IMG/VR virus record: IMGVR_UViG_3300037140_000076 | Span: 1 to 64,000 of that record | DNA length: 64,000 nucleotides | From: a virus | Reading direction: 5' to 3' (one strand) | Shown here: positions 1-64,000 of the stretch, piece by piece | Layout: each line of letters opens with the position of its first letter | Numbering within the stretch: position 1 is the stretch's first letter | Made by a program: the position numbers and the translations under genes | Notes under the pieces: generated by a model | Seen by the model: only the letters and a program-made list of their open reading frames with translations | The model's database searches: none | Told to the model about the DNA's origin: nothing

Positions 1-1
1 T

Positions 2-1549
2 AATTTAGCAGGGGACTGTTACCCTCATCAGGGAGATCTTGATTTTTGGTTACAGGAAATAAACGTTCCTATAACTGAACCAAATCAGTATCATTATAAT
101 AATACTTATTCTAAACAGAATACGGAAACTTCAATTGCCATAGACGCTCCTAACTTTATGCCTGGTAGAGCGTGTACTGTGAATTTTCCAAATAGAATTA
201 TTTCATCGGATAATCAAAATTGGTTTACATTTCCGGCAAATGATTTCTTTGATAATCCTTTAACCGATGGTACTATTATTTCCATAGACGGTATAGAAAA
301 CCAAACAGTGCTTGTTCGTAGTTTAAATAAAACAAGTATTTTTAAATCAATTTTAAGAACAGTAGTAGATGGGCAGACGGTCCAGATTGGAAACGGGGGA
401 GTATTCGCCAACCCTCCACAAGACTTTGGTACAACAACTCTAGGTTATATTGGAACTCAAAACAGAGGAATCTTACATACTGAATATGGTCATATTTGGG
501 CAGATGCAAAAAGAGGCCAGGTATTTAATATGGCAACTGGAGCATCAGGGGTAGATGAAATTTCTAAAGATGGAATGAAAAACTGGTTTAAAGAGAATTT
601 ACCGTTTCGTCTGCTTAGAGACTTCGCTAACATGCCTGAAACCGATATAGATAATAACTTTGTAGGAGTCGGATTAATTTATTCTTTTGATAAAAGAAAT
701 AATAAATTCGCAATGACAAAGCGTGATTGGAGTGTTACTAATCCAAATGTATTCTATGATTCTACCTTAAAACAATTTTATATTTTATCAGGTAATACCC
801 ACATACCGGTAGCGTTAGGAGATCCAAAATTCTTTAAGGACTGTTCGTGGACGGTCTCTTATAACTTCTTTACTAAGTCTTGGGTATCGTTCCATTCATA
901 TAAACCAGATTACTATATTGACTTTATTGACTTCTTTAGTTCAGGTATAAACACACCTACCGGTAGCAGTTACTGGATACATGATTTATTTAATGGAAGT
1001 TACCAGGTGTTTTATGGAAAACTGTTTCCTTTTATTGTGGAACCTGTGGCTAAGTTTGAAGAGCAACTCAAGATGCTTGGTAGCCAAGAGTTTGATACAG
1101 AAGTGAGACGTTATTCAAACGAATTTGATTATACACTTAAAAAGGACATTCCTGGATTCAATAAAGCTATTGTATATAATGATTTTTATAATAGCGGTTT
1201 AAACCACTTAGTAAAGGTAGATAAAAACGACTTTAGTAAATCAGGATCATATCCGATAAAAGGATTTAATCACTGGGACATTGAAGTTGCCGCTGCAAAC
1301 TACAAATGGAGATTTAATCAGTTTTATGCTTTAAATAAAGATAACACCGAAATTCCATTCTGGATATATGCTGGCAACAATGAAGAAAAGACATTAAATC
1401 ATTTAGCGTTTAACTATCTTAAAAACGATTATGATCTTTCCCGGTTAAGAGGACAGTGGTTTAAGACAAGACTTATAAATGATTCATTGAGTAATTATAA
1501 GATCATTTTTAAATTTAATAAAAACGATCAAACCTTACAATTTAGATAA
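2..1549 (+). CDS. Tail stabilisation/muzzle-type virion protein, C-terminal part (5'-truncated)
   Basis: Frame is open from base 2, upstream of the track ATG at 158; YHYNNTYS, GYIGTQ, WVSFHSY.P and C-terminal RLRGQW resemble crAss-like tail stabilisation proteins; position directly before the cargo genes. Confidence 0.7.
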   Translation, partial: NLAGDCYPHQGDLDFWLQEINVPITEPNQYHYNNTYSKQNTETSIAIDAPNFMPGRACTVNFPNRIISSDNQNWFTFPANDFFDNPLTDGTIISIDGIENQTVLVRSLNKTSIFKSILRTVVDGQTVQIGNGGVFANPPQDFGTTTLGYIGTQNRGILHTEYGHIWADAKRGQVFNMATGASGVDEISKDGMKNWFKENLPFRLLRDFANMPETDIDNNFVGVGLIYSFDKRNNKFAMTKRDWSVTNPNVFYDSTLKQFYILSGNTHIPVALGDPKFFKDCSWTVSYNFFTKSWVSFHSYKPDYYIDFIDFFSSGINTPTGSSYWIHDLFNGSYQVFYGKLFPFIVEPVAKFEEQLKMLGSQEFDTEVRRYSNEFDYTLKKDIPGFNKAIVYNDFYNSGLNHLVKVDKNDFSKSGSYPIKGFNHWDIEVAAANYKWRFNQFYALNKDNTEIPFWIYAGNNEEKTLNHLAFNYLKNDYDLSRLRGQWFKTRLINDSLSNYKIIFKFNKNDQTLQFR

Positions 1550-1550
1550 G

Positions 1551-2624
1551 ATGCCAGATACTAGCGGAACAAATTATAGTTTTTTAAATGATTATATTTC
1601 TAAAATAATTGGAGACTCTGATAAAGTTGACAACAATGTTTCAGAAGAGGATGATGATCATTTTTATGATGTTCCTGATGAGGATGACACCTCTGATGAG
1701 AATAATGATATTCAGTATAGTATGAATTCTAATGAGGATGACAATTCTGATGAAGGCGCAAGATTAGCTAATGATTATCTTCATGAAACTGGTGATCCGG
1801 ATACTACCGATAGTGACTATGACACTGAAGATGATACTGATCAGGATTCTATTTATGGGCAAGGCGATACGGGAAGTTATTCTGATAGTGCTCCTTCAAA
1901 CCCTGACTATTCATACGTTAGTAGAAATGAAGATCCTGAAAACAGCGATTTAGGCTCTAAGATAGCGTCTAAAGAAAGTCAAGGGAAATATGCAGCGTTT
2001 AATTCAGCCGGTGGTGGGGCAGGGGCTGTTGGTAAATATCAATTTAGATGGAATATTTGGAAAGATTCTATCCAAAAGGTAACCGGGGTAAAAAGTAAAG
2101 ATGAATTTTTAAATAATCCTCAAGCCCAGGAAAAATATTATGGTTGGTATGAAAAGAACTATTTAATACCCGTTGCAAGGAAGCTGCAACCTTATAACAA
2201 GAAAGGATTATCTGAAGACCAGATGGCTGAATTAGTTCATTTTAGAGGTGAAGACGGTGCCAAGAAGTATTTACAAGGAACCGCTCCAGATAAGCCAGAG
2301 AGGTATAATATGTCAACCTCCAAGTACATAGCTACTAAGCAACATGGTGGTGGAGGAGGAATGGGGGGAGGAGGCGGTGGACACGCAGGGGGTGGAGGGG
2401 GAATGGGCGTAGCAATGAGTGCTTCGGCTCAACATACTGGTTTAAATAACTCATCTTTTGATCATATGCTCTTTCCAATGCATGGTGAAAATGAATTTAG
2501 GGGATTGGATGATGGATCAGAAGTATACTTGGAGGATGAGTATGGGAAGAAGAAAAAGCTGAAAGGAAAGCATCATAAAACAACGATGAGAGGTCACGTA
2601 TTTGAAACTCGTTTAAATAGATAA
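1551..2624 (+). CDS. Virion-associated lysozyme-like/transglycosylase (muramidase) cargo protein
   Basis: Acidic N-terminus; IASKESQGKY..FN...GAVGKYQF lysozyme-like motif with catalytic Glu; Gly-rich linker; small C-terminal domain. Confidence 0.65.
   Translation: MPDTSGTNYSFLNDYISKIIGDSDKVDNNVSEEDDDHFYDVPDEDDTSDENNDIQYSMNSNEDDNSDEGARLANDYLHETGDPDTTDSDYDTEDDTDQDSIYGQGDTGSYSDSAPSNPDYSYVSRNEDPENSDLGSKIASKESQGKYAAFNSAGGGAGAVGKYQFRWNIWKDSIQKVTGVKSKDEFLNNPQAQEKYYGWYEKNYLIPVARKLQPYNKKGLSEDQMAELVHFRGEDGAKKYLQGTAPDKPERYNMSTSKYIATKQHGGGGGMGGGGGGHAGGGGGMGVAMSASAQHTGLNNSSFDHMLFPMHGENEFRGLDDGSEVYLEDEYGKKKKLKGKHHKTTMRGHVFETRLNR
2345..2410 (+). repeat. Low-complexity poly-Gly coding stretch (GGGGGMGGGGGGHAGGGGGMG)
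   Basis: GGN codon run within the 1551-2624 ORF. Confidence 0.8.
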
Positions 2625-2626
2625 TT

Positions 2627-4108
2627 ATGGCAAAGAAATGGAAACGTCAAACAGGCGGTAATAAAAGAGATGTACATTTTATAAAAATGAGCATATCTCA
2701 GGCACAACAGGGGGGCTTTGTACCTAAAGAAGATCCTAATAATCCAGGGTTTGATCTGCAAGGTAATCCTATTACCCGTTCTTCTCAAGATTATCCAGAA
2801 TTAGAACAAAATCCAGATGCCAATATAGATGTTACAGGTAATCTTGCAGCACAACAAAGACAACAAAGACAACAGCAGGGGAATGCTCCTAATCAGCCTC
2901 CTAAAAAAATAGCTTTTCTTGATAGCCCTCAAGGTAAGACCCTTAATCAAGGTATTAGAGGAATTACTGATGTGGCTAATTCTATTCAAAATAACAAATT
3001 ACAACATCAGGAAAAACTTCAGTTAAATGAAAGCATGACTCCTAGATTCATGCCTAATCCTAACTCCCAGGGGGCTAATAACGCTCCTGCCTATACGAAG
3101 TATGGTGGGGAAATGAAGATGGGAGGTCCGATTTCACACGGTTCACCAATAGGGGTTGTTGATTCTAATTCAGGCGGTCCTGGACTAGATGAATCAATGT
3201 ACGAAGGTATTAATCATGATAGTTTTTATGGACAGGATATGATTTATAGTGGAGAAATGCCAAGATACCGGGCAGGTGGTACTGTTTCTGCTGATAAAGC
3301 TAAAGAAATCCTTCGTGACGGTACAGCCCAGGGACATCCTTTGACTGATAAACAGAAAAGATATTTTGGATGGATTGCGGGTGGTTCTAAACAAGCAGGT
3401 GGATATTACGCTCAAAACGGAACTCAGGCACCGCCTCCAGCAAATGTCCCAGGAGGACAAGACGTTGTTGATCCTTCTAAACTTACTGATGAATATTATA
3501 TTCAAAATCAACTACTTCAACAGGATAAAGAGATGCTTAATAATAAATTAAAAGCAAAAAATCCTCAAGGATACGCTAAATATTTTTCAGGAATGCAAGC
3601 CTCTGAAAAAGCGGGTCATAGTCGTGAAGATTATGTTCAAGGTTCTGATTACAATGATTATTTATCCCCTGAAGAGGTAAAAAGCGCATTTCCTAATCCT
3701 AATGATTATAATAAATATATTAATAGTTTAAAGTCTGTAAATAGTTTCAATGTACAACAGGGACAAAAACCCCTGTATGGTAATATTGAAGGTGAACAAC
3801 AAGATCCCACTAAGATTAATTATGGAAGAAGGGCTGCAAGTGTTCAAACCTCTCATCAATATGCTCAAAAGATTGGAAATTATAATAGAGATTATAAATA
3901 TAATCCTCAAACACAAGGGGTTGATATTAGCGAAAGCGGTGATCTTTCTAAAAGACCTTCACAGTTTAAACCTATACAGCAACCTCAGCAACAGCAACAA
4001 GTTGCATCAAGACAAACCGGAGGATACTCTGTTGGAGATGAAGTTGAATTAAGTGCTCAGGAAATTAAGGAGTTGAAGAAACAAGGATACAAAATAGAAA
4101 ACATATAA
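2627..4108 (+). CDS. Putative internal virion (cargo/ejection) protein with repeated xxGG motifs
   Basis: Q/N/P-rich and probably disordered; RQTGG, AQQGG, TKYGG, MKMGG, YRAGG, KQAGG, RQTGG; lies in structural operon. Confidence 0.55.
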   Translation: MAKKWKRQTGGNKRDVHFIKMSISQAQQGGFVPKEDPNNPGFDLQGNPITRSSQDYPELEQNPDANIDVTGNLAAQQRQQRQQQGNAPNQPPKKIAFLDSPQGKTLNQGIRGITDVANSIQNNKLQHQEKLQLNESMTPRFMPNPNSQGANNAPAYTKYGGEMKMGGPISHGSPIGVVDSNSGGPGLDESMYEGINHDSFYGQDMIYSGEMPRYRAGGTVSADKAKEILRDGTAQGHPLTDKQKRYFGWIAGGSKQAGGYYAQNGTQAPPPANVPGGQDVVDPSKLTDEYYIQNQLLQQDKEMLNNKLKAKNPQGYAKYFSGMQASEKAGHSREDYVQGSDYNDYLSPEEVKSAFPNPNDYNKYINSLKSVNSFNVQQGQKPLYGNIEGEQQDPTKINYGRRAASVQTSHQYAQKIGNYNRDYKYNPQTQGVDISESGDLSKRPSQFKPIQQPQQQQQVASRQTGGYSVGDEVELSAQEIKELKKQGYKIENI

Positions 4109-4112
4109 CATA

Positions 4113-4517
4113 ATGAAAAAACAAAAAACCATAATAGAAATTGTTCCTTTAAATAAACAACGTTATGAAACTTTGGGGGATTATTTTTATGATAAACAAG
4201 GTGTTAGACATTTTAAAATAACAGATACTGGCAATGAATTCTATAATGATCTAATTCTTGTGCATGAATTAATCGAAGAAATTCTTACAAGAGCAAAAGG
4301 TATAAGCGAGAAGACAATTTTAAGACATGACTTGGAATTTGAGAAACTTTTGAAAGACGGAAAAGTTGGTCCAGATGAAGAACCAGGAGAACATAAAAAT
4401 TCTCCTTATAGACAAGAACATTTATTAGCAGAAATTGTTGAGAAGTTAATGTTGAATCATTTGAATAGAGAAACATTTAAAGAGTATAACAGCAAACTTT
4501 ATAAAATATTTGAATAA
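4113..4517 (+). CDS. Small putative metalloprotein/peptidase (HELIE motif)
   Basis: LILVHELIEE and downstream EPG...PY..EH..AE; stop overlaps the start of the ATP-grasp gene. Confidence 0.45.
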   Translation: MKKQKTIIEIVPLNKQRYETLGDYFYDKQGVRHFKITDTGNEFYNDLILVHELIEEILTRAKGISEKTILRHDLEFEKLLKDGKVGPDEEPGEHKNSPYRQEHLLAEIVEKLMLNHLNRETFKEYNSKLYKIFE

Positions 4518-5806
4518 TGGGAACAGTTGAAATGATACCAGAGGGACTTAAAATTGACTTAAAAGAAAAAGTTGCTTTGGTTTATGACAATGGCTTGTTT
4601 GTGGAAATTGCTAAAACCCTTTCAAAGTCTTTTAAGAAAGTTTATTATTATATGCCCTGGAAGAACGGTTTCCCAAAATCAAATCAATATATAGTTGGTC
4701 AAGGTATTGAAGGGATAGAAAGAATTCATGACTTTTGGGATTATGTTGATAAAGCAGATATTTTTATTTTTCCTGATATTTACGATGGGGATCTTCAATT
4801 GGAGTTAGTAAGACAAGGTAAGAATGTATGGGGTGGTAGAAAGGGAGAAGACATGGAGCTTTATAGAGATCGTATGAAACGTTATATGAAAAGTGTTGGA
4901 CTTTATGTAACTCCCTGGGTTTCTATAAAAGGTCTTACTAATTTAAGAGAATATTTAAAAGACAACCCTGATGTTTGGATAAAACAAAATGTAACGAGAG
5001 GGGATTTTGAAACAGCCCAGTCTAAATCATATGAAGAATTCGAACCTGTTCTTGATGAATGGGAACACATGTTGGGAAAGGTAAAGGAGAATAAAGTATT
5101 TATTGTAGAAAAGAATTTAGAAGCTGTGGAAACAGGTCTTGACTGTTATACAATAGATGGGCAATATCCGAGTCAGACGTTATGTGGTATAGAAGTAAAA
5201 GATTTAGGTTATGTTGGCAAAGTTATGCCGTATGATGAAATCTCTGATAAGATTACGGATTTTAATGATAAAATTATTGGTGCATTTAAAGCTTATAATT
5301 ACAGAGGGTTTTTTAGTACTGAAATAAGAGTTAGCGAAAACAAACCCCCTTATATGGTTGACTTTTGTGCTCGTGCGGGTTCTCCTCCTAGTGAACTTTA
5401 CCAGCTTATGTATAAAAACTTGGCTGAAATTATTTGGTACGGTGCTCAAGGTTTCATGATTGATCCTATTGTTAAACACGTTTATGGTGTTGAGGCTCTT
5501 ATTCATTCTTCCTGGGCAGATAAGAACTGGCAGAAAATTACTTTTCCACCGGAATATAGAAACAATATTAAATTAAGAAATGCTTGCGTTATTGATGGAT
5601 GTTATTATGCGGTTCCGCAGTCTGTGGGCCTTCCTGAGATTGGTGCCGTTGTTGGGGAAGGGGATACTATGGAAGAGGCTATTGAGCAGGTTAAGAAAAT
5701 TGCTCAGACTATTTCTGGTCATTACGTAGAAATAAAAATTGAATCAATAGATAAAGCACTTGAACAGTTTAATGAGTTAAAGAAGTTTGATATTAAAATT
5801 ATATAA
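4517..5806 (+). CDS. Divergent PurD/GARS-like ATP-grasp ligase
   Basis: VWG...MELYRDRMK.YM..VG, VWIK, FIVEK.L, YRGFFSTE, MVDFCARAGSP and GAVVGEGDTMEEA match the order of PurD ATP-grasp motifs; the PurD N-terminal GxGGREHA motif is absent. Confidence 0.72.
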   Translation: MGTVEMIPEGLKIDLKEKVALVYDNGLFVEIAKTLSKSFKKVYYYMPWKNGFPKSNQYIVGQGIEGIERIHDFWDYVDKADIFIFPDIYDGDLQLELVRQGKNVWGGRKGEDMELYRDRMKRYMKSVGLYVTPWVSIKGLTNLREYLKDNPDVWIKQNVTRGDFETAQSKSYEEFEPVLDEWEHMLGKVKENKVFIVEKNLEAVETGLDCYTIDGQYPSQTLCGIEVKDLGYVGKVMPYDEISDKITDFNDKIIGAFKAYNYRGFFSTEIRVSENKPPYMVDFCARAGSPPSELYQLMYKNLAEIIWYGAQGFMIDPIVKHVYGVEALIHSSWADKNWQKITFPPEYRNNIKLRNACVIDGCYYAVPQSVGLPEIGAVVGEGDTMEEAIEQVKKIAQTISGHYVEIKIESIDKALEQFNELKKFDIKII

Positions 5807-5808
5807 TT

Positions 5809-7785
5809 ATGCCACGTATAAGAATAAAGGGTGTACCTAAAAATGAAGATTCTTTGAAAAAAGTAAGAATCACAAAAGTACCTAAAGCGAAGGCTGGTGG
5901 TAAGTGGATACAGAAGGCCATCAACCCTGCTCATAAAGGCTATTGTACCCCTATGACAAAAGCAACTTGTACCCCGGCAAGAAAAGCATTTGCTAAAAGA
6001 GCTAAAGCGCACAAACTTCAATCAGGTGGTGATACTCCTATTACACACGGTCTTCCAGAAGATCAATCCCATTTAGCTAATATAGAAGCTGAGGGTGGAG
6101 AAGTTTATCAGAACCAGCAAGGTGGATTTAGGAAGATAGCAAACAATGCTCCGGATCACGAGCAAGGTGGTGTAATGATTCCTGATGCTGAACGTGTTTT
6201 GGAAGATACAAGTACTTCAAGAAAAGATAAATATTCTAAGAAATTAAAAATGTCTCCGACTGAGGTTGACACGATTTTTGGATTTAAACCCAAGAGACCG
6301 TTATCTCATGCTGAAGCTTTTGATTCCGTAAATAAACATTATGATAAAGAGGTTAATAAATATAATGGTAAATTAAAAAATACCAATGATGAAGAAACCT
6401 TGGATAAGCTTAGTGCAAATACTGTAAGATTGAATATGCTCAATAGAGATGTCGTTCCTGCAAAAGAGGATGTATTTAATACTTTATTTGAACATCAAGA
6501 AGCTATAAAAGCAGTTCATCAAATTCCAGATGACGGTAAACAAAAATATGGTGGGTTCAAACCTAGAATCAAAGTTCAAACAGGCGGTGACGCAACCGAC
6601 AACCCTGATCTTGGGCTTTATAGAGGTCCTAAGAATCCGGCTAATAGATTTACTCCGACCGGAAAAACTTCTGAAGCTAAGTTAACTGATAAGCAAATTG
6701 TAGATTCCTACAAAGCAGCCGGTGTTGATTTTGGTAGTGCAAGAGGATCAGATTTACAAGATAAAATATATAATTATCTTATAGAAAATCAGCCTGAAGT
6801 TCTAAAGGCATCATTGAAGGAATATGGTGCAAATAAAAAAGCTTTACAAGCGGGTAAGGGTAAGATTAAAGCGTTTAGTGATCCTGATAATGCTACAAAA
6901 GAAGATTTAAAAGCCGCATTACCGTACCTTAAAGACTCTATGCTTGGAGCTAGAATTCCTATACCTACTACAGAATCATCTCAAACCCCAGGTCCGGGTG
7001 GTAACGCTGCTCCTCCGGCAGCGGATCGTCCGTTTGTTCCCAAAACGGGAACTCCGGGTGCTACCGGGAATCCTCAGTCTGTTAAAGAACCTGACAACAA
7101 ATTCCATGAAGGAACGCATTGGTATGATATTGCCCCGGCTGCTGCTGAACTTGCAGATTCGCTTAGAAGGGACCCTGAGCTTTTTAACCCTGTACAGTAT
7201 CATCAATTAAAGTATAAGCTACTCAATCCATCTGCTGCTCTGTACGCTAACCAGGCTGACTATGAGGCGGGTTTACATGCATTACAGGGTCAAAACCTTG
7301 GTTCGGGGGTAAATGCCGCTAATGTGTCTAATTTGACCGCACAGAAGTATAAGGCGAATAACCAGATTTTAGGACAGTATGAAAATCAGAATACAGAGAT
7401 CCAAAATAAGGAAACTGAGTACAATAACCAGGTAAGGGATAAACAATCAATGGCTGATGCCGCAACAAGGGCTAATTTTTACGGTAATGTATTGAGATCC
7501 AGGGATAATCAGAGATTACAGAAGCTTCAGGCTATCCAGGATCTTAGCCGTGTACAGCAATTAAAGGCTCGTCAGAATACTAGTGGTAATTTAGTATCGA
7601 AATTAAGTCCTGCTTTTGATCAACAGGGTAATTATAATGGTTATCAATATATTCCAACTCTTCCGGATGAGGCGGGTTATCAACAACCCACTCAATCGCC
7701 AAAAGGGAAGGGAAAACAATCAACTACGACAACGTACAAAATCGGGGATAGGACCATTAGATCAACAAACACTATTCCTGATTAA
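5809..7785 (+). CDS. Putative internal virion (cargo) protein with xxGG motifs
   Basis: AKAGG, LQSGG, QKYGG, VQTGG plus NIEAEGGE...HEQGGV motif typical of crAss-like cargo proteins; coiled-coil-like C-terminus. Confidence 0.55.
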   Translation: MPRIRIKGVPKNEDSLKKVRITKVPKAKAGGKWIQKAINPAHKGYCTPMTKATCTPARKAFAKRAKAHKLQSGGDTPITHGLPEDQSHLANIEAEGGEVYQNQQGGFRKIANNAPDHEQGGVMIPDAERVLEDTSTSRKDKYSKKLKMSPTEVDTIFGFKPKRPLSHAEAFDSVNKHYDKEVNKYNGKLKNTNDEETLDKLSANTVRLNMLNRDVVPAKEDVFNTLFEHQEAIKAVHQIPDDGKQKYGGFKPRIKVQTGGDATDNPDLGLYRGPKNPANRFTPTGKTSEAKLTDKQIVDSYKAAGVDFGSARGSDLQDKIYNYLIENQPEVLKASLKEYGANKKALQAGKGKIKAFSDPDNATKEDLKAALPYLKDSMLGARIPIPTTESSQTPGPGGNAAPPAADRPFVPKTGTPGATGNPQSVKEPDNKFHEGTHWYDIAPAAAELADSLRRDPELFNPVQYHQLKYKLLNPSAALYANQADYEAGLHALQGQNLGSGVNAANVSNLTAQKYKANNQILGQYENQNTEIQNKETEYNNQVRDKQSMADAATRANFYGNVLRSRDNQRLQKLQAIQDLSRVQQLKARQNTSGNLVSKLSPAFDQQGNYNGYQYIPTLPDEAGYQQPTQSPKGKGKQSTTTTYKIGDRTIRSTNTIPD

Positions 7786-7825
7786 TTTGTAACAAAATTT
7801 AGTGATAATTTCCTTATTTTAAGGA

Positions 7826-7875
7826 TTTTGTCATAATTTTGAATTACAATTATAATTAAATTTTGTTATAATTTT
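7826..7875 (+). promoter_or_regulatory. AT-rich intergenic direct repeat ATTTTGTYATAATTTT x2, including a TAnnTTTG box
   Basis: attttgtcataatttt near 7826 and attttgttataatttt near 7860; TAATTTTG at 7834-7841; no clear -33 box. Confidence 0.35.
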
Positions 7876-7880
7876 ATAAA

Positions 7881-10586
7881 ATGGCAATTAGTTCAGCATC
7901 AACCAGAGTTTTTAAGGCAGAAGATCCCGTATTGGACGTTGATCTTCAATTACTTGCAAAGGTAAATACATATCAGCAGGATAAATTTGATCAGGGTGAA
8001 AAATCACTTCAGGATGAGGTGAATAACTGGAGTATGCTTGCAAATGTGGCAAAACCCCAGGATAAACAATATATTAATCAAAAATTAAATAGTCTGGTAT
8101 CCGGGATCAAAAATCTTGGCGGTGTAAACCTGGCAGATCCTAATAATGTAAACACATTAAAAAGCCTGGGATACAATATGTATGGTGATGATAACGTAAT
8201 GAATCCAGTTATTACAACCCGGAAGATGAATCAGCTTTCTCAAGACATTGCTGCTAAAACAAACGGTAAAAATGCTAAGGATTATGATTCTGTTTATGGT
8301 GAATACTTACAGAATCAATACTCTGATTGGTTGAACGATGGTAAGCAAGGAACCTCCTTTAGTGGTCCAATCTCCCTTCCCCAAGGTTCCTTTGATGGTT
8401 ATACTAAAAAAATAACAGATGCTGTTTCTAAATTGAAACCCGATATGAATGAAGCTCCTCAAGATAGTAAGGATGCCGCTTTAAATTATTATCAAGTCGG
8501 GGATAAATTTATAAAGAAGGAGAGGGTTGAAGCTGCTATTGATGCTCTTACAAGTTCTCAAGATAGAGATGTTCTTTCAGCACATGCCTGGAAAAGTACA
8601 AGAGGATTAGCTGATTCTGATCTTATTCATTTACAATCTAGTGATTATGATAGTAAGATAAAAGATATGCAGGATAATATAAATACTTTGCAATATCAAA
8701 AGTCTTTAACAGGAGATTTTAAGCAGAAACAGTTATTCTCATCTCAAATAGATCAACTTAATGGTGCTATAAAGGACACAAATTCTAAAAAACAGGGATT
8801 ATTACAACAAGGTCCTAATTTAGATAAAGACAGTAGACAACAACTCTCTGAGAATTTATTTTATAATTCTTTTAAGAATCAATATTCTGCTGCAACCGCT
8901 TATGATCAGAAAAAAGTTGAGCTTAAAACAAATCAAGCTGCAATTTTTAATCAAAAAAGTGCTCAGGAAAATTATTGGCATGGTAAGGACTATGATCTTA
9001 AAGTGTTAGAGAATAAAAATACTTTGGATTTAAAAAAAGAGGAAGTAGATTTAAAAAAGAGAGAATTAGATATTAAAGAAGAATCGTTGTTTACAAGATT
9101 ATATGGTGCATCTAGTGGTGCATATGGTTCTCTTGGTGGTGGTCCTGCTCAAAATGCACCTCTTAGTCTTGTGCCTGTAAAAGGAAAAGACGATGCTATT
9201 AAATTAGATAATTCAACAATTGTTCAGGCCGATGCAAATTATACTGCCGCATCTAAGAATTTTTATGAACAAGGATATGATTATTTAATGAGTAAAGATC
9301 CTACTATATATGGAAATTATTTAAGTCAGGATGCTGATGGACATTGGGTTCCTAAAGATGAAAGGTCTGCTAACATTGTTAATAAAGGATTACAATCTTT
9401 TAATCAACTTTATGGCAATATTGCAAATATGTCTATAAAAGAGAGAGAAGGTTTAAAGTTTGATGATGATAGTAAAGAACTATTTCGTAAATCAAAAGAT
9501 TTAGAAGAAGCTGGTCTTTACAAAAGTCAGATTAAAGATATTACAGCAGATGTTTTTAGAAAAGCGGGAAAAGAAGATCCTGATACTAAAAACATAAATA
9601 TATCTTTTGGTAAGGGAAGTAAATTTGGTGATCATGTTACGTTAAGCTATTCTAAATTAAAAGAGATGATTGATAAAAAAGATCCTCTTTTAGATGAATG
9701 GAGAAAAAACGCTGATGTTGATATACCTTCGTTTCCTTCTGGATCAATGACTCCTGGATTTAACACACCTACAAAATATAATGGTGTATCAAGTGCTGTA
9801 AATACTGTAAGTGATTATTATGATGATTCTTCTATTAAAAAGGCATGGGATGAAGTAAGCAAAACCGTTAATCCATATGCAAGAGTAGTATCATTACCAA
9901 AACAAAAGAATGGGAAGCTTCCTGATCAACCAGCAAAGATTTTATCAGATGCAATTACAGATGCTGGAATTAAGGGAGATGTAAATATTGATGATATTGA
10001 TTTAAATAAAGTGTGGACTGTATATGATCCTCAGACATTACAGGCCAAGTATATGGCCCAAATAAGATATAAGAAAGCTCAGAAAGGAAAAGATACCAAA
10101 GTAGATAAAGGAGATAAATATACTACAGTAGATCTTACAAAGGATGTAAATGAGCAATATGAAAATGGTGGTGGATGGATTAGCAATCTTTATTCTCATG
10201 ATAACGCTTCTGTTGTTTATGGTCTTGCTTTGCAAAATCAAGGTAAGACCCCATTTGATCCTAAGACAAATTATGAAGGAGCACTTCAGACACATGGACA
10301 AGGACTTCTTACTCATAAATATCAAATAGTATCAGTTCAAGATCCAAAAACAAAAGGAACGGCTGGATATAAAGTATTCGTAGCTATCCCTCTGGGTAAA
10401 GATGATTCAGGAAGTCCTAAATTTCAAACTGTTCCTGTTCCTAACTTTTTAAGTGATGCTTCTGGTGCAACGACAACTTTCCCGGCTAATTTTGAAGGTG
10501 TTAGATCGTATATGGAATCGGCTTTTAAAGATAACAATTCTGTAAAAGACTTTTATACTAGGTTGGGTATACCCTTCAATCAATAA
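7881..10586 (+). CDS. Large internal virion/ejection protein
   Basis: 901 aa, helical and coiled-coil rich; first of three giant genes following the cargo genes. Confidence 0.55.
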   Translation: MAISSASTRVFKAEDPVLDVDLQLLAKVNTYQQDKFDQGEKSLQDEVNNWSMLANVAKPQDKQYINQKLNSLVSGIKNLGGVNLADPNNVNTLKSLGYNMYGDDNVMNPVITTRKMNQLSQDIAAKTNGKNAKDYDSVYGEYLQNQYSDWLNDGKQGTSFSGPISLPQGSFDGYTKKITDAVSKLKPDMNEAPQDSKDAALNYYQVGDKFIKKERVEAAIDALTSSQDRDVLSAHAWKSTRGLADSDLIHLQSSDYDSKIKDMQDNINTLQYQKSLTGDFKQKQLFSSQIDQLNGAIKDTNSKKQGLLQQGPNLDKDSRQQLSENLFYNSFKNQYSAATAYDQKKVELKTNQAAIFNQKSAQENYWHGKDYDLKVLENKNTLDLKKEEVDLKKRELDIKEESLFTRLYGASSGAYGSLGGGPAQNAPLSLVPVKGKDDAIKLDNSTIVQADANYTAASKNFYEQGYDYLMSKDPTIYGNYLSQDADGHWVPKDERSANIVNKGLQSFNQLYGNIANMSIKEREGLKFDDDSKELFRKSKDLEEAGLYKSQIKDITADVFRKAGKEDPDTKNINISFGKGSKFGDHVTLSYSKLKEMIDKKDPLLDEWRKNADVDIPSFPSGSMTPGFNTPTKYNGVSSAVNTVSDYYDDSSIKKAWDEVSKTVNPYARVVSLPKQKNGKLPDQPAKILSDAITDAGIKGDVNIDDIDLNKVWTVYDPQTLQAKYMAQIRYKKAQKGKDTKVDKGDKYTTVDLTKDVNEQYENGGGWISNLYSHDNASVVYGLALQNQGKTPFDPKTNYEGALQTHGQGLLTHKYQIVSVQDPKTKGTAGYKVFVAIPLGKDDSGSPKFQTVPVPNFLSDASGATTTFPANFEGVRSYMESAFKDNNSVKDFYTRLGIPFNQ

Positions 10587-10596
10587 AAATTATTAA

Positions 10597-13500
10597 ATGC
10601 CTGATTTCAATAAATATGCGGCAGAAGTTCCGAACGAAAGACCGGAACAAGTTACTGGGTTGTCTCAAATTGTATATCCTAAATACGATTATGTAAATAC
10701 ATTTCCCCCAACAGCCGATCTTAATACAGGTAATTCTCCAGAAGCTGGACAACAGAATACAAAAGGATTTTGGGAAGATGATTCAAAGAAATTGAATCAA
10801 ATGTTTGGGGGTATTCCAACCTCTCCTGGAGGAGTTACACCATATAATGAAGCAAAGAGATATAATAGTGATCAACTTGGCTTTTTACCTGATCGTGATA
10901 ATGAAGATATTTATTCTCAGAATCAAGGATTTTTTAACAGTGTTGGACATGGTCTTGGACGGCTTGTCGGACTTACAGCAACTAAAACAGGGACCGGTTT
11001 AGGGTTTCTTGCTGGTCTTGTAGGTGTTAGAAATGATTCTGAAAAATATGGTAGTGGATTTGGAGCATGGATTGCAGGTGCCGGGGATAACGGAATTTCT
11101 CAATGGTTTAAAAACCTGGAAGATGATAAGATAAAAACTGATTGGCTTCCTATTTATAAAAAAGCGTCCGAAAAAGATCATGGATTCTTTCGTCATGCTG
11201 CTGATTTAGATTTTTGGACTGACGATCTTACTGATGGGACAGCATTTATGTTGTCTTCATTCATCCCAGGTATGGGTATTGCTAAACTGAAGTTGGGGGC
11301 AAATGTTATTGAAGGGTTAAGTGCTCTACAAGGCATAGGACGTAGTGAGGAAGCGGCTGCTTTAGCCACAGAAGGGGTAAGTGGTACTGTTGCATCTAAA
11401 GCTTTGGAAACACAAGGTCTTGGTGCAGCTATTGAGAATCCAGAAACCGCTGGAACCATTCGTCCGGAAACAGGTGCCACATTCAAGATGAATGGAGGTG
11501 TTCCGGCTGGTGCCGATGCTATTCAACATATTCCAAGAGCTATAAAATGGATTAATAACGCAAGACTTGCTCGTAGTATAGATGTTGGTTCAACAAGTAT
11601 TATAAATACAGCATCTCAAGCAATGTATACGGCAAATGATGCTAAGAATAATACTTATGAAACTCTTATAAATAAAAAAGATGAAAACGGAAATAACAAA
11701 TATTCCGTTGAACAAGCAAAACAAACCGCAGCAAAAGTTGCAAAGGATAGTTATTTAATGAATCTTGGGGCTTTATCCCTGATGAATTTGTGGGAAGCTA
11801 ACTTTATATTTAAAAAACCATCTTTAGCGACTAGATTCGGGGCAAGTACTTTTGAAGCTAATGGTTTATTTGGTGAAGTTACTCTTGCTAATAAAACTTT
11901 TGGACAAAGAGCATATAATTCATTAAAGGAACCTGGTAAAGGTTTTCTTACTGCTGGAGTTTGGCTTGGTAATATGCAACTTGCAATTGATAGGCTTAAC
12001 AATAATCCAGATAATTTTAATTTGGATTTTGGTGATAAGTTAAAAGTACTTGGAAAGCAATACGTAAAGCAAACAGCAGATCTTGCTACAGGAAATGACC
12101 CTGAAGCGGCTAAGGCCCTGGGACTTGGTGGATTTATAGGAGCCGCAGCAGGTAAACTTCTTGGTCATACTGAAACTGATCAGGCTAAACAAAGTCTTTC
12201 AGAATTAAATAATAGAGTAAGTGCATTTAAAGAGATTGGAAATATTTATAAGACTGATGAAAACGGAAAAATTAATCTTGATAACGGAACTCCGGTCTTA
12301 GATGAAAGTAAAGTAAAGTCATGGGCTGCTTCTTTTAATAATATTCTTAATTTAAATCAAATTTCAAAGAGTTTTGAGAATCGTGGTATTAATGAAATGG
12401 CTAAGTTATACGGGGATGAAGTTTTTTCAAGATTTGCAAAAGCTCATTTTGATTCTGGTCTGGGAGATCTTCTTTATCAGAAATTAAAAGACGTAGGTAA
12501 TATAAGTAAAGATGATTTAGCTTTACTTGGTTTTGATCCTGACAGTAAAAATAAGGAAACAAGTCAAATTCTGGATACTTATACAAAGAAAGCTCAGAGT
12601 TTAGAAGCTTTATATGACAACATTCATAATAACTTTTCATCTAAAGATATTAATCCTAATACTAAGGAAGGGGCTAAGAAGTATTTTGATATGACGGATA
12701 AGATGTTTTACTTGTCTGCTCGTAGTCAATCTCTATCTGAAATTATAAAGTCTTCTAAGGATACATATGAAAAAGTAAAAGGCAACTCTGATACATATAA
12801 TGAGGCTTTTAATTCATTAACGGATGGAGTTGTTGATCAATATAATGAACTCTTTGAGAAAACATATTCTGCTGGTAAACAACCTTATGCTAATCGTGCA
12901 GAGCCTGTTCAAGAATATAATGCTGAAGGAGATTATACAAGATTAAGTCAAGTAGTTGATGAATCAAAAACTCAACTTGATGATTTTGTTAAGAATAATA
13001 AGGAAGTTTTAGAAAAGCTTAAAAAAGATTCTCGTGGCCGTTATATGTACGAGATTGCAAATAAGAATCTTTTACCTGCTGCTAAAGAAATGGAACGTCA
13101 GCAGATTGTTCAGGCTGAATCAACTCTTGCTAGAAACGCTACAATGAGTGTCCTTAGTAGACTTGCTGATCCTAAATTTGGAGTTAAATATTATGATCAG
13201 GTTTATTCTAAGGAAATGGAACGTCATGCTCAGGAAGCTGGAACGTATGATGATTTAACTAAAGAAGAACCCGTTGCCACAAAACAAACAAATGATTTTT
13301 ATTCAAATCCTAAATCAGATTTGACTAAATTAAAATCCGATGTTACTCCTGAAGAGATAACGGATGCATATAATCAAGTTATTAATGATAGTATAACTAC
13401 TGACAAAAAAAGAATAGCCGATTATATTGCAGAAAAAGTTTCAAAAGGACAGAAATTAACAGATCAGGAAGAAGTTATTCGTAAATCATTAGGTCAAGAG

Positions 13501-15795
13501 GTTGAAGACAACCTTCAAAAAAGAGCTAAAAAATCTGATTTAAATGAGTTGGGTAGCCAAATGGATGACTTGATTAGACAGCGTGATGCTTTGGAAGGTA
13601 AAGAAGATCGCAGTGCTGATGAAGAAACAGATCTTGAAAATTTAAATAATCAAATTGAGGCATTACAGGATCAACGGGATGCTAAGTTTGATGAAATGGA
13701 TGTTCAGGATAAAGTTGCAAGTAGTCCGAATATAAAACCGGAAGATCGTGAAAAATATAACGATGTTCTGAATAAAATAAATCGTGAAAAGAAAAGAGTC
13801 GTAAAATTTGATGATCGTTATCAGGTGGATGGTCAGGACTATAGAAAGGTTACCGATCTTATTGGGGATACTATTTCTGATGAACAACGTCAGGACCCCA
13901 GAACCCAGGCCGCTGTAAGTATAGGTAATACTATTGATAGTGTTACAAAGGCATATTTTGCCAATGGTTTAACCCAGGAATTTAAAGATTCTGTTTCTGA
14001 TAAAATGACTCCAGAGACATTTACTGGTATAGTTAAATCACTGGATAAACTTAAAGCCGATCTTGAAAGAAAAGGAATCAACATTGTATCAAGTAACGTT
14101 TTTGTTACCGATCCTACTTTAAAGGTTACTGGTGAAATTGATTTACTTGGTGTTGACAAAAACGGTAATTTCAAGATATATGAAATCCAGGCCAGAAGAG
14201 GGGACGTTTACAGACAATATGGTAAGAGGGGATTGGGGGTAAAACTTCGTGATATTGATGGAAAGAGGCTTAGTATGTACCGCAATATGTTTGCTAATCA
14301 GTACGGGTCTATCCCTGATGAGATTGCGGTTAAATTTCCATTCGAAGTAAAATATGACAAGACAAACCCTAACGGGTTTATCGAAAATGCCAAGATCAGA
14401 GAAGAGATTCGTTTTAATCCTCTTAAGAATGTTGAGATTAAAATGAAAAACGCGGAACCTTTGAGAATTGGTTCTAAATACAGCAGTGTAGACATGAACC
14501 GGATCTTTCTGGATACATTCTTACCTACAAAGGAAAGCGGTGATAAACTTAAGTTCCTTTTTAGAAACATATCATTAAAAGAGTTGACAAACGGAATTAA
14601 GTTGACTGTAAGGGAAGCATTACCTGAATTTCAGGCAAAATACGAGCTTCAGCGTAAGGCCCTGGCAAAGGAACCGGTTGATTTTAACGTTAGAAAGTTC
14701 AGAGATTACAAAAACAAAGATGAACAGGGTAATCCAAGAGAATTCCCTAATCTTTATAGCCTGGTAGGTAATGTGGAGATGGGGTTAACTTATGACGGTA
14801 CTCCGGCAGGTTATATGTCTCCAGTAGAGACTATGGCCTACAAGGATATTGACGGTAACTTTAAAATACTTGATGAAAACACAGATATTGATACATATTC
14901 TGAAGTTACAGGCAACGATAAGGAGAGCTACAACGAATTTAGGAGGATAGCAGCGGCCTATAAGAAATTACATACAGAATTGACCAATAGAATGAGGGAG
15001 TCTCCTAATCACGAGATAACGCTGTCAAACGATGAATTAAGAAAGTTGGTTGATTTGAAACCTTCTGTTGGAGAACTTGACCTGGTTAAAGGCAAAGATC
15101 AGAGACCTGATTTGAAGGACATTGCTTTCTCTGGTGTTAAAATCGGAGGAAAGTCTATACCGACTGTTGCAAATATTGACAACAATGACGCTGTTAAGAT
15201 TTTGATGGATAAGGGTAGAAAGAGTTCTGGTCTTCTTAAGAAATATCAGGAAGTTGATAGATGGGCCAATGCTCATATAAATGATTTGAAAGCAGCAATG
15301 TTTGATAAAAACGGAACTAAGGTTACAAGTAATGTTGCAATAGTAGAGTCCCCTTCCGGAGATTATAAAATTGTTTCATTAAAGGCTAAAGGAGATTTTA
15401 ATCCTGATAATCATGAAGATTTTGTTGATGGTTTGGGAAGTAAATTTACAGCAGCAACAACTAAGAATGTTTTCAAGAATGAAAACATAATGGTAGTTCC
15501 TAAACAAACCGATGAGGTAATAAATCTGGATTTAAAAGAACATCAGATTGTTTCTAAAGTTTATGAAACTGACGATATTGATACCCTGGAAAAATATGGA
15601 TTAAACCCATCCAAGATAACTCCAGAAACAACAGACACAAAGATTGATCAGTTTTTAACTGCCTTATCTGATAAGGATAGACAAACCCTTGATGATTTTA
15701 GTCTAAATACTAAGGAATCAATAAGAACGGATTTTGAACAGGGGGATTGGTCTTCAATAGACGATTACATTGATAATATAAAAAATTGTAAATAA
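10597..15795 (+). CDS. Giant internal virion protein with hydrophobic Gly/Ala-rich N-terminal region and degenerate PD-(D/E)XK domain
   Basis: 1732 aa; G/A-rich hydrophobic helices; coiled coil; KVTDLIG...GNTID...GEIDLLGVDKNGNFKIYEIQ nuclease-like motif. Confidence 0.6.
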   Translation: MPDFNKYAAEVPNERPEQVTGLSQIVYPKYDYVNTFPPTADLNTGNSPEAGQQNTKGFWEDDSKKLNQMFGGIPTSPGGVTPYNEAKRYNSDQLGFLPDRDNEDIYSQNQGFFNSVGHGLGRLVGLTATKTGTGLGFLAGLVGVRNDSEKYGSGFGAWIAGAGDNGISQWFKNLEDDKIKTDWLPIYKKASEKDHGFFRHAADLDFWTDDLTDGTAFMLSSFIPGMGIAKLKLGANVIEGLSALQGIGRSEEAAALATEGVSGTVASKALETQGLGAAIENPETAGTIRPETGATFKMNGGVPAGADAIQHIPRAIKWINNARLARSIDVGSTSIINTASQAMYTANDAKNNTYETLINKKDENGNNKYSVEQAKQTAAKVAKDSYLMNLGALSLMNLWEANFIFKKPSLATRFGASTFEANGLFGEVTLANKTFGQRAYNSLKEPGKGFLTAGVWLGNMQLAIDRLNNNPDNFNLDFGDKLKVLGKQYVKQTADLATGNDPEAAKALGLGGFIGAAAGKLLGHTETDQAKQSLSELNNRVSAFKEIGNIYKTDENGKINLDNGTPVLDESKVKSWAASFNNILNLNQISKSFENRGINEMAKLYGDEVFSRFAKAHFDSGLGDLLYQKLKDVGNISKDDLALLGFDPDSKNKETSQILDTYTKKAQSLEALYDNIHNNFSSKDINPNTKEGAKKYFDMTDKMFYLSARSQSLSEIIKSSKDTYEKVKGNSDTYNEAFNSLTDGVVDQYNELFEKTYSAGKQPYANRAEPVQEYNAEGDYTRLSQVVDESKTQLDDFVKNNKEVLEKLKKDSRGRYMYEIANKNLLPAAKEMERQQIVQAESTLARNATMSVLSRLADPKFGVKYYDQVYSKEMERHAQEAGTYDDLTKEEPVATKQTNDFYSNPKSDLTKLKSDVTPEEITDAYNQVINDSITTDKKRIADYIAEKVSKGQKLTDQEEVIRKSLGQEVEDNLQKRAKKSDLNELGSQMDDLIRQRDALEGKEDRSADEETDLENLNNQIEALQDQRDAKFDEMDVQDKVASSPNIKPEDREKYNDVLNKINREKKRVVKFDDRYQVDGQDYRKVTDLIGDTISDEQRQDPRTQAAVSIGNTIDSVTKAYFANGLTQEFKDSVSDKMTPETFTGIVKSLDKLKADLERKGINIVSSNVFVTDPTLKVTGEIDLLGVDKNGNFKIYEIQARRGDVYRQYGKRGLGVKLRDIDGKRLSMYRNMFANQYGSIPDEIAVKFPFEVKYDKTNPNGFIENAKIREEIRFNPLKNVEIKMKNAEPLRIGSKYSSVDMNRIFLDTFLPTKESGDKLKFLFRNISLKELTNGIKLTVREALPEFQAKYELQRKALAKEPVDFNVRKFRDYKNKDEQGNPREFPNLYSLVGNVEMGLTYDGTPAGYMSPVETMAYKDIDGNFKILDENTDIDTYSEVTGNDKESYNEFRRIAAAYKKLHTELTNRMRESPNHEITLSNDELRKLVDLKPSVGELDLVKGKDQRPDLKDIAFSGVKIGGKSIPTVANIDNNDAVKILMDKGRKSSGLLKKYQEVDRWANAHINDLKAAMFDKNGTKVTSNVAIVESPSGDYKIVSLKAKGDFNPDNHEDFVDGLGSKFTAATTKNVFKNENIMVVPKQTDEVINLDLKEHQIVSKVYETDDIDTLEKYGLNPSKITPETTDTKIDQFLTALSDKDRQTLDDFSLNTKESIRTDFEQGDWSSIDDYIDNIKNCK

Positions 15796-18700
15796 TGGCA
15801 GTAGCTTGTCCAAATAAGAACATGTCCGAATGGAAGGAATTAGCACAACGCTTTGGTGATAACATTGCAGAAAGTCTTTATTATAGAAATGAAGGAGAGA
15901 TTCCATCTGTTCAAGAGGCCCAGGCAATGCTGCGTGGAAGTAAGGTTGGTCAGTTTAAGGGGCTTGTTAGACATTTGCAAAATACTGTCTCTACTGATCC
16001 TATTGATTTAGTAAGCAATATGTCACGTATTGTTCAGAAGGTCGGATCGGATCTTTATGTCGTTAAGGGAAGCAAACTGAGCGAGAAGCCTACTGTTGGT
16101 GCTGAAATGGAAATTCATACACCAAACATTAAGTTCTTAAAATCAATTAATGAATCCGTTGGTCCATTGTTTAATCTTATAAAGGTTAACGAAAGTAGTA
16201 GCTCTGCCTCTTTGGGGAATGATGTTATTACTGATTTAAGAAATGGAGAATTTGACTCCCTTCAGGGGCTTACTTATAAAAATGATGCAACTGACGATCT
16301 TAAAAGAGATCAAATATTAAAAGATCTTTCTGAACAGGCTTTAAACAGTGATGAGGAAAGAAGAGGACTCGAATCTTCTATTGGTAAACCTATTGTTGAT
16401 AAAATTATCAAATATAATGAATCTTTAAAACCTGCTGAAGAAAAGACTGACGCTAAAAAAGTAGAGGATGCTATAAAAGCGAGTCCTGTTGTATTCAATA
16501 ATTTAACTGAGGACGATAAAGGGAATTATGTATTCTTTCATTATTCTAATGCTGATTTAACTAAATCAGGTATTGACCCAGAGAAGTTTGGAAAGAACAC
16601 TAATGTAACCGGAAGAGAAGAAGCTTCAAGAAGCATTCCTGCAAGCCTGTATTATACAGACTCTAAAGTAGCAGAGCCTGGGCTTGGTACATATAAGCAT
16701 GTAGTAAGGGTGCCAAAAAGCGAAGTGTATCCTTTTAACTCTGATCCATTGAATCTATATACTGAAGCTGAAAAGCGTTTTAAAGAACAGTATCCGGATA
16801 GACCATTTAACCCTAATGAACAAATTGGTTGGATAGGTAAAGTGGCTGCTGAGAAGGGATATAAAATGATTGTTGCGGAATGGGGAGGGTTAAAGAAGAA
16901 AGCATTAAGAGCAGAAAGTATCAATACATTAAAACCGGAGCTTATTGAAAAACCTTTAGGGGGTACATATGGTGCCAACGCTATAGAACCAATAGGTAAT
17001 GAAAAGTTTATTACAAATAGAAAAAGATATAAATCTGAAATAACAGATAAAAGCGCAACAACTGACGCAACCGTTTTAAACGATTATGCCCCTGGAACAT
17101 ATAAGGTTGAAATCAATCAGGATGTTCTGAATAATATTGCATCAAAGAACGCTGATCTTAAAAATAAAGATAACGTATCTGATCAGAAAGAGGCATTGGC
17201 TACTAATAATGATATTTTAAATAACAAGGCCCCTAAATACAGTAAAGCGTACGGGGATGCACAAGTTACTTCCGTAAATTATAATCTTATAAATAATTTG
17301 CAGAAGAAGTTCAATATTCCTTATGAAATAATAAATGACAATACTTCAGATTACAGAGGTAAGTTTGAAAATGGAAAAGTAACTATTAATGCAGCAAAGT
17401 TAAATGAATATACTGCTTTGCATGAATATCTTCATCCGTTTACAGCAGCAATGCAAAAAGATAACCCCGATCTCTATAATAACCTTATTCAGGACTTACA
17501 AAGCACAGAAGCTGGTAAGAAAGTAATTGAAGAAATAAAAACCAAATATCCAGAACTCGGTGCAAAAGATCAGTTAGACGAAGCTCTTGTAAGTCATCTT
17601 AGTCAAATTACTCAACAGGATCAAATAAAATCTAAACCTTGGTATAACCAATTAATGGATTGGTTTAGAGATTTATTTGGTAGAAATAACGTAAGTATAT
17701 CGGGCCTGGACATGAACATGACCCTGGACGATATTTCTAATAAAATTATTGATCCTACTTATAGTGCGGATTTAAAGCATTACGCTGCCTCTAATGATAT
17801 GGCTGCAAAGTATCAAAAAGATAATGATACACCAGAACATTCTGAGAACTTTAATCAGATTCTTGATAAGATTAAAAATAAGCTGGCTCTTGATGTAAAC
17901 GTTCCTGCAACTAGTAAAGAACAGGAAACTCGTAAATATTTCTCTGGTCGTCAGTTGGCAGATCTCCAGGCGAATAAAAATGTTTATAGGGCTGTTAATG
18001 ATTACGTAACAAGTGCTATTATAAACGCAAAGAAGATCAATGAAAGTTTTGATCAATTCAAAAACTTTTATGAAGAGAAAGGTGGAAAGCTTTCTAAGGA
18101 TGAAATGTTAAAAGGAATGAATATTCTTTCTGATATGGAACAGCATATCGCTCTTTATAATGAAAGTGGTTTTATTATAGACGCTATCAAAAAAGAAAAT
18201 GCTGAGGAATATGACGATAATTTCAGATTATTAAAAAATCGTTTGGATGGGGATACTTCAATTATTAATAATTATCATGAGTATGGTTTAAAACTTATGA
18301 GTGATTGGTTATATCCAACAATGAGAAAGACTATTGATGCTACTATCAAATCTGGTAACATTGAAAAGATGCCTGGGTATGCTGAATACCTGGCTGTAAA
18401 AGCAAAAAGCCCGAACATAGAAGAAGGTGATGCTATTGAACAAGGAGTAAAGACCTGGTTGAAAGGGCAGATGGAACATGCTACAAGTGATATTGGATTT
18501 TTCAATTCATATATGACCGGAGTTTTAAATTCTAAGGACCCTATTAGTCAACTTACTGCTCTTTCTTTAAAAGAAGAGTTTGCAAAAAACAATGCAAGAT
18601 TATTTAAAGTTAAAACCTCAATACAAAATGCAATTACGAAAGTTACTGGTAAAAAGATTTTTACAACTAATGAACAGCATAAAGAACTCTATAAGGGATT

Positions 18701-21017
18701 TGTCCATCAAGTAGACAACTGGGAAAAGACAGGCTATGATGAAGATGGTAATGCTAAATTTGAATATGTTAAGCGTACAGCCTTTCATGAACCATATCGG
18801 TATGATCAGTTTTATAAAGCAAAGAGAGAGATGTTTGAAAAACTTGGATTTCGTCCAAATAAAAGTGATGAATCTGCATATAGCGCATGGCAAGCAAAAA
18901 AGGATGCATGGTTTGATGAACACAGTGTTCGCATAGCAAATGATAAGGGAGAAACCATTCGGACGGTTCCTTCAGATCGTTATATAAATCCGGAATATGC
19001 TAAAGCGAATTCTGATCCTTTGTTTAAAGAGCTTACTAAGCACTACAATGATGCAAACGGTAAGCTTGGTAAATATCAGATGAAATATGGTATTGTTCCT
19101 CAGCAGGAAGTTGAGGGTGGATTATTATCCGGTCTCAGTGGAAAGAAAGGATTGAAGGAGAATGCTCAGGAATTAAAAGAAAACTTAAAAACGTCTTTAG
19201 GATCTCATTTAGGAGATTATTATGCTCAAGATATAGACGGTAAGGAATACAAAAATATTCCTATTCGCTGGACGCGTCTTGTGGATGAAGACCGTTTAAA
19301 TTATAATTTAGGTAAGACGGTTGGTGATTTTTGGGAATCTTCTTCTAAATATGAATCAGCTAAGAATATAGAGCCAATGGTTCGTACTCTTAAAAACTTT
19401 ATAGAAGGAAATGCATTTTTAAAAATAGGAGAACGGGATGCTCCTGAGATTGATGCTAAAGGTACAAAAAGACTTGGCAATTATGTAAAAAATATTACTA
19501 AGACAAAAGATCAACCAAATATTAATCGTCAATTAGTAGATTTTTTGAATGATACAGTATATGGTGAAGCAGAAAAGAAATCAAATATTAAATCTCCTTT
19601 TTTGAATTTGAAATATTTGGTTTATAAGAAAGGTGACACTTCTGTAAACGGTAAAGCTCATCGTGAATATGTTTATTCTCTTGAAGATCTTAAAAAGAAA
19701 ACTGGTTCAGAAAATATTGAAAATGATCATTTCACAAAAGGAACTGAAAAGGATGTGAATGGTTATGGTGTTACTCTTGTTCGTAATGACAAGATCTTAT
19801 CAGTAAATAAATTAGGAAGAAAATTAAATGGATTATCAGCGACTATTAACCTGGGAGTAAACGTTATTGCGGGAGCGTCCCACTTACTTCGTGGAGTTGC
19901 CTCTAATTTTATTGAAGCCACAGGAGGTAAATATTTTAGTCATCCTGATTGGGCTTCGGCTTATAAAGAATATTTTAAAAATCTTACTAATTTCAGCTTC
20001 ATGGAAGATACCAGAGGTGGTAAGGGTTCGAAGATAACTCAACTGTTAACTCATTATGGTACATTCCAGGGAGAATTCTTAAATGAGTTTGGTAAGCATA
20101 TTGGGGAAGGAGTTGTAAACAAGCTTTTTAAAAGATCATCTCTGTTCTTTTCAATACACGGGACTGAACACATGATTCAGACAACCCAGATGATCGCAGC
20201 CATGAAGCATTTGAAGCTTGCCGATGGAAAGACTTCTTTGTTTGATGCCTGGGAAAAGGGTGAAGACGGATATATAAAGATTAAAGATGGTCTTAAATGG
20301 GATGATACAAAGGACAACGAATTTAAAAACCTGGTTCAATCCATTAATAAAGACCGTGGTAACTATTCAGACTTTGATAAGGCTGCTCTTAGCCGCTTGT
20401 GGTGGGGTAAGATGATAATGATGTTCCGTAGGCACATTTTTAATGGTATTAAGGCGCGTTGGGGTGCTTCTTATGTAGATTATGAAAGAGGTGGGGCCAC
20501 TCAAGGCTATTACAGGTCCTTTATAACCAGCTTGGCAAGTGAATTCAATGAGTTCAGGCTTAATGGAAAGTTCCGTAAACTGAGTCCAGATGAAGCGTAC
20601 TATGCTAAAAAAACACTTGCTGATATAGGAATGTTTGCAATGCTTGCCGGGGTCCTGGTGCCAGCCTTTAAAGATAAAGAAGAGCATCCTACAGGGGCAG
20701 ATGATTACCTGGCTCTGTTCGCCAGAAGACTTCAGATGGATGTCAGCTTCTTCTATAACCCTTTGGAATGGAAGAAGGTAATTCAGAATCCGGTAGTTAC
20801 TGGAAGTACTATTGATAAGTTTGCTGACTTCTTTCATCAAGCGGCAACGGCTCCTTCAGAAGAATATCAAAAGGACGGATCATCTTATTCTGCCGGTGAT
20901 AGTAAACTAGCTCATAAAGCTTCTCAATTAATACCGGGATATAGAATAGCTTTAAACTTGCAAAACCCTCAAGATCTATTAAAATTTTATGATCTTCAGA
21001 AGCCGATTGGAAAGTAA
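15795..21017 (+). CDS. Giant polyvalent-type internal virion protein (zincin-like HEYLH domain, putative ART-like domain)
   Basis: 1740 aa; ALHEYLHPF...DEAL zincin motif; FFHYS...IDP...LYYTD..AE.GLG insert; C-terminal GNYS.FDK...WWGK..MMFRR region seen in crAss-like ejection proteins. Confidence 0.6.
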   Translation: MAVACPNKNMSEWKELAQRFGDNIAESLYYRNEGEIPSVQEAQAMLRGSKVGQFKGLVRHLQNTVSTDPIDLVSNMSRIVQKVGSDLYVVKGSKLSEKPTVGAEMEIHTPNIKFLKSINESVGPLFNLIKVNESSSSASLGNDVITDLRNGEFDSLQGLTYKNDATDDLKRDQILKDLSEQALNSDEERRGLESSIGKPIVDKIIKYNESLKPAEEKTDAKKVEDAIKASPVVFNNLTEDDKGNYVFFHYSNADLTKSGIDPEKFGKNTNVTGREEASRSIPASLYYTDSKVAEPGLGTYKHVVRVPKSEVYPFNSDPLNLYTEAEKRFKEQYPDRPFNPNEQIGWIGKVAAEKGYKMIVAEWGGLKKKALRAESINTLKPELIEKPLGGTYGANAIEPIGNEKFITNRKRYKSEITDKSATTDATVLNDYAPGTYKVEINQDVLNNIASKNADLKNKDNVSDQKEALATNNDILNNKAPKYSKAYGDAQVTSVNYNLINNLQKKFNIPYEIINDNTSDYRGKFENGKVTINAAKLNEYTALHEYLHPFTAAMQKDNPDLYNNLIQDLQSTEAGKKVIEEIKTKYPELGAKDQLDEALVSHLSQITQQDQIKSKPWYNQLMDWFRDLFGRNNVSISGLDMNMTLDDISNKIIDPTYSADLKHYAASNDMAAKYQKDNDTPEHSENFNQILDKIKNKLALDVNVPATSKEQETRKYFSGRQLADLQANKNVYRAVNDYVTSAIINAKKINESFDQFKNFYEEKGGKLSKDEMLKGMNILSDMEQHIALYNESGFIIDAIKKENAEEYDDNFRLLKNRLDGDTSIINNYHEYGLKLMSDWLYPTMRKTIDATIKSGNIEKMPGYAEYLAVKAKSPNIEEGDAIEQGVKTWLKGQMEHATSDIGFFNSYMTGVLNSKDPISQLTALSLKEEFAKNNARLFKVKTSIQNAITKVTGKKIFTTNEQHKELYKGFVHQVDNWEKTGYDEDGNAKFEYVKRTAFHEPYRYDQFYKAKREMFEKLGFRPNKSDESAYSAWQAKKDAWFDEHSVRIANDKGETIRTVPSDRYINPEYAKANSDPLFKELTKHYNDANGKLGKYQMKYGIVPQQEVEGGLLSGLSGKKGLKENAQELKENLKTSLGSHLGDYYAQDIDGKEYKNIPIRWTRLVDEDRLNYNLGKTVGDFWESSSKYESAKNIEPMVRTLKNFIEGNAFLKIGERDAPEIDAKGTKRLGNYVKNITKTKDQPNINRQLVDFLNDTVYGEAEKKSNIKSPFLNLKYLVYKKGDTSVNGKAHREYVYSLEDLKKKTGSENIENDHFTKGTEKDVNGYGVTLVRNDKILSVNKLGRKLNGLSATINLGVNVIAGASHLLRGVASNFIEATGGKYFSHPDWASAYKEYFKNLTNFSFMEDTRGGKGSKITQLLTHYGTFQGEFLNEFGKHIGEGVVNKLFKRSSLFFSIHGTEHMIQTTQMIAAMKHLKLADGKTSLFDAWEKGEDGYIKIKDGLKWDDTKDNEFKNLVQSINKDRGNYSDFDKAALSRLWWGKMIMMFRRHIFNGIKARWGASYVDYERGGATQGYYRSFITSLASEFNEFRLNGKFRKLSPDEAYYAKKTLADIGMFAMLAGVLVPAFKDKEEHPTGADDYLALFARRLQMDVSFFYNPLEWKKVIQNPVVTGSTIDKFADFFHQAATAPSEEYQKDGSSYSAGDSKLAHKASQLIPGYRIALNLQNPQDLLKFYDLQKPIGK

Positions 21018-21168
21018 TAATGCGAGTATGCGTTGAAATTTAGGGTTGATAGCGGCATTTTTTATTTGTTTATTATATTTGTGGTTATATAATGACTTTT
21101 CCATAGAAAAGTGGGCCTTTTACCAAAAAGGTGGAGTTATTTCATAACTGAATTTAAAATATTATTAT

Positions 21169-21480
21169 ATGAATTGGGGAGACTTTCGTGACCCGTTTAA
21201 TCACGCTATCACTTTATTAAAGCAGATCGCTAATCACACTAATCAATCAGGTTGTTGTACTGCTGTAACTTCTTCTGGGATAAATACTTCTATTCCAGCG
21301 GGGTTTGCTTCTATTGCTATTACTGCTGAATCAGGCGGGGTTAATATTACTCTTTCTGATGGAACTGTATTTCCTTTATCTGTTCTTGGTGAAGTTTTTG
21401 TTGATGCCGCTGGAGCAAATAAGTCCTTACCGGCTTATACAATTTCCGGTGGTACTTGGAAATGGCATGGTATTAAATAA
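21169..21480 (+). CDS. Small hypothetical protein, probably structural
   Basis: 103 aa beta-rich ORF at the start of the tail-fibre block. Confidence 0.5.
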   Translation: MNWGDFRDPFNHAITLLKQIANHTNQSGCCTAVTSSGINTSIPAGFASIAITAESGGVNITLSDGTVFPLSVLGEVFVDAAGANKSLPAYTISGGTWKWHGIK

Positions 21481-21495
21481 TTGAAATTTTAAATA

Positions 21496-22716
21496 ATGCG
21501 TCTTTTATCCTTAAGTAAATATCCTGGTACAGGTGGTGGGGGAGCCGGTGTAACATCTTTTAATACTAGAACAGGTATTGTAACCCTTCTTGGTAGTGAT
21601 GTTATAACTGCACTCGGTTATACTCCTTTATCTGGAGCTAATGATGGTCTGTCATTATCCGGAACAATCGCCCAATTAGGTCAACTCGTTGGAGCGGTTG
21701 GTGGTCCCGCAAAACTATTAGATAATAGAGAAATTCCTTTTAATGGATTTTCTTTGCTATTTAACGGTATTGGTGCTGTAACTGGAGCACATTTAATATT
21801 AGAATATGATCCAGCCGCAGCAGGTCTTTTCGAACCTTATATATCATTTTTAGCTTCAAATGGAACTACAAATTCAACCCTTCGAATTGATTCAACAGGG
21901 GGTATTTATTTTGGGTTAAATAATGGTCCTTTTTGTACAGGAAGAGATAATTTTAGTCTTGGTTCTAATGCAATGGCAAACGCAACTACAGCAAGAGATT
22001 CTATTGCTATTGGTCCTCAAACATTATTTAATGCAGGAACATCTCAAAAGAATATTGCCATTGGTTCAGATTCTCTTGATACTTCAGGTTCTTCTATTGG
22101 AAGTTCTAATACGGTAATTGGGAGCATAAGTTTAGATAACGGATCTTCCGTTGGAAATGCTAATATTGTAATAGGAAGCGCAAATAATAATTCTGGTGGA
22201 GGAGCTATTGCAGATGATAATATAATTATAGGAAATAGTAATAATCTTGAAAATGGCGTTACTAATACTATAGTAATTGGAGATAATAATGTTTCTGTAC
22301 CTGTAAGTAATATTATTCTTCTTGGTGTAGCAACTCAAAACACAATTATTGGAAACGACCAAGCTGTTATTCCAGTAGACAACGGTAGCAGAGTACAAGT
22401 ATTTGGTGATATTCAGAATACTGGTTCTAAACTGGCAATAAGAACAATAGTAGCTAATGATAATATTTTAACTCTTGATAATACGATTGTTGTAGATACA
22501 ACATCCGGAAATATTTCATTGGGTGCAATTCCTGCTAACTTAAAAAATGGGGTTTTCACCATAAAAAAGAAAACGATTGATGCAAACACAGTTACTGTAA
22601 CAATGTCAACGGGTGATATATATTCTTCTGCTGGACCTTCTACAAGTTTTGTTTTTTCAAATCCAGGAGAATCAATAACCCTTCATTTTGATGGAACTAA
22701 CGCATTTATAATATAA
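21496..22716 (+). CDS. Tail fibre/adhesin-like protein
   Basis: VTSFNTRTG.VTL phage-fibre repeat; repeated N(I/T)(A/V)IG YadA-head-like beta-roll motifs; C-terminal IKK...ESITLHFDGTN. Confidence 0.7.
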   Translation: MRLLSLSKYPGTGGGGAGVTSFNTRTGIVTLLGSDVITALGYTPLSGANDGLSLSGTIAQLGQLVGAVGGPAKLLDNREIPFNGFSLLFNGIGAVTGAHLILEYDPAAAGLFEPYISFLASNGTTNSTLRIDSTGGIYFGLNNGPFCTGRDNFSLGSNAMANATTARDSIAIGPQTLFNAGTSQKNIAIGSDSLDTSGSSIGSSNTVIGSISLDNGSSVGNANIVIGSANNNSGGGAIADDNIIIGNSNNLENGVTNTIVIGDNNVSVPVSNIILLGVATQNTIIGNDQAVIPVDNGSRVQVFGDIQNTGSKLAIRTIVANDNILTLDNTIVVDTTSGNISLGAIPANLKNGVFTIKKKTIDANTVTVTMSTGDIYSSAGPSTSFVFSNPGESITLHFDGTNAFII

Positions 22717-22727
22717 TTTGATTTAAG

Positions 22728-22994
22728 ATGGCATATAATACAGAGAGTGGATCAAGCGGAATATTTGCATCGGGACAGGTCACACTTGCGGCTGGAACAA
22801 AAGCTATTGCTATACCTGGTTTAACTACTTCAAGTAAAGGATATGTTAGTCTTGTCACACCAATTGCCGCAGCAGCAACTGTTATGTATCAAGCAGATTG
22901 TACAGCCGGTATCCTTACTATACAAGCAAATATAGCAGCCGGTACTATTCAGGCTTCAGATACATCAATTGTTAATTATATTGTTATACTTTAA
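22728..22994 (+). CDS. Small structural protein (fibre-associated)
   Basis: SGQVTLAAGT...DTSIVNYIV beta-sandwich typical of fibre C-terminal modules. Confidence 0.5.
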   Translation: MAYNTESGSSGIFASGQVTLAAGTKAIAIPGLTTSSKGYVSLVTPIAAAATVMYQADCTAGILTIQANIAAGTIQASDTSIVNYIVIL

Positions 22995-23308
22995 TGAAAA
23001 AACTATTTAGATATATTGAACCACTTTGGCTTGGTAAGAATAAAAAAGTATCTATAAGAAGCACTTTAGCGATTGCTTTTTCTATAAACTTTATGATTAA
23101 TCTTTCACATGCTGTTGATAAATGGCAAGCCGGAAGATCCTTATCGGACCTGGCTATGGTGCTTGGAATAGAAGCCGGATTAATAGCCGGATTACTTGCT
23201 CTTCGTACATATCAAAATGTTCAATACGAAAATATGGGGGGAGGGGGATATATTCCTCCGGTCGAACAGGTTGTACCTGGTAGTGTAAATAATTGTGGAA
23301 CCAGTTAA
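22994..23308 (+). CDS. Holin-like membrane protein
   Basis: Two hydrophobic helices and a basic N-terminus. Confidence 0.45.
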   Translation: MKKLFRYIEPLWLGKNKKVSIRSTLAIAFSINFMINLSHAVDKWQAGRSLSDLAMVLGIEAGLIAGLLALRTYQNVQYENMGGGGYIPPVEQVVPGSVNNCGTS

Positions 23309-23315
23309 TTATAAT

Positions 23316-23522
23316 ATGAAACAACTATTTTTAAATAATAATAACGCAATGAAAGGTCATCTTTTTTTAGCATCTAGTTGGCTGTTAAGTCTAGTTTCTC
23401 TAGGTCTAGTTTCTCTAATTTCTTTAAATAAGAGCATTGCTGTTATTTTAAGCTCAATTGCATCAATATTTGCGATTGTAAATTATGTGCAACAAATTCG
23501 TAAACGTAATAAAAATTCATAA
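23316..23522 (+). CDS. Holin-like small membrane protein
   Basis: Two TM segments and a basic C-terminus (IRKRNKNS); ATG at 23316 preferred over track GTG start. Confidence 0.5.
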   Translation: MKQLFLNNNNAMKGHLFLASSWLLSLVSLGLVSLISLNKSIAVILSSIASIFAIVNYVQQIRKRNKNS

Positions 23523-23524
23523 TC

Positions 23525-23818
23525 ATGTCTTTATTTCAATCAAACGCTCATCCAAATGCTAACAATAGTGTTTGGCTTGCTTTAGGAACTATTTTTCTTT
23601 TTGTAGCAGGTATCTTTTTACCAGCGTTATTTAATCATGCGGCTTATGGTGTTTTCTTTGTTATTTCTGAAGTGGTCCTTGGTGTCGCAACTTATTTTTC
23701 ATCTAAGGTGGGTTTTCAAAATACATTTGAAACAAACGATAATTGGAAAACAGGTGTACAAGCACTCTCGGCTGCTGGAAACCTTATTGTACCTGCTTTA
23801 TTTGTAGCATTAACTTAA
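23525..23818 (+). CDS. Membrane protein (about 3 TM)
   Basis: Hydrophobic segments. Confidence 0.55.
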   Translation: MSLFQSNAHPNANNSVWLALGTIFLFVAGIFLPALFNHAAYGVFFVISEVVLGVATYFSSKVGFQNTFETNDNWKTGVQALSAAGNLIVPALFVALT

Positions 23819-23824
23819 AATACA

Positions 23825-24244
23825 ATGTTAATATTTTTAGTCATACAAGTATATTTATTACTTTGTGGGTTTTTTCTGGCAAAAAAAGACGCAGAAAGTT
23901 ATTTGATGAAGGATAACATCTCCACCCCCACTGTCTTGAAAATCATAAAGAGATGGCATACTGATGGAGTTATATTGGCAGTACTGGTCAATGTTCCTTT
24001 GTTATACAGCTTTTCTCACCTGTGGTGGGAGATTGCAATCGTTAATGTACTTCTTAGACTTGCTGAGTTTGACTTAGTGTTTAACAGTTATGCTAACTTA
24101 AGTACAACCTTCTTAGGGAGTACAGCACTGACTGATAAGATATTCTCAAAGATATTTGGGGTGAATGGAGCCGTAAACAAATCATTAACCTTTTTTGGTT
24201 TATTAATTCTTTTTAATATAGTAAAAGTAATATTTCATTTTTAA
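23825..24244 (+). CDS. Membrane protein
   Basis: Several hydrophobic segments; RWH.DG and FD...N...YLG-like pattern. Confidence 0.55.
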   Translation: MLIFLVIQVYLLLCGFFLAKKDAESYLMKDNISTPTVLKIIKRWHTDGVILAVLVNVPLLYSFSHLWWEIAIVNVLLRLAEFDLVFNSYANLSTTFLGSTALTDKIFSKIFGVNGAVNKSLTFFGLLILFNIVKVIFHF

Positions 24245-24255
24245 AAAACAACAAC

Positions 24256-25080
24256 ATGTGGATCTTAATTAAAGCCTTTCTATCAAAACATTTATCGGCT
24301 GTGATAGTGGCTATTCTTGCCGTTATTGTATTTTTTGTTCTTGATTTTGAGATCAATGCGAAAGCAAAGGAAATTCAAAATCTTAAAATAGCAAATCAAA
24401 ATCTATTAGCAGAAAACGATAGTATAACAGTAACCAAAAACAAAGAGGGACAGGTTCAGTATGATAAGTATGCCTTAGTCGCTAAACAATACAGCGATTT
24501 AAAGTCTATCAATTCTGACCTGGAAAAGAAAATAAAAGCTCAAACCGGAAACGTTATAGGTGCTGTTTCTTCAGGGACTAAGTTAATGGATTCCGGGGTC
24601 TTGAAACCCACTATTGTTAAAGATAGTATTACAAAGCAAGCTGGTGTAGTAACATACATTCAAAAAGATGTTAATTTCTCTTTAGATACAACTTATTCAA
24701 AAGGCAATTCTCATAAACTTGTAACAAAGATTCATATTCAGGGTGTTCCGGATAGTTTACAGATAACAGGAGTCCTTGCTAGGGATGAGATAGCCTTTAC
24801 TGCTTTGACCGGGGTGAAGATAGATAAGGAAGGGAATTATGTAATTTTTGTTGTACCTGATTATCCAGGCGCAGTGATTACTCAGTTAAACGGAGCCATT
24901 ATTGATAAGCATATTTTTGAAAAACCTGATAAAAAAAGAATATTTACTCTCGGTGGTTCTTTTGGGTATATACCTATTCTTTATAATTGGTCAACAAAAC
25001 AAACAACCTTATTTGGTCCAAACCTTGGAGCAAGTTTGGGGGTAAATGTTAATTTAACGGAGTTACTTAGAAAAAAGTAA
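24256..25080 (+). CDS. Spanin-like protein (N-terminal TM anchor, coiled coil, C-terminal beta strands)
   Basis: N-terminal TM, coiled coil, C-terminal GGSFGY...GASLGVNVNL resembling Bacteroidetes phage spanin candidates. Confidence 0.45.
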   Translation: MWILIKAFLSKHLSAVIVAILAVIVFFVLDFEINAKAKEIQNLKIANQNLLAENDSITVTKNKEGQVQYDKYALVAKQYSDLKSINSDLEKKIKAQTGNVIGAVSSGTKLMDSGVLKPTIVKDSITKQAGVVTYIQKDVNFSLDTTYSKGNSHKLVTKIHIQGVPDSLQITGVLARDEIAFTALTGVKIDKEGNYVIFVVPDYPGAVITQLNGAIIDKHIFEKPDKKRIFTLGGSFGYIPILYNWSTKQTTLFGPNLGASLGVNVNLTELLRKK

Positions 25081-25081
25081 G

Positions 25082-25348
25082 ATGGGTAATGATATATGTG
25101 ATCTTATTAATAGAGTAAACGAGTTACAAGAGCAGTTTTATAAATGTGGGGCTGTTTATAGATCACCTGTATCTGGTTTACAATTTATAGTACGTCCTGA
25201 TCAACACAAAATCCTCTTAATAAGAGGATATTTGCTTTTAGACAAGGACGGCAATTCTGTGTATATTCATTTACGTATATTTCCTAATCAAATGGTTGAA
25301 ATTGATTCTAACGTTGACATGACAGGATTAACTTTATATTTATTTTAA
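25082..25348 (+). CDS. Hypothetical protein
   Basis: Tightly packed ORF in the operon. Confidence 0.5.
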   Translation: MGNDICDLINRVNELQEQFYKCGAVYRSPVSGLQFIVRPDQHKILLIRGYLLLDKDGNSVYIHLRIFPNQMVEIDSNVDMTGLTLYLF

Positions 25349-25350
25349 AA

Positions 25351-28300
25351 ATGGCATCAAATAGAATTCTTGTTGATTTGGATGGTGGTTTAATAAACAA
25401 TCTAATTAACTGGAGACATAACCCTTTAACTAGCGCAGCTAGAATATCTCTTGGAGCATCATTAACCGCTGCTAACATAGGACTTTTTGTATTTGATATA
25501 AATCTTCTTCAAGGATTTTATTGGTCAGGAAGCGCATGGGTATCATCAGGAGGAGGTGGGGGTGGTGCGGTTTGGGGAAGTATTACAGGTATACTTTCTA
25601 ATCAAACTGATTTACAAAATGATTTAAATCTTAAAGCTAATATATCTTCACTAGCACCGGTTGCTTTTTCTGGTCATTACTCTGACCTTACTGGACAACC
25701 TACATTGCTTTCTCAATTTACTAATGATCCAGGATATATAACTTCTGCTTCTCTTCCAACATTTAATAATGGATTAACAGAGACTTCAAATGTTGTTCAA
25801 TTAGGTGGTTCTCTTATTCAAGATACATTTATTAATTTATCAACATTTGGTCTTGCTTTACAATCAGCAGCGGGAACTCAATTTGCAATATCAGATGCAG
25901 GAATTACTGAACAGACAGCATACGATATTTATGGAAATAACTCATCATTAGAGGTAATATCTTCTGGAATATTTGGTACTGTACAAGGCCCATCTGGAAC
26001 GACCTTAATATATATTAAACCAGAGGGAATACTTATTACTTCTAATTATTTTGCATTACAGGCACAATTAGAAATACAGGATGGAACTCAAGGGAACGTT
26101 GGAGACGTATTTACTTCTATAAATAATCAGGGTCTTGGTGCCTGGGTTACTCCTCCGTCTGGAGCAACAGGAGTATTAAGTGCAAATGATGGATTAAGTG
26201 TATCAGGCAGTGTTGCTAAATTAGGGCAAGCCGTTGGAGAAGTAGGAAATCCTGCCTCTCTTACTGAGAATAGACAATTACCAATGGGTGGTTTTAGTAC
26301 GAATTTTGATAGTGGAAACTTTACTATTACAAATCCAAATCCATATTTCTTAGATGTTACTGTGCCATCAGGGGGAGGGGTATATTATTTTAAGAGAGTT
26401 AATTTTAATACAAATGTAACATCACATCAGTTTTATGATTGGTACCTTTCTACAGATAACGGAGATGGAACATTTGATCACGTTCAAGCACAAGGATTCC
26501 GTGGTAATGGTAATACTATACCTAACTGGTTTGAATCTTTAGAATATCAATACCTGAGTGCTGGTTATGAAAGACATATTCAATTCCAGGCTTATAATTC
26601 TGAATTGCGTTTGTCTTCTTATACTTATGCATTTTCTGGAATTGACTTCGCGCATGATTCATGTCTATTTTTCCATTCACTTACTTCATGGGCAATTAGG
26701 AGTATGGGAACTCAACATGAGGGGTTATTTTATTCAGGTGGAACACCAACAGCCCCTGGTCAATTCGGATTTGGTAATGATGATTTAGCGGGTGGAACTT
26801 TAACTGGTTATATTGAAAAATGCGATTCAGTAAATCACAAAGTATCTTTACAAAATAATGGAAATGATCCATCTGGGACTTCTTATGAATTTCAAGGTTT
26901 TCCAAAAATATATTTTGATACTATAGGTTCTCATTCAATTTATGTTGATGGTTCCGATTGGTCTTTACATGCTGATAAGGTGTGGGTTGCAAATCCATCA
27001 TCCAATACATTTTCTATTGATAATGCGTCTACTTTAGATTTACAAATTAATTTCCAGCCTTCTAGGAATACGTATCATATGATCGTATCTACGGCAACGG
27101 CTGAGTGGGGAGATTATATTCCTTCACCTAACGGATACTCAAGAACATTTTACTGGGGGACAACTCAGATGCTTTCATTGAGCAAATCGGTTGCTTTATT
27201 TAGTACACCGGTCCAGATTGAAGACGGAAGTCAGGGGACTATAGGAAATGTTTTTACTTCTATAGATATTAATGGAACCGGACGGTGGGAACCGGTATCA
27301 ATTGGTGGAATTGCGGCTGGAGGAGATTTATCAGGAACCTTTCCAAATCCAACAGTCCTTAATAGTGCAGTAATAGGCAAAGTTCTTACTGGATATGTTT
27401 CAGGAGCAGGAGTTGTTTCCCCAACTGATACAATATTATCAGCTATTGAAAAATTGAATGGTAATATTGGTGCTTTGGTTACCGGTGTATCATCATTTAA
27501 TAGTCGTACCGGTGCTATTACTTTATTAAGTTCAGATGTAACAGGAGCTTTAGGATTTACACCACAACCGGCAGGAAATTATATTACTGCCTTAACTGGA
27601 GACGTTACAGCCGCCGGTCCAGGTTCATCAGTAGCAACTCTTGCGACTGTTAATGCAAATGTTGGATCGTTTGGTGACGCTACCCACGTAGCAGCGTTTA
27701 CTGTAAATGCAAAAGGATTAATTACAGCAGCTTCGAGCGTTGCAATAACTTTCCCAGTGACTTCAGTATTTGGAAGAACGGGGGCGGTGGTTGCTACAAC
27801 CGGAGATTATACTATTGCTCAAATTACAAATGGGTTGTCTAATGTTCTTGCATCGGGAGATTTGTTTGTAGGAAACGGAAGCAATATTGCTACAGGTGTA
27901 CCTGCATCAGGTGATTTAACTCTAAGTAATACAGGAGCCTTTACAATAGGATCTAACGTTGTTACGTATGCTAAAATGCAGCAAGCTTCTGCACATACTT
28001 TGCTTGGTAATCCGACAGGGGCAACAGCTAACATTTCTGAAATAACTCTTGGTTCAGGTTTGTCATTTAGTGGAACAACTCTTACTGCTACAGGAACAGG
28101 TGGAACAGTAACTTCTTTTTCAGCGGGTACTCTTTCTCCTTTATTTACTACATCAGTTGCTAACCCAACCACTACCCCTGCATTAACCTTTAGTTTATCT
28201 AATGCAGGTGCGTTTACTATTTTCGGAAATGATACAGCGGGTTCAGCGGCACCAACATTCTTTACTCCGACTCTAACAGACGGACTTTTTGCGAACGAAG

Positions 28301-29412
28301 GAACAACAACTACTGTACTTCATGGAAACGCTGCGGGTAATCTTTCTTTTGCTGCTGTTGCAAATGCAGATCTTGCAAATAGTTCAATTACGTTTTCTGC
28401 ACCAGGAACATCGGGACTTGCTCCTAATTGGTTGACTTCACCAGTATCATTAGGAGGCACAGCAACATTAGAGATTCCTTTAGCTTCAACAGCAAGCGTT
28501 ACAGCAGGATTAATAAGTAATACAAACTTTAATACATTCAGTAATAAGGCTGGAACTATTAATGTACAAATATTTAATACAGCGGGTATATTTACTTGGA
28601 CTAAACCAGCCGGAGCACAAATAGTTCATGTTAAAATGATTGGTGGAGGTGGAGGTGGGCTTGCTGGTAGTATTGCGACAAGTGGTACAGCTATTGGAGG
28701 AACAGGTGGTGGTAGTGGAGGACTTTCTGAAAGTATATTTCCTGCCGTATTGTTAGGAGCAACGGAAACTGTTATAGTAGGGGCGGGTGGAACCGGTGGA
28801 ACTGGTATTAATACAGTGGGTAATCCTACAGTATTAGGAACTAACGGTGGAGCATCTTCTTTCGGTTCATGGTTATTTGCAAGTCTTGGAAGTGCCGGAA
28901 CATCAGCCGGAACAGTGGGTTTAGCTGGTGGTGGTTATCCTGCAATTTCAGGAGCAGCTACAAATAATGGTAGTAATGGTGGAGCAGCAGGAGGAGCTGT
29001 AGTTGGTACCTTTATGGCTCCTTCAGGGGGTGGTGCAGGGGGTAATATTACAGCAAGTGGACAAACTCCTGGTGAGAATGGCGGGACAGTTGGTGCTGCT
29101 AATCTTGCAAATAGAAATTCACCAGCAGGATATGCTGGTCTTATAGAAGGTGGACTTGGTGCAACCTCATTAGTATCACCAAATGGTGGAAATGGAAATA
29201 CATTAGGTGTAAATTCAATTGTTGGTGGTTCTGGTGGTGGGGGAGGAATGTTTGCACAAGCAGCAGATAATTCTAACGCTGGTAATGGCGGTAATGGTGG
29301 ATTCCCAGGTGGTGGGGGTGGAGGAGGAGGTGCTAATAGACAAGCTGGTTTCTTCTCAGGAAATGGTGGTAATGGAGCAAGCGGTATAGTAGTTGTAACA
29401 ACATACTTTTAA
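25351..29412 (+). CDS. Long tail fibre protein with Gly-rich C-terminal domain
   Basis: 1353 aa; WGSITG.LSNQTDL, AGGDLSGTFPNPT, VSSFNSRTGA, VTSVFGRTGAV fibre repeats; C-terminal FTWTKPAGA...GGGGG...GIVVVTTYF. Confidence 0.8.
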   Translation: MASNRILVDLDGGLINNLINWRHNPLTSAARISLGASLTAANIGLFVFDINLLQGFYWSGSAWVSSGGGGGGAVWGSITGILSNQTDLQNDLNLKANISSLAPVAFSGHYSDLTGQPTLLSQFTNDPGYITSASLPTFNNGLTETSNVVQLGGSLIQDTFINLSTFGLALQSAAGTQFAISDAGITEQTAYDIYGNNSSLEVISSGIFGTVQGPSGTTLIYIKPEGILITSNYFALQAQLEIQDGTQGNVGDVFTSINNQGLGAWVTPPSGATGVLSANDGLSVSGSVAKLGQAVGEVGNPASLTENRQLPMGGFSTNFDSGNFTITNPNPYFLDVTVPSGGGVYYFKRVNFNTNVTSHQFYDWYLSTDNGDGTFDHVQAQGFRGNGNTIPNWFESLEYQYLSAGYERHIQFQAYNSELRLSSYTYAFSGIDFAHDSCLFFHSLTSWAIRSMGTQHEGLFYSGGTPTAPGQFGFGNDDLAGGTLTGYIEKCDSVNHKVSLQNNGNDPSGTSYEFQGFPKIYFDTIGSHSIYVDGSDWSLHADKVWVANPSSNTFSIDNASTLDLQINFQPSRNTYHMIVSTATAEWGDYIPSPNGYSRTFYWGTTQMLSLSKSVALFSTPVQIEDGSQGTIGNVFTSIDINGTGRWEPVSIGGIAAGGDLSGTFPNPTVLNSAVIGKVLTGYVSGAGVVSPTDTILSAIEKLNGNIGALVTGVSSFNSRTGAITLLSSDVTGALGFTPQPAGNYITALTGDVTAAGPGSSVATLATVNANVGSFGDATHVAAFTVNAKGLITAASSVAITFPVTSVFGRTGAVVATTGDYTIAQITNGLSNVLASGDLFVGNGSNIATGVPASGDLTLSNTGAFTIGSNVVTYAKMQQASAHTLLGNPTGATANISEITLGSGLSFSGTTLTATGTGGTVTSFSAGTLSPLFTTSVANPTTTPALTFSLSNAGAFTIFGNDTAGSAAPTFFTPTLTDGLFANEGTTTTVLHGNAAGNLSFAAVANADLANSSITFSAPGTSGLAPNWLTSPVSLGGTATLEIPLASTASVTAGLISNTNFNTFSNKAGTINVQIFNTAGIFTWTKPAGAQIVHVKMIGGGGGGLAGSIATSGTAIGGTGGGSGGLSESIFPAVLLGATETVIVGAGGTGGTGINTVGNPTVLGTNGGASSFGSWLFASLGSAGTSAGTVGLAGGGYPAISGAATNNGSNGGAAGGAVVGTFMAPSGGGAGGNITASGQTPGENGGTVGAANLANRNSPAGYAGLIEGGLGATSLVSPNGGNGNTLGVNSIVGGSGGGGGMFAQAADNSNAGNGGNGGFPGGGGGGGGANRQAGFFSGNGGNGASGIVVVTTYF

Positions 29413-29421
29413 AAATAATAT

Positions 29422-30774
29422 ATGGCAATTTATTCGATTGGTTTAGGTAGTGGAATTTTAAGTTTACCGGTAGGATTAAAATCTGGAGATACCGTAACTA
29501 TTAACGCAGGAACTTATCCTGGTATTAATGTTTCGGGTCTTGTAAATATAACATTTCTTCCTGTTGGAGGAAGTGTAACATTTACTTCAAGCATTACCCT
29601 TGGTAAGACAGCAAATATTATTTTTGATGGAACCGTCGTACCTGGTCAGAAATATGGTTTCCTTTATGCTGGAACAGGAACAGTATTTAATCATGGTGGA
29701 GGAAATAACGTAAATAATACATTCAAAGGATTTGGTATTAATAAAACAGCATCCAATATATTTGACGGTTCAGGTAATAGTATTACTTACACAGGAACTC
29801 CTCAGACCGCTCTTTATTATGGACTTACTGTAGATACTTTTATTTTTGGAAGCATAACAATGCTTTATAATGGTACATGGGAATCTCCACTCACTTATCA
29901 TAATGTAAATATTAATTCAACATTTAGTAATATAATTGTTACTAATGATGGAACCGGATCAGGTACAAAAGTATTTGGTAATTCTATTTATGCATTAAGA
30001 GCATATAATTGGACTGTTACTGGACCAACGCTTATAAATAATGGAGATCTTGGTATATTTGAAATTTTATCTGGTAATTCCTGGATATTTAATATATTTA
30101 GAAGCGGGGGATGGGGATATATTCAACGTTTATTCCAAGTTGTTCTTGGAGGACTTCTTTTTAATCAGGATTCTTATATATATAATGTTATTGACGTAAA
30201 CACTATTCACTACGGAACTGTAGATGTTCGTATTGATACATCGTTACTTAATTCAAAAGCTACTATTCCTTTAACAGGGGGAAACTTCTTCTTTTTAAAT
30301 AATGATTCAGGAGATAAAACAGATGACGGTACGTATGTTACTAATGCTGTTGTCCTGGGAGCTATGGTTGATGACCAGGGAAAAATGTATACAGCGACTA
30401 TACAAAATAACTTTGCCTGGAACGCTATGGCTACTACACAATCAGGTGGATCAAGCCTTTTAAAAAATAATAGTAATGGTCAAGCTCTTATAGTTGAATC
30501 TAATAATATTGATTTGACTCCAGGAGTTCCTTTACCATCCGGATATTTAATTGATAAAATTAACTTTATTCCTTCTACTGGTTCTCCTTTAATTGGAAAA
30601 GGAACAAGTGAAGCTTTAGTGATTGTAGATATTTATGGAAAACCAAGAACTAATCCTCCAGATATTGGTGCTGTTCAAAGTGTTCCTCTTAAACAACGTA
30701 CAGTTTCTTCTTTTAGTGGCATATCTGGAAAAATAATATTTACTTACGATGATGGAAGCACATCTCAATTTTAA
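29422..30774 (+). CDS. Beta-helix tail spike/depolymerase-like protein
   Basis: LKSGDTVTINAGTY beta-helix cap; Asn/Gly/Thr-rich coils; SPLIGKG...DIYGKPR...DIGAVQ C-terminal motif of Bacteroidetes beta-helix proteins. Confidence 0.65.
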   Translation: MAIYSIGLGSGILSLPVGLKSGDTVTINAGTYPGINVSGLVNITFLPVGGSVTFTSSITLGKTANIIFDGTVVPGQKYGFLYAGTGTVFNHGGGNNVNNTFKGFGINKTASNIFDGSGNSITYTGTPQTALYYGLTVDTFIFGSITMLYNGTWESPLTYHNVNINSTFSNIIVTNDGTGSGTKVFGNSIYALRAYNWTVTGPTLINNGDLGIFEILSGNSWIFNIFRSGGWGYIQRLFQVVLGGLLFNQDSYIYNVIDVNTIHYGTVDVRIDTSLLNSKATIPLTGGNFFFLNNDSGDKTDDGTYVTNAVVLGAMVDDQGKMYTATIQNNFAWNAMATTQSGGSSLLKNNSNGQALIVESNNIDLTPGVPLPSGYLIDKINFIPSTGSPLIGKGTSEALVIVDIYGKPRTNPPDIGAVQSVPLKQRTVSSFSGISGKIIFTYDDGSTSQF

Positions 30775-30777
30775 TAT

Positions 30778-31497
30778 ATGTCAGGAATATATAAAATAGA
30801 AAACCCTGTTGGAGAAATTTATATAGGACAAACGAAAAGGACTTTTGAAAAAAGATTTGATCATTATTTTGTATTGGATTGTAAAAAACAAAAAGGGTTA
30901 TATAACTCTTTTATTAAACATGGAATAGAAAATCATAATTTTTATTCAATTCACGAATTAGATAAATATTCTTTACAAGAACAATTTAATTATTGGGAAA
31001 TTTATTATTATGAATATTATAAAAATTGTGGTTTTAAAATGTTAAATAAAATATTTCCTGGTAGTTATAGTATTTTAACAGAAAAGGGAAGATTAAAAAT
31101 GAGTATTATTCATAAAGGAAATAACAATAGATTAAATAAAACACATACAATTATTACTAAAAATAAAATAAGTAAAACAAAAATAGAACAAAATTTATCA
31201 TCCTGGAATAAGGGACTTTCATTAACAGATCAACAAAAAGAAAATTTAAGAGAAAAAAATAAAGGTAATAAAAACGCGAAAGGACATATTATTAGTGAAA
31301 AAACTAAACAATATTTAAGTAATGTAAATAAAATTCCTATTTGTCAATATGATTTAAATGGAAATTTTATTAAAAATTGGTCCTGCGGAAAAGAAGTTGA
31401 AATGGTTCTAAAAATTGATGCTGGAAATATTGCAAAATGTTTAAGAAATAAAGCAAAAACATCAGGCGGGTTTATTTGGAAATACTCATTAAATTAA
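30778..31497 (+). CDS. GIY-YIG homing endonuclease (NUMOD3/NUMOD1 tails)
   Basis: GIYKIENP...YIGQT; WNKG; QYDLNGNFIK.W...GGFIWKY; very AT-rich. Confidence 0.85.
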   Translation: MSGIYKIENPVGEIYIGQTKRTFEKRFDHYFVLDCKKQKGLYNSFIKHGIENHNFYSIHELDKYSLQEQFNYWEIYYYEYYKNCGFKMLNKIFPGSYSILTEKGRLKMSIIHKGNNNRLNKTHTIITKNKISKTKIEQNLSSWNKGLSLTDQQKENLREKNKGNKNAKGHIISEKTKQYLSNVNKIPICQYDLNGNFIKNWSCGKEVEMVLKIDAGNIAKCLRNKAKTSGGFIWKYSLN

Positions 31498-31501
31498 TAA
31501 A

Positions 31502-31954
31502 ATGTATATAGTTTCATCAAACGGAGTTAACTTAATAAAAAACGAAGAAGGATGTGTTTTACATCCTTACCAAGATAAAGCAGGAATTTGGACTATAGGT
31601 ATAGGAAGTACATTTTATGAAAATGGTCTTTCTGTAAAACAATACGATTCTATAATTACTGTAGAACGAGCAGAACAACTTCTTATTCATTTTATAAATA
31701 CTATAGTTATACCAATAATTAATAATCATGTAAGGGTTCTTTTAAATCAAAATCAGGTTGATTCCTTATCTGATTTTATTTATAATCTTGGAAGTGGTGC
31801 TTTTATAGGGTCTCATCTTTTAGTTGCGATTAATTCAAACGCGGGTCAAGATGCTATTTCTACTGAGTTTAAAAAATGGATTTATGTAAATCATCAAATT
31901 GATAATTGGCAAATACAAAGGAGAGAGAAAGAAATAAACTTGTTTTTTAGCTAA
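31502..31954 (+). CDS. Endolysin, GH24 phage lysozyme
   Basis: EEG...PYQDKAGIWTIGIG (E-D-T triad), QNQVDSL.DF.YNLG, RR.KE..LF. Confidence 0.9.
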   Translation: MYIVSSNGVNLIKNEEGCVLHPYQDKAGIWTIGIGSTFYENGLSVKQYDSIITVERAEQLLIHFINTIVIPIINNHVRVLLNQNQVDSLSDFIYNLGSGAFIGSHLLVAINSNAGQDAISTEFKKWIYVNHQIDNWQIQRREKEINLFFS

Positions 31955-31955
31955 T

Positions 31956-31990
31956 AAAAAAGCCGGACATTTAATCCGGCTTTATTTTTA
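31956..31990. terminator. Bidirectional intrinsic terminator at the convergence of the two arms
   Basis: AAAAAAGCCGGA-cattTAA-TCCGGCTTT followed by T-rich tail; A-run on the other side. Confidence 0.85.
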
Positions 31991-32000
31991 GTTGTTAGTT

Positions 32001-32228
32001 TCAGAACTGTTCAGGTTCTGTAAACTCTGTCTTTTCTTCAGGAGAAAAGTCTTTTATTTGGCTTGCTTTAGCTTCCTTTGCTTTAGCTTCTTCCTGAGCT
32101 TCCTGGTTACGAAGTCCTCTAACCTGGTTGAAAAATACTACGATTCCAAAACCGTGTTTTGTTGGCACTTCCTGGATGAGTTTGTCTAGCTGTTCTAGTT
32201 CAGCGTGTTTGATTAATAAATCTGGCAT
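32001..32228 (-). CDS. Hypothetical protein
   Basis: 75 aa ORF ending at the terminator. Confidence 0.55.
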   Translation of the reverse strand: MPDLLIKHAELEQLDKLIQEVPTKHGFGIVVFFNQVRGLRNQEAQEEAKAKEAKASQIKDFSPEEKTEFTEPEQF

Positions 32229-32260
32229 TGTGTTTTTGTTTTAAACGTTTAAAAAAGAGT

Positions 32261-33268
32261 TTATAATTTGAGTTTTTCCTTGACCTTTTCTAAGATCTCA
32301 GTACGTAACTCCGGGTTATCATTTAATAAAGTACTAACAGCATCCCTTCCCTGCCCAATCTTATCTTCACCATAAGCATACCAGGAACCGTTCTTCTGGA
32401 TGATTTCTAGCCCCGTGGCTATGTCTACTAGTTCAGCACTAGAATCTATACCCTGACCGAATATAAGGTCAAATTCAGCCACCTTAAAGGGTGGAGCGAC
32501 CTTATTCTTAACTACTTTCACCTTAACCCGGTTCCCAAAAGCTTCGTCGCCGTCTTTTAGGACCCCGATCTTACGCACATCAAGACGTATGGAAGCGTAG
32601 AATTTAAGGGCATTTCCCCCAGAAGTGGTTTCCGGGGACCCGAACATCACACCTATCTTCTCTCTTAACTGATTGATGAAGATGACAATAGCGTTAGATT
32701 TAGAGGTTTTGGCTGTAAGTTTACGCATGGTCTGACCCATAAGCCGGGCCTGTAATCCCATTTTCTGGTCCCCTATTTCTCCTTCTAGTTCAGCTTTAGG
32801 TACTAAAGCGGCCACAGAATCTACAACTATAATATCCACGGCACCGGATTCCACAAGCCGGTCAGTGATTTCCAGGGCCTGTTCTCCGTAGTCGGGTTGA
32901 TTGATGATAAGCTCGTCTGTGTTTATACCCATTCTCAAGGCATAAGATTCATCAAAAGCGTGTTCTACGTCAATAATTGCAGCGATTCCACCAAGTTTCT
33001 GTACCTGGGCAATCACATGCATAGCCAGGGTGGTCTTCCCACCGCTTTCTGGGCCGTATATCTCAACGATCCTACCTTTGGGTAGTCCTCCGACTCCAAG
33101 GGCTATATCAAGCCCTAATGAGCCTGTAGACACTACTTCTATATTCTTGTTGGGACTATCTCCCAACATCATGACCGTACCGGTCCCAAAATCCTTGTCA
33201 ATCTTGTCCATTGTAACTTTAAGCTTTTTAAGCTTTTCTACGTCTCTGGTTTCTTTTTTCTTTGCCAT
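32261..33268 (-). CDS. recA: RecA recombinase (bacterial type)
   Basis: [85 protein letters not shown]. Confidence 0.97.
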
Positions 33269-33538
33269 TTATCGTATTATGTGGTTTATTATAGCTAAAG
33301 CAGCACTGTCTCTGAGTTCTGGTGTAACCTCTAAATCCTTATCAAAGAATTCGATTAAACGAGTCTGAAAGTCAGGGGATAAACCCTGCGGGGGCTGTTT
33401 AATTTGTCCGATAGTCTTAAAGTTCAATTCAAATCCTCCCTCCTCACAATACTTGATTTCGCAATCAATTTCGTCTCTAGTTGCGGCTAAGATAGTACCA
33501 TCCGTTAGTTCGATCACAAATATAATATCTTTTTTCAT
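33269..33538 (-). CDS. Hypothetical protein
   Basis: ATG at 33538 preferred over track start; abuts recA. Confidence 0.5.
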   Translation of the reverse strand: MKKDIIFVIELTDGTILAATRDEIDCEIKYCEEGGFELNFKTIGQIKQPPQGLSPDFQTRLIEFFDKDLEVTPELRDSAALAIINHIIR

Positions 33539-33558
33539 ATTATCCAAATTTAAGGAAT

Positions 33559-33741
33559 TTAATACCAACAGTCTTCATGACATTGACCTACCGTTCCATG
33601 ACCGCACAGACAAGGTTCGTCTTTATGATCATTTACGTGCTTTTCATATCTCTTTTTTTGAAACGCAAGGTTTTTTGGACTCATCTGCTCTTCAAAGTTT
33701 ATGGGTTCTCTTTTTTCTATTTCTGGATCAAAGTCTTTCAT
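33559..33741 (-). CDS. Small Cys/His-rich hypothetical protein
   Basis: CLCGH...CHEDC possible zinc site. Confidence 0.45.
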   Translation of the reverse strand: MKDFDPEIEKREPINFEEQMSPKNLAFQKKRYEKHVNDHKDEPCLCGHGTVGQCHEDCWY

Positions 33742-33742
33742 G

Positions 33743-34771
33743 TTATTTCATTAAATGTTCAAAAAGTTGTTTTCTATATTCATTGATTTTAAGTAAATTA
33801 TAATGTTCACGACAATATTCACCCAGGGCCTGTCCTTTCTCCTTAAGAAAGACCGGATCAATAGCGAACTTTTTAATATTGTCAAACCAGGTTGCAGCAT
33901 TCGATCCATACATAACTAAATCCCTATTAGGGAAGTCAGAGTAAGGAGAAGTATCTGAAGCAATACAGGGATTGTACTTAGCCGCACTCTCCAGGATCTT
34001 TAAATTGGACTTGTATGCATTAAACATATTCTGTTCCAAAGGTATCAAGGTAACGTCACAATGAGAATAATGATCCTCATAGGAGTCTAGGGGGAGGGTT
34101 CCCCTAGATTCATAACCGGGTATCCTTCCGTTTAAAGAGAAAGAGTTCTCCATCTTGTTCCAGAATACAAGGGACTCTTTGTTTCTGTAGTCCACTCCGG
34201 CAAGGATGAACTTAGATTTATTAAATTTGGGATTGTTTATAATCTTTTCAAATGGTCTTTTTAAAACTTGAATATCGTGAAAATGTGATGATCCTCCTGC
34301 ATAAAGAAAACGGGTGAATTCACTTTCTACCTTTGTAGAGTTAAATTGTTCATGATCGTAGGGGAGGGCATTAGGAATTACATGGACATTCTTGTTTAAA
34401 GCCTTTACTTTATCAGCCAGTAGAGCGGTTGTAACAATAACGGCATCTGACGCAACAATGCAATCTTTTATCTTTTGGGCGGTTTTATTAGCTTCCCAGG
34501 ACTTAGCCAGGATGTGATGAGGGTATAGATCCCAATAATCATCAAGATCCGTAACTATTTTAAAACCGTGTTGTTTTTGCAAGGGTTTAAATACTTCAAT
34601 ATCCATCCCTGGGGTCCTGTTAAACAAAAGGATTTTTGTCTCTGGAGAAAGATCCCCAAAAGTTTTACCTTTCCATTGATTAATATCAATGCCCATATAC
34701 TTCAAAGGCATGACCAATCGGTGCCAATCGCATCCTGACGACATCTTAATTATTGCAGTTAATCCTTTCAT
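33743..34771 (-). CDS. Glycosyltransferase (GT-B fold, GT4-like)
   Basis: SGCDWHRL..P, TDLDDYW, VTT..LA, VIPNALP, YAGG.SH..D, DV.LIPL....FN..KSNLKILE...P.IASD..PY; start set at ATG 34771. Confidence 0.85.
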   Translation of the reverse strand: MKGLTAIIKMSSGCDWHRLVMPLKYMGIDINQWKGKTFGDLSPETKILLFNRTPGMDIEVFKPLQKQHGFKIVTDLDDYWDLYPHHILAKSWEANKTAQKIKDCIVASDAVIVTTALLADKVKALNKNVHVIPNALPYDHEQFNSTKVESEFTRFLYAGGSSHFHDIQVLKRPFEKIINNPKFNKSKFILAGVDYRNKESLVFWNKMENSFSLNGRIPGYESRGTLPLDSYEDHYSHCDVTLIPLEQNMFNAYKSNLKILESAAKYNPCIASDTSPYSDFPNRDLVMYGSNAATWFDNIKKFAIDPVFLKEKGQALGEYCREHYNLLKINEYRKQLFEHLMK

Positions 34772-35429
34772 TGTTTGTCTTTTTGTATTTCCAAATAAAC
34801 CCACCAGTTTGTTTTCTTTTTCCTTGAGCAACCATTGTTATTTTTCCATTTGAAATATTTAACTCTTTGGTTGCATTAGAAATACAACTCCATTCTTTTA
34901 TAAAAATTCCTTGTTTATCATATTGTAATACTGTTTTTGCACGTAATCCCTTACGAGATTTACTCATTTGTTGAAGAGATTTTTTTGAAAAACAGTTTTT
35001 TAATCCTTTATTCCAAGTAATATGTCCTGTCCGTTCGCTGCTGGATTTTCCTATTTTTTTCTTAGATTCTTTTGTATGTTTGGGTTTTCCTAAATGAGCT
35101 TTTGCTATTTTATCTTTTGATTCTTGAGTATGTTTTGCCCCATACCCACCCTCTCTCAAATTCAACAACTCAATACCACAATCACGATAAAGATCCATAT
35201 AAAACTGTTCATACCGATCTAAAACATCTTGACTTACATCAGAGGGTAATTCGTGACAAATTTCAAACTTATGATTTTTAACTCCATATTTATCAAAGGA
35301 ATTTTCTAGTTTTGCTTGTTTGTGTTTTCTACCATGTTGTTTATAATGAGTCCATCTGCTTTTAATATCCCAACTCTGCCCAATATATACTTTCCCAGAA
35401 GGACTTGTTATTTTATAAATTCCAATCAT
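34746..35429 (-). CDS. GIY-YIG homing endonuclease
   Basis: GIYKITSPSGKVYIGQS; NUMOD3 repeats (HT.ESK.KI); NUMOD1 C-terminus. Confidence 0.9.
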   Translation of the reverse strand: MIGIYKITSPSGKVYIGQSWDIKSRWTHYKQHGRKHKQAKLENSFDKYGVKNHKFEICHELPSDVSQDVLDRYEQFYMDLYRDCGIELLNLREGGYGAKHTQESKDKIAKAHLGKPKHTKESKKKIGKSSSERTGHITWNKGLKNCFSKKSLQQMSKSRKGLRAKTVLQYDKQGIFIKEWSCISNATKELNISNGKITMVAQGKRKQTGGFIWKYKKTNNERINCNN

Positions 35430-35842
35430 TTTATTTCTATTTCTCTATGATCTCCGTTTCCTTTAATCATATTTTTTTCTCTACGCAAAGTAATTTTTTT
35501 AATATTATTTCGGGCAGTATCTTCCATAGTAATACCTAAGTCAGTACAAAGGGAAGCAATATACCAAAGTACATCACCGATTTCACCAGTAAGATCTTCA
35601 ACATTAAGATTTGGAGTATCACCACGCATCCACTTTTTAATTTTACCGGCCATCTCTCCCGCTTCATTAAGAACTCCGATTGTTGGATATATGATTGCAT
35701 ACTTCTCAGGGAATGCTTTATTTTTAGCTGCTTCTAACTGATATTCATTAAGAGTTAAATCTCGTGTAATACATATATAATCGTTCTTTGGAGTTTCAAA
35801 ATCCTTAATAGGTTGATCATTTATGTGTCCTGGAGTATTCAT
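35426..35842 (-). CDS. MazG-like nucleoside triphosphate pyrophosphohydrolase
   Basis: LNEYQ...NEAGE...KIKK..R...EIGDVLWY...NIKK...R....G.GD.R. Confidence 0.88.
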   Translation of the reverse strand: MNTPGHINDQPIKDFETPKNDYICITRDLTLNEYQLEAAKNKAFPEKYAIIYPTIGVLNEAGEMAGKIKKWMRGDTPNLNVEDLTGEIGDVLWYIASLCTDLGITMEDTARNNIKKITLRREKNMIKGNGDHREIEIK

Positions 35843-36192
35843 GGTTTACTATAATTTGATTTGTTAATCATGTGATGGTCCTTTTTATGGTTTATCCAAA
35901 GAGTTATTACCTTAGCAGTAGCTTTTTTAAAGTTAGGTTTTAAAACTAGTACTATATCATAACTTTTGTTGTGTTGTATTCTAACAACACACATTAAAAT
36001 CTTTTTACCACTCTCTGTGGTCTTTACTTCTACAAACTTCTTTTTGGTTAACATCATCTTGTTTATGGATGGGGGTCTTTTGTTAACCCTTTCCTTAAAA
36101 CGCCTTAGAGCATGTTTTGAGTACTTTAGAAACAAGAACTTTCTTGGGATAATCAATTGTTCGGGGAACCCGACTTGTTTATGAAATATCAT
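35839..36192 (-). CDS. Basic protein, putative RelE/BECR-fold endoribonuclease-like
   Basis: LKYSKHALRRFKER (compare T4 RegB LKYSQHLLDR and DUF4258) and terminal VITLW strand. Confidence 0.4.
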   Translation of the reverse strand: MIFHKQVGFPEQLIIPRKFLFLKYSKHALRRFKERVNKRPPSINKMMLTKKKFVEVKTTESGKKILMCVVRIQHNKSYDIVLVLKPNFKKATAKVITLWINHKKDHHMINKSNYSKP

Positions 36193-36196
36193 ATTG

Positions 36197-36226
36197 CAAA
36201 TTTAATATAAATTTTGGTAATACAAA
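36197..36226 (-). promoter_or_regulatory. Bacteroidetes sigma70-type promoter
   Basis: TTTG-N18-TAAATTTG on -, ending 4 nt before the ATG at 36192. Confidence 0.55.
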
Positions 36227-36264
36227 ACCCTCTATTTGTTAAATATATGTGAACTACTAGGGCA

Positions 36265-36296
36265 TTTGGAAGTTTCAAATAATATGGTTATATTTG
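36265..36296 (+). promoter_or_regulatory. Bacteroidetes sigma70-type promoter
   Basis: TTTG(36265)-N20-TATATTTG(36289), matching consensus. Confidence 0.75.
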
Positions 36297-36312
36297 TAAA
36301 AAATTAATAATT

Positions 36313-36804
36313 ATGGCCGACCGTAAAAATCACAAGGAAAAAGCAGCAGCTTTCTCCGATGCACAAAAAAAGAAGAATGCCCAGGCATCACAGCCTAAAA
36401 CCCATCTTATTCCTGACGTAGAATGGCAATCTACTGACAATCTGGATCTTAGAGGGGATGTAGCTGAAGCTATTCAGAACAACCTTGTAGTAGCCTTTGA
36501 AGCTCTACAGAAGGCAGGACAGGCTTTCCAGGTCCTTTTGAACCTCAATATCAAAGCTGGTAAAGCCAAGCTTAAATACACATGGAATAACGGTGAAATT
36601 CCGACCGACTCTGAACTTAAAGAGTACCAGGAACAAATGAATCAACTGCAAGCTCTTAAAGCCGAACAATTGAAAAAAGCTCAGGATGGTATTGCTCAAG
36701 AAGCAAAGAACAAACAAGCTCCAAAATCCAATCTGGTCACAACAGATGGTCAACCTTTGACAGAAGAAAATCTCACTAAATCAAAGAGTGGATTAATAGT
36801 GTAA
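36313..36804 (+). CDS. Hypothetical helical protein; lone + strand gene in the - arm
   Basis: 163 aa, own promoter and terminator. Confidence 0.75.
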   Translation: MADRKNHKEKAAAFSDAQKKKNAQASQPKTHLIPDVEWQSTDNLDLRGDVAEAIQNNLVVAFEALQKAGQAFQVLLNLNIKAGKAKLKYTWNNGEIPTDSELKEYQEQMNQLQALKAEQLKKAQDGIAQEAKNKQAPKSNLVTTDGQPLTEENLTKSKSGLIV

Positions 36805-36829
36805 CCTATCTCTTGGTACATACAAACAG

Positions 36830-36857
36830 AAAACGCGACTGAAAAGCCGCGTTTTTT
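36830..36857. terminator. Intrinsic terminator (probably bidirectional)
   Basis: AAAACGCGACT-GAAA-AGCCGCGTTTTTT between convergent genes. Confidence 0.7.
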
Positions 36858-36860
36858 AAT

Positions 36861-37460
36861 TTAAGGAATATAAAGAATTGTTCCGTTATCTTTTTGTACA
36901 TCTTCTGCGAATAATTTCCGCGCTTCCTGGAGGTTAAACGGAGCACATATAATATGAAATCCATTTTTAGTAGGCACAACCCCAAATATTTCATCATCTC
37001 CTCTCTTAGCCTGTTTATGTAAACCTGTAATAATAAATATTAACTCATTAACATACTCCGGATCTTTACTATCTACATCTACAACCCACTTCTTATTTAT
37101 TTCTGAACTACACGTTCCAGCAGCCGCCCAGAAAGCCTTTTTAACAGCCTTATAATTCCGGCTTATAATATAATCAACTGTTAACTTTAAAGCCTGTAAA
37201 CCGACTCTCTCAAGGTCCCGGACGTTAAGATTAAGATATGCCCTGGCATTATTCCTTACACAGATTGCCATAATATGGGCCATCTTCTGCCCCAGGTCAA
37301 CCGGACCATAAATGCACATCTGATCAATAACTTCCATATCCTTATCCATAGTGGGATTATCCTTTCTCCTTTTTAGTATCTGAAGAAGGTAGAAGGAATT
37401 TTTTACATGTGTATCGGTAGAAACAAATGGTAAAAGTAAGTCAAAATTATTTATAGACAT
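36861..37460 (-). CDS. Phage protein with AEP (primase-polymerase)-like motifs
   Basis: WVVDVD (motif I hhhDhD) and PTKNGFH (motif II GxH). Confidence 0.5.
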   Translation of the reverse strand: MSINNFDLLLPFVSTDTHVKNSFYLLQILKRRKDNPTMDKDMEVIDQMCIYGPVDLGQKMAHIMAICVRNNARAYLNLNVRDLERVGLQALKLTVDYIISRNYKAVKKAFWAAAGTCSSEINKKWVVDVDSKDPEYVNELIFIITGLHKQAKRGDDEIFGVVPTKNGFHIICAPFNLQEARKLFAEDVQKDNGTILYIP

Positions 37461-37462
37461 TT

Positions 37463-37735
37463 TTATTTATTAATAAACATTAAGTAATCGTAATTTTTAT
37501 TCTCAGCCCATCGTATTAGTCTTACTAATATATTAGATTCTATAGTTGGTGTAGTAAAAGTAAACAAAGCATCCGTTCTTACCAAATAATAATTGTTTCT
37601 TTTAATTCCTATTTTATGGGAGGGGGAGGTAAGTCTGTCCAGGAATGGTAAACCTAAGTGTCCTTTGAACTTTGAAATCTCTAATTGAGCAAAGCGGAGG
37701 GGGAGATTTTCAGGAGCGTTTACAACAATAGCCAT
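37463..37735 (-). CDS. Hypothetical protein
   Basis: Coupled ORF in the operon. Confidence 0.5.
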   Translation of the reverse strand: MAIVVNAPENLPLRFAQLEISKFKGHLGLPFLDRLTSPSHKIGIKRNNYYLVRTDALFTFTTPTIESNILVRLIRWAENKNYDYLMFINK

Positions 37736-38421
37736 TAGTTTGTATTTTCATTGTGATGATCAACTCCACCCAGGGGAATTCTCTTTTTCATTATTTCGGC
37801 AATCTCATCAAAGTGATATGGACGGAATTTTGGATGAGCATCTACACCAATATCCATGCATTTGAATTTACAGTCTTCTGGTAGACCCGCCATTTCCCAA
37901 TAAAATTCTTCATTTTCATCACGAGAAAATCTATGGTAATCAGATAGTGTTCCATGACTATGGCCGTATAAATTCCAGTTACCATGATGACCCTTACCCC
38001 ACACCCTCTGAGAGAAATGAGACAAACACATTGATTGACCACCAATTTTCTTATTCATGATATATTGGTTCACTGAAGCAAAAAGACTTTGAATATTAAG
38101 TAATTCAGGCATCTTTATTTGAACTAGTTTATTATTTGCAATATGATGATCATGATTGCCCAGGACCAAATGAATTGTTTTGCAATTAATTTGTTTACGG
38201 AAATTCCAGATCTGATCAATCCCGCCAAAACTCCAATCCCCAAGGTGATAAAGAATATCATTTTCCTTTACAGTCTTATTGATATTTTCAACCAGGCGAA
38301 CGTCATGTTCTTCCAGAGTATCAAGATCCCTACACCTAGATAGATCTGTCCATTCAGAAGTTCCACGCACAATGTTTTTGTGGTGGAAGTGTGTATCACT
38401 TGTAAAAAAAGTACTTGTCAT
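37735..38421 (-). CDS. Calcineurin-like metallophosphoesterase
   Basis: TSDTHF.H, HLGD, LGNHD, LSHF, LYGHSHG, DIGVD. Confidence 0.9.
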   Translation of the reverse strand: MTSTFFTSDTHFHHKNIVRGTSEWTDLSRCRDLDTLEEHDVRLVENINKTVKENDILYHLGDWSFGGIDQIWNFRKQINCKTIHLVLGNHDHHIANNKLVQIKMPELLNIQSLFASVNQYIMNKKIGGQSMCLSHFSQRVWGKGHHGNWNLYGHSHGTLSDYHRFSRDENEEFYWEMAGLPEDCKFKCMDIGVDAHPKFRPYHFDEIAEIMKKRIPLGGVDHHNENTN

Positions 38422-38860
38422 AATTACGTTGATTTATTTTATCAAATCTTTTTTTCATGTCTTTAATAATTCCATGCGGAACGTGTCTGCCGGTTAGTAT
38501 CCTTCTCTTAACCTCCCTTACTCTACAAAGCCATAAAGGAGTATTGAAAAATATTATTTTAAGTATAAAATCAGCTTCAGGAAACTGTTTTACGTATCCA
38601 TCCAGGTGGGCAGCATCAACATTTGTTTTATCAATAATAATATTATGTTTAAGATGTATTGATGCTCCTAATAAATGATCCCAACATTTAGTGACTTTTT
38701 TCTCGTCATTGCTATTCTGTTTATACTCTTTACCAAACATCTTCTCCCTTATTTCATCTCTTGAAAGTATAGTAAAGAATCGTTTATCAGGGAACCTTTT
38801 AATAAAGGTTGTTTTACCACTACCTGGAGGTCCACATAAAATTAAAACTACTTTTTTCAT
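38396..38860 (-). CDS. Polynucleotide kinase-like P-loop kinase (AAA_33)
   Basis: ILCGPPGSGKTT, LSRDEIR, IIDKTN, C..R...R....R.VP. Confidence 0.85.
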   Translation of the reverse strand: MKKVVLILCGPPGSGKTTFIKRFPDKRFFTILSRDEIREKMFGKEYKQNSNDEKKVTKCWDHLLGASIHLKHNIIIDKTNVDAAHLDGYVKQFPEADFILKIIFFNTPLWLCRVREVKRRILTGRHVPHGIIKDMKKRFDKINQRNYDKYFFYK

Positions 38861-38958
38861 AATGTTATTTTTCAGATAATATATACATAATAGTACAAAA
38901 TATTATACTTAAATTTATAACCCAACTAACAATAACATATGTTTTATAACTCATAAAA

Positions 38959-40341
38959 TTAATTTTGTGTTTCTACATCAATTACTTCTGCATCTGCCTG
39001 TTTAGATTCGTGGATCAAAAAAAGTGGCGACTTAAGCTTGTATACTCTGGGATTTGGATAATCCTCAATCCGAATAACAATACCCTCTTCTATCACGTTA
39101 GAATCAAGCCAGGATGGTCTGTCAAGATAAGTCTTAATAAAATATTTTTCAAATTTATCTTTCCAAGGTTCTGGATCTCCAAGGAAATCTTCTATTGCAC
39201 AGCCTACTTGATGCACTGCAAAATTTGATACTTTTCCTTCATAATCTGTAATTACAGGATCAACTCCAATCTCCGTACATCTTTTACGGACCTGTCTCCA
39301 TGATAAATCCACTTCAACCCCCTGGGAGTTTATATGAGTGATTCTGTATACATAAACTTTAGGAATATTTAATCCATAAGAATATCCTTTTTGAATATCT
39401 ACTCCAGCGGCTAGAGGTATATATGTATTACCTGTACACCTGATTTGATATTTATCTTTTCCGATAATTTCAAAATATACAATCTCTCCTTTATGTAATT
39501 TATTTTGGAAGTTAACTTTTCCAACCATTGTCCAAAGATCATCTTCGTAAAAATGATTCTTATTCTTCAGTTCATTAAAGTTTACAGATTTTACAACGTG
39601 ACGGCTTCCTATCACATAACTATATTCTTCATCCACAACTTTCACTCCCAGTTTTTTAGCAAGTTTTTCATGCCATTTGAGTTTGCGTTTAGTAAGTGTA
39701 TGACCTATACGGGCAGAAGTACCGTGAAGTTTAATAGTGATGCTCATTTCATCCAGAAGATTGATTTTATCCAGGTTCTTAAGTAACTGAGAAGTATCAA
39801 TATGTTCAGGGAACATACGGGAATCAATGATCTCATCCAATACCTTATTTGATTTCATTGTACCAGGTCCAGAAGATTTGACAGGAACAATATATTTTTT
39901 ACAAATAAAAATTCCGTCAATTTCATTAAACTCCTGTCCAGCTTTAAGACCATATACTATTTTATTAACACCTCCTGAAGCACCTGGAATAACATTTGCT
40001 AGAGAACCAATAGGCATTACAACTCCTGTAGATTTATTGCCTTTAAATTTTATTGCTTTGACTCTTCCATTATCCTCAAAATATCCTTTTGATTTCTGAT
40101 CTTCATTTAGATTAGAATTCCGATAAAGATTATTACCCTTAAGGTAAGCTTCACTAAGTTGAGTTTCTGACGGAAAGAATATATAAAGATCCCCCAGAGG
40201 ATACTTCTTTGGAATTATACACGTATTACCAAACACCGAAGTCCCAACTACATTATCTAAGCCAGGGAGGGAGAATGTAGTTGTTACCTTAACTACTGTA
40301 CCAGTGTAGTTTTTTGAGTCTTCATAAATTTTTAGTGACAT
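38959..40341 (-). CDS. ATP-dependent RNA ligase (Rnl2/DRB0094-like, with N-terminal OB-like domain)
   Basis: ITIKLHGTS (motif I Lys), GSR, YFEIIG, YVYRI, EEGIVIR, YKLKS. Confidence 0.85.
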   Translation of the reverse strand: MSLKIYEDSKNYTGTVVKVTTTFSLPGLDNVVGTSVFGNTCIIPKKYPLGDLYIFFPSETQLSEAYLKGNNLYRNSNLNEDQKSKGYFEDNGRVKAIKFKGNKSTGVVMPIGSLANVIPGASGGVNKIVYGLKAGQEFNEIDGIFICKKYIVPVKSSGPGTMKSNKVLDEIIDSRMFPEHIDTSQLLKNLDKINLLDEMSITIKLHGTSARIGHTLTKRKLKWHEKLAKKLGVKVVDEEYSYVIGSRHVVKSVNFNELKNKNHFYEDDLWTMVGKVNFQNKLHKGEIVYFEIIGKDKYQIRCTGNTYIPLAAGVDIQKGYSYGLNIPKVYVYRITHINSQGVEVDLSWRQVRKRCTEIGVDPVITDYEGKVSNFAVHQVGCAIEDFLGDPEPWKDKFEKYFIKTYLDRPSWLDSNVIEEGIVIRIEDYPNPRVYKLKSPLFLIHESKQADAEVIDVETQN

Positions 40342-40359
40342 TTTGTTTATTTTAGTTTT

Positions 40360-40707
40360 TTAATTAGGTCCGTGTAGTGGACACTTTAGATCAATCCATT
40401 GTATCTCAGGAAAAGCATCATCATTATCGCTTTTAGGACAGGTGCATTTAGGCCATAAATAAGATCTATGTCTAATTGCATTAGGTTCAAATCCCCATAA
40501 CATTTGAAGTTCAAATTCAACCTGGGTTAATTGATTGAATAGAATTTTCATAAACGTTCTATTCTTTGTTTTAACTAAAAGAGTAAAAAGATCATATCGC
40601 TCCTTATGTAATGCAACAATCTGACTTACCGTATCAAAATCAAGTTTTCGTTCTCTAATAAGATCTGCATTAACTCCCAATCTATGACCACGATGAGTGA
40701 ACCACAT
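40360..40707 (-). CDS. Hypothetical protein, possible Zn-binding
   Basis: CTCPK.DN...CPLHG. Confidence 0.55.
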   Translation of the reverse strand: MWFTHRGHRLGVNADLIRERKLDFDTVSQIVALHKERYDLFTLLVKTKNRTFMKILFNQLTQVEFELQMLWGFEPNAIRHRSYLWPKCTCPKSDNDDAFPEIQWIDLKCPLHGPN

Positions 40708-40709
40708 AA

Positions 40710-41573
40710 TTAAAATTTTAATTCTTTTAGAGATTTGATCCTTTTAAAACCAACATCGTAACGCTGGTTGTGTGGACCATCCATTAGAAAACAACATATA
40801 CCAGCCCGGTTTAACTCCTCAAAATTATCATAGCGATCATCCACAAAAATATCTATACCGGCCTTCTTTATAACATCAATCTTTGATTCTCCTACAGGGA
40901 CCGTAATAACGGGTCTCAGAGGGAATCCGTGAATTCTAAGCCACTCCATTGTTATTTCCGTTGGTATTGGTCTTGAAGTCACGTAAGCATGAGGCTCAAA
41001 ATGAATATCTTCAGGTTTAATCCGGGGTTTAAGTCCCAGGTAAAAGTCATTTAAAATTCCGTCTCTTTTCATTTGTTCAAAACGTTCCGGGATCTTATAA
41101 TCAAAGAACCAGGCGGTTGGGGTATCAATACTCCAATATTTACACCAGTCACCAACCCAATCACAAATCACCTCATCTATATCAAGTCCAATTTTGGGTT
41201 TAGGAATAACATTTATAAGGCGGTCATCTCCTTGAGGAAACCACTTATAGTAGGATACCAAGGCAAGACAGTTCCAGGCAGCATGGGCCATGTGATATAG
41301 ACCAGTATGATTAACACAGGTCCCGGCCTGACAATCTTTACACTCCGGATCATAATCAAAATCTTCACCCCTCTCAAACGCATTTATATGCCTTTTAAGA
41401 GAAGCAACACATTTAGACCACTTCATACCATGAAGCCAGTTATGAGGGGGTTTTGGGTACTTAATTTGACCCTTGGTAAACACTTTAGCCACTTCGTTAA
41501 TAGAGAATGGTTCGAAAAGATCATGGCGTGTTTTAGAATCATTAAGACGACCGCCTGTGCCTAATTCACTCAT
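40710..41573 (-). CDS. dATP/dGTP diphosphohydrolase-like (DUF5664) domain fused to a HAD-like 5'(3')-deoxyribonucleotidase
   Basis: K.RHDL...VF..G..KY..NW..G......S..RH......GED...GL.H.AHA.WN; then GLDIDEV, TSR, FVDD, PHN. Confidence 0.8.
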   Translation of the reverse strand: MSELGTGGRLNDSKTRHDLFEPFSINEVAKVFTKGQIKYPKPPHNWLHGMKWSKCVASLKRHINAFERGEDFDYDPECKDCQAGTCVNHTGLYHMAHAAWNCLALVSYYKWFPQGDDRLINVIPKPKIGLDIDEVICDWVGDWCKYWSIDTPTAWFFDYKIPERFEQMKRDGILNDFYLGLKPRIKPEDIHFEPHAYVTSRPIPTEITMEWLRIHGFPLRPVITVPVGESKIDVIKKAGIDIFVDDRYDNFEELNRAGICCFLMDGPHNQRYDVGFKRIKSLKELKF

Positions 41574-41836
41574 AATTTATAATTTTTTATTATTTGTTCC
41601 ATCCTCTTATTTTGCTCTACAAGATCAGAATGAGATTTTATTTTTTTAAATTCTTCTGCTGTATAATCGTGATGCATTCCAAATCCAAACATCATATTAT
41701 CAAAATATTTTTTTATTTCCTGACTGATCTTTAAGTCCATATATTCCCTGTTCCTGCGCTTAGTACTGTTCAAAGATATGTATATTAAATAACAATTACC
41801 AATAAAAGCCAGGGTTAAAAATATAAAAGCTTTCAT
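41570..41836 (-). CDS. Hypothetical membrane-anchored protein
   Basis: N-terminal hydrophobic helix. Confidence 0.5.
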   Translation of the reverse strand: MKAFIFLTLAFIGNCYLIYISLNSTKRRNREYMDLKISQEIKKYFDNMMFGFGMHHDYTAEEFKKIKSHSDLVEQNKRMEQIIKNYKL

Positions 41837-41845
41837 AAAATGAAA

Positions 41846-42691
41846 TTAAAAAGGTAAATCGTCCGGTTCATTAGAAGGTTTCCAATTATAGGACTTAGGC
41901 TGTTCTTTTAGGTTCCTTGGAGGGAGGTGGGTGATTTTTAAGCTTTCTTTGGGTTTAAAAGCGTGTTTTGTCTGTTCTGCCCGGATAAGGTCCTTTACCT
42001 GGGTGGGGAAGTTTTCCTTCAAGATCCATCCAGCATAATTAATATCATCAATAACCCTTACTCCCTTTGCCTTTCCAAAATTAAATATCAAAAATCCTTT
42101 GTCGTCTCGTTTTAATTTATTATAGAGATCAACCATTTCCTTGGTATCTGAAAGATCGTATAGGTCTACATCCTTCCATTCAACACAGTCTTCTACTATT
42201 TTATCCTGGCAGTTAAATATAAGTTCTGTAGCTTCAACATCCTTCATTGCATCATGAGCACCTTCCAGGATCTCTCCTGAATATCTTTCATAAGTCTTTG
42301 CTAGAGCGTTTGAATTAAGTTTCTTTTCTATATTAAGCACATCCAAAAACTTTCCTGATAAATCAACTTCAACCTTGGCCCTGGCAAACTCAGCCATAAG
42401 CAAAGGAACATCAAAGCGCATGATATTATATCCGATTATAATTTTGTTTTCAAAAAGCTTTTTTAATTTCTTTGCATCTTCAGAAAACAAGGGACAATCT
42501 TTCACATCGTCATCACTGATCCCATGAGCTTCAAATGCAGAGTCTGAGATGGGGATTTCGGGGTTGTAGAGTTTGGATTTGTTTACCAGGATGGAGCCAT
42601 CCTCCTTAACTACTTTTATAGCAAGCTGTATAATCCGGTCCGTTTCGGTGGAAAGACCTGTGCTCTCAATATCAAAGAAAAGCTTATCCAT
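41846..42691 (-). CDS. DEDDh 3'-5' exonuclease (DnaQ/ExoX-like)
   Basis: FDIESTG, HGI, GYN..RFD, AHDA..D; FNFGK.KG; C-terminal DDLPF. Confidence 0.9.
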   Translation of the reverse strand: MDKLFFDIESTGLSTETDRIIQLAIKVVKEDGSILVNKSKLYNPEIPISDSAFEAHGISDDDVKDCPLFSEDAKKLKKLFENKIIIGYNIMRFDVPLLMAEFARAKVEVDLSGKFLDVLNIEKKLNSNALAKTYERYSGEILEGAHDAMKDVEATELIFNCQDKIVEDCVEWKDVDLYDLSDTKEMVDLYNKLKRDDKGFLIFNFGKAKGVRVIDDINYAGWILKENFPTQVKDLIRAEQTKHAFKPKESLKITHLPPRNLKEQPKSYNWKPSNEPDDLPF

Positions 42692-42698
42692 AATTTAA

Positions 42699-43001
42699 TT
42701 ATTTAGTCATTAACCCAATATATTTAATTGGTCTTTTCTTTTCATCAAGATATGCTACATGAATGGTTGCTACTAGATCTGAAGTAATTACTTCATACCC
42801 CTTTATCCAAAATAGTTTATCTCCAAGCCAGGTAGGACTACTAATAGATGTATCAATACATATTATTATTTGAGGTATTGTATCAAATCTTACTTGACCC
42901 TTTGCTGATAACATTGCACAAAACATAAACCATAACCATAATATAACATATGTTATAGCGGCTCCTTTTAAATTTCTTTTAAATCCCATACTCTTAGTCA
43001 T
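42699..43001 (-). CDS. Hypothetical protein with signal/TM segment
   Basis: Hydrophobic N-region ending AKG-Q. Confidence 0.5.
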   Translation of the reverse strand: MTKSMGFKRNLKGAAITYVILWLWFMFCAMLSAKGQVRFDTIPQIIICIDTSISSPTWLGDKLFWIKGYEVITSDLVATIHVAYLDEKKRPIKYIGLMTK

Positions 43002-43183
43002 AGTTGTTTATTTTCTATTTCAGTTAATCTATTACACATTGTTTCCCACTCCCCTCCGGTCTCTTCATCCCTTACAGTACAAAAGTATTTTCCCTTCCTT
43101 ACAAGGGTAACGGTACCTCCATTATTGAATTCATTGTCAATAATATACTGTTTTCCGTCTACAAGATCTATTTCTTTTACCAT
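42998..43183 (-). CDS. Small hypothetical protein (SH3-like beta)
   Basis: Coupled 61 aa ORF. Confidence 0.5.
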   Translation of the reverse strand: MVKEIDLVDGKQYIIDNEFNNGGTVTLVRKGKYFCTVRDEETGGEWETMCNRLTEIENKQL

Positions 43184-43524
43184 TGTTCTTCAGTTTGTAA
43201 AGCTTTAAATTTATCTATTTCGTGATACTTTTTAATATTGTCTCTTAATGACATTTTTTGAATGTTCCAAATATGATACCCTGCTTCATTATGTATACGG
43301 TCTATTGAATCTCCCATACCTGGTTGAAAATCATTTTTCATACACCATGCTCTAAATTCAGGAAGAGTTATAGTAAAATCTTTTGGACGTTGTTTAGCTC
43401 TATCCTTTAGATTCTGCCAAATATATTTAATTGGGTCCAGGTCTCTTCTTTTCCTGGAGCGGCAAGTTGCACTATGGGCGTTGTCCTTACATTTTTCAGT
43501 ACAATGATCGGTACGGTATTGCAT
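43177..43524 (-). CDS. HNH-like endonuclease-related protein
   Basis: AKQR...FTIT...SIDRIHNEAGY...NI......N. Confidence 0.6.
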   Translation of the reverse strand: MQYRTDHCTEKCKDNAHSATCRSRKRRDLDPIKYIWQNLKDRAKQRPKDFTITLPEFRAWCMKNDFQPGMGDSIDRIHNEAGYHIWNIQKMSLRDNIKKYHEIDKFKALQTEEQW

Positions 43525-43528
43525 ATAA

Positions 43529-44671
43529 TCATCTTTTAGAAAACACTTCTACAGCTATAAAGCCGTTTAAATAGTGACTGCGGGGCCTTTCCCATTGATT
43601 GGTATCAATATGCCAGGCAATCTCTTCCAGGGTCTGTTCCCATCCCGTTATCCTTGTTCCTTCCATGCCGGATCTCTTTATCTGAAGGTCTGAGCCTTTG
43701 TAACCATACAGATACGGAATCTTTTCCTGGTCATCAATAACCACGTTAAGAGGATTCATTATACTATAATCACTATATTGTCCTTTTTTATATGTCTTGA
43801 TCCAGGCATGTAAAAGGAAATCGTAGATACTATGTTGTAGGGGATAATCAAATCTCCGTATTGCATCAGGGAAAAGGAAAGTATTGTTTGTATATTTTAA
43901 ATCCACTTCCCGGATCTCCTTGCGTTTGTGATTGATATGTATAATATCAAGCATTCCTTTCATAGGTAAGAGTTCAAGATTATCAAGACCACTTAATTCA
44001 AATTCAGTAAAAATCTGTTGCTGAAACAGGACTTCACAATCCTTCTTAGCAATAAAGAATCCCCGGCTAATTGGATCGGTCTTCAATATTTCTGCAAGTT
44101 CTTTTGCCAGGGCGAGTTGATCAGAGTCTATTACGATCTTATTTCCTACCTTAGTAAGGAAATCAAAGAATTCTGATCCGCTCTTTACTACATCATTATA
44201 TCCCCGTTCTAAATTATTTACCCAGAATTCATGTTCTGTACAAAACTTCTTTACAATATCTTTATTTTCTGTAAGATCATACTTTTTAATTCGAACGATC
44301 TTAGCTATTTCATCAGGATACAGATTTCCATCTTGTGCATCTCTATTTCTGATCTCTACATCAGTCTTATCATTAAGTTCCTTAGCATTCTTATTAAGCT
44401 CAGTAATATGATCAAAAACCGACCTGGTTATAAGAACAATATTATCTGAAGGTTTTGCTACCTCAGAGAGGATAAACCTCTTTTCAAAGAGTTCGGGATT
44501 AAAGATAAGAGTATCTAGTAGGTTACCGAATTCCATCTCCTCAGATGTCGTTTTTGGACGAATGTTTAGTATCCATTTATTATACCAGGCTTTGGGGCTT
44601 AGTATTCGCCAATCTTTAATAGAGGATTGCGAAATTGCGAATTTATTTTTGTATTCTGAGGGTTGTGACAT
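43529..44671 (-). CDS. PD-(D/E)XK exonuclease (RecE/exo VIII-like)
   Basis: ISQSSIK, FGNLLD, LFQQQI, KGMLDII, VDLKYT, Y..Q..IY. Confidence 0.7.
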   Translation of the reverse strand: MSQPSEYKNKFAISQSSIKDWRILSPKAWYNKWILNIRPKTTSEEMEFGNLLDTLIFNPELFEKRFILSEVAKPSDNIVLITRSVFDHITELNKNAKELNDKTDVEIRNRDAQDGNLYPDEIAKIVRIKKYDLTENKDIVKKFCTEHEFWVNNLERGYNDVVKSGSEFFDFLTKVGNKIVIDSDQLALAKELAEILKTDPISRGFFIAKKDCEVLFQQQIFTEFELSGLDNLELLPMKGMLDIIHINHKRKEIREVDLKYTNNTFLFPDAIRRFDYPLQHSIYDFLLHAWIKTYKKGQYSDYSIMNPLNVVIDDQEKIPYLYGYKGSDLQIKRSGMEGTRITGWEQTLEEIAWHIDTNQWERPRSHYLNGFIAVEVFSKR

Positions 44672-45257
44672 TTAAAAATTCATTTAATGATTTAGGAATG
44701 TATTTTGTTTTCCACTGTCCGGTTCTAGGATTCTTTTTATATTTGAAATCAGGAATTGCTTCCTGGGGCATGAACGTTCCTTCAAACAGGTCTTCAGGAA
44801 TAATCAAATCTACAAATATATTTTTAATAGACCAAATTACTTTTTGTATAACACTAAAACGTGCTGTTTTTCCATGTTGATCAAAGGTCGGTTTAATTTC
44901 AGCATATGTAACTCTTCGAAACTCATATTCGTATGATCCAAAGAACCAGCTTTTCGGATTAATATTACCTTCTATTAAAGAGACAAATTTATTCCATCCA
45001 TTGTCCGTCCATTTTATCATGAAGTCGGGAGTATAAGTTAGATCGTTTAAAAGAGTAAAGTTTTTGACTTCTTTTTTTTCTTTTGTCTTTAATTGTGTGG
45101 TCCGTGTATAAAGAAATTTTACTGGATCAAGAATTTGCATCGGAGTATTAATTTTATACCATTCCTGAATGAATTCAGCTTGTTTAAGTTCTTCTAACCA
45201 CATAGCAAACCATACCTCTTCTCGACTATCGAATATAATATTTTTATAAGTTTCCAT
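44643..45257 (-). CDS. PD-(D/E)XK endonuclease (DUF1064-like)
   Basis: FDSREE, YTPDF, AEIKP; start set at ATG 45257. Confidence 0.6.
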   Translation of the reverse strand: METYKNIIFDSREEVWFAMWLEELKQAEFIQEWYKINTPMQILDPVKFLYTRTTQLKTKEKKEVKNFTLLNDLTYTPDFMIKWTDNGWNKFVSLIEGNINPKSWFFGSYEYEFRRVTYAEIKPTFDQHGKTARFSVIQKVIWSIKNIFVDLIIPEDLFEGTFMPQEAIPDFKYKKNPRTGQWKTKYIPKSLNEFLNVTTLRIQK

Positions 45258-45262
45258 ATATT

Positions 45263-45760
45263 TTAATATTTCCAAATAAAACCCCCTGCTGTGTTTCTTT
45301 TTCCTTTTGCACAATAACTAATATTAACACCGTGTATTTTTGTTTTTTTGGCCGCTTCTGTTATTGATTTATATATTTTTATTAATTTTCCTGAGATACT
45401 GTATTGTTTTATTTTTATAGGTGGACCATATTGTATTTTAAGGACATTCATTGCATGTTTTTTATTTTCTGAATCAGTTACCCATTCCAAATTCCAATCA
45501 TTATTATTCAATTTATTTCCATCTTTATGATTAACGTAAGGTTTATTTTCTGGGTTTGGGATAAAAGTCAAAGCAACTAAACGATTAATTCTTTTATTAT
45601 ATGATTTATTATTTTTCCATAATAAAGTATTATAATAACCTCCTGTTTTTAGTTCAAATGCTTTTAATTTATTTCTTTTTATAGATTTAACTTGTCCAGT
45701 AGTACTAACTTTATATAATCCTTCATATCCTTCTATATCTTTCCAAACCTCTAAATTCAT
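45263..45760 (-). CDS. NUMOD4-HNH homing endonuclease
   Basis: EVWKDIEGYEGLYKVS, RLVA..F, VNHKDGNKLNN...NLEW.T..EN..HA. Confidence 0.9.
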   Translation of the reverse strand: MNLEVWKDIEGYEGLYKVSTTGQVKSIKRNKLKAFELKTGGYYNTLLWKNNKSYNKRINRLVALTFIPNPENKPYVNHKDGNKLNNNDWNLEWVTDSENKKHAMNVLKIQYGPPIKIKQYSISGKLIKIYKSITEAAKKTKIHGVNISYCAKGKRNTAGGFIWKY

Positions 45761-45993
45761 AAATCATTTTGTGTTAAGAGAGCACCATAAAATTCCTGAA
45801 AATTGTCATCAAATTTTTTGATCTCATTTTTGTCAACCCCTCTTCTTTGAAGTTCATCAAGGACCCACATAGCAAACCTATATTTTTCATGATAAACAGC
45901 AATACCATAAAACGTAACAAGGACTTCTGCGGGGGTGTTTACAATTTCAGCTTCTACACTTTTTCTTGTTAAGAGAAATGGTTCCTGGCTCAT
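45757..45993 (-). CDS. Hypothetical protein
   Basis: Coupled ORF. Confidence 0.5.
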   Translation of the reverse strand: MSQEPFLLTRKSVEAEIVNTPAEVLVTFYGIAVYHEKYRFAMWVLDELQRRGVDKNEIKKFDDNFQEFYGALLTQNDL

Positions 45994-45997
45994 TTGA

Positions 45998-46330
45998 TTA
46001 TTGTTTATAGTTCCATAATATATCTTTATATCTGATCAACAGATATATGACCCCGCGAATATTTAATTGACGACCTGCTTCTTCTCCCCATAAAATGTGA
46101 TCTCCGAGTTTATACTTAACCGGTTTACCATCGGAGCGATCTCCAAGTCTTACTACTATACCTGTATCAGGTTTTTCCACGCTCATGTCTGGTAAATAAA
46201 TACCCCCTTCTGATTTGTTATTTCCTTCATCTTGAAGTACTAAAAGGCTATCATCAGGAGCATCACCCAAATTATCAGGAATAACAATAAAATTTTCATC
46301 TGTAACCGGTTTTTTATATGCTTTTTTCAT
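45998..46330 (-). CDS. groES: Co-chaperonin GroES (Cpn10)-like
   Basis: KSEGGIYLP...EKP.TG.VV..G...VK.GD.IL....AG..L...G..YL......DIL. Confidence 0.8.
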   Translation of the reverse strand: MKKAYKKPVTDENFIVIPDNLGDAPDDSLLVLQDEGNNKSEGGIYLPDMSVEKPDTGIVVRLGDRSDGKPVKYKLGDHILWGEEAGRQLNIRGVIYLLIRYKDILWNYKQ

Positions 46331-47334
46331 ATTACTTTGTTTTGTTTTAAAAATTGTTCTATCGCACCCAACCCCTTAACCTTTGCCAGGTCAGCATAGT
46401 CCTTGATTCCTTCTTTTTCAAACTGTTCTATAGGAAGGTGGAGGGGTTTAAACCCCTTTTCTTCCATTGCAGCCATCTCAGACAGGCCCTTCTCATCCGG
46501 GTCCCACCCCAGGTAATTGTCAGGGAAGTTAAAAAGCAACTTCTTAGCTACTGTATCCAATGCCCCCTCAGACTCATTTTGAGACGCTATAACGGACCTT
46601 AAAAACTTCATGAGGATAATCCTGTCCTTTTGCGCTTTAGCCACAAAACAGAAGGGAGAACCGTATTTAAGGGTATCCATTCCAAACGGGACATCCAGGG
46701 GTATGTTGGTGATCCAGCGGAGGGTTTCGCTCCCTGGAGCATAGATCTTAGTTCTCATCTCCCCTTTATTCATTAGGGTGAGGGCATACCGGTTTTCGTT
46801 GTTTGGGTTAGATACTGGAAAATCGTTTATAAAAAGACGCTTTATAGGATATATTCCTTCTCTTTCTAGTTCTTGCTTGGTAATGTGATATTGTTTCCAG
46901 TAAGCTAGATTAGAATCATTCCATTTATCGGCAGAAAATATGATCCTGGTGTCCTTTTTAAAGGATTTATCAAAGTCCTTTAACTGTTTAATTACTTTTT
47001 TAACTTCAGTAGTTTGTATTCCAGTTACAAGTCCAAAATCTGAAGCTATCTTTTTGATTGCATCAGAAAAAGATAAGTTATATAATTTCTCTACAAATGC
47101 AAAACAATCAAAAGCCCAATCTTTTCTAGCCAGGTCATTATAAATTAATTTACCTGATTTTGAAACGTAGAATCCACATGATGGATTTTTGTCTCTGCGA
47201 AGTTTTGAGCAATAGATTTGTCCAATCTTAAATGGTCCATGATAGTACCCGAAAATTTGTGCTTCGCTGATTTTACTTAAAATAAAATCTCTGTTTATTT
47301 TCTTAGGAGACTCAACTGTTTTAAAATCGAACAT
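46327..47334 (-). CDS. DNA primase (DnaG-like, Toprim)
   Basis: S.LR.DKNPSC..Y, DCF.FV, WDPDEKG (DxD), KDYAD; start set at ATG 47334. Confidence 0.75.
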   Translation of the reverse strand: MFDFKTVESPKKINRDFILSKISEAQIFGYYHGPFKIGQIYCSKLRRDKNPSCGFYVSKSGKLIYNDLARKDWAFDCFAFVEKLYNLSFSDAIKKIASDFGLVTGIQTTEVKKVIKQLKDFDKSFKKDTRIIFSADKWNDSNLAYWKQYHITKQELEREGIYPIKRLFINDFPVSNPNNENRYALTLMNKGEMRTKIYAPGSETLRWITNIPLDVPFGMDTLKYGSPFCFVAKAQKDRIILMKFLRSVIASQNESEGALDTVAKKLLFNFPDNYLGWDPDEKGLSEMAAMEEKGFKPLHLPIEQFEKEGIKDYADLAKVKGLGAIEQFLKQNKVI

Positions 47335-47402
47335 AATGTTGTTTAAAAGAAAAGGTGGGTCTTTCTTTCCCACCCTTCTTATTTATCACACCAATTAAAA
47401 TA

Positions 47403-48038
47403 CTACCAAGGACATTCGTCTTCTGCCGCTACTGCTTTTTCTTTCTCTTTAGATTTGGTTTTGGTACTACCGTTAGATTTAACATCATCTTTCTTAGCAC
47501 CAATTTCCGTATCGTCCGAGTCATTCAAAAGACCGTTTGGTTTATCAGATACTTCGCTAGTAGAATTATTCTTTCTGATAACCCTTTTGTATTCCTTTGA
47601 TCCTGGTTCGAATTCACCAAGTTCGAAGTCTGAATCTTCATCAATGAAGAATCCAGCGTAAGGAAGGCAAGCAAAAACTGTTGTTCCACTTTCATTACCA
47701 CCCACCAAGATAGTCTTAGTAATTGGTTTTGAAGTCAACCATTTTTGAAAATACTCAGTAATTTCTTCGATTGAAGAGAAATTCTTTGTAAGAGGTTTAC
47801 CAAAGAAACCTTCATGAAGATACTGAAGACGACTCATTGTTACTTCTATTCCCTTTTCGGTAGCAAAAGTAAATTTTTCAATGAATGATACACCATCTTC
47901 GTTTTCAAATTTGAAACCGATATAGACGGTTCCTTTTGCAAATTTGTCCTGTTTTACTTCAGTTACTTTCAACCGGTATATACCTGGGTTTAAGTAAGAA
48001 TTGGCTGTTGCGGCCTTAGTTCCTGAAAAATTGTACAT
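47403..48038 (-). CDS. Single-stranded DNA-binding protein (phage SSB)
   Basis: YLNPGIY..KV.EV OB-type start; acidic tail ending DECPW; next to Sak4-like ATPase. Confidence 0.65.
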   Translation of the reverse strand: MYNFSGTKAATANSYLNPGIYRLKVTEVKQDKFAKGTVYIGFKFENEDGVSFIEKFTFATEKGIEVTMSRLQYLHEGFFGKPLTKNFSSIEEITEYFQKWLTSKPITKTILVGGNESGTTVFACLPYAGFFIDEDSDFELGEFEPGSKEYKRVIRKNNSTSEVSDKPNGLLNDSDDTEIGAKKDDVKSNGSTKTKSKEKEKAVAAEDECPW

Positions 48039-48070
48039 GTTTGTGTTTTTTATTTTAAAATTTAAGTAAA

Positions 48071-48751
48071 CTAATTATAATATGAACTTATCGCTTTGGC
48101 TACTAAAAATAAATCATTTGGAATTTTCTGTTCTGCGAACATTCCTTCCGGAGTTTTGACGGTAGACCTGGATTTTCGGGTCCAGAAGAAGTGATTAACC
48201 TGTCCCTCTTCCCCATCCTCCTTATCACAAAGTAATACAGTTGTAAAAAGCCCTTCATAAGTAACCTTCTCTTTTACAAATTTACCCATAGTCTTAGCCT
48301 GGATCTGATCATTGCCTGAAACATCAGTCCCGGTTTCTACATGCTGAAGGATAAATATAATAAGGTCTTTACGTAATGATTTACATAGCTCAACCAGGTC
48401 AATCATATTGATTGCAATAGTATTAAACTTAGCCCAATCTTTTTCATCAATGCGAGAGGTGTAAGTGAATAGAGAGAGATATTGATTATCGTCAATCACA
48501 ATTGCCTTGATTTCTGAACGATTATCACTTACATATTTTAGAACTTTGGCAATAGTCTTTGTGCTCTTAGTCACAAGTAAATTACCCTGGCCGGTCTCCA
48601 TATTAAATTCTGGATACTTTGTTTCGGAACCTGGGAATGGCAGTTCTTTTCCTACTACATTCACAATGAATGTATTTTTGGAGGGGAGATTCTTAACCGA
48701 CCTGGATTTACCAGACGCGCTCTCACCAAGTATTAAACTTACTCTTGCCAT
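48071..48751 (-). CDS. Sak4-like/AAA_24 ATPase
   Basis: LILGESASGKS, VIDD.QY, KT.GK, EG.FT.VL, KTP.GMF, IPNDL. Confidence 0.8.
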   Translation of the reverse strand: MARVSLILGESASGKSRSVKNLPSKNTFIVNVVGKELPFPGSETKYPEFNMETGQGNLLVTKSTKTIAKVLKYVSDNRSEIKAIVIDDNQYLSLFTYTSRIDEKDWAKFNTIAINMIDLVELCKSLRKDLIIFILQHVETGTDVSGNDQIQAKTMGKFVKEKVTYEGLFTTVLLCDKEDGEEGQVNHFFWTRKSRSTVKTPEGMFAEQKIPNDLFLVAKAISSYYN

Positions 48752-48769
48752 TTGTTGATTTATTTAAAG

Positions 48770-48777
48770 CAAATATA
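48770..48777 (-). promoter_or_regulatory. Bacteroidetes -7 promoter box
   Basis: TATATTTG just upstream of the ATPase gene; -33 box weak. Confidence 0.45.
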
Positions 48778-48820
48778 ATAATAATATTTCGAATTCTAAA
48801 ATGTCTTTGTTAAAGAAATG

Positions 48821-49051
48821 TTAATGTCTATGTCCTCCTCTACCCCCGCCTGAATGTATTCTCCTAACCTGAGAACGGTATGAATGACGGTAATAACTAT
48901 CCCCATCATAATAGTGATATGCTTCACGATGACCTCTGTAATAATAGTACCATACCCCCCTTTCATAATAATACCCATCAGGAGGAGGTGTAGTTCTACA
49001 GCTACTTGCTATAGATAGTAAAAAAATAATACTTAATAAAATGTATTTCAT
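48821..49051 (-). CDS. Small lipoprotein, Tyr/Arg/Gly-rich
   Basis: MKYILL...IASSC lipobox. Confidence 0.6.
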   Translation of the reverse strand: MKYILLSIIFLLSIASSCRTTPPPDGYYYERGVWYYYYRGHREAYHYYDGDSYYRHSYRSQVRRIHSGGGRGGHRH

Positions 49052-49067
49052 ATGTGTGTTTTTAGTT

Positions 49068-49343
49068 TTATAAATTATTTGCTATTTTAAATGTATCGTT
49101 TAATATTGCATCTCCATCCATCTCGGTCTGGACCAAATCAAAACGGGCCACAGACAGGGGAATTGATAATATCAGTTCTTCAAAGAACAGGACCCATTCC
49201 CCCGTTTCGACAACTCTTAAAGCTTCTCTTACGGTAAGATAGTCTCCCTTCTTAGGATATTTCAAACCATACCTTTGACGTTCTTCATCAAAGTTATAGT
49301 TACATTTAACCATATCTCCTTTCTCAGGTACTCTGTTTTGCAT
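49068..49343 (-). CDS. Hypothetical protein
   Basis: ATG at 49343; KGD.VKC SH3-like start. Confidence 0.5.
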   Translation of the reverse strand: MQNRVPEKGDMVKCNYNFDEERQRYGLKYPKKGDYLTVREALRVVETGEWVLFFEELILSIPLSVARFDLVQTEMDGDAILNDTFKIANNL

Positions 49344-49599
49344 CGTTTTTGTTTTGTGGATACAATATAAGCTCATCTTCATAACAGGCAATGATTATGC
49401 TTTTTTCAGTTATTACATAGCATCCTCCTATTTCAAAAATTTCAATATCTTCTTCACCCTCTTTTATTTCTTTTACAACAAGAGCAATAGCTGCCTTTAT
49501 TTCAGGATCAACCCTTCCTATTGTTTTGAGTTCTGCCACAACATTGTCCTCAATCCTGCAAGAAATAATTATAATATCTTTATCTGATTTCATTATCAC
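49324..49599 (-). CDS. Hypothetical protein
   Basis: Coupled ORF. Confidence 0.45.
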   Translation of the reverse strand: MIMKSDKDIIIISCRIEDNVVAELKTIGRVDPEIKAAIALVVKEIKEGEEDIEIFEIGGCYVITEKSIIIACYEDELILYPQNKNDAKQST

Positions 49600-50750
49600 A
49601 TTTTTATTCCTTTCAAAGCTAATTCGAGTTGGGGATTTGAAAAATACTCTGAAAACTCAAAAAGATCTCTTCTAGTTTCAAAGTTTGTATATCTGTTTTT
49701 CTTTCTATCAAAACGAAACCTAAGTTCCATTGGAACTCCAACTAATTTTTGTTTTTTAATCTTCTGAGAAGTAAATATTACTTGATCATCAATTTTATCT
49801 TTTGCGTATACTGGTCTCTGAATTGATAATATATTATCCGTTCCATCTCCCCAGGTTCCCCCTCCCTTGATAGTATAATAACTTGGTTTAGGAAAGTAAC
49901 CGTTATCCTGCATCCTTGGTGTCAATTGGTGCATTACAAGATGTAAGGAGATATTAGTTTGTCGAGCAAAGTCAGTACACAACGTTGTAACATATCCTGC
50001 ATATTTATCATCGGCATTCATGAATTCCTTGGGCCTGTTAATCTTTATTATTGGATCTATAACACAAACCGTTACTTCTTCCGTCTCAATTAACTTTTCA
50101 AATTCCTTTAATACATTTATTAAAGTGTTTTCTGGAGGACGAATATAAACAAAATAAAAATAGTCCTTAATTGAATTATATATTCGTCTGTATGTTGATT
50201 CCTTAATACATCCCAGGGGGTTATATTTATCCGTTGATCTCCCGGAAGCTGTATGAATTAAATCATCAAAGAATTCTTTAGCCGGAAAATCCTCCGGAGC
50301 ATAAAACGCAACTCTTGTCTTCTCCACAATACACTTTACAAGGCAAAGAAACCGCAAGAATTGAGATTTACCTTCATTAGTATAACCGGTCCATATATTA
50401 AATTCTCCGCGTCTCCAGGTCCAGGCTTCATCCAAACCTTTAATATATGTTGGGGTTCCTTTCTCTTTACCTTTTTTAAGATCAGAGATCATATCCTCAA
50501 TACAATCTTCCATCTTAAGAACACTAAAAAGCTCTCTCTTAGCAATATCCATACCAAGCTTGACCTGTTCTCTTTGGTATTTATCTACAATTGTCTCGTA
50601 AGAAAAGCCTTTTACAAGAGCTTTAAATACTCTTTTGTAATCAATAAATTCAGCATTAGGGAACTCATCAGAAAATTGTCTGCACTGTGCTATAATATAA
50701 GGAGATGAGTTTTCTGCTAATTCAATAAATTCTATGAATTCTTTGATCAT
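49596..50750 (-). CDS. SF4 replicative helicase (DnaB/Twinkle-like)
   Basis: IWTGYTNEGKS, VIDP, HLVMHQ, IKGGG.W....DN...I.R; start set at ATG 50750. Confidence 0.85.
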   Translation of the reverse strand: MIKEFIEFIELAENSSPYIIAQCRQFSDEFPNAEFIDYKRVFKALVKGFSYETIVDKYQREQVKLGMDIAKRELFSVLKMEDCIEDMISDLKKGKEKGTPTYIKGLDEAWTWRRGEFNIWTGYTNEGKSQFLRFLCLVKCIVEKTRVAFYAPEDFPAKEFFDDLIHTASGRSTDKYNPLGCIKESTYRRIYNSIKDYFYFVYIRPPENTLINVLKEFEKLIETEEVTVCVIDPIIKINRPKEFMNADDKYAGYVTTLCTDFARQTNISLHLVMHQLTPRMQDNGYFPKPSYYTIKGGGTWGDGTDNILSIQRPVYAKDKIDDQVIFTSQKIKKQKLVGVPMELRFRFDRKKNRYTNFETRRDLFEFSEYFSNPQLELALKGIKM

Positions 50751-50754
50751 TATA

Positions 50755-51375
50755 TTAAAATAAATCTTTCTTCTTAATAACCTTAGTTCCCACTTCCTCA
50801 AGTTCTTTATTTTGCTGATCTACTTTTTTATCAACAAATGTCTTTGACCACTTCTTATCATTTTCAAGCCAGGTTCTTAATCTTCTAGTTACATCAAATA
50901 TTTTCTCAGTTTCAAATCTTAATTTTTTTCCTCCTGGATTCTTTTCTGTCCAATAATCATAAAATTCCGTACACATTTCTTTTTGATAACCTTTCTCTTT
51001 TCCAACCTGACGAATAGATTGCCAGAATTCTGATTTACGAGTTTCGATTGGTATAGGTTCGGTTTTAATTTTAACTCCAGGATCTTCAGTTACACCGTCT
51101 CTAAGTACTGAAATATAAGTTAATAATCTTTCTTCTGTTTTTTGAAACATTTGTTCACTATCTAAACCCATCTGAAGAGATCTGATAGAAATACCCATAT
51201 CAAGAGCACCTATTATATCCAGATATACAGATTCTGTTTTAAGAAACACAGACCCATGAAGATCTAACTGATCATTAATCTTTTTTAAGAAGAATAAAAT
51301 AGTTTCATTTGATCCCGAAGCTGTGTTTTTATAACCGCGAGATGACATTATTTGAATTGCTTCTTTTGATTCCAT
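50755..51375 (-). CDS. Putative replication initiator/helicase-loader-like protein
   Basis: C-terminal EFYDYWTE.N..GKK.RFE.EK.FD..RRL.TW; directly upstream of the helicase. Confidence 0.5.
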   Translation of the reverse strand: MESKEAIQIMSSRGYKNTASGSNETILFFLKKINDQLDLHGSVFLKTESVYLDIIGALDMGISIRSLQMGLDSEQMFQKTEERLLTYISVLRDGVTEDPGVKIKTEPIPIETRKSEFWQSIRQVGKEKGYQKEMCTEFYDYWTEKNPGGKKLRFETEKIFDVTRRLRTWLENDKKWSKTFVDKKVDQQNKELEEVGTKVIKKKDLF

Positions 51376-51376
51376 A

Positions 51377-51661
51377 TTAATTTAATTGTGGGTCTTTAGG
51401 TAAATCAATAAATTTAACAGAACGTAATCCTCTTAATTCCCGGTCCAGCTTAGTAAACTCTTTTATTTGATCAAGACATTTAGAAGCATGAACGCCTTTA
51501 AGTTGAGGAATAAGTTCCTTCAAACGATTAAACTTTTCAAGATCTTCCTTTGTTTTAATGAAGTCAATATAGTCTTCATTATATTCTGCAATATAAAAGT
51601 CACTCATACTACGTGCGTTTTTAATTCTTTTTAAAGATACTTTTGGGGGTCGTCCTTTCAC
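51377..51661 (-). CDS. Hypothetical protein
   Basis: Coupled ORF. Confidence 0.5.
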   Translation of the reverse strand: MKGRPPKVSLKRIKNARSMSDFYIAEYNEDYIDFIKTKEDLEKFNRLKELIPQLKGVHASKCLDQIKEFTKLDRELRGLRSVKFIDLPKDPQLN

Positions 51662-52824
51662 AGTTTCAATATTTTTAAATCTATATTTGATATATTTCCT
51701 GTTGCTTTTTCAATCCACCCCTTTACTACCGTTGCTTTCCAAGTTGGAGGAGTAACTGTCGTATTGGGTCTTGGATTCTTGATTGGAGACGTTTTAAGAT
51801 ACCAGGGAACCATAAATATTACCTGGGCCACTTCATCAATTCCCAAACGTTTCATTCTACCTGCCTTCTGTTCAAATTTTGTAGTAGATCCTGACATTGA
51901 TTCGAAAATTGCTATTTCTGCCTTTTTAAGATTAATACCTCTCTGTATTTTACTTACAACGGACAGAGCATTTATCTCACCGTTTTGAAATTTAGTAAGA
52001 TTATCTTCTCCCTCATTCTTTCCGTGAAAAGAATATTTACAACACCGATTAGCCTGTTCTGTAAGTTCACAAAATATAACAACTCGATTGTTTTTATCTC
52101 TTTGATAAATGAAATTCAGAATTTTTCTACAATTAAGATAAGAACTTTCAAGTGCATTTAAAAAATGTTTTCGTTTTCTTAACCAAAACCGCATATCAGG
52201 ATCTTCAAATCCAACTTCCGCTCTCATAAGAGATGAGATCTTCTTAGTCAAACTCTCATAAACTTTGGATTCCGCTTCACTCATCTTAAAGTTATAAACA
52301 TAATATTCTGTTCGGTTTACTACTCCTTTATCCTCAGCATCATCCATAGAAAGCTTAAAGACAATAGGAGCAATGACTACCAGGATCTTTTTCTTTTCCG
52401 GAGTTAAAGTTCCTGAAGCTAAAATTATATACTTCCAACTATTATTTTGAAAGAACTTTACATAAGAGGGGGTTAGGGCATAATCAACTTCATCCCCAAT
52501 AACCAAATCAAACTCTATACCGGTCCATTTGTATGTCGTCTGATAACATTGTAGACTTACTGCGTCTTTGAATTCAGGTGTACCCCACTTCTCCAATTCA
52601 GCCGGGAATCCGTCTTTTTCAGAGTCCCTGAGCCTTCTGTTATCACAAAGATATAAAACATTTTTGATTTTACCAGCATTGAAGAGTTCCAGGGCTAAGT
52701 CAATGAATATCTTGCCTTTACCCGATCCAACGGTGGAAAGGAAGGAAGCGTTATAATTTGCTTTTCTGACGGCAATTTTACATTCTTCTTGATTCTTTAT
52801 CCTAGCTTCCAGTGCTTTATCCAT
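51658..52824 (-). CDS. SF2 helicase
   Basis: TVGSGKG, IGDEVD, ASGT, VIFC, RGINL, Q..GR..R. Confidence 0.85.
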   Translation of the reverse strand: MDKALEARIKNQEECKIAVRKANYNASFLSTVGSGKGKIFIDLALELFNAGKIKNVLYLCDNRRLRDSEKDGFPAELEKWGTPEFKDAVSLQCYQTTYKWTGIEFDLVIGDEVDYALTPSYVKFFQNNSWKYIILASGTLTPEKKKILVVIAPIVFKLSMDDAEDKGVVNRTEYYVYNFKMSEAESKVYESLTKKISSLMRAEVGFEDPDMRFWLRKRKHFLNALESSYLNCRKILNFIYQRDKNNRVVIFCELTEQANRCCKYSFHGKNEGEDNLTKFQNGEINALSVVSKIQRGINLKKAEIAIFESMSGSTTKFEQKAGRMKRLGIDEVAQVIFMVPWYLKTSPIKNPRPNTTVTPPTWKATVVKGWIEKATGNISNIDLKILKL

Positions 52825-54788
52825 TAGAACAATTTTAAATTCTGTGAATGTGGATCAATCGCGTCTATAATTTTTCTACAAGATTGAGTATAATATTTAT
52901 AATTTATGTTATATTCCTCCATTGGTTTATCCTGGAATATATTAAAGTAAGTTGTGTTCCACCCCTTCTCAATCTCTACAGTTCTTCCAGCAAGCTTGGC
53001 TTCCATCTTATACTGCTTTTTAAGAGATTTAAATTCTTTGGATACATAATACCGAACTACGGTTTCGTTTATAATATCTTTTTCAATCGTGTTGGTTTCA
53101 AAATCTACGTAATGTTCTACAAGATTAAAATCCTTTTTAACTTTCACCCCTCCACAGAAATCATAAATGTCCTTGCAGCTTTTTATGTAATCCTGAATAG
53201 GAACGTTGTTAACATAGAATGCTTCCAGGGCTTTGGGTATAACCAGGAAGGAGGGGTTCTTATGATATTCAAGTTCCTTGTCTTCCGGCTTCATTGAATA
53301 TGCAAAGAGGCCCTTTCTCTTTACTTTTCCTTTTTCATCAACAGCAAGATAGTTATTAACGTCCATAATAACAATCTTTTTATACATCTTATCTTCCAAA
53401 GCAAGTTTTGTATACACTTCCCACTTCTTCATACAGTCCTTAACGTTCTGTTCTTGTTCAACCGGATAACCAATCGTAACTCCATCTGTATTTATCTGGT
53501 AAAAAACAACTCCTTTTACTTTTATGCTTAATACTTCAGCAAGCATCAAAAGAAGAAGCTGACCATTAACAGTAATTGCAAACGTGTACTTCGGGTCATG
53601 TAAGTAATTATTAGGTTCCTTACTAAGCCCATAAGTTGCGTTAAGAATAATCTTAAATACCAAATTCTCAGGGTCTTCTTTTGGAATCTCCTGGCGCATC
53701 TTAAAAAGATTTTCATAAACGTCACAAAAGACCTCTGAAAGATGTTCGGGATATAATCTGTTTTTAATACCCAAGTTGGGATAGAAGGAAGTTACATCAA
53801 TATCTTTAATCTTCCAGGTCTCTGTGCTGTTGTATACCCCAGGCTTTGTACATCCATGTATACCGCCCAGGCCAGTAACTACTTCCTGGAGGTTGTGAAA
53901 CTTGAATTCCTTTTTTACCTTCTTTAATTGCATATTGTTCTCTTCGAACTTGTATGGATTAAATTCCAGGTCCTCATAAAACTTTTTAACTGCGTTGAGG
54001 ATGGGGTCCCTAAACTTAATATAGTCGAATAGGACATCTATTGTAGCAATCCTGCTGCGATATGTACGTTTCTCCTTCAAGTCCTTATAACGTATTCTCA
54101 TTGCTTCAGAAAGGAACTTTCCAAAGATGTCACGGGCCATGCGTGGCTCTGAAGCATTCATAAGATTTAGTTCATACTTTTCTGAGAGCTTAAATCTTAA
54201 ATCAGTTTCAAATTTGTTAAGTTCAAATAATCTATGAGTTGCATGAACATCGTTTGCATCGTATATAACAATCTGAGTTACCTGTTCCTGAGAAGTTATT
54301 TCTTCAGAGTGATGGATCGGCATTGATTCAATGTTTGGAAATCTCATTGTGAATTCCAACCACTTTAATGAACAACGTTTGCCCATTCCATCATAATGCT
54401 TCTGCTTATATATGTCAATGTGAGGGATGGTAAATTTCCATTCCGGGATAAGGTTCATCCATTTCTCTTCTCCTTCTTCAAGACCTATTATCCATTGAGC
54501 TTTTTCATGAAGTCTCCGGGCAATATCTTCTCCAGACCAGGATCTCAATTTTTTAAAATTGAACATCATGTATTCAAGTATCTGGCAGTCAAATCCGTTA
54601 CAATTGAATCCAACCAGGATATAATAATGGTCCTTTAGCTTCCTTAAGAACTTCATCATCTCAAAGAAGTCATTCTGGAAGGGACTTATTACAAAATACT
54701 TTTCCTTCTTCGTGGTCCAATCCATGAAGTACGCTGTGAAACAGTTTGCAAGAGTTTCTAAATCATATATGGTATAGCGTTCTTCCAT
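52824..54788 (-). CDS. Family B DNA polymerase
   Basis: YDLET, GFN...FD (exonuclease); DIDVTSFYP, KIILNATYG, QINTDG, NNY...KRKG. Confidence 0.92.
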   Translation of the reverse strand: MEERYTIYDLETLANCFTAYFMDWTTKKEKYFVISPFQNDFFEMMKFLRKLKDHYYILVGFNCNGFDCQILEYMMFNFKKLRSWSGEDIARRLHEKAQWIIGLEEGEEKWMNLIPEWKFTIPHIDIYKQKHYDGMGKRCSLKWLEFTMRFPNIESMPIHHSEEITSQEQVTQIVIYDANDVHATHRLFELNKFETDLRFKLSEKYELNLMNASEPRMARDIFGKFLSEAMRIRYKDLKEKRTYRSRIATIDVLFDYIKFRDPILNAVKKFYEDLEFNPYKFEENNMQLKKVKKEFKFHNLQEVVTGLGGIHGCTKPGVYNSTETWKIKDIDVTSFYPNLGIKNRLYPEHLSEVFCDVYENLFKMRQEIPKEDPENLVFKIILNATYGLSKEPNNYLHDPKYTFAITVNGQLLLLMLAEVLSIKVKGVVFYQINTDGVTIGYPVEQEQNVKDCMKKWEVYTKLALEDKMYKKIVIMDVNNYLAVDEKGKVKRKGLFAYSMKPEDKELEYHKNPSFLVIPKALEAFYVNNVPIQDYIKSCKDIYDFCGGVKVKKDFNLVEHYVDFETNTIEKDIINETVVRYYVSKEFKSLKKQYKMEAKLAGRTVEIEKGWNTTYFNIFQDKPMEEYNINYKYYTQSCRKIIDAIDPHSQNLKLF

Positions 54789-54994
54789 TAAATTTCACTT
54801 ATTTTTACTTTTATAGATATAGAAAAGTTAAAAAGAATTAAAAGACCATTAGTGAATCTTCCCGTTCCTGGGCCAATCCCCATCCATTTATATTCGTGGT
54901 TTTCTCTTGCATATAATAAAATCAATTGTCCATCCGTAGATGAAGGAGAAATTTCTGCACCCGAATTAAATTCATAAACTTCTTTAATTTTCAT
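54788..54994 (-). CDS. Hypothetical protein
   Basis: ATG at 54994; the longer track ORF overlaps a separate upstream gene. Confidence 0.45.
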   Translation of the reverse strand: MKIKEVYEFNSGAEISPSSTDGQLILLYARENHEYKWMGIGPGTGRFTNGLLILFNFSISIKVKISEI

Positions 54995-54995
54995 A

Positions 54996-55160
54996 TTATT
55001 TATTTTTACGATTAAAATAAAAAGCCAATACCGAGACCCAGGAAAAGAATACAAAAAAGAAATTGAAAAGCAGTCCATCCTCTTCCGTTTCTTCATTAAG
55101 ATATAATGTTCCAGCATATAAACCTCCTAAGATATATAAAAAAAATAATACTTGTTCCAT
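54996..55160 (-). CDS. Small membrane protein (54 aa, not in track)
   Basis: MEQVLFFLYILGGLYAG...FFFVFFSWVSVLAFYFNRKNK; fills the gap between neighbours. Confidence 0.55.
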   Translation of the reverse strand: MEQVLFFLYILGGLYAGTLYLNEETEEDGLLFNFFFVFFSWVSVLAFYFNRKNK

Positions 55161-55161
55161 A

Positions 55162-56178
55162 TTATCTATTTAAAAAGTCTTGTATTGGTGCGCTTAATTC
55201 ACTATCTTCTAAAAGATCGGCATATTTCATTTTAGCATCTGCTCTTTTTTCTGCAAATCTATTCCTTGCTCCTTTCCCTAACCAGCTTTCAATTTCTCCT
55301 CTAATTAATTCTTCAGCTTTTTTAGGAGTAGTAACAATTGCATTGGCTTCGCATTTTTTTTCTCCTATAGTCCTTAAATAAGTTTTAACATAAGGAAGTC
55401 TATTATTTCTATGGAGAGGGGATGCTAAATTCTTACCTGATCCGGTAATTAGGTTGTCTATCCAAGTATATTTATTTTTTATGATAAAATCATAATTTAA
55501 TCCAAATCTTTTAATTTCCAAATTAGCCGGATCATATCCTGTTTCTCCATCTCCCCAATTAACTTCACTAACTTGTTCAAGGTTATTACGAAGCGTATCA
55601 CTTATACGCAATCCGTCCGGATCATGATCACCACAATATAAAAGTACACAAGTTAATCCTTTATATTCGGCTTCTTTAAATCTCCTGGCATATTCTGCAC
55701 GTTGCAGGATAGAACTCCATCCCTTTGCATTCGCTACAGGAATATGATACTGAGCACAAATAGGTTCAAATAGAGTTTTTAAATCTATTTTTTCAACAAG
55801 CATTTGTATATAATATTCTTCTCCCTCCCACCAATCAGGAGTATAATATCTATCACCTGTTAAGACATCGTTTAACATCCATGCAAGGATGTCTTCCATA
55901 CTTTTTCCGTCTTCAGAAGACGGTATCTCAACACCTGTAAACGCTCTGGCATCTTCTTCAGCTACAAAGTCAACAGGAAGTAATCCTTCCTTTCTACAGC
56001 GATTAACTGCTGAATCTACTTTGTCAAACTGGTCCTTATTTATATGACCCGCTTGTTCCATAAGATAACACCATCCCCTGGATGATACTTTAAACCCGAT
56101 TTTATAGCTCATCTCCTGAAGTAGATCCGCAAATTCTTGTAGAGTTTTTTTGGTAAACTTTTTATTAAAGTCAAACAT
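55162..56178 (-). CDS. Toprim-domain protein related to topoisomerase VI subunit A/Spo11
   Basis: SSRGWCY (wHTH Tyr), RCRKEGLLP, LVEK..L, KGWSS, LYCGDHDPDGL.I, CEANA. Confidence 0.7.
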   Translation of the reverse strand: MFDFNKKFTKKTLQEFADLLQEMSYKIGFKVSSRGWCYLMEQAGHINKDQFDKVDSAVNRCRKEGLLPVDFVAEEDARAFTGVEIPSSEDGKSMEDILAWMLNDVLTGDRYYTPDWWEGEEYYIQMLVEKIDLKTLFEPICAQYHIPVANAKGWSSILQRAEYARRFKEAEYKGLTCVLLYCGDHDPDGLRISDTLRNNLEQVSEVNWGDGETGYDPANLEIKRFGLNYDFIIKNKYTWIDNLITGSGKNLASPLHRNNRLPYVKTYLRTIGEKKCEANAIVTTPKKAEELIRGEIESWLGKGARNRFAEKRADAKMKYADLLEDSELSAPIQDFLNR

Positions 56179-56181
56179 GAT

Positions 56182-56376
56182 TTATTTTTTATTTAATAAT
56201 AAACTAATTCCTGCAAGACAGAAAATCATTCCTGTAATAATTTTTAAGTTAAACCAGTAATGAATTATTGGTACATAATAAGGCTCGGTTGTGAACTCAA
56301 GTATAATAAGTATAGGACCTAAAAAGAACAGAACAATAAGAAATATAAGTGCTGCTTTAGTTTTGATTTGTTTCAT
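56182..56376 (-). CDS. Small membrane protein
   Basis: Two TM helices. Confidence 0.55.
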   Translation of the reverse strand: MKQIKTKAALIFLIVLFFLGPILIILEFTTEPYYVPIIHYWFNLKIITGMIFCLAGISLLLNKK

Positions 56377-56522
56377 TCTGTTGGCTTTTTAGATATGTAA
56401 ATTCCAACAAACAACCATTCAATCTCCAAAGACTTGCTGTGGAAGTTTGCGTTTATAGCGGGGATGAATGCCCAGAAGTATGGATTAAAATCTACATCTA
56501 TAATAAATGATATTCTTTTCAT
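56373..56522 (-). CDS. Small hypothetical protein (49 aa, not in track)
   Basis: ATGA overlap with next gene. Confidence 0.45.
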   Translation of the reverse strand: MKRISFIIDVDFNPYFWAFIPAINANFHSKSLEIEWLFVGIYISKKPTE

Positions 56523-56523
56523 A

Positions 56524-56661
56524 CTAATAATTTAATGAGGGTCTGGGTCCAATCGCATCATGATTTATATATGCATTCACTATCAAGCAAATAACAAGAC
56601 TTGCAACTATCCCAAAAAAGATCCATCCCCAAAGCTTTTGTTCTTTATTTAGGTTTGCCAT
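56524..56661 (-). CDS. Small membrane protein (45 aa, not in track)
   Basis: MANLNKEQKLWGWIFFGIVASLVICLIV...; TAG stop 1 nt before the next ATG. Confidence 0.5.
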   Translation of the reverse strand: MANLNKEQKLWGWIFFGIVASLVICLIVNAYINHDAIGPRPSLNY

Positions 56662-57454
56662 CTTTTTCCATTTTAGCTTTGAAGGATTCTAATTTATCTA
56701 AGGAGTCTTTACTGATAAAGGAATAATTTAGTCCAACAATTAAAGGTTCCACCAATCCCCTGGGGTAGAAGGGTTTGTTATCATATACATATTTCTCTGC
56801 TGCTGCTTTGGTAGGGAAGAAAGTATCATATGTAACAACGCTACTCTTCTGAATTTCAAAGGCCATTATCTCAAAATCTTCAGTAAACACAAACCAATAT
56901 TTATCTCCCTCAAACAGGTCCACATTCTTTCCATTCTCATCTTTTAAAGTGATTATGGGTTTGCGGAGGGGGATTTTTCTTAAATCAGAAATATCATCCC
57001 ACCCAATAACATCAGAATAATAAACTAGCCATGTTTTATTTTCACCTTTTATCTTATCTGGGCGTACTTTATATTCAAATGATTTTATAACATGTTTATA
57101 GACTTCGGTTTTGTTAGTAACTTTTTCCCCCACACTCCATTCCACTCCATTTACTGAAATGGTGTGGATTGTTATATCGCGTAAATTCATATAAGCTTCA
57201 ACATATTCCTCATAGGAAATATTTTCCTCATTAAAAGGAAAAATTCTTCCACCGCTGGCTTTAAACGAAACTATTCCCGGAAGAACTTCTTCTTCATATA
57301 CTGGTTCATAAGTTTCTGGATATTGTTCTAACTTTAGAGTTCCCATAATAGTAGAATCAATAGCTATATTCATAGGATTCTTTTTATATATTTCTCCCTT
57401 CTTTACAAAAGGACCATTTACTTTTCCTACGTAATGTTTGATTTTCTTGCTCAT
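56645..57454 (-). CDS. Hypothetical protein
   Basis: 269 aa coupled ORF. Confidence 0.6.
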   Translation of the reverse strand: MSKKIKHYVGKVNGPFVKKGEIYKKNPMNIAIDSTIMGTLKLEQYPETYEPVYEEEVLPGIVSFKASGGRIFPFNEENISYEEYVEAYMNLRDITIHTISVNGVEWSVGEKVTNKTEVYKHVIKSFEYKVRPDKIKGENKTWLVYYSDVIGWDDISDLRKIPLRKPIITLKDENGKNVDLFEGDKYWFVFTEDFEIMAFEIQKSSVVTYDTFFPTKAAAEKYVYDNKPFYPRGLVEPLIVGLNYSFISKDSLDKLESFKAKMEKDGKPK

Positions 57455-57780
57455 AAATTCTCAAATTTTAATATTAAAAATGATTGTAATTCGGAAATTA
57501 AAATATTCCACTGGGCCTGGGTAAGGTCGGTAGTGGAAATCTCTTCTTTAAATAACTCTACGAACAGTTCGCTTTTCACAAGATCATGCAGCATGTCCTT
57601 GGTCCACCCGGTATCATAACTCCATTCCCCCAACTGGGCAAAATAGAGTTTCTGGAAATCCCTTGTAGTTCCATTATGCTGCTTAATAAGGCACAAAATA
57701 TAATCTCCATCAGTCATATGACTAACGGAGCGGTTAAATAGCTTACCATCCTTTATTTTTGCGTTACAATAGTATGGCAT
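57451..57780 (-). CDS. NinB-like protein
   Basis: Q.LYF......TG...D.LH...K...ST..LT..Q. Confidence 0.5.
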   Translation of the reverse strand: MPYYCNAKIKDGKLFNRSVSHMTDGDYILCLIKQHNGTTRDFQKLYFAQLGEWSYDTGWTKDMLHDLVKSELFVELFKEEISTTDLTQAQWNILISELQSFLILKFENL

Positions 57781-58151
57781 TATTTTTTAGGGCGATTTAT
57801 AACTCTTAAAAGTAATCCTTTTGTCTTTAACAGTCTCCTCAAAAGAGTGATCTTTTGGGAGGGGGTGGTTGTGACATCATCATTTATCTTCACTGCTTTA
57901 CGTGAAAAGATTGTATTAAAATAAATACCGTCTTTTGAATTTAAAAACTGTATTTTTTTCTTTACTTCGCAGGGAGTAGATGCATTTAATATATCTTTTA
58001 TAGAACATCCTAATTGTAAAGAAAATTGTCCTAAACAACATTCATATCCTTCTTTATTAAGTAATCTAGTAAATCCTATTCCTAGTTGGTTCCTTGAACC
58101 AACCTATCCCCCACTCCTCCATTTTGAATAATCCAGTGTTAATGTTTTCAT
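57780..58151 (-). pseudogene. 124-codon gene interrupted by a single in-frame TAG at codon 16 (58104-58106)
   Basis: MKTLTLDYSKWRSGG*VGSRNQLGIGFTRLLNKEGYECCLGQF...RVINRPKK-TAA; TAA overlaps the next ATG; missed by the ORF track. Confidence 0.7.
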
Positions 58152-58263
58152 TGTTTTTATTTTAGTTAAAAGAAAAGAAAGCTCGAAGATTTTAGCATCT
58201 AAATCCCGACAGTTTTCGATGACACTTTCTTACTGTCCTTTTATAGTAGGACAAACACATAGT

Positions 58264-58992
58264 TTATACTAAATCAAATTCCTTTACCAGGAAATCGTTT
58301 AGTTGAATATGTTGTTTCAGATAAAGAGAAGGATGTGCATCTTTCAGAGCAACCGTAACGTTGTTGAAACTATTCCACAGCGTTCCTTCAATCCCGTAAT
58401 TGAAAGAGGGATTCTCAATCTCTCTTTTTATAATTCCAAGCTGAGTATCTGTGATTAGGGCTTCTTCGATAAAGAGCCTTCCCATAAGTTCGGAAGTAGT
58501 TCTCTTTGTCATTTCGATCTCCTTCATTCTTTCACGTTGATACTGGAGCCTTTTAAAGGTATCACCAGCTTTAGCGATATGACCCTGCATTTGATCAATG
58601 AATTCCTGGAGGACCGTTCCGGTATGTCTTCGTTTGAAGGCACCCATATCTCCGATTACCATACCATTTTCACACACAATAACGTGGCCTCCCATAGCTA
58701 TACGCAAAGGCATTGTTTTGTTGTAAGAGTTATGGAACATTAGACTGATGTTCATTTGTGAATCACCATGTTGAAGTTGGTAACGGCCTATCACCTGTTT
58801 ACAATCCATTGCGGTATTGTACTGTTCGCTTAAAACTACGATACCAGCCTTATCCAGCCCTTCCAGGACTGTATTAATGACTATACCATGTGGAACCGGT
58901 GCATAAGACTCGGTTGCCAGGGGAAGAGGTGTGGCAATGATTTCAGCCCGGAGTACCCCTGCTGGCAATTGGGAAGAAAGAAATTTTGACAT
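58264..58992 (-). CDS. DUF932/DUF945-family protein
   Basis: SYAPVPH, HNSYNK, G..VIVCENGM, RRHTG, TLWN.FN.VT. Confidence 0.7.
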   Translation of the reverse strand: MSKFLSSQLPAGVLRAEIIATPLPLATESYAPVPHGIVINTVLEGLDKAGIVVLSEQYNTAMDCKQVIGRYQLQHGDSQMNISLMFHNSYNKTMPLRIAMGGHVIVCENGMVIGDMGAFKRRHTGTVLQEFIDQMQGHIAKAGDTFKRLQYQRERMKEIEMTKRTTSELMGRLFIEEALITDTQLGIIKREIENPSFNYGIEGTLWNSFNNVTVALKDAHPSLYLKQHIQLNDFLVKEFDLV

Positions 58993-59021
58993 AATTGTTG
59001 ATTTTGGGTGATGAATTAGAG

Positions 59022-59052
59022 CAAAGATAACATAGTTTTCCTATATAACAAG
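59022..59052 (-). promoter_or_regulatory. Bacteroidetes sigma70-type promoter
   Basis: cTTG-N19-TATCTTTG upstream of the DUF932 gene. Confidence 0.6.
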
Positions 59053-59082
59053 AAATGTTAAAGAAATTAACAATATAATAGG

Positions 59083-59313
59083 TTAAAAAGATAGGACCTC
59101 AGACTCAATACGAGCCTCATGACGGACCTTTGGAGGGCGGGAAGGGATTATATCCACTTTGGAGTAGATAGGCTCGTCCTTGGCAGATTTATAGCCAAAG
59201 AAGAACACCATACAGGTAAAGATACCCAGGCCAAGGAGGATGAAGGGGACAAGGGGGAAGGATAGAACTATCCAAACCCCGGTAATTGCGTTGTTGAGTT
59301 TTTTATTTCTCAT
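59083..59313 (-). CDS. Small membrane protein
   Basis: Long hydrophobic N-terminal segment. Confidence 0.5.
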   Translation of the reverse strand: MRNKKLNNAITGVWIVLSFPLVPFILLGLGIFTCMVFFFGYKSAKDEPIYSKVDIIPSRPPKVRHEARIESEVLSF

Positions 59314-59737
59314 ATTGTTTTTTTAGTTTTAAAGTATATTCTTTGATTTTTGGAACCAGGTCCAAATTGTTCTCGGCCTTTGTATGCGTTTCCCAAGATA
59401 CTAATATGATGTTCCACTTCTCATATCTAAATTGTGGGTATGCTGATTTTCGTTTGCCCAGGACATGATGGAAGTATAACGTTAACGGCTCCCCGTATAT
59501 CGGTTCTCCTGTCTCAAAGTCTATGTGTGGTCGTTCATTCCAAATCTCAGCAAATAAAAGTCTATCCTTCTGAGTTAGCTTCGCTCTCTCTCCCAAGATT
59601 ACGCTTTGGTTTTTGCTTACTTTCCGGATAGATTTAGTTCTGTTTAGAGAATACCCTGTTTTACGTTGATGATAAATACAATATCCTTTTGAAAATACAG
59701 GATTATTACATTCTTTATATTGACAGGTCTTAGGCAT
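59303..59737 (-). CDS. HNH-like/NinG-like nuclease with N-terminal Zn finger
   Basis: C...C....GYC..H; FHHVL.K...YP.FR....NI......H. Confidence 0.55.
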   Translation of the reverse strand: MPKTCQYKECNNPVFSKGYCIYHQRKTGYSLNRTKSIRKVSKNQSVILGERAKLTQKDRLLFAEIWNERPHIDFETGEPIYGEPLTLYFHHVLGKRKSAYPQFRYEKWNIILVSWETHTKAENNLDLVPKIKEYTLKLKKQYEK

Positions 59738-59740
59738 TCG

Positions 59741-60271
59741 TTATGCTGCTTTTTTTACTGGATATTCAGAATCGTTTTCTAACAGTTTATCCTTAGCAAA
59801 ATCAAATGTATAACCTGTTTTATCCTTAGCGGTATAATAAGCATATCCTTTCAACTTCTGATCTACTGGAATGTTATAGGTGTCCTTAAGGAGATTACGA
59901 AGCACTCTTTTTATGTTAAGGTTTTCGATTGGAGTCTCAGTTGTTAATTCTAGCTCCTCTACGTGACTTCCTTTTCCAAGATTAATGGTGATCGTATAAA
60001 TAAGTTTCAATTTGCTTCTTTTCTTAACGTGGAACTTTCCTTTGATCTTTTTATAGTCAAGATATTTGTAGAACATGTCTCCCAGGTGGAATGAAGGTTT
60101 CCTTATCTTCTTTGAAGCTATAGGGGTAGCAGGTGCCACAGCGGGTAATTCCGTTTCTTCTAAAGTAAATTCATGATCTACTTTCATATCAAGATCAGTT
60201 TTTACTTTTAACTTTTCCATCAATTCTTTTACTTCATCCTCTGTACTAATGTTCTGTTTTGTTCTTGACAT
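59741..60271 (-). CDS. Hypothetical protein
   Basis: ATG at 60271 preferred over track TTG. Confidence 0.6.
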   Translation of the reverse strand: MSRTKQNISTEDEVKELMEKLKVKTDLDMKVDHEFTLEETELPAVAPATPIASKKIRKPSFHLGDMFYKYLDYKKIKGKFHVKKRSKLKLIYTITINLGKGSHVEELELTTETPIENLNIKRVLRNLLKDTYNIPVDQKLKGYAYYTAKDKTGYTFDFAKDKLLENDSEYPVKKAA

Positions 60272-60290
60272 ATTGATAGTTTTTAATTTC

Positions 60291-60322
60291 AAAAAAAAGG
60301 CCCAATATAGAAATACCGGGCC
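60291..60322 (-). terminator. Intrinsic terminator downstream of the tmRNA
   Basis: GGCCCGGTAT-TTCT-ATATTGGGCC followed by T8 on -. Confidence 0.8.
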
Positions 60323-60347
60323 AATACTTATTTCTAAGGTTTGTCAG

Positions 60348-60705
60348 TGGACTAGTCGGAATTCGAATCCGAGTCTTCAATACAAAAAATCTTACTTTTC
60401 TTTATAGGTTTAGGATAACGATTTAATCTTACTACCGTTCCAAAAGAATTTTCCTACCCTCCACCACTCGGTTTAGGTCCGAGAACCATGCTACACCAGC
60501 CATTTTCTGTTTCAAGGTATGACTACCCATGCATCAAGCTAATTCCAGTTCTTCACTGAAAACCGAAGCGAGTATCGCTTCTCCTTCTGCAATACGTTCA
60601 GCTTTAGACTTTACGTTTGTTTGTTGCATATTTATTAAGGATGTTATATACTGCATCCACCTAAAATAAAACCTTTCAATACTGAATCAATAGCCTTTCT
60701 AGCCC
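60348..60705 (-). ncRNA. ssrA: tmRNA (transfer-messenger RNA), 358 nt
   Basis: 5' GGGCUAG pairs with 3' CUAGUCC-A with the G3:U70 Ala determinant; T-arm UCGGA-UUCGAAU-UCCGA preceded by GAC; helix 2 UUCAGUA/UAUUGAA; internal tag ORF ending ...EELELA*; CCA not encoded. Confidence 0.9.
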
Positions 60706-60710
60706 ATAAA

Positions 60711-60902
60711 TTAAAATAGTAGAGAGTCAAAGAGGTACGGATACGTGAAGACTATATTTCCCAATCTTTATAGTTATTTCCCGTTGCAACAGTAATAACA
60801 CCTCCAGTTTGTCGGAAGCTTTTTTGATTGGTACATCTCGGACACCGTTTCGACCACGCCCATGATCAGTGGGTTTGTGCGGTTCTTCATCTACTATTTT
60901 AA
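60711..60902 (-). ncRNA. Unidentified ~190-nt structured RNA candidate
   Basis: 13-bp terminal inverted repeat closing several internal stems; no ORF; between the tRNA-like element and the tmRNA. Confidence 0.6.
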
Positions 60903-60910
60903 AAAAGTTA

Positions 60911-61052
60911 AAAAATAAGTCCCTTTCCCTTCACTATCCCAGGGTGGTTAATAAGGACTTATTTTTACGTACGCTGTTTTAGGCTACAGATACCTCATAC
61001 GTAACCATTGCCGTTAGAATATAGACCGATTTATGATACTATACAACGGTTG
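60911..61052 (-). other. Run of three adjacent stem-loops
   Basis: AAAAATAAGTCC/GGACTTATTTTT (60911-60966); TACGTA..CTGT/ACAG..TACGTA; CCGTTG.TATAG/CTATA..TAACGG. Confidence 0.5.
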
Positions 61053-61061
61053 GATTTTTCG

Positions 61062-61130
61062 AACATCCAAGAGGAATCGAACCCCTGCTTCACCCTACAC
61101 GGGTGCGTCCTCCCACTAGACCATAGATGT
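61062..61130 (-). tRNA. tRNA-like element with an aberrant 5-nt anticodon loop (GUGUA); identity undetermined
   Basis: Acceptor ACAUCUA/UGGAUGU; D-arm GUCU-AGUGGGA-GGAC; stem CACCC/GGGUG; T-arm AGGGG-UUCGAUU-CCUCU; no CCA. Confidence 0.75.
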
Positions 61131-61155
61131 TGCCATAAACACGTTATTCGGAACA

Positions 61156-61187
61156 CAAAGATAAGTAACTTTTTTGAAACTTACAAA
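61156..61187 (-). promoter_or_regulatory. Bacteroidetes sigma70-type promoter of the ncRNA cluster
   Basis: TTTG-N20-TATCTTTG, matching consensus, about 25 nt upstream of the tRNA-like element. Confidence 0.8.
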
Positions 61188-61720
61188 TATTTAAATTTAT
61201 ATCCAAATGCGTGTTTTTCAAGACCATTTAAAACATGCCAAATAGTTGATTGTCTTATTTTTAATTGTCTTGAAGCTTCCCTTTGAGAAATAAATTTTAT
61301 TTTTTTGTTTTTAGGAGATATAACTAAAATCTTAGTTGGTTTATTTCCCATGACTTTTTTCAATATATCCCTTGCATGTTGTATATTTTGTTGCCTTGTA
61401 CACCATTCAAGCTGAGAGGCCCGGTTATCAAGTTTATTTCCTTTCTTATGATTTATATCAAATCCTTTTTTATATCCTTTTACAAAATGTTTTCCAACTA
61501 ATATATGAACCTGGATTTTAGTAGATTTTCCATTTTTGGTTAAATCTAATTGTAAGTATCCTTTAGCATTTGGAGAAAGAATTCTATTTCTTCCCTTAAA
61601 TTTTTGTAAAATTCCATGTTTGGTTTTTATTATTCTATCAAGAGATTTAATATTACCATAATTACTTATTTGATAATAACCTTTGTATCCTTTTATATCT
61701 TTCCATTCTTTTTTCCTCAT
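61181..61720 (-). CDS. NUMOD4-HNH homing endonuclease
   Basis: EWKDIKGYKGYYQISN.G, VH.LV..HF, INHK.GNKLDN....LEW.T...N..HA. Confidence 0.9.
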   Translation of the reverse strand: MRKKEWKDIKGYKGYYQISNYGNIKSLDRIIKTKHGILQKFKGRNRILSPNAKGYLQLDLTKNGKSTKIQVHILVGKHFVKGYKKGFDINHKKGNKLDNRASQLEWCTRQQNIQHARDILKKVMGNKPTKILVISPKNKKIKFISQREASRQLKIRQSTIWHVLNGLEKHAFGYKFKYL

Positions 61721-62247
61721 AGTTCAGATAATATTATTTTTTGCTCATCAAGATGAAATTTACCAAAGTGTTGTTTTACACATGCTTGATAAATTATTTC
61801 TGATTTAAGAACTTTAGTATACATAATCCAATCTGCACTTGTTCCTGTTAAATAATCTTTACTTAATCCAATCTGTTCATAATAAGCTTTGACTTCATCT
61901 TCTACAGTAAATTCAAACTTATAACGAGCATGAATATAATCATGGATTGCGCGAAACATTAGATTATAAACTGGACCCCAAAGTTCACTATCATTTCCTG
62001 ATACATTAACCTTAATTCTTCCTTTATTAAAGTCAGGAAGAACTTCCTGAATTGATTCATAGTTATAAGGATCATCCTTAGTAAAGTCAAAATGAACAGT
62101 ATGACTTAATGAATCAAACATTTTACAAATCAAAGTTCTGAATTGAATTCTTTGAAATTCACTTATAATATTAATTTCATTATCAGCAGTTACGTATCCT
62201 TCTGCAATTCTTTTAATTGCGTTAGGTCTTAAGAAATAATTATCCAT
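61717..62247 (-). CDS. Hypothetical protein with FRAIHDYIH (HDxxH) metal-binding motif
   Basis: N.MFRAIHDYIH...F....E..A. Confidence 0.55.
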   Translation of the reverse strand: MDNYFLRPNAIKRIAEGYVTADNEINIISEFQRIQFRTLICKMFDSLSHTVHFDFTKDDPYNYESIQEVLPDFNKGRIKVNVSGNDSELWGPVYNLMFRAIHDYIHARYKFEFTVEDEVKAYYEQIGLSKDYLTGTSADWIMYTKVLKSEIIYQACVKQHFGKFHLDEQKIILSEL

Positions 62248-62252
62248 ATAAA

Positions 62253-62726
62253 TTAATTTTTAACTCCGCTATCAATTGCTGAATCACAAATCCAAGCCCA
62301 ATCGGTTGAATTTTTGTAACCCATTAATATGATAGTAGAAAAATTTTCTTTTATCTGATCCTTTATTCTAAAATATTCAGTCTTGTCATAAGTTTTAGAG
62401 GTTCCAACGTCTGTACTACAATAAACATATAGGTAATAAGCAAAACCATTATCCTCATTAACTTTGTTTTCAGCATAAACCGTAAAGGTTGTTACACCTG
62501 TATAGTTATCCTTTGAATCAAATTTTGCATAAACATTAGTTGCTGTGTTTCCTGTCTTGTAAAAATAGAAAGTAGCGTTTGTTTGTTCCCATACATTACT
62601 CCAGTTTGCATCTGAATCATCTTTGTGACAGATTTTACTAGCGTGAAGGGTGGTGGTGAGAGATTGAGATTTAACTCCTGTGATTGCGATCATAATGATG
62701 GCAATTAGTAACATGATCTTTTTCAT
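62253..62726 (-). CDS. Secreted/periplasmic protein
   Basis: Bacteroidetes-type signal peptide MKKIMLL...VKS/Q. Confidence 0.65.
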   Translation of the reverse strand: MKKIMLLIAIIMIAITGVKSQSLTTTLHASKICHKDDSDANWSNVWEQTNATFYFYKTGNTATNVYAKFDSKDNYTGVTTFTVYAENKVNEDNGFAYYLYVYCSTDVGTSKTYDKTEYFRIKDQIKENFSTIILMGYKNSTDWAWICDSAIDSGVKN

Positions 62727-62750
62727 TTGTGTTTGTTGTTTGTTTTTAAT

Positions 62751-62852
62751 TTAAAATAATGCATAACCTATTAAAGCAATAGCTTCTAATAATAAAAATA
62801 ATCCAATTGTAAGGAATGGATGCCTCTGCCAAAAACTGTATGGATTCCTCAT
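62751..62852 (-). CDS. Tiny membrane protein (33 aa, not in track)
   Basis: MRNPYSFWQRHPFLTIGLFLLLEAIALIGYALF. Confidence 0.45.
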   Translation of the reverse strand: MRNPYSFWQRHPFLTIGLFLLLEAIALIGYALF

Positions 62853-62854
62853 AA

Positions 62855-63763
62855 TCAATTATTTATGTATACTTGAATGTATTGAAAGTAATTAATAGTT
62901 CCATCCTTATCAACTTCTTTGAGCCTAAAGATACCACTTTTTGCGTTAATGTCAAGGGATGCCTTTTGTTCGGTCTTGGTACAGGATATAGTTCCCAGGG
63001 TGAAGACCAGCATTGTAACCATTGACATGAATACTTTCCTATTCTTTCCCAAGGATAGCAGTAACCCGATAATGAACAGAATCACAAGACCCGAAGCGAT
63101 CCCGGCCTGTAGTGATCCGTTAACGTTCCCAGTGGCATAGTAGACTGTTGAGGTATACGTACGCTGTATCTGTGTATCTCCATAAGAGTCATAATGGGCA
63201 ACCATCCTTTCACTATTATCCGGCATTAGCTGCCAAACTTCATAGTAGCTTACATTCTGCTCCATACTCAAGGTCCAATCAAATTCAATCTTGTCTGGTG
63301 CCTGATACTTGCCAGTAAAACTTAATAGATTGATCGGGAGGGCCAAGCATTGATCCAACAATGTCTTGTAACTATATGTCCCGCTCAACCATGTAGGATT
63401 CCCAGGCCAGTTATCATTCTCCGTCCCGTATAGATTAGTGATGTAGGAGGGAACGTTAATCTTAAATTCTGCGTCTCCAATTGCACCAACCGAATCATTC
63501 TTACCAGAGGAAGTCTTTTTGCTAAGATCAATTGTAACACTCCAAACGACAGGGTTATTAACCGTTATCGTTGCACTACCGTTCTTTGTAGCATAAACGT
63601 ATCCCTTTAGATTCTTAGTACCTACAGTCCAATCATCCATTTCAATTGTAACTGTTTTGTTTGCCGAACAGTATGCAAAGGGAACAATGTAATGGGCTTC
63701 TGCTTTGTAGCCGATTAGGGTAGTCAATAGAATTAGAATGACCCCTAAGATTAATTTTTTCAT
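62855..63763 (-). CDS. Exported protein with T9SS-substrate-type Ig-like domain interrupted by TM helices
   Basis: Signal peptide; LPINLLSFTG...W....EQN..YYEV; two TM helices plus ISC; FRLKEVDKDG. Confidence 0.65.
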   Translation of the reverse strand: MKKLILGVILILLTTLIGYKAEAHYIVPFAYCSANKTVTIEMDDWTVGTKNLKGYVYATKNGSATITVNNPVVWSVTIDLSKKTSSGKNDSVGAIGDAEFKINVPSYITNLYGTENDNWPGNPTWLSGTYSYKTLLDQCLALPINLLSFTGKYQAPDKIEFDWTLSMEQNVSYYEVWQLMPDNSERMVAHYDSYGDTQIQRTYTSTVYYATGNVNGSLQAGIASGLVILFIIGLLLSLGKNRKVFMSMVTMLVFTLGTISCTKTEQKASLDINAKSGIFRLKEVDKDGTINYFQYIQVYINN

Positions 63764-63782
63764 TTGTGTTTTTTAAAGTGAA

Positions 63783-63962
63783 TTAATAACCGATGAAGTG
63801 AACATTCTCAGGACAGCCCATCTTACGGACTTTAATGTAGTCGTGACCTTTTGTTTCGAACTTTACGTTGGGATCATGTTTAACGACAACACATGATGAG
63901 AAGGAAAATGATACTGAAAAGAGAAGTACCAATATCCACGCTGTAATAATTACCTTTTTCAT
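63783..63962 (-). CDS. Small lipoprotein (59 aa, not in track)
   Basis: MKKVIITAWILVLLFSVSFSFSSC lipobox-like. Confidence 0.55.
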   Translation of the reverse strand: MKKVIITAWILVLLFSVSFSFSSCVVVKHDPNVKFETKGHDYIKVRKMGCPENVHFIGY

Positions 63963-64000
63963 TTTGTTTGTTTTTATGTTTAAAAGTTTTTACTGTTTTC

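Follow-up and report, generated by a model that had tools for sequence, protein, structure and literature searches.

Genes for tmRNA (ssrA) are known from several kinds of phages, among them the mycobacteriophages of cluster C, marine myophages such as Melnitz, and huge phages. These phages resemble the one studied here in having a complete tmRNA within a genome of lytic type, many tRNA genes and no SmpB gene of their own. A tmRNA was reported in 2.3% of 18,146 phage genomes (PMC9004378), and huge phages too encode this RNA (PMC7162821). In Melnitz the tmRNA carries an attached structured RNA, which is a glutamine riboswitch (PMC9004378). To the question of what a tmRNA of their own does for some phages, the locus described here adds a long tag under selection and two conserved structured RNAs beside the tmRNA, one that adjoins the tmRNA 5' end and is recognised by no database, and another that appears to be a tRNA mimic. 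Compared with other phage tmRNAs, the tag encoded here is unusually long (26-28 aa) and ends in …ELELA, …ELEVA or …LELV, not in …ALAA. With regard to Melnitz, the RNA placed before the tmRNA differs in that it is 190-215 nt long, matches no Rfam family and is not a known riboswitch. Phage tmRNAs as such being already known, it is the 190-nt RNA and the tRNA-like element that are new, both of them from two independent lineages only.

Two other kinds of systems invite comparison. The tRNA cluster of phage T4 is a promoter-driven polycistronic unit that includes species 1 and 2 (rnaC/rnaD) and segB and is matured by host RNase P. Common to this cluster and the present locus are tRNA-shaped RNAs together with other stable RNAs to which no function has been assigned, and homing endonuclease genes in or beside the unit. 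The T4 unit differs in that it encodes real decoding tRNAs and no tmRNA, whereas here an apparently non-decoding mimic is combined with a tmRNA and the real tRNAs are located at 75-88 kb on the other strand. In MALAT1 mascRNA, the TMER RNAs of gammaherpesvirus 68 and 3'ETS-leuZ, it is the tRNA shape that recruits RNase P or RNase Z and thereby releases neighbouring RNAs. Such processing modules share with the phage locus an abnormal anticodon arm at the head of the transcript, followed by hairpins. They are, however, eukaryotic or host-chromosomal, and the fixed, C-G-closed GUNNA loop of the phage element (see below) suggests a specific ligand rather than recognition of shape alone.

The phage and its relatives

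The IMG/VR virus record from which the window derives has a length of 112,374 bp, a completeness of 93% and a G+C content of 35%; the window covers its first 64 kb. The genome contains 19 ordinary tRNA genes, all on the plus strand in the region mentioned above, and genes for a family-A-like DNA polymerase, a topoisomerase, RecA, several homing endonucleases and an RNA ligase beside a P-loop kinase. The phage is uncultured and its family is very thinly sampled, which sets a practical limit to comparative work. When the polymerase was searched against cultured phages, no match exceeded 35% identity, and blastn against 50,697 phage records (INPHARED) gave zero DNA similarity. The protein database contained graded polymerase relatives on contigs of ~100-130 kb (P0003-P0017, with ~59-72% identity), and the proteins flanking the RNA locus had one relative at most, some of them none at all.

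The RNA locus itself was found in two further records. One of these is a close relative (L002/L004, IMGVR_UViG_3300050124_000042) whose polymerase is 97% identical and whose local DNA is 79-99% identical to that of the window; the other, L109 (Ga0137431_1000281), is a distant relative with 58% polymerase identity. The gene neighbourhood of the locus is the same in the window, L004 and L109, with homologues of the protein encoded at 61717-62247 on one side and homologues of the 59303-59737 protein and a DUF932 protein on the other.

Organisation of the RNA locus

The features of the locus are listed in Table 1. Read along the minus strand between 61187 and 60291, they form a unit of ~0.87-0.9 kb in the order promoter, tRNA-like element, hairpins H1-H3, ~190-nt RNA, tmRNA and terminator. 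A preliminary description of this stretch had listed the tRNA-like element, three hairpins, the ~190-nt RNA and the tmRNA, and every item was recovered on the minus strand at or near the place proposed for it. That description also held that about 850 nt lack a credible protein gene, which agrees with our finding that the longest ORF is 46 aa (code 11) and that none is convincing under TAG=Q or code 4. The view of the locus as a self-contained non-coding RNA operon stood in part. It is indeed a conserved RNA locus, but in L109 the tRNA-like part is set apart by three ORFs (1.3 kb, function unassigned) from the pair formed by the 190-nt RNA and the tmRNA; the locus is therefore not an obligate all-RNA operon, and its two halves need not work together.

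Table 1. Coordinates of the RNA features in the window and of the adjoining homing endonuclease gene
Feature	Position	Strand	Description
HNH/NUMOD homing endonuclease gene	61181-61720	-	Pfam NUMOD4, HNH_3, I-HmuI-like; PHROG HNH endonuclease
Predicted Bacteroidota-type promoter	61156-61187	-	-33 TTTG (61184-61187), 20-nt spacer, -7 TATCTTTG (61156-61163)
tRNA-like element	61062-61130	-	Full cloverleaf; anticodon-arm loop C-G-U-G-U-A-G
3' trailer of tRNA-like element	61048-61061	-	…AAUCCAACC; identical core in window, L002 and L109
H1	61005-61053	-	Outer CCA/UGG and 4-bp stem, inner bulged stem; z -2.85
H2	60967-61002	-	Outer 7-bp stem around a small H-type pseudoknot (AGGU with loop of inner 4-bp stem)
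H3	60910-60966	-	11-14-bp stem, structured tip, then U6; -16.7 kcal/mol, z -2.0
~190-nt structured RNA	60713-60900	-	13-bp closing stem P1 (60890-60900 with 60713-60725), hairpin P2, long irregular helix
One-piece tmRNA	60345-60705	-	G3:U70 acceptor stem, T-arm, long helix 2, proposed PK1, tag ORF and another pseudoknot region
Tag reading frame	60534-60614	-	26 codons and stop; resume codon GUA; end …ELELA
Intrinsic terminator	60291-60322	-	10-bp stem (5 G-C), 4-nt loop, U8; z -3.8

To locate promoters, the genome was scanned with a regular expression for the Bacteroidota sigma-A pattern, that is a -33 TTTG and a -7 TAnnTTTG spaced about 19-21 nt apart. This two-box pattern occurs at 17 sites over both strands of the 112-kb genome (224 kb of strand). 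One of them is the site at the head of the locus, where a consensus Bacteroidetes promoter had previously been proposed and where both boxes are indeed present; its -7 box is the sole -7 motif on the minus strand within 60000-61400. Four of the remaining sites precede the tRNA arrays of the phage. L002 (1516) and L109 (1877) have an equivalent TTTG…TAnnTTTG promoter ahead of the locus. Based on these sequence matches, we regard 61156-61187 as a predicted Bacteroidota sigma-A promoter.

At the other end, the strong terminator that had been noted earlier has the features of an intrinsic (Rho-independent) terminator, and none of 200 shuffled sequences folded as well (here and below, z values denote comparison with shuffled sequences). 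The terminator is also present in L002, after an inserted HNH gene, while the plus strand of L109 showed no terminator-like site from the promoter through the end of the tmRNA.

It should be underlined that Rfam returned nothing at gathering thresholds when the whole window was searched, and that both recognisable RNAs, the tRNA-like element and the tmRNA, surfaced, owing to a filter effect, only in a separate scan of the 1.5-kb region. With the region scanned in this way, the identification of these two RNAs was borne out by Rfam and by ARAGORN alike.

The tmRNA and its tag

The centre of the locus appears to be a functional one-piece tmRNA that, judged by its sequence, looks able to work. 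Against RF00023 the window copy scored 48.9 bits (E 6.5e-18, model positions 1-374), which clears the cut-off of 47 by little. The corresponding RNA of L002 (1997-2393) scored 41.3 bits, below the cut-off (E 1.2e-14), and that of L109 (4714-5178) 84.3 bits. The alanine identity pair G3:U70 of the 7-bp acceptor stem is constant in all three copies, across which compensatory changes are found in three of the seven acceptor pairs and in all five T-stem pairs. A tmRNA is also located upstream of the polymerase gene in four more distant relatives (L011, L024, L053 and L123). Since the RF00023 profile search of the genomes missed the window's own tmRNA, and ARAGORN missed those of L002 and L109, a result of 'no tmRNA' in other relatives is weak evidence. 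A search for an SmpB gene gave none in the phage genome, so that the SmpB of the host would be used.

For the window tmRNA, ARAGORN predicted a 26-aa tag. The tag frames of the window and L109 have equal length and lie at the same position, and their codons comprise 8 that are identical, 13 that differ synonymously and 6 with a conservative replacement. The base differences are distributed over the first, second and third codon positions as 6/3/15, the third position thus accounting for 15 of 24. This excess of synonymous changes (13 versus 6 replacements) indicates that the tag is under purifying selection as a peptide. The pattern is the signature expected of a translated peptide, although it attests to selection rather than to translation as such. 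In L002 the tag is different and 28 codons long, with a similar acidic-hydrophobic end. Because L002 is the closer relative overall and yet carries another tag, the central domain of the tmRNA must have been exchanged between lineages.

The resume codons of the three tmRNAs are GUA, GCA and GAC, each starting 11-12 nt past the proposed PK1; the PK1 stems of the window and L002 were drawn by eye, 11-12 nt ahead of a codon starting with G. A tag started at an AUG was considered and rejected. In L002 a stop codon stands in frame 12 nt ahead of the resume codon and thereby excludes initiation at the AUG shared by the copies, and this AUG lies in the 3' strand of the PK1 as drawn.

A structured RNA adjoining the tmRNA

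In L109 the orthologue of the 190-nt RNA occupies ~4495-4710, 3 nt upstream of the tmRNA. The RNA is always found 3-7 nt upstream of the tmRNA and ranges from 190 to 215 nt in length, and this pair is the only strictly conserved adjacency of the locus. In its long irregular helix the 5' core (60832-60882) pairs with the 3' core (60726-60760), while the tip is variable. These two long cores are near-identical in the window and L109, and the substitutions that separate them are located in bulges and internal loops, off the pairs. The closing stem P1 has a wholly different sequence in L109 and is nevertheless paired in both.

Consensus folding of the window and L109 sequences with RNAalifold gave 43 consensus pairs, all of which form in both (43/43) and 10 of which are compensatory; the consensus was derived from the same two sequences that were used for the pair counts, and these represent two independent lineages (window/L002 and L109). 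As a control, the pairing partners were slid by 1-3 columns, whereupon 27-45% of the positions were paired and at most three two-sided changes remained. Compared with shuffled sequences, the fold had a z of -2.6 in the window and -6.9 in L109. An ORF of 38 aa (60774-60890) within the element was tried as a small protein gene and rejected, as in L109 a stop ends its frame after 9 codons, with the conserved core located in a different one. The lack of conservation of this ORF, together with the compensated pairs, marks the 190-nt element as an RNA and not a gene.

For the hairpins and the 190-nt RNA, the Rfam matches within 60000-61500 at E<=10 were all noise (fragments of MIR390, ohsC and Spot 42). 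Neither nhmmer nor a two-copy covariance model detected more copies across the whole genome, in which the RNA is single-copy, or across 2.3 Mb of loci from relatives, and exact as well as degenerate pattern scans of viral, metagenome and genome collections revealed no further ones. On the basis of its covariation, the element is probably an undescribed RNA with a three-way junction that is tied to the tmRNA, a conclusion that is well supported but thinly sampled.

Two known classes were compared with this RNA. A hammerhead ribozyme was rejected, as the CUGA-like motif that recalls it is part of the variable loop of a hairpin and is absent from L109. The Y RNAs and YrlA, which are ligands of Ro60/Rsr, share with the 190-nt RNA a long irregular helix of paired ends, conserved bulges and a variable tip. 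Moreover, GGUCGA in the 5' strand and UUGAC in the 3' strand recall what we take to be the Ro-binding helix, although we treat this as a lead only. The bulge of the 190-nt RNA is, however, on the opposite strand. Membership of this class was rejected, there being no model match at E<=10 within 60000-61500 and no TROVE/Ro protein in the phage genome.

The tRNA-like element and the hairpins

The tRNA-like element scored 44.6 bits against RF00005 (cut-off 29), and its orthologues in L002 (1572-1645) and L109 (2372-2440) scored 38.7 and 32.5 bits, respectively. ARAGORN called the window copy Thr(tgt); a normal tRNA-Thr(UGU) is encoded elsewhere in the genome (83837-83909). The stems have been maintained by compensatory changes in five of seven acceptor pairs and three of five T-stem pairs, and the anticodon stem is compensated as well. 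Whereas the cloverleaf is that of a canonical decoding tRNA, two other hallmarks of such tRNAs, the U33 loop and a constant anticodon, are lacking. The U at tRNA position 33 is near-universal, and here it is replaced by G; C32 and G38 can pair, which leaves a loop of 5 nt. The loop reads CGUGUAG in L002 and CGUUCAG in L109, so that the frame C-G-U-N-N-A-G is constant in the three copies while the 'anticodon' is UGU in the window, UGU in L002 and UUC in L109. An 'anticodon' that varies within a fixed, C-G-closed loop with G33 is not that of an ordinary decoder, and we therefore consider the element to be probably a conserved tRNA mimic.

The G33 alone is no proof of a non-decoding role, since U33 is likewise missing from three of the ordinary tRNAs that this phage encodes and from two tRNAs of a relative. 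Odd anticodon loops thus appear to be a habit of this phage family, and this habit may have a meaning of its own (cf. PMC10264068).

While the stems of the tRNA-like element diverge, its 5' leader and 3' trailer as well as H1 remain conserved. H1 shows two compensatory pairs relative to L109 and a single one-sided change relative to L002. In H2, two of the four inner-stem pairs differ in both bases when the window is compared with L002, whereas the outer stem and the 4-bp pseudoknot stem show one-sided changes only, through which the pseudoknot is kept; folded as a plain hairpin, H2 had a z of -0.9. H3 is nearly identical in L002, and the comparison is therefore uninformative on its structure. 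For H2 and H3 there was no clear counterpart in L109. Conservation extends beyond the tmRNA, since the tRNA-like element with its trailer and H1, and likewise the 190-nt RNA, are found again in L109 with compensatory changes. As far as conservation goes, this speaks against the refuting case named in the preliminary description, in which the remaining sequence would be unconserved.

Proposed transcription, processing and functions

It is on balance probable that the locus is one conserved RNA unit which extends from promoter to terminator, is processed and has the tmRNA at its centre, and this is the best explanation of the locus as a whole. With only one recognisable promoter and only one canonical terminator, a single unit is also the most economical reading. 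Transcription would start from the predicted promoter and continue across the 0.87-kb unit to the terminator. Host RNase P may then cut the 5' ends of the tRNA-like element and of the tRNA-like domain of the tmRNA, and 3'-end enzymes, possibly assisted by RNase III cleavage in the long stem that closes the 190-nt RNA, would separate the pieces. The products would be the tmRNA and two or three further structured RNAs. The tmRNA would be charged with alanine by host AlaRS through its G3:U70 pair and, with host SmpB, would rescue ribosomes stalled during infection, to whose products the phage-specific 26-aa tag would be added. The tRNA-like element may be a structural or processing module or else a protein-binding mimic, and the 190-nt RNA may serve as a folded 5' leader controlling how the tmRNA matures, or it may be set free in the same amount as the tmRNA. 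Of this picture, the elements, their conservation and covariation and the selection on the tag peptide are established from the sequences, and transcription, processing and function are inferences.

The conserved gene order and promoter make it plausible that a single promoter serves the whole locus, but the terminator-like H3 inside the unit argues against such co-transcription. H3 could terminate or attenuate transcription; it was missed by a simple terminator scan because its loop exceeds 8 nt. As H3 separates the tRNA-like part from the two RNAs that follow it, the 190-nt RNA and the tmRNA, two transcripts are possible, and the main rival to the single unit is accordingly a locus of two independent units split at this hairpin. 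A short RNA made up of the tRNA-like element and H1-H2 would then end at H3, much like the bacterial small RNAs that derive from tRNA 3' trailers, and the 190-nt RNA and tmRNA would depend either on a promoter that escapes the consensus scan or on regulated read-through at H3. The stem of H3 followed by U6 fits this arrangement, as do the ORFs that place the two halves 1.3 kb apart in L109 and the fact that strict adjacency is confined to the 190-nt RNA and the tmRNA. A second promoter is what it lacks: TAnnTTTG does not occur on the minus strand between 61156 and 60000, nor in L109 between 1901 and 6000. Moreover, the tip of H3 (28 nt) is large for an efficient intrinsic terminator, and H3 is not evident in L109. 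Taken together, we consider the split rather unlikely.

At the opposite extreme, only the tmRNA would be functional, the tRNA-like element being what is left of a tRNA gene after decay and everything else spacer moulded by recombination and by homing endonuclease traffic. Such traffic is visible in the flanking homing endonuclease genes, which differ between relatives, and in the tRNA body and tmRNA centre, which have been swapped between close relatives, while H2 and H3 are seen in the close relative only. A decaying tRNA gene would not, however, keep all its stems through compensation of five of seven acceptor and three of five T-stem pairs, nor would spacer be expected to retain all 43 pairs and long identical cores of the 190-nt RNA at 58% polymerase identity, or a trailer and an H1 conserved to L109. 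We therefore regard this possibility as very improbable.

Hardly more convincing, and in our judgement improbable, is an anti-defence role. In such a role the tRNA-like element, and perhaps the 190-nt RNA, would be decoys or inhibitors of immunity that cleaves tRNA or mRNA, and the tmRNA would clear ribosomes stalled on cleaved mRNAs, in conjunction with the RNA ligase and kinase. The C-G-U-N-N-A-G loop was kept while the tRNA body was replaced between close relatives, which is the pattern expected if the loop is what is recognised, and several tRNAs with an altered position 33 occur in the phage family. There is precedent for phage tRNAs that counteract anticodon nucleases and retron effectors (PMC10264068, PMC11555353). 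The genes for the RNA ligase and the P-loop (AAA_33) kinase lie side by side (38396-40341), as in an RNA-repair pair, and the preliminary description had suggested that they form an anti-defence system together with the locus. The two genes do exist, but they are located 20 kb away and are unlinked to the locus in any relative examined, so that we found no specific support for this suggestion. For this phage the defence system, its target and the host would all have to be assumed, the sequence features do not separate a decoy from a processing module, and many phages have a tmRNA without any such link shown.

A bolder reading of the two new RNAs can be put forward tentatively, as one we hold to be unlikely. 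The 190-nt RNA would represent a new class of phage RNA serving trans-translation, in that it gates tmRNA maturation, binds a host factor of the rescue pathway or is released one-for-one as a regulator, and the tRNA-like element, whose GUNNA loop is fixed, would act as a specialised mimic directed at a tRNA-binding protein of the host. If it is true that the adjacent RNAs control or cooperate with ribosome rescue, they would offer a handle on how phages retune the translation quality control of the host. If they are only processing scaffolds, the locus would provide an example from a bacterial virus of tRNA-shaped modules employed in the cutting of a polycistronic RNA.

Homing endonuclease genes around the locus

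The homing endonuclease genes around the RNA locus vary among relatives. In the window the HNH/NUMOD gene is inserted immediately upstream of the promoter, and L004 does not have it at that site. L002 has a different HNH gene, which is placed between the tmRNA and the terminator.

Detection of the tRNA and tmRNA

Searching the full 64-kb window with Rfam cmscan at the gathering thresholds gave zero matches, whereas a scan of 1.5 kb alone returned both RNAs with scores above their cut-offs: 44.6 bits for the tRNA, 48.9 bits for the tmRNA. Both had been missed in the whole-window scan because the speed filters mask them in AT-rich phage DNA.

Exchange of tmRNA modules and flanking genes

The central domain of the tmRNA, comprising the tag and the later pseudoknots, is wholly different in the window (60380-60660) and in the close relative L002 (L002:2045-2290), and so is the T-stem, despite the 97% identity of their polymerases. 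The tag of the window's tmRNA is nevertheless common to L109, although this relative is more distant than L002, which indicates that tmRNA modules have been swapped among lineages. The window and L002 also carry different HNH homing endonuclease genes on opposite sides of the RNA locus (see the table, which includes further endonuclease genes).

Features of the phage and its relatives
Feature	Position	Remark
HNH homing endonuclease gene	window 61181-61720	upstream of RNA-locus promoter
Different HNH homing endonuclease gene	L002:2400-2985	between tmRNA and terminator
Further endonuclease gene	window 59303-59737	weak HNH PHROG match
Further endonuclease gene	window 45263-45760	HNH/NUMOD
Further endonuclease gene	window 34746-35429	GIY-YIG
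RNA ligase (PF09414) gene adjoining AAA_33 P-loop kinase gene	window 38396-40341	
tRNAs without U33, otherwise normal	genome 83756-83832, 84150-84221, 84339-84411 (beyond window)	Pro(UGG) C33, Gln(UUG) C33, Arg(ACG) A33
tRNAs with C33, relative G005	L107:9416-9492, 15944-16017	Pro(UGG), Glu(UUC)
Features noted in L109 RNA region	L109:2242-2325, 2441-3215, 5179-5330	
Inverted repeats (16-17 bp) directly upstream of tmRNA	L053:8905-9048; L123:~1490-1637	polymerase ~36% identical

RNAs around the tmRNA

Downstream of its promoter, L109 has ~1 kb without credible ORFs, in which lie a tRNA whose anticodon stem is extended to 9 bp, the orthologue of the tRNA-like element and a third, Gln-like tRNA, along with much predicted structure. 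L109 also has, downstream from its tmRNA, another region of ~150 nt with a closing stem plus U5.

In both copies of the 190-nt RNA, an AUG directly follows the 5' strand of the closing stem (window 60890-60860; L109:4505-4535) and opens the same frame, …R-T-N-(P/L)-L…. The frame runs for 38 codons in the window and 9 in L109, its remainder not being conserved; judged from sequence, it might conceivably encode a short leader peptide.

The inverted repeats of the more distant relatives L053 and L123 enclose 150-190 AT-rich bases, and their arms show compensatory differences. They recall the stem that closes the 190-nt RNA, but their interior is unrelated to it and contains a promoter-like box.

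RNA repair and tRNAs lacking U33

The RNA-repair genes that the preliminary description had joined with the RNA locus in a proposed anti-defence system are indeed present, as a ligase and kinase pair 20 kb from that locus. As read from the tRNA genes, the absence of U33 recurs in this phage family, and it may be related to evasion of anticodon nucleases (cf. PMC10264068).

Follow-up and report, generated by a model that had tools for sequence, protein, structure and literature searches.

A divergent one-piece tmRNA gene with a 26-residue acidic tag frame in a distant crAss-like phage

At which codon would a stalled ribosome resume translation on a tmRNA encoded by a phage, and what label would it thereby write onto an unfinished protein? 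The locus that raises this question lies in the first 64,000 nucleotides of the IMG/VR record IMGVR_UViG_3300037140_000076, a stretch that we call the window (the whole record is 112,374 bp long and is estimated to be ~93% complete). A sequence-only reading of the window recognized a phage tmRNA with tRNA-Ala-like ends, and proposed that its tag frame is entered at an AUG instead of the G-starting codon that is typical.

ARAGORN, the Rfam model RF00023 and an MFE fold delineate a whole, one-piece tmRNA gene of 359 nt on the minus strand (60347-60705; gene position p is window position 60706 - p), which bears out the identification as a phage tmRNA. In a local Rfam search the alignment spans the full model (1-374) with 48.9 bits (E 7e-18), so that it barely passes the gathering score of 47. 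The MFE fold (z = -2.28) shows the acceptor, the T arm, a long P2 helix and the hairpin of pseudoknot 1 (PK1) stem 1. The alanine-type ends are as first described. The 5' half of the tRNA-like domain (60679-60705, minus strand) comprises, in the ARAGORN structure, the acceptor strand GGGCUAG (60705-60699), a D-loop analogue and the start of P2; the acceptor stem has 7 bp (gene positions 1-7 / 351-357) with the alanine identity pair G3:U70, and there is no anticodon arm. At the other end (60348-60372, minus strand, ARAGORN), a T stem (60372-60368 / 60360-60356; gene positions 334-338 / 346-350) with the loop UUCGAAU is followed by the 3' acceptor strand (60355-60349) and the discriminator A (60348, A358). 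CCA is only partly encoded in the window (A-C-U-G) and is fully encoded in the one relative, described below. The 3' strand of P2, which closes the mRNA-like domain, lies at 60376-60398 (minus strand) according to the MFE fold, ARAGORN and the Rfam structure line.

Within the mRNA-like domain, the Rfam alignment sets the PK1 hairpin in the interval where we place the pseudoknot (60627-60658, minus strand; gene positions 48-79). Its stem 1 pairs 60658-60654 with 60643-60639 (gene positions 48-52 / 63-67), and its stem 2 pairs 60653-60648, with one bulged G, with 60631-60627 (gene positions 53-58 / 75-79). A single-stranded spacer of 12 nt, CAACAAACAAAC, comes next (60615-60626, minus strand; gene positions 80-91), with A at -4 and C at -5, and leads into the tag frame. 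The structured region beyond the tag (60399-60533, minus strand), the site of PK2-PK4 in standard tmRNAs, is assigned by a low-confidence Rfam alignment. About 25 nt past the tmRNA is an intrinsic terminator (60291-60322, minus strand) with a 10-bp GC-rich stem (60322-60299) and then T8. The 26 nt directly 5' of the mature end (60706-60731, minus strand) are the same in the relative and may be a promoter or processing context; a sigma-70 scan of this segment found no convincing promoter site. About halfway along the tag frame, the scanner reads as a terminator a 7-bp hairpin, GAAGCGA-UAC-UCGCUUC (60565-60581, minus strand), with a U-rich segment behind it; the hairpin that the relative has at a similar position is a different one.

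In E. coli, 12 nt separate PK1 from the resume codon, and the frame is set mainly by A86, a nearly universal residue at -4 (PMC2481249). In the window, GUA at 60614-60612 (gene positions 92-94) lies 12 nt past PK1 and is chosen by two methods, namely the ARAGORN resume consensus and the Rfam alignment, which sets the consensus GCa over GUA. From this codon the tag frame (60534-60614, minus strand; ARAGORN, Rfam) runs for 26 codons to UGA at 60536-60534 (gene positions 170-172), and the encoded tag begins with Val, is acidic (7 Glu) and ends ...SEELELA. The frame first proposed, 60629-60534, is open and reads as it was written, and it proves to be the tag frame, with a hydrophobic and acidic end, as the only frame that is both open and similar in the window and in the relative. 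What does not survive is its start. The AUG (60627-60629, minus strand; gene positions 77-79) occupies the last three bases of the 3' strand of PK1 stem 2, and both programs pick GUA, five codons further along, which shortens the tag from 31 to 26 aa. GUA follows the rule of G-starting resume codons, and the supposed AUG exception to it falls away. Nor does the corrected start reduce the tag to an ordinary short one, as it still encodes 26 aa.

This gene is easily overlooked. Searching the whole window against Rfam at the gathering threshold returned zero matches, missing both the tmRNA and the neighbouring tRNA, and an RF00023 profile search of the phage's own genome also missed the tmRNA, its sole report being a weak 39-nt match inside a tRNA-Gly gene called by ARAGORN. 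Rfam's speed filters lose these AT-rich phage RNAs, and the lesson for annotation is that divergent phage tmRNAs can escape Rfam at default filters. The neighbouring gene, tRNA-Thr(UGU), was called by ARAGORN ~350 nt upstream of the tmRNA on the same strand (61061-61130, minus strand) and reaches 44.6 bits in the local Rfam search, where the cut-off is 29. A second tRNA-Thr(UGU) occurs within rightward tRNA arrays (G000:C1:83837-83909, plus strand), and the first stands alone beside the tmRNA in the leftward arm.

The hunt for homologues yielded only one match, the near-strain IMG/VR contig 3300050124_000042 (L002, which is the same as L024). The relationship is at the level of strains: the DNA polymerase protein is 97% identical, and the flanks of the tmRNA that BLAST can align are 79-99% identical. 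The tmRNA of the relative (L002:1997-2393) scores 41.3 bits with Rfam, below the cut-off of 47 (E 1e-14). Comparison of the two genes reveals a mosaic. The 5' tRNA-like half, the acceptor stem and P2 are identical, and PK1, the tag and the region that follows are too diverged for BLAST alignment; in the post-tag region, the 5' part is strongly diverged, with ~28 extra nt in the relative, and the downstream part is identical. This combination of identical and unalignable segments might be caused by homing-type gene conversion. An HNH endonuclease gene lies upstream of the tRNA-Thr in the window (61181-61720, minus strand), and in the relative an HNH endonuclease, judged by an HNH-like motif alone, is encoded directly downstream of the tmRNA (2416-2985, plus strand).

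Structure persists across the diverged segments. All five pairs of PK1 stem 1 are kept in the relative and four of the five are changed on both sides, and the T stem likewise keeps its 5 pairs, 4/5 of them changed on both sides. In the relative, GAC is the codon that the Rfam alignment places against GUA, and an 11-nt spacer, again with A at -4, precedes it. From GAC to UAA the tag has 28 aa, with the acidic end ...SEEVLELV. No sequence feature of a working tmRNA is missing from the RNA, and all are kept in spite of heavy divergence.

Is the tag itself conserved as a peptide? The local alignment score of the two tags is 29; none of the eight other frame pairs exceeds 16, and among shuffles that preserve composition 2-3% attain 29. 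The likeness is confined to the last dozen residues, L..VF.SEE.LEL and then A or V, where the codons of shared residues differ between the window and the relative (CUC/CUU, GUU/GUA, UUC/UUU, AGU/UCU, CUG/CUU and UUA/CUU). This pattern is suggestive, not proof, of a tag that is translated as a conserved peptide, given that the statistics and the covariation are thin with two sequences only.

These comparisons bear on how the RNA is read. Our preferred interpretation, which we hold with good confidence, is that this is a functional one-piece phage tmRNA whose tag is entered at GUA and which uses host factors. Four other accounts, in our judgement unlikely even when taken together, are each contradicted by the comparison with the relative, by the anatomy or by the absence of an integrase. 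One, set out in the sequence-only reading, has the frame entered at the AUG at 60629, either as an unusual resume codon for a 31-aa tag or by ordinary initiation, with the RNA doubling as an mRNA. In its favour, the AUG of the window shares the frame of the tag and has an A-rich context. It is, however, base-paired in PK1 stem 2, ARAGORN and Rfam choose GUA in the window and GAC in the relative, and the tag frame of a tmRNA by definition has no start codon (PMC8012679). In the relative, an extra base in PK1 shifts the AUG out of the tag frame, so that initiation there would yield an unrelated 26-aa peptide, and the tag frame, which lacks any AUG, is interrupted by UAA three codons ahead of GAC. 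Entry at AUG is therefore not the conserved mechanism, neither for tagging nor for a dual mRNA, and we consider it highly improbable; as the two sequences read, the AUG is apparently in frame with the tag in the window by coincidence. Much the same low probability attaches to resumption at the GCA that overlaps the AUG, which had been offered as an alternative and would give a short, basic, non-degron tag of 7 aa. No resume codon is commoner than GCA, and UAA soon closes the frame, but the G of this GCA still pairs as the final base of PK1, which would leave neither a spacer nor an A at -4; the counterpart in the relative begins with GGU and encodes 13 unrelated residues, and the conserved ...SEE..LEL. 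frame would be left unexplained.

The remaining two accounts dispense with tagging. The RNA could be a decoy that occupies SmpB or ribosomes of the host and so shuts off its trans-translation, with a tag of little importance. Such a role has been proposed for mycobacteriophage DS6A, whose RNA consists of the TLD only, and tmRNA can be inhibited by TLD-like molecules (PMC4131195); in addition, the tRNA-like domain in the window is unusually divergent, and the phage does not encode SmpB. PK1, a spacer, a resume context and a tag frame would be superfluous in a decoy, and yet all of these, the tag frame conserved as a peptide, are kept in the window and the relative despite sequence that BLAST cannot align; we therefore regard the decoy as improbable. 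It is still harder to see the locus as a decaying or accidental copy, a non-functional fragment of host ssrA picked up from an attachment site. Many prophages do use ssrA as an integration site and contain parts of it (PMC9004378), but here both tmRNA halves are present, two stems show compensatory changes, no integrase was found in the phage, and the same 5' domain occurs in no bacterial genome or metagenome contig in the GTDB and JGI scans, all of which makes this origin exceedingly improbable.

What kind of phage carries the gene? Its family-A DNA polymerase has at most 35% identity to that of any cultured phage. For a 1,732-aa protein, the sole matches are virion RNA-polymerase proteins of crAss-like phages, including Bacteroides phages and Cellulophaga phi14:2, and we therefore take the phage to be a distant crAss-like phage; from this kinship alone, the host is predicted to be a member of the Bacteroidota. 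ARAGORN finds 20 tRNAs and this single tmRNA in the whole 112,374-bp record. Genes for SmpB, ClpP, an RF-1-domain protein and an integrase were sought in the phage, and none was found.

Apart from the one relative, the tmRNA stands alone in the collections searched. Neither the tmRNA locus (blastn) nor the tag (tblastn) has a homologue among 50,697 phage records. Four DNA patterns scanned in IMG/VR found nothing beyond the relative, one of them, a 16-mer, giving 20 chance matches; one pattern in JGI metagenomes gave 5 chance matches only, and one in GTDB genomes had no match. For the neighbouring protein P0001, a search of 5.8 billion proteins found one relative.

Set beside the standard one-piece tmRNA (SsrA) of E. 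coli and the Bacteroidota, the RNA in the window has in common a tRNA-like domain with G3:U70, the T arm, a long P2, PK1, a spacer of ~12 nt, A at -4, a G-starting resume codon, a stop codon and a length of ~360 nt. It differs in the 5' half, which departs from GGGGNNGACUGGUUUUGAC, the consensus of Bacteroidota; where Bacteroidota ssrA has GACUGGUUUUGAC in its 5' domain, the window has GAAAGGCUAUUGAU. The tags are also unlike: those of Bacteroidota ssrA typically have 9 aa and end ...YALAA, whereas the phage-encoded tag has 26 aa, is acidic and ends ...LELA.

The length of the tag had been thought exceptional against typical tags of about 10 aa. The published range of tmRNA tags is 8-35 aa (PMC8012679). 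The literature searched yielded nothing on the Bacteroidota tag motif, so host tags were measured directly, and it contained no discussion of tag length or tag conservation in phage tmRNAs. For a matched comparison, one 19-nt Bacteroidota-type 5' motif was scanned in GTDB genomes and in IMG/VR viral contigs. The GTDB matches listed are almost all Bacteroidota, and 100 of the 104 ARAGORN tags among them have at most 10 aa; 94 have exactly 9 aa, mostly GENNYALAA, with ...YALAA as the typical end. Among the matches listed for viral contigs, a redundant sample in which a few very hydrophobic calls look false, 65 of 88 ARAGORN calls have tags of at least 14 aa, and there are 67 distinct tags; the resume codon that ARAGORN chooses wavers by six codons within one tag group of this sample. 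Long tags are, as these listed IMG/VR matches suggest, usual and not exceptional among phage tmRNAs. The 26-aa tag is thus far above the 9 aa of Bacteroidota hosts, as had been noted, and loses its exceptional status beside other phages, in which tags of 22-25 aa are already catalogued.

Phage tmRNAs are themselves catalogued: the tmRNA Website lists those of Bxz1, Wildcat and others (PMC4131195), and tmRNAs were reported in 402 of 18,146 phage genomes, including, in Table S1, Cellulophaga phages phi14:2, phi38:1 and phi4:1 (PMC9004378). We compared tags called by ARAGORN in five catalogued phages (Bxz1, Wildcat, phi38:1, EFDG1 and 949) and in phi14:2. The tag has 25 aa in mycobacteriophage Bxz1, 22 aa in mycobacteriophage Wildcat, 22 aa in Cellulophaga phi38:1, 10 aa in Enterococcus EFDG1 and 11 aa in Cellulophaga phi14:2, and ARAGORN found no tmRNA in Lactococcus phage 949. 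Like the window phage, Bxz1, Wildcat and phi38:1 encode a complete one-piece tmRNA on a tRNA-rich genome of the lytic type, and their tags are similarly rich in Glu and Asp, with aliphatic ends (...ALV, ...VAA and ...VGV). Their tmRNAs, which Rfam scores at 74-88 bits, have no detectable sequence similarity to that in the window, and phi38:1 retains a host-like 5' motif that the window tmRNA does not. The comparison with catalogued phages shows that long acidic tags were already on record, and that none of these three tmRNAs resembles this one in sequence. The window tmRNA fits a descriptive class of phage tmRNAs with an acidic tag of ~20 or more residues and an aliphatic end, which is not a homology family. 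Peculiar to this case are the divergent tRNA-like domain, a tag end other than Ala-Ala, and the divergence of PK1 and the tag between near-identical strains.

Cellulophaga phi14:2 (NC_021806, L032) is crAss-like, as is the window phage, and its tmRNA is likewise missed by Rfam at the gathering threshold. It is unlike that in the window in its length of 470 nt, its host-like 5' domain and its 11-aa tag ending ...MVA. ARAGORN places it at 4031-4500 (plus strand), between g004 and g006, where it is unannotated in RefSeq, and it probably lies within the g005-g006 junction. This junction is reported to be one of two intergenic regions whose transcription exceeds that of most genes from the earliest time point onward, and its very abundant, early and persistent transcript has been described as a 'long non-coding RNA' of unknown function (Drobysheva et al., bioRxiv 10.1101/2020.03.07.982082). 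That RNA is probably the phage tmRNA. By analogy, the phi14:2 transcription offers indirect support for the expression of a tmRNA in a crAss-like phage.

Could the tag in the window belong to a wider family of phage tags? A series of IMG/VR loci (L168-L287, e.g. L191, L224, L196, L207 and L254) have a Bacteroidota-type 5' domain and mostly encode tags 14-31 aa long. Within this series, a large group has the core ANM-x-KVFSL in common, with tags of 18-31 aa and ends such as ...EEVAVAA and ...VEELEIAA. Ten nucleotide versions of the core differ by 140 synonymous and 56 non-synonymous codon changes, which argues that these tags are selected as peptides. Many contigs of the group encode an exonuclease 37-43% identical to that of the window phage, and many encode terminase, portal and major-head-protein genes 22-29% identical to its own, and these shared genes make the group phages distant kin of the window phage. 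Compared pair by pair, the tag in the window is most similar to tags of this group (VFS ... EELE-L/I-A). The maximum score is reached by 23 of 500 shuffles and the sum of the top five scores by 9 of 500 (p ~0.02-0.05); against the group profile, neither tag scores above shuffles, of which 400 of 2000 match the score of the window tag and 942 of 2000 that of the relative's tag. Unlike the group, the window tmRNA has neither the ANM-x-K part nor the final AA, its tRNA-like domain is different, and it occupies another genome position.

How, then, would the RNA act? On the reading that we prefer, a tmRNA entered at GUA, it would be transcribed with or alongside the leftward replication genes, end at its own terminator, and be trimmed to its tRNA-like ends, with CCA added. 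Host alanyl-tRNA synthetase would charge it with alanine through G3:U70, and it would bind EF-Tu and SmpB of the host, the latter being assumed to come from the host because the phage has no SmpB gene. Recognition by host SmpB is not assured, since the 5' tRNA-like domain departs from the conserved Bacteroidota motif. The charged RNA would then enter ribosomes stalled on broken mRNAs, and translation would resume at GUA 60614, adding Ala and 26 residues ending ...SEELELA before termination at UGA. A likely benefit would be that ribosomes are kept free in an infected cell whose mRNA is being degraded. In addition, the 9-aa ...YALAA tag of the host would be replaced by a long, acidic phage tag, and rescued proteins would therefore bear a signal chosen by the phage. 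Host tags and most phage tags end ...AA, and the tag here ends ...LA in the window and ...LV in the relative; without a terminal Ala-Ala, it may not be a degron. That the phage alters the fate of rescued proteins, as had been proposed at the outset, is a reasonable inference.

This case adds a structurally supported, complete tmRNA of a crAss-like phage, with a tag unlike the GENNYALAA-type tags of Bacteroidota, and it identifies the first in-frame AUG as a trap in the annotation of tmRNA tags. More tentatively, and with somewhat less than even confidence, we suggest that phage tmRNAs, at least in Bacteroidota phages, crAss-like ones among them, may have tags that form a class of their own, two to three times as long as those of the host, acidic, conserved as peptides and imposing a fate chosen by the phage, of which the window tag would be a divergent member without Ala-Ala. 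With such a class, if real, rescued proteins would be recognized by another protease or adaptor, or would be spared degradation by the host. Should long, peptide-conserved tags be the rule in phage tmRNAs, as the comparison suggests, phages would do more than top up ribosome rescue: they would rewrite the label on unfinished proteins.

What the first reader, a model, noticed from the sequence alone, without database searches (positions are those of the whole stretch)
60711..60902. Unrecognised ~190-nt multi-stem RNA with a possible pseudoknot
On -: a 13-bp closing helix; ACCG/CGGU enclosing CAC/GUG and CCCA-CUGAUCA-UGGG; GUC.GAG..GUAC/GUAC.CUC...GAC; CAAUC/GAUUG enclosing CUUCC/GGAGG and GUUAUU..CUGU/ACGG..AAUAAC; plus a cross-pairing UGAAGA/UCUUCA. 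It is more GC-rich than its flanks. The length is 6S-like but it is branched, and I cannot match it to RNase P, SRP or small ribozyme consensus sequences. It is a candidate new ncRNA class.
Basis: partly seen in the sequence, partly recalled or inferred. Interest (0 to 1): 0.75.

Follow-up and report, generated by a model that had tools for sequence, protein, structure and literature searches.

The report
Orphan folded spacer before phage tmRNA
A 192-base stretch whose two ends pair in a 13-bp stem sits directly in front of a phage's ribosome-rescue RNA gene (tmRNA); it is most likely a transcribed, non-coding leader/spacer of that RNA operon, but it exists only in two near-identical phages, so there is no evolutionary evidence that it is a new functional RNA class.

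Summary
Only the 13-bp closing stem is unusual. Without it, the 166-nt core folds no better than shuffled sequence (z -0.16), and the + strand folds as well as the - strand.

The element matches no Rfam family. It lies in an RNA-only transcription unit of a 112-kb Flavobacteriia-type phage: promoter-like box, aberrant tRNA-like element, structured spacer "A", this element, 5 nt, tmRNA, terminator.

It contains a 38-codon ORF. The ORF's codon usage is worse than that of spurious ORFs, and it has no homologue.

The only other copy, in a sister phage contig, is 100% identical. The two genomes are mosaics with many longer perfect runs, so that identity says nothing about constraint. A distant relative (L028) has the same operon but a different, non-alignable spacer, which also ends 5 nt before the tmRNA.

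I found no reverse transcriptase, Ro or SmpB gene, no MITE copies and no host homologue.

Best reading: a lineage-specific, self-closing leader or spacer of the pre-tmRNA, removed during maturation, comparable to the by-product RNAs of the T4 tRNA operon. A trans-acting role is possible but unsupported.

Other first-stage readers flagged this same stretch of this genome.

The parts
61156..61163 (-). Bacteroidota-type -7 promoter-like box TATCTTTG upstream of the RNA operon
   Evidence: Pattern match. The motif is not enriched window-wide. However, the same box sits upstream of the operon in L002 (TATATTTG) and in L028 (TATCTTTG at about position 193). Its promoter function is inferred.
61061..61130 (-). 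Aberrant tRNA-like element, called tRNA-Thr(UGU); first RNA of the operon
   Evidence: ARAGORN; Rfam tRNA at 44.6 bits. The anticodon arm reads CACCC-GUGUA-GGGUG, a 5-nt loop if fully paired. The D-arm is conserved in L028 (Smith-Waterman, 0 of 500 shuffles reached the score).
60903..61060 (-). Structured spacer 'element A': three hairpins, the last with a 13-bp stem and a U-tract
   Evidence: Fold z = -2.36. In window versus L002, five predicted pairs change on one side and stay paired, and none breaks.
60711..60902 (-). The finding: a 192-nt self-closing element
   Evidence: Single copy in the genome. Identical copy in L002 at 1800-1991.
60890..60902 (-). 5' arm of the 13-bp closing helix P1 (UUAAAAUAGUAGA)
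   Evidence: Pair probability is 0.94 in isolation and 0.89 in the full operon transcript.
60711..60723 (-). 3' arm of P1 (UCUACUAUUUUAA)
60774..60890 (-). 38-codon ORF inside the element (rejected as a gene)
   Evidence: Translation. Codon score is -0.28 per codon, against -0.13 for spurious ORFs and +0.30 for real genes. No Pfam match. No hit among 1.8 billion representatives. The AUG abuts the P1 stem.
60706..60710 (-). 5-nt linker UUUAU between P1 and the mature tmRNA 5' end (the expected RNase P site)
   Evidence: Sequence. L028 has AUUAU between its own closing helix and its tmRNA. RNase P cleavage here is inferred from general tmRNA biology.
60347..60705 (-). Phage tmRNA with a long acidic tag (...SEELELA*)
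   Evidence: ARAGORN; Rfam RF00023 at 48.9 bits against a cut-off of 47. The T-arm covaries among window, L002 and L028.
60299..60322 (-). Intrinsic terminator of the operon (10-bp GC-rich stem followed by T8)
61181..61720 (-). I-HmuI-like HNH homing endonuclease gene directly upstream of the operon
   Evidence: PHROG HNH; Pfam NUMOD4, HNH_3 and I-HmuI NUMOD-like.

Best explanation
The element is a transcribed, non-coding, self-closing leader or spacer module of a phage RNA-only operon. The operon order is: tRNA-like element, spacer A, this element, tmRNA.

Its 13-bp terminal helix pairs the two ends and loops out a 166-nt core as an autonomous domain. The domain ends 5 nt upstream of the mature tmRNA 5' end.

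During maturation, host RNase P would cut on its 3' side, at the tmRNA 5' end. An endonuclease would cut in the AU-rich linker or stem on its 5' side. This would release a roughly 190-200-nt by-product with paired, exonuclease-protected termini. The closest analogy is the spacers and 'species I/II' RNAs of the T4 tRNA operon.

Shown: position, strand, lack of coding potential, autonomous fold, and the absence of any known family.

Inferred: transcription, processing, and any stability of the released piece.

No trans function is demonstrated. The element is lineage-specific.
For: - It lies between, and on the same strand as, a tRNA-like gene and a tmRNA gene. A promoter-like box lies upstream and the only strong terminator lies downstream.
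- No base of the element pairs outside it in the 856-nt operon fold, and P1 has pair probability 0.89 there.
- The ORF is rejected.
- G+C is raised, as in the neighbouring RNAs.
- Neighbouring operon parts show RNA-level conservation: tmRNA T-arm covariation, one-sided pair-keeping changes in spacer A, and a conserved tRNA-like D-arm.
- A distant relative, L028, has a non-homologous spacer in the same place. That spacer also ends in a closing helix 5 nt (AUUAU versus UUUAU) before the tmRNA.
- The signal is a strong closing stem with an interior no better than chance. This fits a looped-out spacer better than an ornate ribozyme or riboswitch.
- T4 precedent: one primary transcript is the precursor of eight tRNAs plus the species I and II RNAs, and a homing endonuclease gene sits in that cluster (PMC2330249).
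Against: - There are no expression data.
- There is no covariation. The only other copy is identical, and that identity is explained by mosaic exchange.
- The + strand folds equally well.
- The hairpin with a U-tract just upstream (end of spacer A) could terminate some transcripts before the element.
- The 5-nt spacing shared with L028 rests on two lineages only.
- A 13-bp stem is short for a classical RNase III site, and the phage encodes no RNase III.
Confidence: 0.45

Rival explanations
1. It is a genuine trans-acting phage small RNA: a new family. It would be released from the operon and would act on host or phage machinery, for example translation quality control, tRNA-targeting defences or RNA polymerase. 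It might dimerise through the palindromic UGAUCA loop.
For: - Paired termini, about 190 nt, raised G+C and an autonomous fold.
- It is embedded among RNA genes of a phage that carries 20 tRNAs and a tmRNA.
- No known family matches.
- Catalogues of viral structured RNAs would miss a rare, invariant RNA, as their authors say themselves (PMC10690425).
Against: - The interior fold is not better than shuffles.
- No homologue was found in L028, L029, L030, Chryseobacterium phage MA9V-3, Cellulophaga phage phi38:2 or the other tmRNA phages.
- No homologue was found in INPHARED, IMG/VR, 401 Flavobacteriales genomes by blastn or 151 by covariance model.
- There are no unusual antisense matches in the phage genome.
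- There is no partner protein such as Ro or SmpB.
Confidence: 0.25
2. It is a DNA-level feature: the relic of an inserted cassette bounded by 13-bp terminal inverted repeats (MITE-like or carried by homing-endonuclease traffic), or a protein-binding or recombination site. The RNA folding would be incidental.
For: - The 13-bp inverted repeats are perfect, and the fold is equally good on both strands.
- The element is absent from the same operon in L028, whose spacer is about 150 nt shorter.
- Homing endonuclease genes sit at different places around the operon in the window and in L002.
- The mosaic identity pattern indicates frequent exchange.
Against: - It is single-copy in the phage.
- A scan for the inverted-repeat pair gave only chance hits in IMG/VR and in 185,579 species genomes.
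- There is no convincing target-site duplication: only TTT in a T-rich context.
- No transposase or reverse transcriptase is present.
Confidence: 0.12
3. It encodes a 38-residue Cys-rich peptide (MKNRTNPL...CYYCCNGK).
For: An ATG-initiated ORF with an A/T-rich upstream region, as is usual for Bacteroidota translation starts. G+C is higher than in the flanks.
Against: - Codon score is -0.28 per codon, lower than 82% of spurious nested ORFs. Only 0.3% of 38-codon windows of real genes score as low.
- No Pfam family matches.
- No hit among 1.84 billion representatives, where even the ORF itself was never called.
- The start codon abuts the 13-bp stem.
- With an identical second copy, no dN/dS test is possible.
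Confidence: 0.05

Closest known systems
Bacteriophage T4 species I and species II RNAs (stable RNAs of the T4 tRNA gene cluster)
   Same: Both are small non-tRNA RNAs encoded inside a phage RNA gene cluster and made from the same primary transcript as the tRNAs. Their function is unknown. A homing endonuclease gene (segB) sits in the T4 cluster and drives co-conversion of flanking sequence (PMC2330249). Here, HNH genes flank the operon.
   Different: There is no sequence relationship, and there is no Rfam model to test against. The present element lies 5' of a tmRNA rather than at the end of a tRNA array. Its expression and stability have not been shown.
Precursor leaders and spacers of stable-RNA operons (pre-tmRNA and pre-tRNA 5' leaders removed by RNase P; rRNA spacer stems)
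   Same: The position immediately upstream of a mature 5' end, with end-pairing that loops out the intervening sequence. The sequence is lineage-specific while the architecture is kept (compare the window with L028).
   Different: At 192 nt, with a 13-bp perfect stem, it is unusually long and elaborate for a tmRNA leader. In another phage family the tmRNA is simply abutted by tRNA-Ser.
Bacterial and phage Y RNAs (YrlA)
   Same: Roughly 100-200 nt, with the 5' and 3' ends paired in a long terminal stem and a branched interior. They occur in phages.
   Different: There is no Ro/Rsr (TROVE) gene in the phage. There is no tRNA-like T-arm module and no Rfam match even at E<=10.
Retron msr-msd ncRNA
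   Same: Inverted repeats pair the two ends of a 150-250-nt structured RNA.
   Different: There is no reverse transcriptase anywhere in the 112-kb genome. A tmRNA, not a reverse transcriptase gene, lies downstream.

Membership tests
Any Rfam 15 family (6S, RNase P, SRP, Y RNA, ribozymes, riboswitches, GOLLD/ROOL/HEARO etc.) | Covariance-model score at or above the family's gathering threshold | tested here: not met
   No hit over 60711-60902 at gathering thresholds. At E<=10 there was only a chance-level hit, MIR390 at 18.6 bits against a cut-off of 77.
Retron ncRNA | Adjacent reverse transcriptase gene | tested here: not met
   PF00078 was absent from the whole phage record, and the control genomes were positive.
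Retron ncRNA | Flanking inverted repeats (a1/a2) that pair the RNA ends | tested here: met
   A 13-bp perfect inverted repeat.
Y RNA / YrlA | Ro60/Rsr (TROVE) partner encoded nearby, and a tRNA-like module | tested here: not met
   No TROVE domain in the genome. No tRNA or Y RNA model hit inside the element.
MITE / small non-autonomous transposon | Multiple dispersed copies sharing terminal inverted repeats | tested here: not met
   Single copy in the phage. Scans for the inverted-repeat pair in IMG/VR and GTDB genomes returned only unrelated sequences.
MITE / small non-autonomous transposon | Target-site duplication | tested here: inconclusive
   Only TTT occurs on both sides, within T-rich flanks.
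Small protein gene | Coding-type codon usage and homologues | tested here: not met
tmRNA-like message module (tag template without the tRNA half, as noted in other phages by earlier agents) | Short tag frame ending in a degron-like tail, tmRNA-type pseudoknots, and a hit to a tmRNA model | tested here: not met
   No tag-like frame in any of the three frames. No tmRNA-clan hit within the element.
Stable by-product RNAs of phage tRNA operons (T4 species I/II type) | Co-transcription with tRNA/tmRNA genes and release by host RNA-processing enzymes | not testable with these tools
   Only the gene order, strand, promoter-like box and terminator are seen. No RNA data are available.

The most novel reading that the evidence does not exclude
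The element is the founding member of a new class of phage-encoded structured small RNAs. It would be produced together with a phage tmRNA and would cooperate with it or with the aberrant tRNA-like element, for example by tuning trans-translation or blunting tRNA/tmRNA-targeting host defences. It might act as a homodimer through its palindromic UGAUCA loop.
Probability: 0.15. Interest if true: 0.65.

Novelty: new member of a known kind. Interest (0 to 1): 0.3.

Why it matters
If it is only a looped-out leader, it is an ordinary, lineage-specific part of a pre-tmRNA and matters little by itself.

The locus as a whole is more instructive. It is an RNA-only operon in a Flavobacteriia-type phage, and it combines:
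- a non-canonical tRNA-like element;
- structured spacers;
- a tmRNA with an unusual acidic tag, with no phage SmpB gene;
- homing endonucleases moving around the operon.

This recalls the half-century-old puzzle of the T4 species I/II RNAs. If the released 190-nt piece proved stable and functional, it would be a new handle on how phages manipulate ribosome rescue.

Tried and rejected
**Known families**
- Rfam gave nothing at gathering thresholds or at a permissive E-value.

**Searches for homologues**
- blastn against INPHARED phages.
- An exact hairpin 15-mer in IMG/VR; only the sister contig was real.
- A scan for the terminal inverted-repeat pair in IMG/VR and GTDB genomes gave chance hits only.
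- Flanking-protein anchors yielded one sister contig and one useful distant locus, L028.
- A tmRNA-anchored pattern in IMG/VR found only an unrelated tmRNA phage family with no spacer.
- Tag-peptide back-translation scans of IMG/VR and GTDB gave nothing.
- A tRNA-like D-arm pattern gave nothing.
- The single-sequence covariance model R1 gave nothing on related loci and records or on 151 Flavobacteriales genomes.
- blastn on 401 Flavobacteriales genomes returned only A/T-rich chance matches.

**Apparent similarity to L028**
- Smith-Waterman alignments of the element and of spacer A against L028 were not better than shuffles (p = 0.13-0.40).
- The best local matches are non-colinear and fall in different structural contexts.

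**The 100% identity to L002**
- I first took it as a sign of constraint.
- I rejected this after finding 17 longer perfect runs between the two genomes.

**Other readings**
- Retron: no reverse transcriptase.
- Y RNA: no TROVE gene.
- Phage SmpB or RNase III partners: none.
- Peptide gene.
- Antisense targets in the phage genome.
- tmRNA-like tag frame.

The contigs behind 15 further homologues of the neighbouring 176-aa protein could therefore not be fetched.
- The search for homologous proteins refuses queries under 40 aa.

Full report
**What is there**

On the minus strand, 60902 to 60711 is a 192-nt stretch with no ORF of 40 aa or more.

Partition-function probabilities separate them into two groups:
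- Well supported: the 13-bp closing helix P1 (0.94), the CCCA/UGGG hairpin (0.87), CAAUC/GAUUG (0.75), and its two enclosed hairpins (0.95-1.0).
- Weakly supported or unsupported: ACCG/CGGU (0.18), GUC/GAC (0.36), GUAC/GUAC (0.34) and GAG/CUC (0.00).

The proposed UGAAGA/UCUUCA pseudoknot cannot be scored with nested-fold tools, and it has no comparative support.

**Is it more than chance?**

- The whole element folds at -48.4 kcal/mol with z = -2.54. The opposite strand does as well (z = -2.41).
- Without P1, the 166-nt core has z = -0.16, and 84 of 200 shuffles fold at least as well. The + strand core has z = -0.47.
- The entire thermodynamic signal is therefore the 13-bp inverted repeat. 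That repeat is the only long-spaced inverted repeat of 13 bp or more in the 64-kb window.
- For comparison, the bona fide tmRNA next door has z = -2.28 and spacer A has z = -2.36.
- G+C is 0.40 (core 0.44), against 0.35 for the genome.

**Context**

The window is part of a 112,374-bp IMG/VR phage record. Its nearest cultured relative is Chryseobacterium phage MA9V-3 (69% identity in a topoisomerase-like protein), followed by Cellulophaga phages. The phage is therefore of a Flavobacteriia type.

ARAGORN and Rfam place a tRNA-like gene at 61061-61130 (-) and a tmRNA at 60347-60705 (-). The genome has 19 more tRNAs elsewhere.

The element lies between these two RNA genes on their strand:
- A Bacteroidota-type -7 box, TATCTTTG, sits upstream of the tRNA-like element. 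The motif is not enriched window-wide, but it recurs at the same place in L002 and L028.
- The only strong terminator follows the tmRNA.
- P1 ends 5 nt (UUUAU) before the mature tmRNA 5' end.
- In a fold of the 856-nt operon transcript, no base of the element pairs outside it, and P1 keeps a probability of 0.89. The element is thus an autonomous domain of an RNA-only transcription unit.

**Not coding**

The element contains a 38-codon ATG ORF.
- Its codon-usage score is -0.28 per codon. Spurious nested ORFs average -0.13 and 38-codon windows of real genes average +0.30. Only 0.3% of real windows score as low.
- Pfam finds nothing.
- phmmer against 1.84 billion representatives finds nothing.

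**Not a known RNA**

No Rfam 15 family matches at gathering thresholds or at E<=10.
- Retron is excluded because there is no reverse transcriptase.
- Y RNA is unlikely because there is no TROVE/Ro gene and no tRNA-like module.
- There is no tmRNA-like tag frame.
- The phage encodes no SmpB and no RNase III.

**Relatives**

*The sister contig (L002).*
- A sister phage contig (IMGVR_UViG_3300050124_000042; L002) has the same operon.
- Its copy of the element is 100% identical. The identity extends over a 283-nt perfect run (60659-60942) that reaches into spacer A and the tmRNA.
- The tRNA-like element, the tmRNA centre and the flanking genes are only 76-87% identical.
- I first read this as constraint, but a whole-contig comparison refutes that. 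The two genomes are 91.7% identical mosaics with perfect runs of up to 2.2 kb, and the 283-nt run ranks only 18th.
- Homing endonuclease genes sit at different places around the operon in the two phages. This is the situation in which co-conversion tracts are expected (PMC2330249).
- The identity is therefore uninformative, and no covariation test is possible.

*The distant relative (L028).*
- This is a metagenome contig found through the neighbouring 176-aa protein.
- It carries a clearly homologous tmRNA: 84 bits, with the tag ...EGEAIL...EELELA.
- It also carries a homologous tRNA-like element.
- The 208 nt between them are not alignable to the element or to spacer A (p = 0.13-0.40).
- The covariance model R1, built from the element, finds nothing there.
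- The L028 spacer nevertheless also ends in a closing helix (GGGUAG/CUACCC) placed 5 nt (AUUAU) before the tmRNA.
- Another phage family simply abuts tRNA-Ser to its tmRNA.

*Other searches.*
- No copy or homologue was found in IMG/VR.
- None in INPHARED.
- None in GTDB genomes.
- None in sampled Flavobacteriales genomes.

**Interpretation**

The pattern is:
- inside an RNA operon, non-coding, and autonomous in folding;
- a strong end-pairing stem with an interior no better than chance;
- lineage-specific sequence, with a positional analogue in a distant relative.

This fits a looped-out leader or spacer module of the pre-tmRNA best (confidence 0.45). It would be removed by RNase P on the 3' side and by an endonuclease on the 5' side. 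The by-product would be comparable to the T4 species I/II RNAs, which derive from the same primary transcript as the T4 tRNAs (PMC2330249).

The alternatives are:
- A true trans-acting small RNA (0.25) cannot be excluded. Surveys of viral structured RNAs would miss a rare, invariant RNA (PMC10690425).
- A DNA-level insertion relic (0.12) is consistent with the strand symmetry and with the element's absence from L028. It lacks any second copy.
- A peptide gene (0.05) is unlikely.

**Verdict**

This is an orphan element of a known general kind: a non-coding module of a phage stable-RNA operon. It is not demonstrably a new RNA class. By itself it is of modest interest, and the surrounding operon is the more interesting object.

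Noticed in passing
window 60347-60705 (-); L028 1134-1547; L002 about 1996-2395: The phage tmRNA has a long acidic tag ending ...SEELELA* (L028...DEELELA*; L002, read by eye...SEEVLELV*) instead of the usual ...ALAA degron. The G3-U pair is kept and the T-arm covaries among the three. The phage has no SmpB gene.
   Followed up: partly
window 61061-61130 (-); L002 1572-1646; L028 about 853-925: The element called 'tRNA-Thr(UGU)' is non-canonical. Its anticodon arm reads CACCC-GUGUA-GGGUG, a 5-nt loop if fully paired. The GUGUA is conserved in L002 with a covarying stem. The L028 homologue shares the D-arm but is not called by ARAGORN. It may be a processing signal or a decoy rather than a decoding tRNA.
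   Followed up: partly
window 60903-61060 (-): Spacer 'element A' forms three hairpins (z = -2.36). Five predicted pairs change on one side between the window and L002 and all stay paired. A possible pseudoknot pairs AGGU with the (G/A)CCU hairpin loop. The last hairpin looks like a terminator but has a 30-nt structured loop.
   Followed up: partly
window 61181-61720 (-); window 59303-59737 (-); L002 2416-2985 (+): Homing-endonuclease genes surround the RNA operon at different sites in the two sister phages. In L002 a His-Me-finger-like ORF lies between the tmRNA and its terminator, so it would be co-transcribed with the RNAs, as segB is in T4.
   Followed up: partly
G000 versus G001 (L098-L100), whole contigs: The two phage genomes are mosaics: 91.7% mean identity, with blocks at 76-86% interleaved with perfect runs of up to 2.2 kb. 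This indicates recent recombination within the population.
   Followed up: yes
L028 1-850: Upstream of the L028 operon core lie a promoter-like TATCTTTG (at about 193) and a roughly 350-nt ORF-poor, GC-rich leader. These are followed by a 107-nt tRNA-model hit (569-675, perhaps with an insertion) and a small lipoprotein-like ORF (from about 690).
   Followed up: no
L040 322-815 (-); L072 9567-10060 (+): A different IMG/VR phage family carries a tmRNA (tag ...GGELALAA) directly abutted by tRNA-Ser at the end of a large tRNA array.
   Followed up: no
window 60862-60868 (-), loop of the CCCA/UGGG hairpin: The 7-nt loop contains the palindrome UGAUCA (it includes GATC). The element also holds AAGCTT, TGCA and two GTAC palindromes. 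This could allow kissing-loop dimerisation, or it could be chance.
   Followed up: no
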